Virus record (IMG/VR): IMGVR_UViG_3300020281_000083 | Span: 1 to 32,986 of that record | Direction: 5' to 3' (one strand) | From: a virus | Lineage: Duplodnaviria; Caudoviricetes | DNA: 32,986 nucleotides | In this document: positions 1 to 32,986 of the stretch, piece after piece | Layout: every line of letters starts with the position of its first letter | How positions within the stretch are numbered: position 1 is the first letter of the stretch | Notes under the pieces: generated by a model | Database searches by the model: none | What the model was told of the DNA's origin: nothing | The model's input: the letters and a program-made list of their open reading frames with translations, nothing else | Program-made: the position numbers and the translations under genes

Positions 1-437
1 GAGAACCGGATCACCAGGTTACTTGGTTTTAATTTGAGGAAGGCTTTCACCCATGCTTCCCGGGTCGGCATCCAATGTTTAACGTTAGGCGTTAACTTAC
101 AAACTGCGAATATTTTAAATAAGTGTTCCTTGTCTTGTACATCTCCCGAATCGTGCCATCTGAAATAATTAGATCTTTTGGACCTGATGGCCTCAACCAT
201 GGCCGGGATCCATGAAGCTTTTTTAATAGATCTTAAACGCCTGTATTGTGCTTGCTGTACAACTTTAAAAACATAACAGCCCTTCAAAGCATAGCAGCCT
301 TCACAAACTGAGTTCTTAACTTTTACAAGCTTGCTGCCTGTTTTGCATTCTTTTGCAGGTAGGCCGTAGGCCCATCCTGGCATCTTGGAAGGCTTGCTCA
401 AGCCTCCGATAATTTTTAATGCTCGTTTACTTTTCAT
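1..437 (-). CDS. Gp88-like (Cys-motif, radical-SAM-like) phage protein, runs off the left edge; not in ORF track
   Basis: Manual translation from ATG at 437: MKSKRALKIIGGLSKPSKMPGWAYGLPAKECKTGSKLVKVKNSVCEGCYALKGCY...YFRWHDSGDVQD...KHWMPTRE. The C...CxxCYA and FRWHDSGD motifs are typical of Gene product 88-family proteins. GGAAGG RBS upstream. Confidence 0.75.
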   Translation of the reverse strand, partial: MKSKRALKIIGGLSKPSKMPGWAYGLPAKECKTGSKLVKVKNSVCEGCYALKGCYVFKVVQQAQYRRLRSIKKASWIPAMVEAIRSKRSNYFRWHDSGDVQDKEHLFKIFAVCKLTPNVKHWMPTREAWVKAFLKLKPSNLVIRF

Positions 438-466
438 AATTCTTTATACCTTCCAATTGTGGCCTG

Positions 467-725
467 CTTGTGGCTTGGCGCTTTCGTCGTACAGCTCTTG
501 CCGCACGAGGAACCTGCGCCGAGTCACTTGTTGCTTGGGGCTTTAGCCTGCCCCGTCGGCAAGGTTTCCATTTAAAGTCTAGCCACCTTTCAACTGTGAC
601 TTTGGTCCAATTGCGTTGGTTAGGTCAATCCCCGCTACTAACAATTGGATCAGGGCTCAAGGGCGAGGTCATGCATCGCCATTAAGCCAGAGTCAGTTAT
701 TATCAAGGCTCATGACTCAGGAGCC
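467..725. ncRNA. Cluster of stem-loops and a pseudoknot in an intergenic leader (putative structured RNA or ssDNA elements)
   Basis: Complementary arms 470-481/516-527, 538-546/572-580, 603-613/642-652, 662-666/676-680, 690-695/713-718 and 707-711/721-725. The region is GC-richer than its flanks. Confidence 0.5.
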
Positions 726-731
726 GTTATT

Positions 732-771
732 AATATATACACTTGACAATCATTTGTCAATAGGATAATAT
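732..771. promoter_or_regulatory. Overlapping divergent sigma70-type promoters
   Basis: Plus strand: TTGACA(743-748)-17-TAATAT(766-771). Minus strand: TTGACA(760-755)-17-TATATT(737-732). The two -35 boxes form the inverted repeat TTGACAA-tcat-TTGTCAA. Confidence 0.75.
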
Positions 772-794
772 AGGATTATTAACGGAAGGAAAAT

Positions 795-1337
795 ATGACT
801 AGATCAATGACAAAATATCAACTGGAACATTTTAAGTCTAAGGTAAGACGGAACTTTGAACCATTGATAAAAGAACAAGAACTGTTGGTTAAACAGTACA
901 GGACTGAAGCAACCGAAAAGATAGTCGGCAAGCTAGCCAAGAAAATGGGCGCTGATAAAATCTTAAATGAATTCAGGAAGGCGGAAGCTCAACTGAAGGC
1001 CGTTCAAGATAAAGCCCGAACCTTCTTCAAGAAGAAGGCCGATAAAGATAAAAAAGAAATAAGTAATTATCGTTTTGACCGAGACGAAAAACTGTCGCTG
1101 TCTGATTGTGAAGAACAGCTGAAGGACTGGGCGAGAGAACTTGTTGATGCTGAAATAAGAAGAAGGCCTGAAGGTAAGAAGCTAAAACAGCTTGAGGATT
1201 TACAGCGAAGGTCAATAGATACAGTTATGGAAGCTGGAACGCCTGAGGAGTTATTGAAGGCGCTTGATACTGAGACTAAGAAAATTGGGATCGCTTGGGT
1301 TGTACCAACTCACAATATAAAACAAATCACTAACTAA
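795..1337 (+). CDS. Hypothetical charged/coiled-coil phage protein
   Basis: 180-aa ORF with GGAAGGA RBS, a promoter upstream and a terminator downstream. Confidence 0.8.
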   Translation: MTRSMTKYQLEHFKSKVRRNFEPLIKEQELLVKQYRTEATEKIVGKLAKKMGADKILNEFRKAEAQLKAVQDKARTFFKKKADKDKKEISNYRFDRDEKLSLSDCEEQLKDWARELVDAEIRRRPEGKKLKQLEDLQRRSIDTVMEAGTPEELLKALDTETKKIGIAWVVPTHNIKQITN

Positions 1338-1344
1338 ATAAAAA

Positions 1345-1372
1345 GAGCCCAGCGCCGTGAGGCGCTGGGCTC
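1345..1372. terminator. Probable bidirectional rho-independent terminator
   Basis: GAGCCCAGCGCC-GTGA-GGCGCTGGGCTC is a perfect 12-bp stem. It has an A-tract on the left and a T-tract shortly to the right, and lies between convergent genes. Confidence 0.85.
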
Positions 1373-1380
1373 AATCTTTT

Positions 1381-1569
1381 TTAATCTAACAGTGTCATAT
1401 ATGCACTAGGATTAAGTCTGCTAAACTTATCTAATCCAGATTGCATAGTTTTATAATCCTCATTAACCTCTGCCAATTTTATTTGGTCGTATAAAATTGC
1501 TTCCTCATTAGTTAACATCTCGGACTGACCCGAAAATGGATTTGTTCTTTTATATTTTCTAAATGCCAT
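1381..1569 (-). CDS. Small hypothetical protein
   Basis: 62 aa, GGAGGT RBS, last of three tightly packed leftward ORFs. Confidence 0.75.
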   Translation of the reverse strand: MAFRKYKRTNPFSGQSEMLTNEEAILYDQIKLAEVNEDYKTMQSGLDKFSRLNPSAYMTLLD

Positions 1570-1570
1570 T

Positions 1571-1786
1571 CTAGTTTATACCTCCCTCATATTTAATTTT
1601 AGTTTTGCCTACCGCCATGCGCCATGCATCTTGGTCCAAGTCCCAATATATTAAACATTGGTTACCTTGAGACGAAACAAAAGACTTGCCTTTTGTTCCG
1701 TCAGGTTTATCAAACCAACCTTTACGAGTGATAAACTTTTGATGCTTCCTAGCATAGTAAGTTATGTAGAAATTATTTTTTGTCAT
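1571..1786 (-). CDS. Small hypothetical protein
   Basis: 71 aa, aromatic-rich (FYITYY...IYWDLD...WR), overlaps the upstream gene. Confidence 0.75.
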   Translation of the reverse strand: MTKNNFYITYYARKHQKFITRKGWFDKPDGTKGKSFVSSQGNQCLIYWDLDQDAWRMAVGKTKIKYEGGIN

Positions 1787-1955
1787 TTAATCTCTTTTCT
1801 AACTCTAGGACTCTTGTTGCTAATAAATTAAGATTGTCTGTGTTTGTTTCAACAACCTTGCCTAACTTTAAGATGTTTTGTGCATTTGTTCCAATCATCT
1901 CTGCCAATTTTTTGGCCATCTTGTAGAGATTGATTGTGTCTTTTACGTCGTACAT
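1773..1955 (-). CDS. Small hypothetical coiled-coil protein
   Basis: 60 aa, AAAGGAG RBS upstream. Confidence 0.7.
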   Translation of the reverse strand: MYDVKDTINLYKMAKKLAEMIGTNAQNILKLGKVVETNTDNLNLLATRVLELEKRLNDKK

Positions 1956-2013
1956 TTTGCTCCTTTGTTGCTCCTATTTTATCATGGATATTATTTGATT
2001 ACAATAAACTCTA

Positions 2014-2240
2014 TGTCCATAATGGGTCGGCGCCCTTCGGGCGCCGTGAACACTACATCTTGTGTCAAGGAACTGTGTGTTCAAAATGGGTCGCGCCTTG
2101 GAACTAGGTGTCCATTTTGGGTCGGCCCCCCTGCGGGGGGCCGTTTACCTTTTGTTCTAACCAAGTGTCCATTTTGGGTTTTCTTGCGCACAAAACCAGA
2201 ACGCACGCAGAACGAAACAGGGCCGCCCTGCGGGCGGCCC
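2014..2240. repeat. Four imperfect direct repeats TGTYCAWWWTGGGT interspersed with three GC-rich triloop hairpins
   Basis: Repeats start at 2014, 2078, 2109 and 2166. Hairpins are at 2028-2046, 2123-2143 and 2220-2240. Confidence 0.8.
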
Positions 2241-2374
2241 AGGGGTCCCAAACAAATTACAAAAATCAATTATTAGTTGTACCCCACCCACCCTAATTAC
2301 AAAAAGGGGTCCCACTACTACAGGTTGTAGTGCTGGATTTATAAAGTTATTCATGCTAAAAACTTTTTGGTGCC

Positions 2375-3838
2375 ATGCTAACAAACGAACAGATAAAAAA
2401 ATTACCTGCAGACGTAAGACGTCGATACAAAGCTTTAAAAGTTAAAAAGAGAAGAGCTTCAATAAAAGATAATGCCAACGAAAACTTTCTAGCATTCGTA
2501 AAAACTATGTGGCCAGACTTCGTACAGGGGTCCCATCACCGACATATTGCTGACAAGTTCGACAAGCTGGCACGAGGCGAAATCACAAGATTAATTGTAA
2601 ACATGCCACCTAGGCATACAAAATCTGAATTTGCATCTTATCTTTTGCCAGCGTGGATGGTGGGCCGTGATCCAAAACTCAAGATCATTCAAGCAACCCA
2701 CACGGCAGAACTCGCATTTAGATTTGGTCGTAAAACAAAAAACTTAATCGATACAGAAGAATATCAAAAAATTTTTAAAACAACTTTACAAGAAGATTCA
2801 AAAGCAGCAGGACGTTGGGAAACTTCGGCAGGAGGAGAATACTTCGCGGCTGGTGTAGGGGGAGCTATTACAGGACGAGGCGCTGATCTACTGATCATTG
2901 ATGACCCGCACTCAGAGCAAGACGCCATGTCGAGAACAGCCTTAGACTCCGCTTACGAATGGTATACATCAGGACCAAGACAACGTTTACAGCCTGGTGG
3001 TAAAATAGTTTTAGTGATGACGAGATGGTCTACTCGAGATCTCACAGGAAGATTAATTAATAATCAAAAAGAACCAAAGTCTGATCAGTGGCACGTGGTC
3101 GAATTTCCAGCGATCATGGACCACGAACCAGTGTGGCCACAGTATTGGACCATAGAAGAATTAGAAAAGGTACAAGCCTCTCTACCGGCGGGTAAATGGA
3201 ATGCACAATGGATGCAGAACCCTGTAGCAGAGCAAGGAGCTCTAATTAAACGTGATTGGTGGAACATGTATCAAGGCAAAGAGGTCCCACAACTAAGCTA
3301 CGTTTTACAATCTTACGATACCGCCTTCTCCAAAAAAGAGACCGCCGACTTTTCAGCTATAACCACCTGGGGTTTATTCTATCCATACGAAGACTCGTTA
3401 CCCAATATTATCTTATTAGACGCTGTCAAAGATAGATTTGACTTTCCAGAACTTAGAAGACAAGCCTTGCAACAATATCATCATTGGAAACCTGATATGG
3501 TTGTGATTGAGGCAAAGGCATCTGGACAGCCTTTAATCGACGAATTTAGAAAATTATACATACCCGTTTTCGCCTTTACTCCGTCCAAAGGAAATGATAA
3601 ACATTCTAGAGTAAACAGCGTGGCTCCTCTTTTTGAGTCAGGGATAGTTTGGGCACCCGATAGAGACTTTGCTGAGGAGGTCGTTGAACAATGCGCCGCG
3701 TTTCCTTATGGGGATCACGACGACCTTGTAGACTGTACAACACAGGCTTTACTAAGATTTAGGCAGAGTGGTTTATTACAACACCCTGAAGATTACATAG
3801 AGGAGACAACAGCAACTAGGCCCAGAACTTATTATTGA
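2375..3838 (+). CDS. terL: Terminase large subunit
   Basis: Walker A-like NMPPRHTKS, Walker B LLIIDD, motif III VMTRW, and C-terminal RNase H-fold nuclease residues (SYDTA, IEAKASG, HDDLVD). Confidence 0.95.
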   Translation: MLTNEQIKKLPADVRRRYKALKVKKRRASIKDNANENFLAFVKTMWPDFVQGSHHRHIADKFDKLARGEITRLIVNMPPRHTKSEFASYLLPAWMVGRDPKLKIIQATHTAELAFRFGRKTKNLIDTEEYQKIFKTTLQEDSKAAGRWETSAGGEYFAAGVGGAITGRGADLLIIDDPHSEQDAMSRTALDSAYEWYTSGPRQRLQPGGKIVLVMTRWSTRDLTGRLINNQKEPKSDQWHVVEFPAIMDHEPVWPQYWTIEELEKVQASLPAGKWNAQWMQNPVAEQGALIKRDWWNMYQGKEVPQLSYVLQSYDTAFSKKETADFSAITTWGLFYPYEDSLPNIILLDAVKDRFDFPELRRQALQQYHHWKPDMVVIEAKASGQPLIDEFRKLYIPVFAFTPSKGNDKHSRVNSVAPLFESGIVWAPDRDFAEEVVEQCAAFPYGDHDDLVDCTTQALLRFRQSGLLQHPEDYIEETTATRPRTYY

Positions 3839-3840
3839 TT

Positions 3841-5448
3841 ATGCCAAGTTTATTTAAAGAAATATTTCAACAAGTATTTAGAAGATTTGTAAAAGACAGA
3901 GGTAGATTTCCAACACCAGCAGAAAGAGATGTGCTCCAAGACATAGCTCAGAAAGAAGCTAGAAAACAAATGGAGAATATAGATCCTGTTTTCAAAGGCG
4001 TAGACAAGATGGACCCTGATAAACCTTTTAGAGGTTTCAAACCAAAAGTAGTACCAAAAGTTGAAACAGAAGCAGAGATACTAGCTAGAATGAATAGACA
4101 AAACAAAGAAGCTGTTGAAAGACTTAGAAAGAAAAAACAAGACAGAGAAGATTTTAGTATTGGTGGTGGTGTGATGAAAATTATTAAAGCTCTTGCTAAA
4201 AAAAGTCCTCTACAAAGATATAAAGATTATTTGGCAAGTGTAAAACGAAGAGCACAAACAGAACCAGAAAAACTAGCTCCTGAACTAGGTGCAGTCGCAG
4301 GTGGTGGTATTCTCGTTAACAGACAAATGAAAAGAATTTTAGAAGAGATGAAAGAGCAGGATAAAGAAATTAACTTAGAAAATTTTAAACAAGAATTAGA
4401 AAACGATCCTTTTTATCAAGAGCGTCCTGAACTTAAAGATAAAGTTTTAGAAAAATACGTAGAGACTATGTTTGGTGAAGAAAAAGCAAACGGTGGTCGA
4501 ATAGGTTTTAGTGGTGGCGGTGCAGGTTTACCTGCTGCTACAGGTGGACAAACAGTTTTTATGGGTCCAACTTTACCTGAAGAGGAAGACGAAGAGGAAA
4601 TTGTTGTACAAGACCCTGGTCCAACAGCAGAAGAAATCCCAATGCCAATGTTTGGTAATTTTGAAACCAACGATCCTAAAGAAGCTGCTAAACGTATTTT
4701 AATGGAATACAGTCAAAGATTTGGCACAGGACAACAAAGTGCACCTCTTGGAGGTGGAATAAATTTATTATTCGGTATGGGAGCAAACAGACCAATGGAT
4801 GTTGGTCTAGGTATGCAAAAAGGAAATTTTAGTGGAGGCATAGGTTCTCTTAATGGCAATGTTTCTGCAGGAATTAATTTTAAAAAATCATTTCAAGAAG
4901 GTGGTCCGGTTGATCCAGACAGAAGAACGTTTGTAAAAATTTTAGGAGGACTCGCATCTATTCCTATTCTTGGAAAATTTGTGGCACCTTTAAAACAAGC
5001 AGCACCTGTTATAGCTGAGACAGCAAAAGAAGTTCCAGCTTATTTTTTTAAACTCGTAGATAAAATTAGAAGACTTGGTAAGGATGCACCAGGACTTACA
5101 GACATAGAAAGAACGACAGGTAAGAAATATAAAAATTATGAAATGGTAGAAGATCAAACTACTGGAGATATTATTATTAAAAAACAAAAACAAGGTAGCA
5201 CTATGGTAGGTGATGACATGGTTGAAGGAACAATGTCAGAAGAAGTGCTAGCTTATAGAACACCAAAGAATACTCCAGAAGGTAGGCTGCCAGCAGACTA
5301 CGAAGAGATTACAGTAAAACCAGACTTTGAAGGTAAGATGAGAGATGTTGAAGATGGTTTAGATTCTATGAGTGAAATCTTAGAAGAAGTTGGAGAGACT
5401 CAACTTAAAAAAGCAAGTGGTGGGCTAGCATATATGCTAGGAGAATAA
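3841..5448 (+). CDS. Modular hypothetical protein with repeated xxGG motifs (possible internal virion protein)
   Basis: Long ORF between terL and portal. ATG 3841 is preferred over TTG 3835. Motifs: FSIGGG, KANGGRIGFSGGG, FQEGG, KASGGL. Confidence 0.7.
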   Translation: MPSLFKEIFQQVFRRFVKDRGRFPTPAERDVLQDIAQKEARKQMENIDPVFKGVDKMDPDKPFRGFKPKVVPKVETEAEILARMNRQNKEAVERLRKKKQDREDFSIGGGVMKIIKALAKKSPLQRYKDYLASVKRRAQTEPEKLAPELGAVAGGGILVNRQMKRILEEMKEQDKEINLENFKQELENDPFYQERPELKDKVLEKYVETMFGEEKANGGRIGFSGGGAGLPAATGGQTVFMGPTLPEEEDEEEIVVQDPGPTAEEIPMPMFGNFETNDPKEAAKRILMEYSQRFGTGQQSAPLGGGINLLFGMGANRPMDVGLGMQKGNFSGGIGSLNGNVSAGINFKKSFQEGGPVDPDRRTFVKILGGLASIPILGKFVAPLKQAAPVIAETAKEVPAYFFKLVDKIRRLGKDAPGLTDIERTTGKKYKNYEMVEDQTTGDIIIKKQKQGSTMVGDDMVEGTMSEEVLAYRTPKNTPEGRLPADYEEITVKPDFEGKMRDVEDGLDSMSEILEEVGETQLKKASGGLAYMLGE

Positions 5449-7415
5449 TGAAAATAAAACATTACAACGATGCAATCGACTGGCTCACTCGCCCTAAATT
5501 TAACGGCGGTGGCTCTGTAAAAAACAAAGAAGTCCTACCTAAAAGAAAACCAGAAGAAGAACTTAAGAAAAGAAAAAAGAAAAGATTTGAAAAACTTAAA
5601 GAGTATTTAGAAAACCCAGAAGAGGTAGAAGAAATGTTAGAGCTACAAGATGGTGGTCGGATTCAATTTCAAGCTGGAACTTATCCTAAAACAAATCCTC
5701 AAGATTTACAAAAATTAAGAAATTATCTTAAAAATTTAAAAGAGTCTCCTCAAACGAGCAAGCTTTCTAAACAGTTTAATATTGATAGAAGAACAATTAA
5801 TTTAATTTTAGAAAGAGAATTTCCTGATTTAGTAACAACTCCTGGTCAAAGACAAGCTGCAAACGTAGCAGAAATGAACAAGCTACGAAAAGAAGCTACA
5901 GAGGCAGGTTACGAAAAAATATTAAAAGAGGGGTTTTTAGATGACTATAAACTAAAGATAGAAACACCTTCTGGATCGCCTTTTGCTAAAGGTTTAACAA
6001 ATGCACAATTAGCTAAGAAATATTTTCCAGATGTACCAGAAGCTACAGGGATAGCAAGAGTAGAAAAATTAAATAGATATATTAGAAAAAAATTTCCTGA
6101 TCTTACTTACAAGCCAGGAGAACCAACGTCTGCAACTGCAAAAAGAAGACGAGAGCGTATTATGGAGCAAAGAAAATTTTTGTCTGAAGAAGAAAAAAGA
6201 ATTAGAAAACAACAATCTGCTCAAAAGAAAATTTTAAATAAATATTTTAGTAATAACCCAGAAGAAATTTTAAATAAAAAAGAAGTTAAAAAACTAGTTG
6301 ATGTTAAATTAAAAGATGGAAAATTAGATTTTACTCCTAGATATAAAACAGATAAAGAATACATTGATCTAGCTAAAAAAGGACTATTGTTTGACGAGTA
6401 TGATATTACTCCTGTAAGACTTGAAAAAAGAAATATTGAGTTTCCAATTAATAAAAATGTAACTCCTGCAAAATTTAATCAAGGGTTTATTAAACAAGTA
6501 GATGCTTATTATAAAAAAACAAAGGGGTCTACAGACGCAAATGTTTTAGCCAACAAAAAAATTATTTCTGATTTTTTAGATAGTTATGGTCTTACCTTAG
6601 AAACACGAGGTGAAAGAATAGGTAGTCCTACTAAGTTACCTGCAATCAATAAACAAACAGGAGAGTTACCTAATATTAAAAATACTTTAAAAAAAATGAA
6701 TATTGGTAATTTATCTTTAGACACATATGTACAGCCAAAAACTAAACCCATTGAGGCTTTTGTTAAAAATATTAAAAACGTGGCGCCACAATTAAATGCC
6801 AAGCTTCCAATAATATCTACCATGTACGATGTAGCAAAATCTATTCCTGGTGATATAGGAAAAGCAAAATATTTATCAGCTGGTTTTAAAACTTTAGGTT
6901 TAGCTGTCGCTCCTTATGTTGCCTACACAACTTATCAAGATGTTATGGCAGGGAAAAATTTAGTTGAAGCACTAGAAAGAAATATAATTGGTACAGATAT
7001 TATAGGTGGCACAAAAGATATTTTAGCCATGACTCCAGAAGAAAGAGAAGCTAGAGCAAAAGTTAAACAAGAGCAAATAGCAGAATTAAATATAGACATG
7101 CCTACAGGTTTTGGTTTTATAGAAGCACCACCTGTACAAACAGATATGGCTTTAGAAGAAGCAAAACAAAAACTTGATGCTGCTAAACAAAGAGTTGCAA
7201 AAGAAAGAGCTGAAGATGAAGCTGGTGTTGCAGCTATAAGAAGACAAGCTCTTGATAAAGTGATAGATGCTGCTACTGGTAACAGAACAACAGCTATGAA
7301 ATTAGCCGGTGGTGGACTATTAAAGCAAGCAGGTAAACGATCTGGGCCACCCCCTGAAAAGGGACCAGGAGGCTTGGCTTCGTTAGAAGACTATGCTAGA
7401 ACAATGATGGAGTAA
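5448..7415 (+). CDS. Modular hypothetical protein with xxGG motifs and a Lys-rich central region
   Basis: 655 aa, TAATG-coupled. Motifs: KFNGGG, LQDGGRI, LAGGGL, GPGGL. Confidence 0.7.
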   Translation: MKIKHYNDAIDWLTRPKFNGGGSVKNKEVLPKRKPEEELKKRKKKRFEKLKEYLENPEEVEEMLELQDGGRIQFQAGTYPKTNPQDLQKLRNYLKNLKESPQTSKLSKQFNIDRRTINLILEREFPDLVTTPGQRQAANVAEMNKLRKEATEAGYEKILKEGFLDDYKLKIETPSGSPFAKGLTNAQLAKKYFPDVPEATGIARVEKLNRYIRKKFPDLTYKPGEPTSATAKRRRERIMEQRKFLSEEEKRIRKQQSAQKKILNKYFSNNPEEILNKKEVKKLVDVKLKDGKLDFTPRYKTDKEYIDLAKKGLLFDEYDITPVRLEKRNIEFPINKNVTPAKFNQGFIKQVDAYYKKTKGSTDANVLANKKIISDFLDSYGLTLETRGERIGSPTKLPAINKQTGELPNIKNTLKKMNIGNLSLDTYVQPKTKPIEAFVKNIKNVAPQLNAKLPIISTMYDVAKSIPGDIGKAKYLSAGFKTLGLAVAPYVAYTTYQDVMAGKNLVEALERNIIGTDIIGGTKDILAMTPEEREARAKVKQEQIAELNIDMPTGFGFIEAPPVQTDMALEEAKQKLDAAKQRVAKERAEDEAGVAAIRRQALDKVIDAATGNRTTAMKLAGGGLLKQAGKRSGPPPEKGPGGLASLEDYARTMME

Positions 7416-7418
7416 TAA

Positions 7419-9863
7419 ATGGCAGATATAGAAAAAGGACTCCCGACTGAAGTACGTACTGAGATTAAAGTCCCAGGCGAGGATATTGAAGTCAAAGAGG
7501 AGATTCAAGAAAAAGGACCAATAGAAGTTACACCCGAAGAAGACGGCGGTGCAACGATTGATTTTGAACCAGGTTCAATAAACATACCTGGCACAGAATC
7601 TCATTTTGACAATTTAGCAGATCTCTTACCTGATGATGTTTTAGGACCACTCGGTAGTGAACTAAAAGCAGATTACATGGACTACAAGATGTCCAGAAAA
7701 GATTGGGAGAAAAGTTACACAGATGGTCTTGACTTATTAGGTTTCAAATATGAAAATAGAACGGAACCGTTTCAAGGAGCTTCTGGTGCAACGCACCCTG
7801 TGTTGGCAGAAGCTGTTACACAGTTTCAAGCCACAGCATACAAAGAGTTATTACCAAGTGACGGTCCAGTAAGAACACAAGTTTTAGGAGATGCAACTCC
7901 ACCAAAACAACAACAAGCTCAACGTGTAAAAGATTTCATGAATTATCAAATTATGGATCAGATGAAAGAGTATGAGCCAGAGTTTGATTCTATGTTGTTT
8001 CACTTACCTCTTGCAGGTTCTACATTTAAAAAAGTTTACTACGATGATTTATTAGGCAGAGCAGTTTCTAAATTTATTCCTGCTGATGATCTAATCGTGC
8101 CTTACACAGCAAACAGTTTAGAAGAAGCAGAGTCTATTATTCACGTTATAAAAATATCTGAAAACGATTTAAGAAAACAACAAGTTGGTGGTTTCTACTC
8201 TGATATAGATTTACCAAAGCCAGCTATTACAGTTAACGACGAAGTTTCTAAAAAAGAAAAAGAATTAGAAGGCACTAAAAAATCTGGAAAACAACAAACA
8301 ATGTATACTCTTTTAGAGTGTCACGTCGATCTAGATTTAGAAGGCTTCGAAGATATTGGTGCGGACGGGGAACCGACTGGCATCAAGCTACCTTACATCG
8401 TAACAGTCGAGGAAGGTAGTCAAACAGTTCTTTCGATAAGAAGGAACTACGCGCCCAATGACCCAAGAAAACAAAGAGTCCAATACTTTGTCCACTTCAA
8501 ATTTCTGCCAGGACTAGGATTCTATGGTTTCGGGTTAATACATATGATTGGCGGATTGAGTAGAACTGCAACAGTTGCTCTCCGCCAATTATTAGATGCA
8601 GGGACATTATCTAATCTACCTGCAGGATTTAAACAAAGAGGTGTAAGAGTTAGAGATGAAGCATCTCCAATACAACCAGGTGAGTTTAAAGATGTGGATG
8701 CACCGGGTGGTAATTTAAAAGAAGCTTTCTATGCTTTACCATACAAAGAACCATCAGCAACTTTATTACAGCTTATGGGTATTGTTGTACAAGCAGGTCA
8801 AAGATTTGCTGCAATATCAGAATTACAAATTGGTGAAGGATCTCAAAATGCAGCTGTAGGAACTACAATGGCTCTTCTTGAAAGAGGATCTAAAGTTATG
8901 TCAGCGATACACAAAAGATTATACAACTCGATGAGAGCTGAGTTTAAATTATTATCTAAAATTATTGCAACATACTTACCACCAAGTTATCCGTATGATG
9001 TTGTAGGTGGTTCAAGATTAATTAAACAAGTAGACTTTGATGACAGAGTAGATATTTTACCTGTTGCAGATCCAAACATTTTTTCCATGTCACAAAGAGT
9101 GACACTAGCGCAAACACAATTACAGCTAGCTACGTCAAATCCACAAGTGCATAACTTGTATAATGCATACAGAAATATGTACGAAGCGATTGGTACGAAA
9201 GATATAGATAAAATTTTACCACCACCAATGCCAGTTGCACCGATGGACCCAAGCAGAGAGCATATTATGGCTTTAGCATTAAAACCATTCCAAGCTTTCC
9301 CTGGTCAAGATCACAGAGCACACATCACAGCACATTTAAATTTTATGTCCACTAACATTGTTAGAAATAATCCTGCTGTTATGGCTTCAATACAAAAAAA
9401 TATTTTAGAACACATAAGTTTAATGGCACAAGAACAAGTAGAATTAGAGTTTAGAGAACAACTTTTACAAATTCCAACGCTGCAACAACAAGCACCTATC
9501 AATCCACAAGTAGCACAACAGCTTCAACTGATAACACAACAAGTAGAAGCTAGAAAAGCTGTGTTAATTGCAGAGATGACTAACGAATTTATGATGGAGG
9601 AGAAGAAAATTACATCACAATTTGACTCTGATCCACTTCTAAAACTAAAAGCAAGAGAAGTTGACTTACGTGCGATGGAAAATGAACGTAAAAAAGACTC
9701 TGACAAGGCTCAACAAGACATTGCAAGAGCAAGATTAATGCAACAAGGTGAGATTGCAGAGGATAAAATGGAGCAAAACGAAAAATTAGCGAAGTTAAGA
9801 GCCGGAGTTAGCCTTGCAAAGGCTGATAAACCAGGTATAACTGCTATTGAAGTAGAAGAATAA
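7419..9863 (+). CDS. Portal protein (P22-like, long coiled-coil C-terminus)
   Basis: 814 aa after terL. Motifs HPVLAEAVTQFQA, GSTFKKVYYD, GFYGFGL, LRQLLDAG and a Gln-rich C-terminal helix. Confidence 0.88.
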   Translation: MADIEKGLPTEVRTEIKVPGEDIEVKEEIQEKGPIEVTPEEDGGATIDFEPGSINIPGTESHFDNLADLLPDDVLGPLGSELKADYMDYKMSRKDWEKSYTDGLDLLGFKYENRTEPFQGASGATHPVLAEAVTQFQATAYKELLPSDGPVRTQVLGDATPPKQQQAQRVKDFMNYQIMDQMKEYEPEFDSMLFHLPLAGSTFKKVYYDDLLGRAVSKFIPADDLIVPYTANSLEEAESIIHVIKISENDLRKQQVGGFYSDIDLPKPAITVNDEVSKKEKELEGTKKSGKQQTMYTLLECHVDLDLEGFEDIGADGEPTGIKLPYIVTVEEGSQTVLSIRRNYAPNDPRKQRVQYFVHFKFLPGLGFYGFGLIHMIGGLSRTATVALRQLLDAGTLSNLPAGFKQRGVRVRDEASPIQPGEFKDVDAPGGNLKEAFYALPYKEPSATLLQLMGIVVQAGQRFAAISELQIGEGSQNAAVGTTMALLERGSKVMSAIHKRLYNSMRAEFKLLSKIIATYLPPSYPYDVVGGSRLIKQVDFDDRVDILPVADPNIFSMSQRVTLAQTQLQLATSNPQVHNLYNAYRNMYEAIGTKDIDKILPPPMPVAPMDPSREHIMALALKPFQAFPGQDHRAHITAHLNFMSTNIVRNNPAVMASIQKNILEHISLMAQEQVELEFREQLLQIPTLQQQAPINPQVAQQLQLITQQVEARKAVLIAEMTNEFMMEEKKITSQFDSDPLLKLKAREVDLRAMENERKKDSDKAQQDIARARLMQQGEIAEDKMEQNEKLAKLRAGVSLAKADKPGITAIEVEE

Positions 9864-10018
9864 TGCCACTAAATGAAAAAGGCCGTAAAATTATGAAATC
9901 CATGAAGGAACAATACGGTAAAAAGCGTGGCGAAACAGTTTTTTACGCTTCTTTAAACAAAGGTGTTATAAAAGGCGTAGAAAAAAAGAAAAAAAGGAGC
10001 AAAAATGCAAAAACTTGA
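9863..10018 (+). CDS. Small basic protein, 51 aa (not in ORF track)
   Basis: TAATG overlap with the portal stop. MPLNEKGRKIMKSMKEQYGKKRGETVFYASLNKGVIKGVEKKKKRSKNAKT. It fills the gap exactly. Confidence 0.75.
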   Translation: MPLNEKGRKIMKSMKEQYGKKRGETVFYASLNKGVIKGVEKKKKRSKNAKT

Positions 10019-10187
10019 TAAAATTAAAGTTGGTACAGTTCCAGAACAACAAGTTGAAGTAGATCCTAGATCTAAAACAACTGCTGACCAGGCTTTTAAC
10101 TATATTGGTACAGGAAAACCTGAGTTAGAAGTACAAGGTCAAGGTGCTGTAAGACCAGACAAGAGAAGAAAATCAAAGGCGTACTAA
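10005..10187 (+). CDS. Small hypothetical protein
   Basis: 60 aa, AGGAG RBS, TAATG coupling to the next gene. Confidence 0.75.
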   Translation: MQKLDKIKVGTVPEQQVEVDPRSKTTADQAFNYIGTGKPELEVQGQGAVRPDKRRKSKAY

Positions 10188-10576
10188 TGGCTTGGTTCAG
10201 TTTAGCAAAAATCGCTATGCAAGCTGGCGCAAAGATATATTCTAATCGTCAGAAAACAAAAATGGCGATGTCGGATGCACAATTAATGCATGCAGAGCGT
10301 ATGGCCCGAGGAGAGGAAGCTTACCAAGGCAAATTGTTGGAAGCTAGACAATCTGACTGGAAAGACGAATTTGTATTGATAATTTTGTCGGCGCCGATTA
10401 TAGTGTTAGCTTGGGCAGTTCTAAGTGACGACCCAACTGCGATGGAGAAGGTAAAATTATTCTTTGAATATTTTTCCACACTTCCGAGCTGGTTCACGAA
10501 TTTATGGATCCTTGTCGTGGCGAGCATTTTTGGTATTAAGGGGACACAAATATTTAGAAACGGAGGCAAAAAATAA
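10187..10576 (+). CDS. Putative holin (3TM/GTA-type-like) membrane protein
   Basis: SDWKDE followed by two hydrophobic segments (FVLIILSAPIIVLAWAVL; WFTNLWILVVASIFGIKG) and a basic C-terminus. Confidence 0.65.
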   Translation: MAWFSLAKIAMQAGAKIYSNRQKTKMAMSDAQLMHAERMARGEEAYQGKLLEARQSDWKDEFVLIILSAPIIVLAWAVLSDDPTAMEKVKLFFEYFSTLPSWFTNLWILVVASIFGIKGTQIFRNGGKK

Positions 10577-10800
10577 TGCGTAATGATTATCAAATTAGAC
10601 CTAGGTTTGATAAAGGAAGTAAAGACCCTGTCGGTAAAAACAAAAAAGATAAAAGAATTCATAGTGGAGAGTTTGAGTCAAGATTTATACCTAATAAAAT
10701 GGGGGGCATGGATGAGGTAAAGGTTCCAAAAAAATTATCTCTAGAAGAAAGAATTGTTAAAAAAATAAAAGAAAGATCCAAAAAGGAGGAAAAAAAGTAA
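10576..10800 (+). CDS. Small basic protein
   Basis: 74 aa, TAATG-coupled on both sides. Confidence 0.7.
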   Translation: MRNDYQIRPRFDKGSKDPVGKNKKDKRIHSGEFESRFIPNKMGGMDEVKVPKKLSLEERIVKKIKERSKKEEKK

Positions 10801-10982
10801 TGGTAAACAGATTGTATAACAAACAGGTATCTCCAAAAGGATACATGAAAGGCGGAAGAATTAAGAAAATGGGTGGCGGTTCGCTAAAACCTGTTGATCC
10901 TAAAACGCAAAAGGGTCTATCTAAACTTCCAAAAAAAGTTAGAAACAAAATGGGCTACATGAAAAAAGGTGGTAAAGTCTAA
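10800..10982 (+). CDS. Small basic protein with three xxGG motifs
   Basis: GYMKGGRI, KMGGGSL, GYMKKGGKV. TAATG-coupled. Confidence 0.75.
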   Translation: MVNRLYNKQVSPKGYMKGGRIKKMGGGSLKPVDPKTQKGLSKLPKKVRNKMGYMKKGGKV

Positions 10983-11164
10983 TGGTACTAGGAGTAGGAA
11001 AAGCGTTAAAAGGATTTGGTAAAGCTCTATCTAAGAAAAAAACTGAGCCAGCAACTAAAGAATTTTATGACACAGTTCCACCTCATAAAGACCCACGTAT
11101 GACTGGTCCTAAATATAAAAAATATTTAGAAGGTTTAAGAAAATCAACGGAGAAGAAAAAGTAA
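10982..11164 (+). CDS. Small basic protein
   Basis: 60 aa, TAATG-coupled on both sides. Confidence 0.7.
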   Translation: MVLGVGKALKGFGKALSKKKTEPATKEFYDTVPPHKDPRMTGPKYKKYLEGLRKSTEKKK

Positions 11165-11637
11165 TGACAAAACTTTGTCCTAGAGGAAAAGCGGCAGCGA
11201 AAAGAAAATTTCGTGTGTACCCCTCAGCATATGCTAACGCATACGCTAGCAAAATATGTGCGGGCAAAATAAAAGATCCGTCTGGTGTAAAAAGAAAAGA
11301 CTTCAGAGGACCTAAACCATCTAAAGCTATGGGTGGTAGAATTTATAAAGCTAACGGTGGTGAAATAAATAGAAAAGATAGAATCGATAGAATCAATAAA
11401 ATAAGAAGTGATCAGATGAGAAGAGAAGGTCCTACGATTGTGCCTGGTACAAAAGAAAGAGGTCTATTAAAATCTAGTAAGTCAGGTGGTGCGCCTAGAA
11501 GAGGAAAAGGTAGAAAAAAAATGATGGGTGGTGGTCTAATGGCTGCAACTGAAAGATTAAGAAGACAAGGATATGGAAAAGGTGGTGGTGTCTGTATCAG
11601 AGGAATGAATAGAGACGCCGTCGGAAAAAATTCGTAG
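11164..11637 (+). CDS. Basic protein with YPSAYAN domain (DUF5872-like) and xxGG motifs
   Basis: N-terminal KLCPRGKAAAKRKFRVYPSAYANAYASKIC. The family name is from recollection. Confidence 0.65.
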   Translation: MTKLCPRGKAAAKRKFRVYPSAYANAYASKICAGKIKDPSGVKRKDFRGPKPSKAMGGRIYKANGGEINRKDRIDRINKIRSDQMRREGPTIVPGTKERGLLKSSKSGGAPRRGKGRKKMMGGGLMAATERLRRQGYGKGGGVCIRGMNRDAVGKNS

Positions 11638-11641
11638 TGCA

Positions 11642-12088
11642 ATGGCTGGATTAAAAACATGGTTCGATCAAAAATGGGTAGATATTGGGAGCAAGCGAAA
11701 AGATGGATCGTTTGCAAAATGTGGCCGTTCAAAACAGAAGAAGGATGCGAAGAGGAAGTATCCAAAATGCGTGCCTCTAGCGAAAGCGAGAAGGATGACA
11801 GAAGGGCAGAGAAGATCTGCCGTTGCCAGGAAACGGGCAGCTGCCAATGTGGGACCTAAACCTACAAACGTAAAAACATTTGCAAAAAGAAAAAGAGCAG
11901 CTAGAGGTGGTAGAATGTCACCAAGCAGTAACAAGCCAAATCCAAAAATGAATTCAATGATGAAACAAGCTCAAAGAGATTACACAGGTAGTTTTGTTTC
12001 AGGAAGTTTAGGTGGTGTTGACGTAGGAAATAAATCTTACAAAAAATTTTATTCTAACCCAGGCTATAGAATGCCTAAGATAATATGA
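11642..12088 (+). CDS. Basic phage protein (WFxxKWVDI...CGR...YPKCVP)
   Basis: 148 aa, Lys/Arg-rich, with a motif commonly seen in phage head clusters. Confidence 0.7.
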   Translation: MAGLKTWFDQKWVDIGSKRKDGSFAKCGRSKQKKDAKRKYPKCVPLAKARRMTEGQRRSAVARKRAAANVGPKPTNVKTFAKRKRAARGGRMSPSSNKPNPKMNSMMKQAQRDYTGSFVSGSLGGVDVGNKSYKKFYSNPGYRMPKII

Positions 12089-12393
12089 GAAACGATTTTC
12101 AGATGAGAGAAAGATTTGCTAAGGGGACAATGCCCCCTAGAAATAAAAAGAACTTTAGACCTACAAAGTCTGGAGCAGGCATGACTCAAGCCGGTGTCAA
12201 AGCCTACAGAAGATTAAATCCCGGCTCTAAACTAAAAACAGCGGTGACTGGAAAAGTGAAGCCAGGATCTAAAGCTGCCAAACGTAGAAAATCATTCTGC
12301 GCAAGATCACTAGGACAAATGAAAAAATTCCCTAAAGCAGCAAAAGATCCAAACTCAAGACTTAGACAGGCACGCAGAAGATGGAAGTGCTAA
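12085..12393 (+). CDS. Basic phage protein (DUF6321-like)
   Basis: RRKSFCARS...DPNSRL...RRWKC C-terminus. ATGA overlap with the previous gene. Confidence 0.7.
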   Translation: MRNDFQMRERFAKGTMPPRNKKNFRPTKSGAGMTQAGVKAYRRLNPGSKLKTAVTGKVKPGSKAAKRRKSFCARSLGQMKKFPKAAKDPNSRLRQARRRWKC

Positions 12394-12681
12394 ATGACAA
12401 AAAATAGAGATCCCAAAGTAGGGACAGGTAAAAAACCAAAAGGCTCTGGGAGGAGATTATATACTGATGAAAATCCTAGAGATACTGTATCGATCAAGTT
12501 TGCGACCCCTTCAGATGCTAGGGCAACTGTGGCAAAAGTTAAACGAATCAGCAAGCCCTTTGCGAGAAAAATACAAATCCTTACGGTCGGTGAGCAAAGA
12601 GCGAAGGTTATGGGTAAGAGAGAGGTGGCGAGCATATTTAAAAGAGGTAAAGATGCGATCAGAAAAAACAAGAAAGTTTAA
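12394..12681 (+). CDS. Basic hypothetical protein
   Basis: 95 aa with an RLYTDENP motif. Starts immediately after the previous stop. Confidence 0.7.
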   Translation: MTKNRDPKVGTGKKPKGSGRRLYTDENPRDTVSIKFATPSDARATVAKVKRISKPFARKIQILTVGEQRAKVMGKREVASIFKRGKDAIRKNKKV

Positions 12682-12859
12682 TGGTAGAACTTATAGAGTC
12701 TCTAATTTAAAAGAAGGGCCTTATAAGAAAAAACTTGTTAAACAACTCATGTCCGCAAGAAGGGACGTGGGTACAGCGTTGAGGGAAAAGAATAAAAAGA
12801 AAGAACGAAGTGCAAGAGACCGTGTACACAAATTTAAAAAGAAATTAGGAGAAAGATAA
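12653..12859 (+). CDS. Small basic protein (start revised to ATG 12653)
   Basis: In frame with track ORF 12467-12859. A GAGGT RBS precedes 12653, and this start avoids a long overlap. TAATG-coupled downstream. Confidence 0.65.
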   Translation: MRSEKTRKFNGRTYRVSNLKEGPYKKKLVKQLMSARRDVGTALREKNKKKERSARDRVHKFKKKLGER

Positions 12860-13086
12860 TGCAATTAGAAACAACGATAAATAGACTAATTAGATATTTA
12901 AACAGACGAATAGAAGAATTGTCTACAGCTGTAACGTCCGGTGGTATTGACAGCATGACAAAATATAACTATATAATAGGACAGATAACAGCCCTAGAGG
13001 CAACTAAACAGGAACTCTCTAACCTGCTAGAAGATAAGGAGCAACATGGAACAGTCATCAACATCGAAGATAAAGCTACCGAATAA
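12859..13086 (+). CDS. Small hypothetical protein preceding GroES
   Basis: 75 aa, AGGAG RBS, helical YxYxxGxIxAL motif. Confidence 0.8.
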   Translation: MQLETTINRLIRYLNRRIEELSTAVTSGGIDSMTKYNYIIGQITALEATKQELSNLLEDKEQHGTVINIEDKATE

Positions 13087-13465
13087 AGAATTGGTAGGTG
13101 TAAAAAAATCAAAAGAAATTTCAAAAGATTCTGAGAAGCTACCACAACCAACTGGTTGGAGGATGTTAGTTTTACCTTTCAAAATGAAAGAGAAAACAAA
13201 AGGCGGGATAGTCCTTGCCGAAACAACTTTAGAGAGACAACAAGTTGCATCACAATGTGGTTTAGTTTTAAGAATGGGTCCAGACTGCTACAAGGACAAG
13301 GATAGATATCCTGATGGTCCTTGGTGCAAAGAGGGAGAATGGGTAATGTTTGCCCGTTATGCTGGCTCAAGAATAAAAATCGAAGGTGGGGAGATACGTC
13401 TGCTAAATGACGACGAAGTTTTAGCAACCATCAAGAATCCAGAGGATATCTTGCATGAATATTAA
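13046..13465 (+). CDS. groES: Co-chaperonin GroES (Cpn10)-like protein
   Basis: PTGWRMLV, KTKGGIVL mobile loop, GEWVMFARYAG, RLLNDDEVLA. Confidence 0.92.
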   Translation: MEQSSTSKIKLPNKELVGVKKSKEISKDSEKLPQPTGWRMLVLPFKMKEKTKGGIVLAETTLERQQVASQCGLVLRMGPDCYKDKDRYPDGPWCKEGEWVMFARYAGSRIKIEGGEIRLLNDDEVLATIKNPEDILHEY

Positions 13466-13482
13466 CATAGAAGGAGTAAACT

Positions 13483-14463
13483 ATGCCTAAAGACGAGAAA
13501 ATGGTTGAACTAGATACATCCGGTGAAGGCGCTGAGATTAATCTAGAGGAACAAAAAGACGAGTCGGTAGTTGATACCGAAGCGCCGAATCAAGAAACAA
13601 AGGAAACGAATGAAACAACTAATGAAGACGATAGTAAGTCCAGTGACTCATCTGAGAAATCTGATGAGCAGTCTAATGTACAAGCTGGCGAAAAAGAAGA
13701 CGAGAAGTTAGAGGATTACAGTAAAGGCGTTCAAGCTAGGATTGCAAAACTCACACGTAAAATGCGTGAAGCTGAAAGACAAAGAGATGCAGCTACAGAG
13801 TATGCAAAAGCAGTTGAAGCAAAACGACAAGAAGTAGAAAAACGTTTTGAGAAAGCTGATGCTGATTACATTAAAAAATCTGAAACTAATATCTCAACTG
13901 GTTTAGAAGCGGCACAAAAAGAATTGTCTGCTGCTATTGAATCAGGTGATGCTAAAGGACAAGCAGATGCACAAAAGAGGATAGCTACTCTTGCTTTTGA
14001 AAATGCTAAGATACAACAACAAAAGGAAGCTGCAGCCAATGCCCCTGCAAAACCATCTGAGGTTCAAATACCTCAACAATCGGTTACGCAGAGCGCACCA
14101 AACGATCCTATGGCAGAGGCTTGGGCATCAGAAAACCCATGGTTCGGACAAAACAGAGCCATGACATTTACAGCGTTCGAGATTCACAAAGATTTGGTAG
14201 ATAAAGAAGGTTTCGATCCAAAATCTAAGGACTATTATGAAGAAATAGACCGAAGAATGAGAATTGACTTTCCCAATAAATTTGGTAATACTGAGTCCAG
14301 AAAAACGACCGAGCCCGTTCAGACGGTCGCTTCAGCAAAAAGAAGCGTAAAACCAGGTCGCAAAACTGTGAAACTCACTTCATCACAGGTAGCAATAGCT
14401 AAAAAATTAGGAGTGCCACTTGAAGAGTACGCAAAACAATTAAAAAACACGGGAGGAGCGTAA
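13483..14463 (+). CDS. Putative capsid scaffolding protein
   Basis: Acidic N-terminus, long coiled coil, WxxxNPWF and C-terminal IAKKLGVPLEEYAKQ. Located upstream of the capsid genes. Confidence 0.7.
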   Translation: MPKDEKMVELDTSGEGAEINLEEQKDESVVDTEAPNQETKETNETTNEDDSKSSDSSEKSDEQSNVQAGEKEDEKLEDYSKGVQARIAKLTRKMREAERQRDAATEYAKAVEAKRQEVEKRFEKADADYIKKSETNISTGLEAAQKELSAAIESGDAKGQADAQKRIATLAFENAKIQQQKEAAANAPAKPSEVQIPQQSVTQSAPNDPMAEAWASENPWFGQNRAMTFTAFEIHKDLVDKEGFDPKSKDYYEEIDRRMRIDFPNKFGNTESRKTTEPVQTVASAKRSVKPGRKTVKLTSSQVAIAKKLGVPLEEYAKQLKNTGGA

Positions 14464-14464
14464 T

Positions 14465-14923
14465 ATGGAAAAAGAAAACAAAACGTCTCGTGCGAACGAC
14501 ACACGGTCAAAATCTGAAAGGCCAAAAGTGTGGGTTCCACCTTCATCTCTAGATGCACCCCCTGCACCTGATGGATTCAGGTACAGATGGATAAGAGCAG
14601 AGAGCGTAGGTTTCCAAGATACTAAGAATATAACTGGACGATTAAGAGAAGGTTATGAACTTGTAAGATCAGAAGAAATCGAAAATGCATCTGACTATCC
14701 AGTCGTCGAAGACGGCAAATACAAGGGAGTCGTTGGGGTTGGAGGCCTTTTACTTGCAAAGGTACCGATCGAGATCGCGAAGCAGAGACAAGAGTATATG
14801 ACTAACCGTCATAGAGAACGAGACGATGCAGTAGAAAACGATCTTATGAAGGAGCAGGATAAGAGGATGCCAATCAATGTTGATAGACATTCTCGTGTAA
14901 CCTTCGGTGGTACAAAGAAATAA
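14465..14923 (+). CDS. Conserved hypothetical head-module protein
   Basis: 152 aa with PPAPDGFRYRWIR...LREGYELV. GGAGG RBS. Confidence 0.8.
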   Translation: MEKENKTSRANDTRSKSERPKVWVPPSSLDAPPAPDGFRYRWIRAESVGFQDTKNITGRLREGYELVRSEEIENASDYPVVEDGKYKGVVGVGGLLLAKVPIEIAKQRQEYMTNRHRERDDAVENDLMKEQDKRMPINVDRHSRVTFGGTKK

Positions 14924-15013
14924 TTTTTTAGTTATTTCTCGGGTTAATCCCTATCATCGATTAAATATAAACCGTATTTGTTCGCTGAAGAGCAAATACA
15001 TAAGGAGACAACT

Positions 15014-15577
15014 ATGGCAAATAGAAACACACAAGGTTTTGGGCTTATACCTGCTGGTACGCTTGGACAAACTCCAGCGACTGCCGGATTAGGAAAGTAC
15101 AAAATCGATGCTGGTTATGCTACAACACTCTACAATGGTGGAGCTGTGGCTTCTACTGCTGGTTATATTGTTGATGGTCAAACGACTGCTGCACCTATTA
15201 TTGGTGTATTAAATGGAGTCTTTTACACTGACGCTTCTACTTTGAAGCCAACGTTTAAAAACTTCTATCAACAAGTAACACCTGCAAACTCAGAAGACAT
15301 AGACGCTTTTGTGTACGACAACCCACAACAGCAATATGTAGTAGCAACAGACGACGCAGTAACACAAGCTGGTTTCTTAGAAACTTATGACATGAACACG
15401 TCAGCAGGTTCTGATACAACTGGCAAATCTAGCGCTACGCTAGATATCGGTGATACAAGTGCGGACGCAGATACTTTCAGATTGTTAAGAGTCGCAGAAG
15501 ATCCTGAAAACGAGGATATTACTGCGGGCTTTGCTTCTGTAGTAGTTGTTCCAAACTTGATTGAACTACAATCATAA
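15014..15577 (+). CDS. Putative capsid-associated (decoration/cement) protein, start revised to ATG 15014
   Basis: TAAGGAG RBS before 15014. Beta-rich, Ala/Thr/Gly-rich, directly upstream of the major capsid gene. Confidence 0.65.
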   Translation: MANRNTQGFGLIPAGTLGQTPATAGLGKYKIDAGYATTLYNGGAVASTAGYIVDGQTTAAPIIGVLNGVFYTDASTLKPTFKNFYQQVTPANSEDIDAFVYDNPQQQYVVATDDAVTQAGFLETYDMNTSAGSDTTGKSSATLDIGDTSADADTFRLLRVAEDPENEDITAGFASVVVVPNLIELQS

Positions 15578-15599
15578 TAGGAGAATAGGAGAATAAATT

Positions 15600-16511
15600 A
15601 TGGCAATATCACGATCACAACTAGTCAAAGAACTAGAGCCAGGATTGAACGCCCTGTTCGGCCTGGAATATAAAAGGTATGAAAATCAGCATGCTGAGAT
15701 TTATACTACTGAAACTTCTGACAGAGCTTTTGAAGAAGAAGTAATGTTAAGTGGTTTCGCAAACGCACAAGTGAAAGCTGAAGGTGCAGGCGTGTCTTTT
15801 GACGAAGCACAAGAAACTTTCACGGCTAGATATACTCACGAGACAGTAGCTTTAGCATTCGCAATCACAGAAGAAGCTATCGAAGATAACCTCTACGATA
15901 GACTTGCTGCTAGATACACGAAAGCTTTGGCAAGATCGATGAGTAATGCAAAACAAGTTAAAGCTGTTGACCCATTAGTAAATGGTCTACCAGGTGTAGG
16001 CACATTTAAATCGGGCGACGGTGTAGCTTTATTTGCAACTAACCACCCTACAGTAGCGGGTACATTTAAAAACACGCTTACTGTGCAAGCTGACCTTAAT
16101 GAAACTTCATTAGAGCAGTCATTAATTGACATCGCTAAAATGACAGATGAAAGAGGTCTAAGAATTGCAGCTAGAGGTGTGAAAATGATTGTTCCTTCGG
16201 AAAATCAATTCACAGCTGAGAGATTGATGAAATCTCAAGGTAGAACTGGAACAGCTGACAATGATATTAACGCAATCGTATCTATGGGTATGGTTCCTCA
16301 AGGTTATAGAGTGAACAACTACCTAACAGATACAGACTCGTTCTATATCTTGACAGACGTGCCAAACGGCATGAAAATGTTCAACAGAGCTCCATTAACA
16401 ACTGCAATGGAAGGTGATTTCGATACTGGAAACGTAAGATACAAAGCTAGAGAAAGATACTCATTTGGTGTATCTGACCCTAGAGGTATATTCGGCGTAG
16501 AAGGTGCGTAA
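15600..16511 (+). CDS. Major capsid protein
   Basis: MAISRSQLVKELEPGLNALFG...DGVALFATNHP...DFDTGNVRYKARERYSFGVSDPRG. Doubled AGGAG RBS, followed by a strong terminator. Confidence 0.92.
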   Translation: MAISRSQLVKELEPGLNALFGLEYKRYENQHAEIYTTETSDRAFEEEVMLSGFANAQVKAEGAGVSFDEAQETFTARYTHETVALAFAITEEAIEDNLYDRLAARYTKALARSMSNAKQVKAVDPLVNGLPGVGTFKSGDGVALFATNHPTVAGTFKNTLTVQADLNETSLEQSLIDIAKMTDERGLRIAARGVKMIVPSENQFTAERLMKSQGRTGTADNDINAIVSMGMVPQGYRVNNYLTDTDSFYILTDVPNGMKMFNRAPLTTAMEGDFDTGNVRYKARERYSFGVSDPRGIFGVEGA

Positions 16512-16520
16512 TAACTAATT

Positions 16521-16548
16521 AAAAAGGGGGCTTCGGCCCCCTTTTTTT
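16521..16548 (+). terminator. Rho-independent terminator with cUUCGg loop
   Basis: AAAAAGGGGGC-TTCG-GCCCCCTTTTTTT immediately after the capsid gene. Confidence 0.92.
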
Positions 16549-16568
16549 ATGGTGGGGAAAAGGGAATC

Positions 16569-16829
16569 ATGAAAACATTTCGCGTACAGATAAGAGCATA
16601 TGGCTACTACGCTGACTTCGAACTTGCATCCGAAGACAGCTCAGAAGCTTTTGAAAATGCACTAGTTGACAAACTGGGAGAAAATGCTATAGTATGGGAA
16701 AAAGATGGATTTAGTAATAAATCTAAAATATGGATAACCTACGAGGAGACCATTGATGCAAATACAAGTCAGAGACCTTTACAAACAGAAGAGAAGTCTC
16801 GAGACAGAATGGGCGGTGCATCAGCGTGA
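16569..16829 (+). CDS. Small hypothetical protein
   Basis: 86-aa acidic ORF with a purine-rich upstream sequence. Confidence 0.65.
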   Translation: MKTFRVQIRAYGYYADFELASEDSSEAFENALVDKLGENAIVWEKDGFSNKSKIWITYEETIDANTSQRPLQTEEKSRDRMGGASA

Positions 16830-16974
16830 TAACCAAAGGTATACTTTGGACATGGTAAGAATCGACAACAAAATAAGAGAAGTTGTCAGCGCTATTAAGC
16901 AAGAAGAAGCTAGAATAGCAAGCCATGCTAATAAAATAGAAGATGCTGCGCCAGAAGTTTCAGTAGCTACTTAG
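16756..16974 (+). CDS. Small coiled-coil hypothetical protein
   Basis: GAGGAG RBS before ATG 16756. Overlaps the 3' end of the previous ORF. Confidence 0.7.
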   Translation: MQIQVRDLYKQKRSLETEWAVHQRDNQRYTLDMVRIDNKIREVVSAIKQEEARIASHANKIEDAAPEVSVAT

Positions 16975-17021
16975 TAAAAAGCTACATCTTGGACAAATAT
17001 CAAACCAAATTACAGGCTCTC

Positions 17022-17050
17022 TTGCACTCTTGAAAAAATAAGAGTATAAC
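17022..17050 (+). promoter_or_regulatory. Sigma70-type promoter with an inverted repeat spanning the spacer
   Basis: TTGCAC(17022-27)-17-TATAAC(17045-50), with ACTCTT-N8-AAGAGT at 17026-17045. Confidence 0.6.
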
Positions 17051-17056
17051 TAACCC

Positions 17057-17130
17057 ACTATACAATTATAAATTGATGCATAGACGCGTATAGTCGACGG
17101 CCTAGAGACTGTGTATCAAAAACTAGGAGG
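17057..17130 (+). ncRNA. Putative structured 5' leader RNA (pseudoknot)
   Basis: Stem 17073-83/17109-19 with G-U pairs. ACTATAC 17057-63 is complementary to loop GTATAGT 17088-94. Confidence 0.55.
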
Positions 17131-17138
17131 ATATAATT

Positions 17139-18083
17139 ATGGCAAGAACTAACTTTTCGGGACCAATTAACGTTGGCCGAATTCAAACAAACACAGGATC
17201 AGATATTTCTGAAAATGTAAGAAACGTTGCATTCGTAGAATGTCATGCTTCTTTCCCTGTAAACCACAGTAACTTTACTGTAACAACTGATGCTGACAAA
17301 TTAGCTGTGACTGGCTCTAATGGAGCTGCTACAACTTCTGTTACATTAGTAGACGCTACTCAAAACGTACCAGGAATAACTTCTGATGGTGGTTTTGAAG
17401 CTGCTTCTGTAATTACTTTAACATCTGCTGGTAATGACTCTGCAAGAACTGCAACTATTACTGGAACTGATGTTTTAGATAATACACAAACGGAAGATTT
17501 AACAATGGCTAACGCTGATGTTGCAACTTCAACTAAAACTTTCAAAACTGTAAGTTCTATTACTATTGATGGTGGTGGTACTGCTGGAACATTATCAGTA
17601 GGCGTTATTGAAACTGGATTGATTTCAGTTGTGTGTAGATCGTTATTTAACGAATACCCACTTGGTCAATCTTCAACAACAACTGATAAAAACTTAGCGA
17701 ACAATATCGTAATTCCTAAATTTTCTAGAATTAACGATATCAGATTTGTAGTTAATGAAGCTTTCGATACGGCTGGATTTGACGTACAGATTGGTGCTAA
17801 CGTTGCACAAGCATTAGGATCTATGACTAACAGTTTAGATCTTGATTACTTTGCAGGTGATGCAGACAACGATGTAAAAGCCGTTGCTTCTCACCACATA
17901 CCAACTGGTATGGACCAAACAGTTGCTCAGATGAAAAACTGTCTGAACGTTTCAGACGATGATGCATCTGGTTACGAGATGGATAAAGTAGTTGTTATTT
18001 CTGCTAAAACAGATGACGCTTTAACTGCTGGAGAAGCAGTATTAAACGTTTACTGGACACAGCAAATTAATAACACTAACTAA
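17139..18083 (+). CDS. Putative virion structural protein
   Basis: 314 aa, strong AGGAGG RBS, MARTNFSGPI start, Thr/Ala/Gly-rich. Confidence 0.7.
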   Translation: MARTNFSGPINVGRIQTNTGSDISENVRNVAFVECHASFPVNHSNFTVTTDADKLAVTGSNGAATTSVTLVDATQNVPGITSDGGFEAASVITLTSAGNDSARTATITGTDVLDNTQTEDLTMANADVATSTKTFKTVSSITIDGGGTAGTLSVGVIETGLISVVCRSLFNEYPLGQSSTTTDKNLANNIVIPKFSRINDIRFVVNEAFDTAGFDVQIGANVAQALGSMTNSLDLDYFAGDADNDVKAVASHHIPTGMDQTVAQMKNCLNVSDDDASGYEMDKVVVISAKTDDALTAGEAVLNVYWTQQINNTN

Positions 18084-18094
18084 TAAATAATTAT

Positions 18095-18114
18095 TGTGGG
18101 GCTTCGGCCCCACA
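18095..18114 (+). terminator. cUUCGg hairpin (weak terminator or stabilising hairpin)
   Basis: TGTGGGGC-TTCG-GCCCCACA with no clear U-tract. Confidence 0.55.
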
Positions 18115-18133
18115 TAAATTATAAGGAGATAAC

Positions 18134-18700
18134 ATGGCAACAGATATTAAATCGAAACGATTTGTTCAAGGAACTCATACTTCTATGGTTTCTGCTTCAG
18201 GCACAGCGCAAAGTTTAGTCATTGACGTTGGAGAGTTTGTAAACGCACAAACAATAACTTTAACATCGAGTGCTAACAACTCTGGTAGAACGTTTACTAT
18301 AGTTGGAACAGACGCTAACGGAGCGGCACAAACTGTGACTAAAACAGGACCTAATGCTAACACTGTAGATGTAACTGGCACATTTTTAACTGTAACAAGT
18401 ATCACTTCAGACGGTGCAATCACTACAGATATTTCTGCTGGTGTAAAAGATGGTGCAGCTACTGGAACTCTTTTCGCAGGTGCGACTAGAATCAGAGGAA
18501 TGAGTGGAAACGGAGCAGGTGCAGGTCACATAAACTTTAAAAATGGAAGTCAGTCTGGAACAACTCAACACACAGAATATGTAAGAAATGATCTTATTGA
18601 TCCTTATATACCTGATGATGGTATTCGTTTTCCAGATGGATGTTATATGCAAGCCACTGCGTCAGCAGTAGTAGGTTTGTCAATATACTTTGACGGCTAG
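18134..18700 (+). CDS. Putative virion structural protein
   Basis: 188 aa, TAAGGAG RBS, C-terminal IPDDGIRFPDG. Shares a domain with the upstream gene. Confidence 0.7.
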   Translation: MATDIKSKRFVQGTHTSMVSASGTAQSLVIDVGEFVNAQTITLTSSANNSGRTFTIVGTDANGAAQTVTKTGPNANTVDVTGTFLTVTSITSDGAITTDISAGVKDGAATGTLFAGATRIRGMSGNGAGAGHINFKNGSQSGTTQHTEYVRNDLIDPYIPDDGIRFPDGCYMQATASAVVGLSIYFDG

Positions 18701-18708
18701 GAGTTTAA

Positions 18709-19803
18709 ATGGCTACTATAACTTACACAGTAACCGTAGCATCGGGGACTAACAGGCATGGTACAGGTAATAAATTTTATCTAAACGGCACAGTTAGCCC
18801 TGACATAAACCTTATAGAAGGTAATACCTATGTATTTGATCAATCAGACTCTACAAATGAAACACACTTACTAGGTTTTTCTTTAAACGATAACAATTCA
18901 CCAGCTAATGTTTACACTACTGGTGTAACTCAAACTGGAACACCAGGAACTAGTGGCGCTAATACAACAATAGTTGTGGCTGCTTTCGCACCAACACTTT
19001 ATTACTATTGTGTAAATCACTCTGGTATGGGTGCCACAGCCTACACTTTATCCGGTGGCTCAACATCTGAAACAACTACTTTTGAAAAAAGTTTTCCTGT
19101 AGATGATGTTATAGAAGAAGCTTATGAAAGATTAGGATATCAAAACGTAACGGGATATCATCTAAAGTCTGCAAGAAAATCATTAAATATTTTACTACAA
19201 GAGTGGGGAAACAGAGGTTTACATTATTGGGAAGTAGATGAAACCAACGTTGATCTAGTTCAAGGACAATCTGATTATGATTTCTTTAGAGCAAGTAGTG
19301 ATGGTTCTAGTGCAACCACAGCCCCTACAAATAATATTTATGGTTTATCAGATATATTAGAGGCACAATTAAGAAACAACAGAGGACAAACAACACAGTC
19401 AGATAGTCCAATGACAAAAGTAGATAGATCTACTTACGCAGGTTTTTCAAATAAATTATCTCAAGGAACACCTAATCAATATTGGGTAGAAAGATTTGTA
19501 GATAAAGTTAGATTACATATCTATCCAACTCCTGATTCTACAAACGCATCAAAAGAAATACATTTTTATTACACTAAAAGAATACAAGATGCAGGTAATT
19601 ACGATGATGTGGTTAATGTTCCATACAGATTTGTACCTTGTATGTGTGCAGGTTTAGCTTTTTATTTATCACAAAAATATACACCAGAAAGATCTCAACA
19701 ATTAAAATTATATTACGAAGACGAGTTTCAAAGAGCATTGCAGGAGGATGGGTCAGCTTCTAGTACTTATATTACACCTAAAGCTTATTACCCAAGTTCA
19801 TAA
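18709..19803 (+). CDS. Head-tail adaptor / tail tubular protein A-like, with N-terminal cupredoxin-like domain
   Basis: IEEAYER...SARKSLNILLQEWGNRGL...GTPNQYW...IYPTPD...GLAFYL adaptor-type motifs. N-terminal LYYYCVNHSGMG. Confidence 0.7.
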   Translation: MATITYTVTVASGTNRHGTGNKFYLNGTVSPDINLIEGNTYVFDQSDSTNETHLLGFSLNDNNSPANVYTTGVTQTGTPGTSGANTTIVVAAFAPTLYYYCVNHSGMGATAYTLSGGSTSETTTFEKSFPVDDVIEEAYERLGYQNVTGYHLKSARKSLNILLQEWGNRGLHYWEVDETNVDLVQGQSDYDFFRASSDGSSATTAPTNNIYGLSDILEAQLRNNRGQTTQSDSPMTKVDRSTYAGFSNKLSQGTPNQYWVERFVDKVRLHIYPTPDSTNASKEIHFYYTKRIQDAGNYDDVVNVPYRFVPCMCAGLAFYLSQKYTPERSQQLKLYYEDEFQRALQEDGSASSTYITPKAYYPSS

Positions 19804-20405
19804 TGGCAAAGTACGCAACTGGTAAATATGCAAAAGCAATATCTGATAGATCAGGATTAGAGTTCCCTTACACAGAAATGGTAAGAGAATGGAATGGATC
19901 TTTGGTACACATATCTGAGTTTGAACCAAAGCAACCACAATTAGAACCAAAGCCTATGAACGGCGATGCAATATCTTTAAGAAATGTAAGACCATCAAGA
20001 ATAGCTCCTACAGTTATAAGAATGATACCTGAAAACGGTTTTGAAACATATCAAGCTGGTTCTTCAATCATTAATGTTTCTTTTCCAGGACATGGATTAA
20101 CAAGTGGAACTACACAAAGATTTAGAGGTCAACCAACTACATCACCAGGAACTGGAACTTCAACCAATCCTGTTTTTGCTTTTGCAAACCCAGGAGATTT
20201 TGATGGGATACTAGGATCTAATATAGCTAAAGCAGCTGGATACACAATTACCACAGGCCTTTACAGAAACGATGCCGTGGATACGAGTGATTTTTCGGTT
20301 GCGAATTTTTTCCATTTTACAGTAGACACAAACACTGCTACAAAGGGAGGAGTATCAGGAGGAGGATTGGGCTGTTCAGTTGGTCCAATAACTATAGAAG
20401 CATAA
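19803..20405 (+). CDS. Hypothetical virion protein
   Basis: 200 aa, AISDRSG...FEPKQPQL, TAATG-coupled. Confidence 0.7.
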   Translation: MAKYATGKYAKAISDRSGLEFPYTEMVREWNGSLVHISEFEPKQPQLEPKPMNGDAISLRNVRPSRIAPTVIRMIPENGFETYQAGSSIINVSFPGHGLTSGTTQRFRGQPTTSPGTGTSTNPVFAFANPGDFDGILGSNIAKAAGYTITTGLYRNDAVDTSDFSVANFFHFTVDTNTATKGGVSGGGLGCSVGPITIEA

Positions 20406-21085
20406 TGGCATATACATATTCAGATTTAAAAACAGATATTAGAAATTATACAGAAGTAGACAGTAACGTTTTGTCTGATTCTATTTTAACTTCTTTAGTT
20501 AAGAAAGCAGAGAATAAAGTTTATAGAGCTGTGGATACGGACGAAGAAAGAGAATATGCGACTTCTGTATTGGCAACAGGTAACAGATATGTAACTATAC
20601 CCACAGATCTTAGGGCAATTAGATACGTTCAGCTAGCTGATAATTCTACCTCTCCAGCAAAACAAGTTTATTTAGAAAAAAGAGATACCTCTTTTATGGC
20701 GGAGTATTATAATACACCCTCTAATTCGTCTGGTTTTCCTAAGTATTATGCTAACTGGGATGAGCAGTTTTGGGTAGTAGCCCCTACTCCAGATCAACAA
20801 TATGCTATAACTTTGGCCTATACAAAACAGCCTACTAGCATAACTACGTCAGATTCTCAGACTACCGATTTAAGTAACAAATACGAAGATTTACTTTTGT
20901 ATTCTTCTTTGGTAGAAGTATATGGGTACTTGAAAGGTCCTGCAGATATGTTAAATTTCTATCAGCAGTCTTATACACAAGCTTTAGAGTCTTATGCTTT
21001 AGAGCAACAAGGACTAAGAAGAAGGGACGAATACATGGATGGTGTTATTCGGGTTCCTATGAAATCAAAACCACCATCACTATAA
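20405..21085 (+). CDS. Second adaptor / tail tubular-like protein
   Basis: TYSDLKTDIRNY...GFPKYYA...VAPTPD...LLLYSSLVE. The motif order parallels the adaptor at 18709. Confidence 0.65.
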   Translation: MAYTYSDLKTDIRNYTEVDSNVLSDSILTSLVKKAENKVYRAVDTDEEREYATSVLATGNRYVTIPTDLRAIRYVQLADNSTSPAKQVYLEKRDTSFMAEYYNTPSNSSGFPKYYANWDEQFWVVAPTPDQQYAITLAYTKQPTSITTSDSQTTDLSNKYEDLLLYSSLVEVYGYLKGPADMLNFYQQSYTQALESYALEQQGLRRRDEYMDGVIRVPMKSKPPSL

Positions 21086-21096
21086 GGAGATAAAAT

Positions 21097-21531
21097 ATGG
21101 CAAACGTTGTACCAAATGCATTTAAAGGAGAGTTACTATCAGGAACGCACAACTTTGCGTCTGGTGGAGATTCTTTTAAATTAGCTTTATACACAGCAAA
21201 TCCATACACAACTAGTAGCACAGCTTATTCATCTGGTGCTGGAAACGAAGTTTCTGGATCTGCACCTGGATACTCAACAGGTGGAAGTGCATTAACAAGT
21301 CAAGCGGTAGCTTCATCAACTGCAACTGCAAGTGTTGACTTTGCTAACTTAACTTTCTCAAGCGCAACTTTTTCTGCTGCGTTTGGAGCAATTTATAATG
21401 ATGATAAATCTGATAAATTAGTTGTAATTTTGGATTTTGGTGGAACAAAGACGGCAACCAATGGTGACTTCACTATTGCGTTTCCTGATCCAAGTACACC
21501 ATCCAATGCGATTATAAGTTTAACATCGTAA
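21097..21531 (+). CDS. Putative tail/virion protein
   Basis: 144 aa, FKLALYT...GYSTGG...LDFGG, TAAGGAG RBS. Confidence 0.7.
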   Translation: MANVVPNAFKGELLSGTHNFASGGDSFKLALYTANPYTTSSTAYSSGAGNEVSGSAPGYSTGGSALTSQAVASSTATASVDFANLTFSSATFSAAFGAIYNDDKSDKLVVILDFGGTKTATNGDFTIAFPDPSTPSNAIISLTS

Positions 21532-21543
21532 TAGGAGAAGTAT

Positions 21544-21930
21544 ATGGCTTTTGTAATTAATGATCGAGTAAAAGAAACTAGCACAACAACTGGAACGGGC
21601 ACGTTAGATCTTGGTGGTGCTCAACAAGGTTTTGAAACTTTTGTAGCTGGTATCGGAGATACTAACACAACTTACTATGCTATCTTTAATCAAGGTACAG
21701 CGGAGTTTGAAGTTGGTATTGGAACGGTAACAGATGCAGCAACAGATACACTATCAAGAACAAGTGTGATATCATCATCTAATGGTGATTCGTTAGTTAA
21801 TTTTACCGGTGGTACAAAAGACGTTTTCTGTACTTTACCTGCGAGTAAAGCAGTATTTTTAGATAACTCTGGCGAAGTGCAAAATGCAGCCAGTAAAGGA
21901 TTTGCAACCGCAATGGCGATTGCATTATAG
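21544..21930 (+). CDS. Putative tail-fibre proximal protein
   Basis: DRVKETSTTTGTGT...EVGIGT...GTKDVFCTLPA, ending AMAIAL. Confidence 0.7.
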   Translation: MAFVINDRVKETSTTTGTGTLDLGGAQQGFETFVAGIGDTNTTYYAIFNQGTAEFEVGIGTVTDAATDTLSRTSVISSSNGDSLVNFTGGTKDVFCTLPASKAVFLDNSGEVQNAASKGFATAMAIAL

Positions 21931-21938
21931 GAGGATAA

Positions 21939-22268
21939 ATGGCACAAGATTTTGAAGGATCGGGAGCGCAGATAACAAACTCAGCAACGACTTTGTTAAC
22001 GGCTAACTCTGACGATGCTGTTGTAGGAATTAGACTTGCCAATGTCTTAGCGAGTGCAGTGACTGTTAGTGTCTTTATAGATGATAACGGTTCTGGAACT
22101 TTGAGATACATCGTTAAAGATTTAGCTTTGCCCGCAGCAAGTTCTGTAGAACTTGTGCAAGGTGGTTCTAAAATAGTTTTAAACAGTGGAGATGTGTTGA
22201 AAGGTCAAGCCGATACTGCATCAAGTGTTGATGTTTGGTTAAGCCGTGTAGACGCAATTAGCACATAA
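21939..22268 (+). CDS. Putative tail-fibre-associated protein
   Basis: 109 aa, beta-rich, KIVLNSGDVL, AGGAGG RBS. Confidence 0.7.
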   Translation: MAQDFEGSGAQITNSATTLLTANSDDAVVGIRLANVLASAVTVSVFIDDNGSGTLRYIVKDLALPAASSVELVQGGSKIVLNSGDVLKGQADTASSVDVWLSRVDAIST

Positions 22269-22277
22269 GGAGAATAA

Positions 22278-22448
22278 ATGGCTGAGATAAATGAACAAGT
22301 TTACGTGGGTGATAGAGTAGCTGAAACTAGCATACATCACCATGCAGCAACTTTTACTAGACCTATGGTAATAGAAAATGCTGTGTTAGCTGGTCCTGTA
22401 ACTTTTAGTGCAACAGTGACTGTAACTGGAACTTTGGTAGTAGTATAA
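22278..22448 (+). CDS. Small fibre-associated protein, 56 aa (not in ORF track)
   Basis: TAAGGAG RBS. MAEINEQVYVGDRVAETSIHHHAATFTRPMVIENAVLAGPVTFSATVTVTGTLVVV. TAATG-coupled to the next gene. Confidence 0.8.
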   Translation: MAEINEQVYVGDRVAETSIHHHAATFTRPMVIENAVLAGPVTFSATVTVTGTLVVV

Positions 22449-23836
22449 TGAGTAAAATAGAAGTAAATACAATAGACGTACAATGTGGTTCAACGCTTAC
22501 AGTTGGATCATCTGGTAAAACTGTATCACTTGCAACTGGTGCATCACAAACAGGTTTTGGTCGTACCGGAACTGTAGATTGGTGTACAACCGCAAAAACA
22601 AGTCCATTCACTGCTGTTAGTGGTGATGGTTTTTTTCTTAACACAAATGGTGGTGCGATAACTGTAACTCTTCCAAGTTCTCCCTCTCAAGGAGATATTG
22701 TTGCTTTCAAAGATTATAACAATACTTGGGATGATGCATGTAAAGCAGTGACGTTATGTAGAAACGGATCTAAAATTGGTGGTGAATGTGAAAATGCAAT
22801 TTTAAACACAGAAGCTCAATCAGTAACTTTAATTTATGTTGACGGCACAAAAGGTTGGATGGATATTCATGACTCAACTGCTAACGTTACAGGTAATCCA
22901 GCTTTTATAAGTGCAACTGGTGGTACAATCACAACATCTGGCGATTTTAAAATTCATACGTTTACAGGTGACGGAAACTTTGTTGTTACGCAAGGATCAT
23001 CAGCCCCTAACAATAATGTTTCTTACATGGTCGTCGCAGGTGGTGGCGGTGGTGGTTCTGGAGGATCACCTAGTGGTGGTAATGGAGCCGGTGGTGGTGG
23101 CGGTGGAGGTTTTAGAGAAGGACAAACTCCGCAAGCACCATTTACAGGAAGTCCATTAAAAGCTGGATCTGGTGTTCCAGTTTCTACACAAAGTTATCCA
23201 ATTACAGTAGGTGGAGGTGGAGCAGGAGGAGTTCCTACACCTGGACCACCATATGCATCAGTTAATGGAGTAAAAGGAGATAATTCAGTTTTTTCAACAA
23301 TAACATCAACCGGTGGTGGTTTCGGTGGTCATGGTGCTAACGCACCAGGACAAGGTGGACCAGGTGGTTCGGGTGGTGGTGCAGGTGGTGGTTGTTCTTC
23401 TGCTAATCCAGGTGGAACAGGAAATGATCCGCCAACAACTCCAGCACAAGGAACAAACGGAGGAGATGGTGGAAATACGAGTCCCGATGTTAAATCAGGC
23501 GGTGGCGGTGGCGCTACAGCTGCGGGCACATCAGGAAGTAATCCTCCAAGTGGAAATGGACCTGGTGGAGCTGGAGCAACAACAAGTATTTCAGGAAGCC
23601 CTTTATCTTTTTCAGGTGGTGGTGGAGGTGGAGCTGGTAACCCATCAGGCGCAAGTTTCGGAGGATCAGGAGGAACTGGTGGCGGTGGAGCTGGTTTTGG
23701 TAATGGAACAGGAGATGGAGTCGCTGGAACAGTCAACACTGGTGGTGGCGGTGGTGGAGCTGGAACACAACCAGGTACTGCTAATGGCGGTGCAGGAGGT
23801 TCAGGAAAAGTAGTAATTAAATATAAATTTCAATAA
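22448..23836 (+). CDS. Glycine-rich tail fibre / receptor-binding protein, paralog 1
   Basis: N-terminal VTLPSSP..GD..LIYVDGTKGW domain, then IHTFTGDG, YMVVAGGGGGG, polyGly tracts and GSGKVVIKYKFQ. Confidence 0.8.
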   Translation: MSKIEVNTIDVQCGSTLTVGSSGKTVSLATGASQTGFGRTGTVDWCTTAKTSPFTAVSGDGFFLNTNGGAITVTLPSSPSQGDIVAFKDYNNTWDDACKAVTLCRNGSKIGGECENAILNTEAQSVTLIYVDGTKGWMDIHDSTANVTGNPAFISATGGTITTSGDFKIHTFTGDGNFVVTQGSSAPNNNVSYMVVAGGGGGGSGGSPSGGNGAGGGGGGGFREGQTPQAPFTGSPLKAGSGVPVSTQSYPITVGGGGAGGVPTPGPPYASVNGVKGDNSVFSTITSTGGGFGGHGANAPGQGGPGGSGGGAGGGCSSANPGGTGNDPPTTPAQGTNGGDGGNTSPDVKSGGGGGATAAGTSGSNPPSGNGPGGAGATTSISGSPLSFSGGGGGGAGNPSGASFGGSGGTGGGGAGFGNGTGDGVAGTVNTGGGGGGAGTQPGTANGGAGGSGKVVIKYKFQ

Positions 23837-25203
23837 TGACTAGTAAGATTAAAGTAGATAACATACACAAAACTTCAGATGACTCAGTCATCGTAAAAAA
23901 ATGTGGATCAACTACAACCGTTGGATCAGGTTCTGGTCAAACTGTTGTTTTAGATGGTGCAACAGTAACATTAGGTAGATGTGGTGGTGCTGTTAATCTT
24001 GCATCGGGTGCAACACAAACAGGTTTTGGTAGAACCGGAACTGTAAATTGGTGCACAACTGCAAAGACTAGCCCTTTCACTGCAACAAATGGTAGTGGAT
24101 TTTTTGTTAACACAGCTGGCGGTGCAGTTACTGCAACTTTACCTAGTAGTCCAACTGCTGGTCAAATTGTTGCTTTTTCAGATTACTCATCCACGTTTGC
24201 TTGCAATAATTTAACCATTGGTAGAAATGGTTCTAAAATTAATGGTTCATGTAACTGTGGTCTTATACAAACAAAAGGTGCATCTATTACATTAGTTTAC
24301 GTTGATGGCACTAGAGGCTGGAAACAGGTTAATGACGCTACATTAGACGTAACAGGAAACCCACCTTTTATAAACGCATCAGGTGGTACAGTAACCACGT
24401 CAGGAGATTTTAAAATGCACACCTTTACTGGAGATGGAACTTTCGTAGTATGTTCAGCTCCAACTCCTGCAAACAATAAGATATCTTATATGGTTGTTGC
24501 AGGTGGTGGTGGATCAGGATGTAACATCGGTGGTGGTGGTGGAGGAGGTGGTTTTAGAGAGGGCAAATTATCAACCGACCCTTATACTGCTTCACCTTTA
24601 GCAGCAACACCTTGTTCAGCTTTAACTGTAACAGCAGGATCAACTACTCCGGTAACGGTAGGTGGTGGCGGTGCGGGTGGTAGTTGTTCAGCTGGAGCAA
24701 GTGGAGAAAATTCTGTTTTTAGCACAATTACTTCTGCTGGAGGCGGAGGCGGAGGAAAATATCCTGGAACAAGTGGTCTTGATGGTGGTTCAGGAGGTGG
24801 TGCCGGAAGAGGAGGAAGTGCAGGTTCAGGTAACACTCCTCCAACAACTCCGTCTCAAGGTAATGGCGGTGGCCCAAGTCCATCAGGTATAGGATTTCCA
24901 GCTTTAGGTGGCGGAGGTGGTGGTGGCGCAACAGGTGCTGGTGGCGGTGGTTCATCAAGTAATGGTGGTTCTGGCGGAGCAGGAGCAACAACAAATATTA
25001 CAGCATCCCCGGTAGCAAGATCTGGTGGCGGTGGTGCAGGTGTATATACTGGAACTCCAGGAACTGGAGGAACTGGTGGAGGTGCTCCAGGTGGAGCTGC
25101 AGGTCCAGATAGAAATGGAACAGCAAACACTGGTGGTGGTGGAGGTGGAGTGACAGGTACAGGTGGATCAGGTATAGTAGTAATAAGGTACAAATTTCAA
25201 TAA
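23836..25203 (+). CDS. Glycine-rich tail fibre / receptor-binding protein, paralog 2
   Basis: Same architecture, ending GSGIVVIRYKFQ. Confidence 0.8.
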   Translation: MTSKIKVDNIHKTSDDSVIVKKCGSTTTVGSGSGQTVVLDGATVTLGRCGGAVNLASGATQTGFGRTGTVNWCTTAKTSPFTATNGSGFFVNTAGGAVTATLPSSPTAGQIVAFSDYSSTFACNNLTIGRNGSKINGSCNCGLIQTKGASITLVYVDGTRGWKQVNDATLDVTGNPPFINASGGTVTTSGDFKMHTFTGDGTFVVCSAPTPANNKISYMVVAGGGGSGCNIGGGGGGGGFREGKLSTDPYTASPLAATPCSALTVTAGSTTPVTVGGGGAGGSCSAGASGENSVFSTITSAGGGGGGKYPGTSGLDGGSGGGAGRGGSAGSGNTPPTTPSQGNGGGPSPSGIGFPALGGGGGGGATGAGGGGSSSNGGSGGAGATTNITASPVARSGGGGAGVYTGTPGTGGTGGGAPGGAAGPDRNGTANTGGGGGGVTGTGGSGIVVIRYKFQ

Positions 25204-26591
25204 TGAGCACAATTAAAGTAAATAAAATAGAAAAGAGAACAGGATCCACACTTACATTAGGTGGCGCTTGTACAGCTGTAACTTTAGCTTGTGGTGCTAC
25301 ACAAACAGGATTTGGTAGAACAGGGACTGTAGACTGGTGTACGACAGCTAAAACATCTCCGTTTACTGCAACTAGTGGTGATGGGTTTTTTGTAAATACA
25401 ACTGGCGGTGCAATTACAGTAACACTACCTGCTTCACCTTCAGCGGGAGATATTGTAGCTGTAAAAGATTATACTGGAACAGCAGGTTGTAATGCAATAA
25501 CTATTGGCAGGAATGGTTCTAAAATTAGAGGCGCTTGTTCATGTGCTACAATTGATAAAAATAATGCAGGAGCACAACTCATCTATGTTGATGGCACAGA
25601 AGGTTGGCAAATTTTTCATTGTGGTTCTGATGATGACTCATCAGCAACTTACATACAGGCAACTGGTGGAACAGTAACAACCTCTGGTAATTTTAAAATT
25701 CATAGTTTTACCGGAGATGGCACTTTTGCGGTAAGTTCAGTTGGAAATTCAAAAGGCGGTGGAGACAAAGTTTCATATGCAGTAGTTGGTGGCGGCGGAG
25801 GTGGTTCAAGAGCATCAGGTGGTGGCGGTGGAGCTGGTGGATTTAGAGAAGGTAAATGCACATCAGACCCTTATACAGCAAGCCCATTAGATGCTGGTGA
25901 GGGTTTACAAGTTTCAGCTACAAGTTTTCCAATAACAGTTGGAGGAGCAGGAGCTGCAAGTCCTAACTGTGATTCAACAGGAGGAAGTGGAGGTACTTCA
26001 ACTTTTTCTTCAATAACTTCTGCTGGTGGTGGTGGCGGTAACATGAATGCTACAAATCCACCTGTATCACCTATTCCAGGTCATGGAATACCTGGAGGTT
26101 CAGGCGGAGGAGGAGGTATGGGAGCAGCGGTAGGACCTAATAGACCAGTTTCAGGTGGATCTGGGAATATTCCTCCCGTAAGTCCCCCTCAAGGAAATAA
26201 TGGTGGTGGAGGTTCGGCAGCTGATAATACAGGTGGTGGTGGCGGTGGTGGAGCCACAGCAGCAGGAGCAATCGGTGGTCCAGGAGCACCAAGTCCAGCA
26301 ACTTGTGCAGTAGGTGGTAATGGTGGTGCTGGAGCAACCACAGTTATTACAGGTTCACCAGTAGCTTATGCAGGTGGTGGAGGCGGTGGTAGCGGAAATA
26401 GACCAAATGGTTCAACAGGTGGAACTGGTGGTGGAGGAAATGGTGCTTTTGGTCCAGGCGCTAATAACGCAACTGCAGGAGGAACTAACACAGGTGGTGG
26501 TGGAGGTGGCGGTGGTTATTGTAGTTCATCTTTAGGTCAAGCCGCAGGTGGATCAGGAATAGTTATTATAAGGTATAAGTTCCAAAATTAA
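25203..26591 (+). CDS. Glycine-rich tail fibre / receptor-binding protein, paralog 3
   Basis: Same architecture, ending GSGIVIIRYKFQN. Confidence 0.8.
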   Translation: MSTIKVNKIEKRTGSTLTLGGACTAVTLACGATQTGFGRTGTVDWCTTAKTSPFTATSGDGFFVNTTGGAITVTLPASPSAGDIVAVKDYTGTAGCNAITIGRNGSKIRGACSCATIDKNNAGAQLIYVDGTEGWQIFHCGSDDDSSATYIQATGGTVTTSGNFKIHSFTGDGTFAVSSVGNSKGGGDKVSYAVVGGGGGGSRASGGGGGAGGFREGKCTSDPYTASPLDAGEGLQVSATSFPITVGGAGAASPNCDSTGGSGGTSTFSSITSAGGGGGNMNATNPPVSPIPGHGIPGGSGGGGGMGAAVGPNRPVSGGSGNIPPVSPPQGNNGGGGSAADNTGGGGGGGATAAGAIGGPGAPSPATCAVGGNGGAGATTVITGSPVAYAGGGGGGSGNRPNGSTGGTGGGGNGAFGPGANNATAGGTNTGGGGGGGGYCSSSLGQAAGGSGIVIIRYKFQN

Positions 26592-26633
26592 TGATTTTAC
26601 ATAAATTAAAAAATATAATATAAGGAGAATATT

Positions 26634-27056
26634 ATGGCACATTTTGCAAAACTAGGAATAAACAGTAAAGTTATTGGAGTTCACGTGGTGGACAACGAAA
26701 ACTTACACAATGCTGATGGTGTTGAAGAAGAGGAAATAGGCAGACAATATTTAGAAAGAATTCATCACTGGCCTCTTTGGAAACAAACATCTTACAACAC
26801 TAGAGCTAATAAACATTCATCTGGTGATGACTCTAAAGCATTTAGAGGAAATTATGCTGGTATAGGTTTTATTTATGATGAAGACCTTGATATTTTCTTA
26901 CCACCAAAACCTCATCCAAGCTGGGTAGTTAATACAGCGGAAGCAAGATGGCAGTCACCAGTAGGTGATCCACCTGCTTTAGAAGAATCAGAAATGCTTA
27001 CTCATGAATATCAGTGGGATGAAGACAACGGGAGTTGGAATAAAGTAGAAAGATAA
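26634..27056 (+). CDS. Fibre-associated hypothetical protein (possible assembly chaperone)
   Basis: MAHFAKL...WKQTSYN...FRGNYAGIG...PKPHPSW...YQWDE. TAAGGAG RBS. Confidence 0.7.
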   Translation: MAHFAKLGINSKVIGVHVVDNENLHNADGVEEEEIGRQYLERIHHWPLWKQTSYNTRANKHSSGDDSKAFRGNYAGIGFIYDEDLDIFLPPKPHPSWVVNTAEARWQSPVGDPPALEESEMLTHEYQWDEDNGSWNKVER

Positions 27057-27059
27057 TTT

Positions 27060-27611
27060 ATGCAGAAGGTGGTGCTGTCAGAGATTAGTCTCATTCACGG
27101 AGAAGTTAAAACTCCAAAAGGTTTTGAAATAGATCGAATAAAATTAAAAGACAATATCATTTCATCTTTTATAAAAGAAAATAGAGTTAGTAAAAATAAT
27201 AAAGATTACTCTTATCAAGATTATCAATTATCTTTTTCTCAACCTTTACAATGGTTAAAAGATTACATCAGAGACCATTTTAAAGCAGAGTATAGTTTTC
27301 AATTAGTTGATAAATTAGATTTTGGAGTAATATTAAATCCAAAAGAAAAATCATTTTTAAGAAATCATGTTGATCCTGTGGACCTAAGACATTCACCAGA
27401 CTACACATGTATTTATGTTGTAGAGAGTGAAAAAGATTCTTGTGAACTTATTATTGAATATGATGATAATAGAAGAAAAGGTAGAACTTGGCATGTTCCT
27501 CTTCAAAATAATTTTTTTTACATATTTCCTGCTACACAAAAATATTTTATATCTGAGAATAAATCAAAAAAGATTAACATTTTTTTAACATCAACTTATG
27601 AATTTATCTAA
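27060..27611 (+). CDS. 2OG-Fe(II) oxygenase-fold protein, possibly degenerate
   Basis: HVD motif and the YTCIYVV and FYIFPA strands. The expected distal His is not evident (FPATQKYFI). Confidence 0.55.
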   Translation: MQKVVLSEISLIHGEVKTPKGFEIDRIKLKDNIISSFIKENRVSKNNKDYSYQDYQLSFSQPLQWLKDYIRDHFKAEYSFQLVDKLDFGVILNPKEKSFLRNHVDPVDLRHSPDYTCIYVVESEKDSCELIIEYDDNRRKGRTWHVPLQNNFFYIFPATQKYFISENKSKKINIFLTSTYEFI

Positions 27612-28242
27612 TTATTATTGGTACTTTAAATCTGCTATACCTGAGAGAATTTGCGATATGATTGTGCAATATGGTAAAGCAGAAAAAGAAAAAGAAATAC
27701 AGGCCATCACAGGTGGGTTTGGTAGAGATAGAGATTTAAAAAAACATCCTTTAACAAAGAGTGAAATTAAAGACGTAAAGAAAAAAAGAAATTCAAATAT
27801 TGTTTGGATGAATGATAGATGGATATATAAAGAAATACACCCTTACGTTCATCAAGCTAATGCAAATGCAGGTTGGAATTTTGAATGGGATTATTCTGAA
27901 TCTTGTCAATTTACGATATATAAAAAAGGTCAATACTATGATTGGCATTGTGATAGTTGGGATAAACCTTACCCTCATGAAGGAGAAATGAAGGGAAAAA
28001 TTAGAAAGTTATCTGTTACAGTGACACTTACAGATCCAAAGAAATACAAAGGTGGTGAGTTAGAGTTTGATTTTAGAAACTTAGACCCTGATAAAAAAAG
28101 AAATACGGTAACTTGTGACGAAATACTACCAAAAGGCTCGTTGGTTGTATTTCCATCTTTTGTATGGCATCGAGTTAAACCAGTAACAAAAGGAGAAAGG
28201 AATAGTCTAGTTATATGGAATTTAGGCTACCCATTTAAATAA
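27598..28242 (+). CDS. 2OG-Fe(II) oxygenase (prolyl-4-hydroxylase/PKHD-like)
   Basis: YDWHCD, RKLSVTV, YKGGEL, VFPSFVWHRVKPV, ERNSLVIW: a full HxD...H...R set. Confidence 0.9.
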   Translation: MNLSNYYWYFKSAIPERICDMIVQYGKAEKEKEIQAITGGFGRDRDLKKHPLTKSEIKDVKKKRNSNIVWMNDRWIYKEIHPYVHQANANAGWNFEWDYSESCQFTIYKKGQYYDWHCDSWDKPYPHEGEMKGKIRKLSVTVTLTDPKKYKGGELEFDFRNLDPDKKRNTVTCDEILPKGSLVVFPSFVWHRVKPVTKGERNSLVIWNLGYPFK

Positions 28243-28243
28243 T

Positions 28244-28963
28244 ATGGAACAAGGCGGAAGTAATAAAACTAAGGGACACGTAAATTTTCAATCTGGATTT
28301 TATTTTCAAACACCAGTTTGGACGGCAGAAGCACCAATGTTTTTAAAAAATACAATTAAAATAACGGATCAATATATTAAGAAAGCTAAAAAACTTCTTA
28401 AAGATAAACAAAAAAATGATCCTAAATGGAAAAAAGAGTTAGGTTCATTTGGTTTATCTTATCATAGTGAAAGTTTTTCTAATGATCCTAAAGTTCAAGA
28501 GCTAGTTCAGTTTATAGGTCAAAGATCTTATGAGTTTTTAGATTGGCAAGGTTTTGATTTAAGAAATCATAGTTTACATTTTACAGAATTTTGGGTGCAA
28601 GAGTTTAGTGAAAAAGGTGGTGGTCACCACTCCACACACATGCATTGGAACCAACACGTATCAGGTTTTTATTTTTTAAAATGTAGTGAAAAAACATCTT
28701 TTCCTATTTTACATGAACCAAGACATGGCGCAGAGATGACAAAGCTGCCTACAAAAGATCAATCTAAAATAACATTGGGCAGTAGTCAGGTTCATTTTAA
28801 ACCTAAACCAGGAACAATAATTATGTTTCCAGGTTATGTCCCTCATGAGTTTGCAGTGGATCCAGGTCTAGAACCATTTAGATTTATTCATTGGAATATT
28901 AAAGCTGTTGAAACATCAATATCAAAAGAAAGGAGTATTAAAGATGACCTTCAAAAAAAATAA
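28244..28963 (+). CDS. 2OG-Fe(II) oxygenase-like protein (HxH type)
   Basis: HSTHMHWNQHVSGFYFL...MFPGYVPHEF...FRFIHWN. Confidence 0.8.
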   Translation: MEQGGSNKTKGHVNFQSGFYFQTPVWTAEAPMFLKNTIKITDQYIKKAKKLLKDKQKNDPKWKKELGSFGLSYHSESFSNDPKVQELVQFIGQRSYEFLDWQGFDLRNHSLHFTEFWVQEFSEKGGGHHSTHMHWNQHVSGFYFLKCSEKTSFPILHEPRHGAEMTKLPTKDQSKITLGSSQVHFKPKPGTIIMFPGYVPHEFAVDPGLEPFRFIHWNIKAVETSISKERSIKDDLQKK

Positions 28964-29597
28964 ATATGTTGTAATTAAAGAAGCTGTGCCTAAAGATATA
29001 GCTGAATTTGTTTACAATTACTTTTTACTTAAAAGAACTGTTGCAAGAACTTTGTTCGATCAAAGATACATTTCAAAATTTACAGAAGAATGGGGAACCT
29101 GGGCAGACTCACAAGTTCCAAATACATATTCGCATTATGCAGACGTGGCTATGGAAACTTTGTTAATGAGAACTTTGCCTATTATGGAGAAGAAAACAGG
29201 GTTGAAGTTAAATCCAACATATTCTTACGCTAGAATATATAAATCAGGTGATATTTTACACAGACACAAAGACAGATTTAGTTGTGAGATATCTACAACA
29301 TTAAATCTAGGTGGTGATCCTTGGCCGATACATTTAGAGCCAAAGAAAAATGTGGGTATACCTGATGGTAAAAAGATAACTGTATCTAGTCAAAACAAGG
29401 GTATAACTGTTAATTTAAAACCTGGTGATATGCTTGTCTATAGAGGCATGGAACTAGAACATTGGAGAGAAGAGTTTCAAGGAGATAATTGTGCCCAAGT
29501 ATTTTTACACTATAACGACCAAAAATCTGAGAATGCTGATCAAAATGTAAATGATCGAAGACCGCATTTAGGGCTACCCTCGTGGTTTAAAAAGTGA
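28944..29597 (+). CDS. 2OG-Fe(II) oxygenase-like protein, start revised to ATG 28944
   Basis: AAGGAG RBS. YARIY...LHRHKDRFSCEISTTL...GDMLVYRG.ELEHWRE...QVFLHY. Confidence 0.8.
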   Translation: MTFKKNKYVVIKEAVPKDIAEFVYNYFLLKRTVARTLFDQRYISKFTEEWGTWADSQVPNTYSHYADVAMETLLMRTLPIMEKKTGLKLNPTYSYARIYKSGDILHRHKDRFSCEISTTLNLGGDPWPIHLEPKKNVGIPDGKKITVSSQNKGITVNLKPGDMLVYRGMELEHWREEFQGDNCAQVFLHYNDQKSENADQNVNDRRPHLGLPSWFKK

Positions 29598-29611
29598 TAT
29601 ATCCTTATACT

Positions 29612-29648
29612 GGAGAGAGTGTCACCACCATAACACCACACTCTCTCC
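29612..29648. other. Intergenic perfect 11-bp stem with 15-nt C/A-rich loop
   Basis: GGAGAGAGTGT-CACCACCATAACACC-ACACTCTCTCC. Confidence 0.7.
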
Positions 29649-29664
29649 TGTTTAAGGATAAATT

Positions 29665-30111
29665 ATGTTAGGACTAAGTGCATTTTCAGAGTTTCCATTT
29701 GCTACAGCAGGTGAAGATAGAAACGTAACTATTACAGTTACTAAGACATCGTTAACATTAACGATAGGTAGTATAGGTATTGCAGCTGATGCGATTACAG
29801 AGGATGCTACAGCAAACCCATTAACACTTGGTTTTGGTACACTATCTATAACTGGAGAAGCTAATTTAAGCCCTACAGGTAGCCCACTAACCCTGGCTAC
29901 TGGAACAGCCACAGTTTCAGCAGATGCCAATATGTCGGTCTCTGGAAACGCATTGACTATGGCTACAGGTACTGTTACAGTAACGGCAGCAGCAAATGTA
30001 GACGTTACTGGTAGTGGATTAACGCTAGCTACAAAGGACGCTACGGCGATAACATGGAGTGCAGTAGTGCCAGGCGCAACTATGGTCTGGACACCAATAG
30101 AACCTTATTAA
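29665..30111 (+). CDS. Putative virion protein with Thr/Gly/Ala-rich beta repeats
   Basis: MLGLSAFSEFPFA start and repeated TGxxLTLATGTxTVxAxAN units. Confidence 0.75.
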   Translation: MLGLSAFSEFPFATAGEDRNVTITVTKTSLTLTIGSIGIAADAITEDATANPLTLGFGTLSITGEANLSPTGSPLTLATGTATVSADANMSVSGNALTMATGTVTVTAAANVDVTGSGLTLATKDATAITWSAVVPGATMVWTPIEPY

Positions 30112-30112
30112 T

Positions 30113-30841
30113 ATGGCATCAAGTTTTTCTACAGATACAAAATTAGAACTTATAGCAACCGGTGAAAAAGCTGGTCTATGGGGAACAATAACAAATACAA
30201 ACTTACAAATTTTAGAACAATCAGCCACAGGATATTTAAGTCAATCTATGGCCTCTGGAGATGTTACACTTACTTTAACTAATGGTGCAACTTCTGATGG
30301 TAAAAACGCTTTTTATGAATTAACTGGAACTTTGACTGGAAATAGAACTTTAACCATGCCTAGCGGTGCAGAAAGATCTATTATTGTCAAAGACTCTACA
30401 ACTAGAGGGAGTGGTTCTACACTTTTTTCTTTATCTGTTGCTACAGCTAGTGGGACTAGTGTTCCTATACCAATAGGTGCATCTGTTGCAGTTGTGTCAG
30501 ACGGCACAAACATGAAACTAGGGTTATTATCAAAAGGTTATGGAACTGTAGACTCAGCTTCTGTAACTTCGTATACAGCTGTTGCTGGTGATCAACTTTT
30601 AACAAACACTACAACTGCAGGTATTTCAATTACATTACCTACATCAGCTGCAACCGGAGATGAATTAACAATAGTAGATGCTCGAGGAACTTTTCAATCT
30701 AATAATTTAACGATTGCTAGAAACGGTCACAACATAAATGGATCCGGCGCTAACTTAATTTTGTCAACAAATGGTCAAGCCATAACTTTAGTGTATGTTG
30801 ATTCAACTCGTGGCTGGGCGTATAAGACAAACACAGCATAG
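30113..30841 (+). CDS. Putative tail protein with C-terminal fibre-type domain
   Basis: LELIATGEKAGLWGTITNTNL N-terminus. The C-terminal ITLPTS..GD..LVYVDSTRGW is homologous to the N-domain of the three Gly-rich fibres. Confidence 0.75.
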   Translation: MASSFSTDTKLELIATGEKAGLWGTITNTNLQILEQSATGYLSQSMASGDVTLTLTNGATSDGKNAFYELTGTLTGNRTLTMPSGAERSIIVKDSTTRGSGSTLFSLSVATASGTSVPIPIGASVAVVSDGTNMKLGLLSKGYGTVDSASVTSYTAVAGDQLLTNTTTAGISITLPTSAATGDELTIVDARGTFQSNNLTIARNGHNINGSGANLILSTNGQAITLVYVDSTRGWAYKTNTA

Positions 30842-30852
30842 GAGGATGAATT

Positions 30853-32986
30853 ATGCCTCTTACACGAGTTAAATTTTTACCTGGAATAGATAAACAAAAC
30901 ACAACTGTCGGAGCAGAAGGACGTTGGGTTGATTGTGATAATGTAAGATTTAGATATCAACTACCAGAAAAAGTAGGTGGTTGGTCTTCTTTAGTTACAG
31001 ATACTATTGTGGGCGTGGCTAGAAAAATGTTTCCGTTTGTAGATTTAGATGGAAACCGATACGTGGCCATCGGAACAGATAAACTTTTATTATTATATTT
31101 TGAGGGTCAACTCTATGATATTACACCATTAGATACTCAAATAACAAATGCAACCATACAAACATTTTCAGGATCAAGTTTAGTAACAATTACGACTAGC
31201 ACTGCTCATGGTCTAGAACCTGGTGATATTGTATTTTTAGATGACACTACGTTACCAGGCAGTAGTGGTTATTCTACATCTGATTTTGATGATAAAAAAT
31301 TTCAAGTTACAAACGTTTTAAACGCCACACAATTTCAAGTTACAGTTACAACGTCAGGCACACCAGCAAATGCTGGTCCTGGTGGTAGTATAGATATTGC
31401 ACCTTATGTTAGAATTGGTCCAGCTGCACAATCTTATGGTTATGGTTGGGGTATATCTGAGTGGCAAGGATCTGTTGCTGGTGCTGCAACATCAACTTTA
31501 AACGGTGCACTATTAAATGATACAAATGGTACAGGTGGATCTGGAACAAGTATTACATTAGCTTCAACAACAAACTTTACTTCTGCGGGTAGAATTTTAG
31601 TAGAGTCGGAATTGATATCATACGCATCTATTGCAGGTGCTGACTTACAAACTATTGTAAGAGGTGTAAACGGAACAGATAAAGCTGCTCACTCAGATGG
31701 CACAGCTGTAACAGATGCTACAAATTTTTCTGATTGGGGTGAAGCTACGGTTGCATCAACCGTGCAACTAGAACCAGGACTTTGGTCACTAGATAATTTT
31801 GGACAAGTTTTAGTAGCAACTATTGCTAATGGTAAAACATTTACTTGGGATGCAGGAGGCACATTGCCTTTAACAACAAGAGCTGCAACAACCACTTCTG
31901 GTTTTGCAACAGGAAATAATCCAACTGCAACAAGAGCTAGTTTAATATCACCAACAACAAGACACTTAATTCATCTTGGGACAGAAACAACAATAGGTGA
32001 TCCTACAACGCAAGATGATATGTTTATAAGATTTTCTGACCAAGAGGATATAAATACTTATACACCTTCTGTAACTAACGCTGCAGGAACACAAAGACTG
32101 CAAGATGGTAGTAGAATTATTGGTGCTTTGAAAGCTAAGGAAACTATTCTAATTTGGACTGACAATGCTTTGTATACCATGAAATTTGTTGGTGCTCCTT
32201 TTACATTTGGTTTTGAACAAGTAGGAACAAACTGTGGACTTATAGGTAAGAATGCTGCGGTTGAAGTAGATGGTGTTGCATATTGGATGAGTCCTAATGG
32301 TTTCTTTTTGTATGATGGTACAGTTAAAACATTAACATGTTCTGTTGAAGATTATGTGTTTGATCAATTAGATATTACAAAAGGTCAACAAGTAAACGCT
32401 GGATTAAATAATCTGTTCGGTGAAGTAACTTGGTATTATCCTACTACCTCGTCAACTTACAACAATCAATACGTTGTTTATAATTATGGTGAAAGCGCGC
32501 CTCAACTTCCTATTTGGTATATTGGATCTGAAGCTAGAACGAGTTGGATAGACGGAACAATATATCCAAAACCTTTTGGAACTAAATTTGATTCTACTGC
32601 AGAGGGTACCTTTCCTACAATAGTTGGTGTATCAGGACTAGGACAAACTACTTTATTTGAACATGAGATAGGCACGGATCAAATTAATCCTGATGGAACA
32701 ACTACAACTGTTGCGTCAAATATAAAATCATTTGATTTTGATTTAGATGTGCAAGGCACAGCAGGTCAGTTCTTTTTATTTATGAGAAGAATACTACCAG
32801 ACTTTAAAAATTTACAAGGTGACTCTAAAATCACTATGTCTGTAAAAAGGTTCCCACAGCAATCAGATAGTGCAACCACATTAAGTCCGTTTACAGTTTC
32901 ATCCTCTACAAATAAATTAGATACAAGGACTAGGGGGCGATATGCAAATATTAAAATAGAAAATGATGGTGCTAGTCAATCATGGA
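30853..32986 (+). CDS. Tail tubular B / DNA-stabilization-like virion protein, truncated at the window end (not in ORF track)
   Basis: GGAGG RBS. MPLTRVKFLPGIDKQNT...WVDCDNVRFR...PEKVGGW; later WSLDNFG, FIRFSDQED, NAAGTQRL, GTNCGLIG, EVTWYYP. The frame appears open to the end. Confidence 0.75.
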   Translation, partial: MPLTRVKFLPGIDKQNTTVGAEGRWVDCDNVRFRYQLPEKVGGWSSLVTDTIVGVARKMFPFVDLDGNRYVAIGTDKLLLLYFEGQLYDITPLDTQITNATIQTFSGSSLVTITTSTAHGLEPGDIVFLDDTTLPGSSGYSTSDFDDKKFQVTNVLNATQFQVTVTTSGTPANAGPGGSIDIAPYVRIGPAAQSYGYGWGISEWQGSVAGAATSTLNGALLNDTNGTGGSGTSITLASTTNFTSAGRILVESELISYASIAGADLQTIVRGVNGTDKAAHSDGTAVTDATNFSDWGEATVASTVQLEPGLWSLDNFGQVLVATIANGKTFTWDAGGTLPLTTRAATTTSGFATGNNPTATRASLISPTTRHLIHLGTETTIGDPTTQDDMFIRFSDQEDINTYTPSVTNAAGTQRLQDGSRIIGALKAKETILIWTDNALYTMKFVGAPFTFGFEQVGTNCGLIGKNAAVEVDGVAYWMSPNGFFLYDGTVKTLTCSVEDYVFDQLDITKGQQVNAGLNNLFGEVTWYYPTTSSTYNNQYVVYNYGESAPQLPIWYIGSEARTSWIDGTIYPKPFGTKFDSTAEGTFPTIVGVSGLGQTTLFEHEIGTDQINPDGTTTTVASNIKSFDFDLDVQGTAGQFFLFMRRILPDFKNLQGDSKITMSVKRFPQQSDSATTLSPFTVSSSTNKLDTRTRGRYANIKIENDGASQSW

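Follow-up and report, generated by a model that had tools for sequence, protein, structure and literature searches.

In autogenous translational operators such as the T4 gene 32 pseudoknot and the ribosomal-protein leaders alpha/S4 and rpsO/S15, a pseudoknotted leader occupies the ribosome-binding site of a gene whose product binds nucleic acid and is needed in fixed proportion to a partner. A comparable secondary structure is known from the flaviviral xrRNAs, in which a three-way junction is joined by a pseudoknot to the 5' end and by pairing of a loop with the strand past the closing stem. To our knowledge, post-transcriptional control of capsid accessory proteins has been little described in marine double-stranded DNA phages, and a literature search agreed. 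The closest described RNA is the Mu-gpT-DE motif, for which Weinberg et al. 2017 is reportedly the source. Rfam holds it as RF03012, a model of 53 positions with the type 'Gene; sRNA' and function unknown.

Here we analyse a leader at positions 17057-17138 of a viral window (the whole stretch of DNA studied, 32,986 nt), for which an earlier note had proposed a novel pseudoknotted cis-regulatory RNA able to sequester the Shine-Dalgarno (SD) sequence. With Mu-gpT-DE it shares a locus after a gpT-type capsid gene and directly before a gene for a protein beginning MAxTxFxGP, ending at the SD or AUG. It also shares the order of an outer stem, an unpaired A, a C-G-closed inner stem, GAC, 8-9 nt, GA and the outer stem again, found in the window at 17083-17109. 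Like the autogenous operators it is a pseudoknotted leader at a ribosome-binding site, but the protein encoded downstream is acidic and the leader has no sequence relation to theirs. Compared in two dimensions with the xrRNAs, it differs in that its 5' strand pairs with a loop via an AU-rich linker, its structure ends at a ribosome-binding site, and its short forms are knotless.

The locus and the downstream cement gene

The window is pelagiphage DNA of the HTVC023P/027P type and covers the packaging and structural genes. A PHROG search found terminase, portal, GroES and gpT-type major capsid genes, and the capsid protein is 83.5% identical to that of HTVC027P and 76.3% identical to that of HTVC023P, both Pelagibacter phages. 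The gene order is capsid gene, terminator-like hairpin, two small ORFs, predicted promoter, leader and a 314-aa ORF beginning MARTNFSGP. The features flanking the leader are:

15600-16511, + strand: major capsid protein gene, Mu gpT-type (PHROG 371 major head, E 2e-26)
16521-16546, + strand: GC hairpin and U tract 3' of the capsid gene, a predicted terminator (11-bp stem, -18.6 kcal/mol)
17022-17050, + strand: predicted sigma70-type promoter (-35 TTGCAC at 17022-27, -10 TATAAC at 17045-50, 17-nt gap)
17139-18083, + strand: capsid cement/decoration protein gene, 314 aa (N-arm MAxTxFxGP, jelly-roll body, beta-sandwich insert at about residues 49-158)
18095-18114, + strand: GC hairpin 3' of the cement gene, lacking a U tract (-16.3 kcal/mol)

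A scanner assigned the hairpin at 16521-16546 to the - strand. The promoter was recognised by eye and is missing from the output of a consensus scanner for the window; its boxes, 17 nt apart, are conserved in homologues and predict a +1 at 17057, in keeping with the start near this position that had been proposed. Among 253 leaders built like that of the window, the -10 box lies 6-9 nt from the first base of the 5'-most helix (P1) in 234. The stretch that separates the -35 box from the -10 box is filled by a 5-bp inverted repeat (17027-17044), which homologues keep only in part.

The two small ORFs that lie 3' of the capsid terminator and 5' of the promoter overlap one another (16569-16829 and 16756-16974, + strand), and the second belongs to PHROG 36395, of unknown function. 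As both occur in HTVC027P-like phages and are missing in HTVC023P, they are not universal partners of the leader. A conserved 6-bp hairpin (16963-16985, + strand) spans the stop codon of the second ORF just 5' of the promoter; its pattern has 147 matches in the collected loci, with a few variants that preserve pairing, and no match was seen outside the HTVC027P-like subgroup. Elsewhere, small, very basic ORFs cluster at 9860-12400 between the portal and GroES genes, several with KGG/GG motifs, and in HTVC023P purM is annotated two genes beyond the cement gene (L216, 5649-6293). Fourteen RNA runs match part of the stretch; the four examined were assembled contigs, so that start, strand and level are not readable from them, and the higher RNA-contig depth over the leader may come from many relatives with a conserved core.

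Direct searches gave the downstream protein no name: phmmer against the PDB found no match, Foldseek returned poor whole-chain matches, and PHROGs and the Atlas offered no annotation. Its structural model (pLDDT 65) resembles the cements of KHP40 (Z 7.5), Pam1 (6.9) and GP4 (6.7), all middling scores. The protein is also linked (hhalign P 94%) to a 151-aa sister family that matches Pam1 cement (E 1.6e-4) and KHP30 gp15 (E 0.004), and the top three structures for the model of that family are Pam1 (Z 12.1, rmsd 2.4, 114 aligned), KHP40 (11.6) and GP4 (10.7). A cement annotation is present in the record of phage DSL-LC04. The jelly-roll body and N-terminal arm are shared with the Pam1, KHP30-KHP40 and GP4 cements, whereas the inserted beta-sandwich is extra. 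In the sections consulted of PMC9698820, the Pam1, KHP30 and GP4 cements are described as trimers on threefold axes and the N-terminal loop of Pam1 cement as binding the capsid E-loop; the KHP40 cement structure entry is likewise titled a trimer, and unrelated cements can be dimers according to the part of PMC12002296 consulted. We infer that the window protein would be a homotrimer on the capsid threefold axes.

The downstream proteins are very diverse: BLAST sorts the 208 examined into 23 clusters, with lengths of 62-316 aa and MAxTxFxGP as the sole common part. The cement locus is hypervariable across L001-L462, with one N-arm and bodies that include forms of 62-75 aa, and the gene looks like a swappable capsid-surface display cassette. 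Their pI values are strongly acidic (4.25 for the window protein, median 4.3, above 7 in 3/239), and 63 of the 239 have neither K nor R in their first 14 residues. GC hairpins like that at 18095-18114 follow in L216 (about 4605-4625) and L264 (about 2350-2378); the window's is possibly a 3' stabiliser of the cement part of a longer transcript.

Three interlocked helices and a GAC-triplet junction

The leader contains the following elements:

17057-17063, + strand: 5' strand of helix P1, at the predicted transcript start, partner 17088-94 in the arm A loop (7/7 Watson-Crick)
17073-17083, + strand: 5' strand of P2, the closing stem of the junction, partner 17109-19 (11 bp: 9 Watson-Crick and 2 G-U)
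17083-17085, + strand: GAC triplet 1 (an unpaired A between a G paired to C17109 and a C paired to G17096)
17086-17095, + strand: arm A, closed by G17086-C17095, its loop bearing the P1 3' strand (17088-94)
17096-17098, + strand: GAC triplet 2 (its C2-G3 pair is C17098-G17107)
17099-17106, + strand: arm B loop, bearing the P3 5' strand 17101-05 (8 nt long in 242/296 leaders)
17107-17109, + strand: GAC triplet 3 (seen in parsed leaders and ungapped cores)
17123-17127, + strand: 3' strand of P3, partner 17101-05 (5/5 Watson-Crick), with a 3-nt overlap with the SD AGGAGG at 17125-30

All three pairings had been claimed from the letters and hold as described: a perfect helix between the 5' end and the loop (P1), an 11-bp stem (P2), and a helix between the loop and the SD region (P3). 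Their strands alternate along the RNA as A B A' C B' C', an interlocked arrangement that none of 3000 dinucleotide shuffles reproduced and that recurred in one of 1646 other 85-nt segments of the contig. The nested folding energy is unremarkable (z -0.33), as expected because the fold is a pseudoknot. In the nearest-neighbour model P3 alone contributes -4.1 kcal/mol, and the junction is energetically costly (-7.8 against -10.5 for P2 alone). An alternative helix, 17088-95/17107-14, was considered as a switch partner; it reaches -4.8 kcal/mol in the window but, by eye, is broken in L129 and L156, and was dismissed as a conserved feature.

One claim did not survive. The purine-rich linkers, called unpaired, consist mostly of paired junction nucleotides (C17085-G17096, G17086-C17095, C17098-G17107). 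These linkers form the conserved core of the RNA, a pseudo-threefold three-way junction with pairs G1-C3, C1-G2 and C2-G3 and one unpaired A per strand. The parser used to collect leaders (296 unique) scored pairs and not the middle letter of each triplet, and the three middle letters are nevertheless AAA in 291/296; of the other five, three are mis-parsed leaders that do have the GAC triad and two are without the core. C1-G2 is invariant (296/296 parsed leaders). G1-C3 is replaced in 11 of the 296, by A-U in 7, U-A in 2 and G-U in 2, and U-A takes the place of C2-G3 in two lineages that differ in P1, L236 (by the parser) and L201 (by eye), so that compensatory changes are found at two of the three junction pairs. 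The first arm A pair varies among 37 cores (UA 13, GC 10, AU 9, CG 5), and the triplets are spaced by 13 nt in 241/296 and by 11 nt in 242/296. In L260 and L284 arm B is a true hairpin, and RNAfold, unaided, predicts the symmetric junction there. The invariant junction bases could simply serve folding.

Covariation supports every helix

Extra loci were gathered via the downstream protein and four capsid proteins, in order to avoid selection on the RNA. A sequence-only alignment of close relatives, with one row per class from 149 leaders (35 rows), had 95.7% of its cells paired, a statistic that ignores phylogeny, and 0/500 shuffles reached its level of covariation, again with no phylogenetic correction. 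Both-sided changes occur at 4/7 pairs of P1, 11/11 of P2 and 2/5 of P3. The P1 changes within this subfamily come from few rows, compensatory variants being seen in HTVC027P and L129; those in P3 are U-A to A-U and G-C to A-U.

Across distant classes, the arm A loop pairs with its own 5' strand in 50/50 distinct cases, against 39% of 2344 cross-pairings, and arm B pairs with its own tail in 35/38, against 23% of 1306 cross-pairings (phylogeny ignored in both comparisons). A set of 37 ungapped cores, 35 of them elaborated and 2 minimal, has 94.6% of its cells paired, a covariation score of 0.88 against 0.22 when shuffled, and both-sided change at 9/9 pairs of P2. Compensatory changes are found in P1, P2 and P3 alike, including the helix between the 5' end and the loop. 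Among 97 distinct P2 stems, G-U outnumbers A-C by 36 to 5, and this excess favours the + strand, as had been suggested from the two G-U pairs of the window. We regard the structure as almost certainly real.

Three architectures on one core, and the relation to Mu-gpT-DE

Parsing with an RF03012-like core pattern succeeded in 291 leaders of all forms, of which 253 are elaborated like that of the window (248 with both knots), 36 are minimal and 2 pair the AUG. In the elaborated form, P3 overlaps the SD by at least 2 bases in 154 of the 248 and by 1 base in 20, and lies within 3 nt of it in 53 (227 together); the SD is more than 3 nt beyond P3 in 8, and 13 have no SD match. The 36 minimal leaders all cover the SD with the closing stem itself, and in the two AUG-pairing leaders, L260 and L284, the closing stem pairs with the AUG and the SD sits in the arm B loop. 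Indeed, the structure overlaps or abuts the initiation site in 38/38 short forms. The distance from GAC3 to the AUG is bimodal (11-13 or 24-41 nt). The minimal form is without either pseudoknot (P1 12/25 with its own partner against 47% in cross-pairings; P3 0/19), and a -10 box is not nearby in 16 of the 38 short-form leaders.

An Infernal search of the window leader against Rfam, a check proposed with the original claim, gave no match at the gathering score and none relevant at E<=10. It fell below the 49-bit threshold of RF03012, with no match to that model even at E<=10, and Alpha_RBS, which had the best E-value, was rejected at 13 bits against a gathering score of 38. RF03012 does match CRP-901 and CRP-902, both at 72 bits (2/20 loci), and 8/16 short-form leaders tested, against 0/4 elaborated leaders from the same clades. 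The minimal form is Mu-gpT-DE itself, and the window RNA, outside RF03012 by score, is nonetheless an elaborated variant of the same core. The structure that Rfam draws for Mu-gpT-DE already has G1-C3 and C1-G2, but C2-G3 is unpaired and the threefold junction is not drawn. Further, in Mu-gpT-DE the SD itself forms one side, the 3' strand, of a short outer stem and there are no flanking pseudoknots, whereas the window leader has the 11-bp P2 together with P1 and P3. The claim of novelty does not hold unqualified: the leader has no relevant Rfam match at gathering score or E<=10, but its locus and core are those of RF03012.

Covariance models link the forms weakly, so their kinship rests on the locus and the parsed core. 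A model from 35 close relatives (R1) reaches HTVC023P at 30 bits and finds 0 short forms among 22 loci. A second model (R2), whose alignment contained two short-form rows so that the cross-test is not independent, reaches 4 short forms weakly (22, 17, 17 and 13 bits), misses all the others including CRP-902, and has two 16-bit matches away from the locus. Minimal and elaborated forms replace one another behind capsids up to 99% identical, and 10/23 clusters of downstream proteins include both.

The present analysis contributes the threefold junction, a third architecture and the swap of forms behind near-identical capsids. Neither the knotted form nor the GAC triad was found described in a literature search; the Weinberg 2017 supplement and the CaCoFold figure of PMC7657543 lay outside that search and could draw C2-G3 or a knot. 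The rows consulted of a supplementary table of PMC7657543 give two extra covariations for Mu-gpT-DE, the portion consulted of the main text of PMC5737381 does not mention gpT, and two core strings and the motif name are absent from six supplements of PMC10690425, three further files being outside the search. An orphan Rfam motif can now be assigned to the capsid cement gene, with a unifying core and a likely role in controlling initiation in cis instead of acting as an sRNA, and is extended to HTVC023P-type pelagiphages and to many freshwater relatives missed by the Rfam model.

Distribution and genomic context

The knotted leader is conserved, and shows compensating changes, in hundreds of ocean and lake phages. 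The 31-nt centre of the leader occurs exactly in at least 120 viral stretches, with 96 distinct flanking contexts among the matches listed, and the leader is present in the cultured phages HTVC023P, HTVC027P, CRP-901/902 and DSL-LC04. Two pattern scans used the triad alone. They returned 108 unique viral matches, of which 101 have P2 and a cement-type N-terminus; the remaining 7 comprise 4 that are the same leader by eye, 1 chance-like match and 2 with neither feature. The cement-gene context is nearly exclusive among viral triad matches. The scans also gave 117 metagenome matches: 53 with both features, 2 of the family by eye, 2 chance-like and 60 with neither.

Absence of the leader goes with absence of the gene. 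Six of six loci with no cement gene (L251, L257, L259, L262, L266 and L269, probably one clade) have no leader, the next gene directly following the capsid gene; one loose pattern match there overlaps the terminator. The proposal that the leader controls the post-capsid structural genes is accordingly narrowed: a cis leader at the SD is retained, with the cement gene specifically as its target. Exceptions exist on both sides, as the leaders of L474 and L525 precede N-termini without FxGP, and the cement-like genes of L202, L218, L302 and L312 have no recognisable triad.

The leader is single-copy in the window and in 3/5 phage genomes where the model found it. Candidate second copies in the window were rejected, as R1 finds one and the weak extra matches are the hairpin 3' of the cement gene. 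No convincing chromosomal copy was found in 151 Pelagibacterales genomes, where the only strong match is a phage contig and two further matches reach 20 bits. Leader-bearing phage contigs lie inside two host assemblies, L467 (G036 contig 15, a Pelagibacterales sample) and L466 (G002 contig 15, alphaproteobacterial), which is consistent with infected cells.

A proposed conditional switch on cement translation and its alternatives

An invariant junction whose exit helix reaches the initiation site in three ways points to translational control of the cement gene in cis, which we consider likely. Our preferred reading is more specific and is held at a little short of an even chance: the leader would be a conditional OFF switch on cement translation, possibly clamped by surplus cement trimer. 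The transcript would start at P1, and the leader, as its covariation shows, folds into the three-way GAC junction tied by two pseudoknots. P3 would be too weak to hold the SD alone, leaving it open until the junction is stabilised; a helix of such low strength suggests that the block is conditional and not permanent. The stabiliser may be a phage structural protein, with the cement trimer as first candidate and the major capsid protein as second. A structural protein as the clamp is a tentative proposal, and cement itself in that role, though our best guess, is rather unlikely. The three conserved N-arms of a cement trimer would match the threefold junction, expanded capsids would titrate trimers away, and cement output from a separate promoter would thereby be coupled to capsid supply. 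We ranked feedback by a structural protein first because cement is probably made from its own promoter, is needed at about 1:1 with the capsid protein, and as a trimer matches the symmetry of the junction.

A bolder version, which we judge rather unlikely as well, is that the GAC triad is a new RNA sensor, its three adenines reading a threefold ligand, most simply the N-arms of the unassembled cement trimer. If so, a phage group that is among the most widespread in aquatic habitats would count spare capsid cement by symmetry matching and shut off the message, and Mu-gpT-DE, the double pseudoknot and the AUG-pairing form would be three output modules on one core. If a trimer does read a threefold RNA junction, this would be a new and compact way of recognising RNA and might serve as an engineering part. 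With a length of about 70 nt, and with natural minimal and knotted versions in cultured phages, the element allows its trigger to be tested directly.

Several observations count against the preferred reading. The acidic pI of the cements argues against binding of the leader by the gene product, and very diverse cement bodies beside an invariant RNA core weigh against cement feedback. C1-G2 never varies, and C2-G3 does so in two lineages only. Also unfavourable are the elaborated leaders with a displaced SD (8/248) or no SD match (13/248), the N-termini without FxGP in L474 and L525, and the triad-less cement-like genes.

The alternative that survives best, which we judge rather unlikely, is a ligand-free structural leader, whose self-folding knot buries the 5' end at +1 and which gates the SD, if at all, in a fixed or kinetic manner. 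Together with the 3' hairpin it could stabilise the cement message against RppH/RNase E or block RNase J, like flaviviral xrRNA. The position of P1, which begins no more than 3 nt from the predicted start in 234/253, speaks for it, as do the two-dimensional resemblance to xrRNA (a three-way junction with 5'-end and downstream pseudoknots), the GC hairpin without a U tract that closes the cement gene, and a need for cement at capsid-level amounts. TIGR00649, which we take to be the RNase J family, matches 5/5 Pelagibacterales genomes, 3 of them over the cut-off. Against this, the minimal form keeps the invariant core without either pseudoknot, and each of the three architectures leads to the SD or AUG, for which a pure stabiliser would have no need.

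Translational riboswitches are compact pseudoknots that end at the SD and have invariant junction bases. These traits recur here, so the adenines might line a pocket for a small molecule or metal ion whose binding closes P3 over the SD; a ligand that does not depend on the host would also explain an invariant core before very divergent proteins. Such a riboswitch is nonetheless decidedly unlikely, in that there is a single gene context and the gene is structural, no convincing copy was found in the 151 Pelagibacterales genomes, only about nine bases are conserved, and no Rfam riboswitch matches. The earlier suggestions of a metabolite riboswitch or a ribozyme are thus left unsupported by the gene context and the host genomes.

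Processing of the cement message at its 5' end by self-cleavage is very improbable. A compact double pseudoknot with invariant core bases would suit a ribozyme, and the 16/38 short forms without a nearby -10 box might need processing, but no Rfam ribozyme model matches, the helix order is unlike that of HDV-like, twister or pistol folds, and the core tolerates three architectures and begins at the predicted +1. The chance is just as slight for a trans-acting small RNA or virion-associated RNA, as the Rfam 'sRNA' label implies: the leader does have its own promoter, but no terminator follows it, GAC3 keeps its bimodal distance from the AUG, and the RF03012 model itself ends in SD and AUG. Least credible is a site in the DNA immediately 3' of the promoter, where a transcription regulator would bind the GAC triplets as direct repeats. 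The prevailing triplet spacing would fit this reading, but it is largely refuted by compensatory changes, which affect all the helices and the triplets themselves, by the G-U excess, and by spacing that grows by whole hairpins. Likenesses to k-turns, hammerheads, tmRNA tags and guanidine-III were set aside, the required bases not being conserved.

A different leader was seen in L202 (about 5445-5510), where the cement-like gene begins MTTHFTSGV and the capsid is 92% identical to that of the window. It has two hairpins, with the SD in the second loop and no GAC triad, and is possibly a fourth way of covering the SD.
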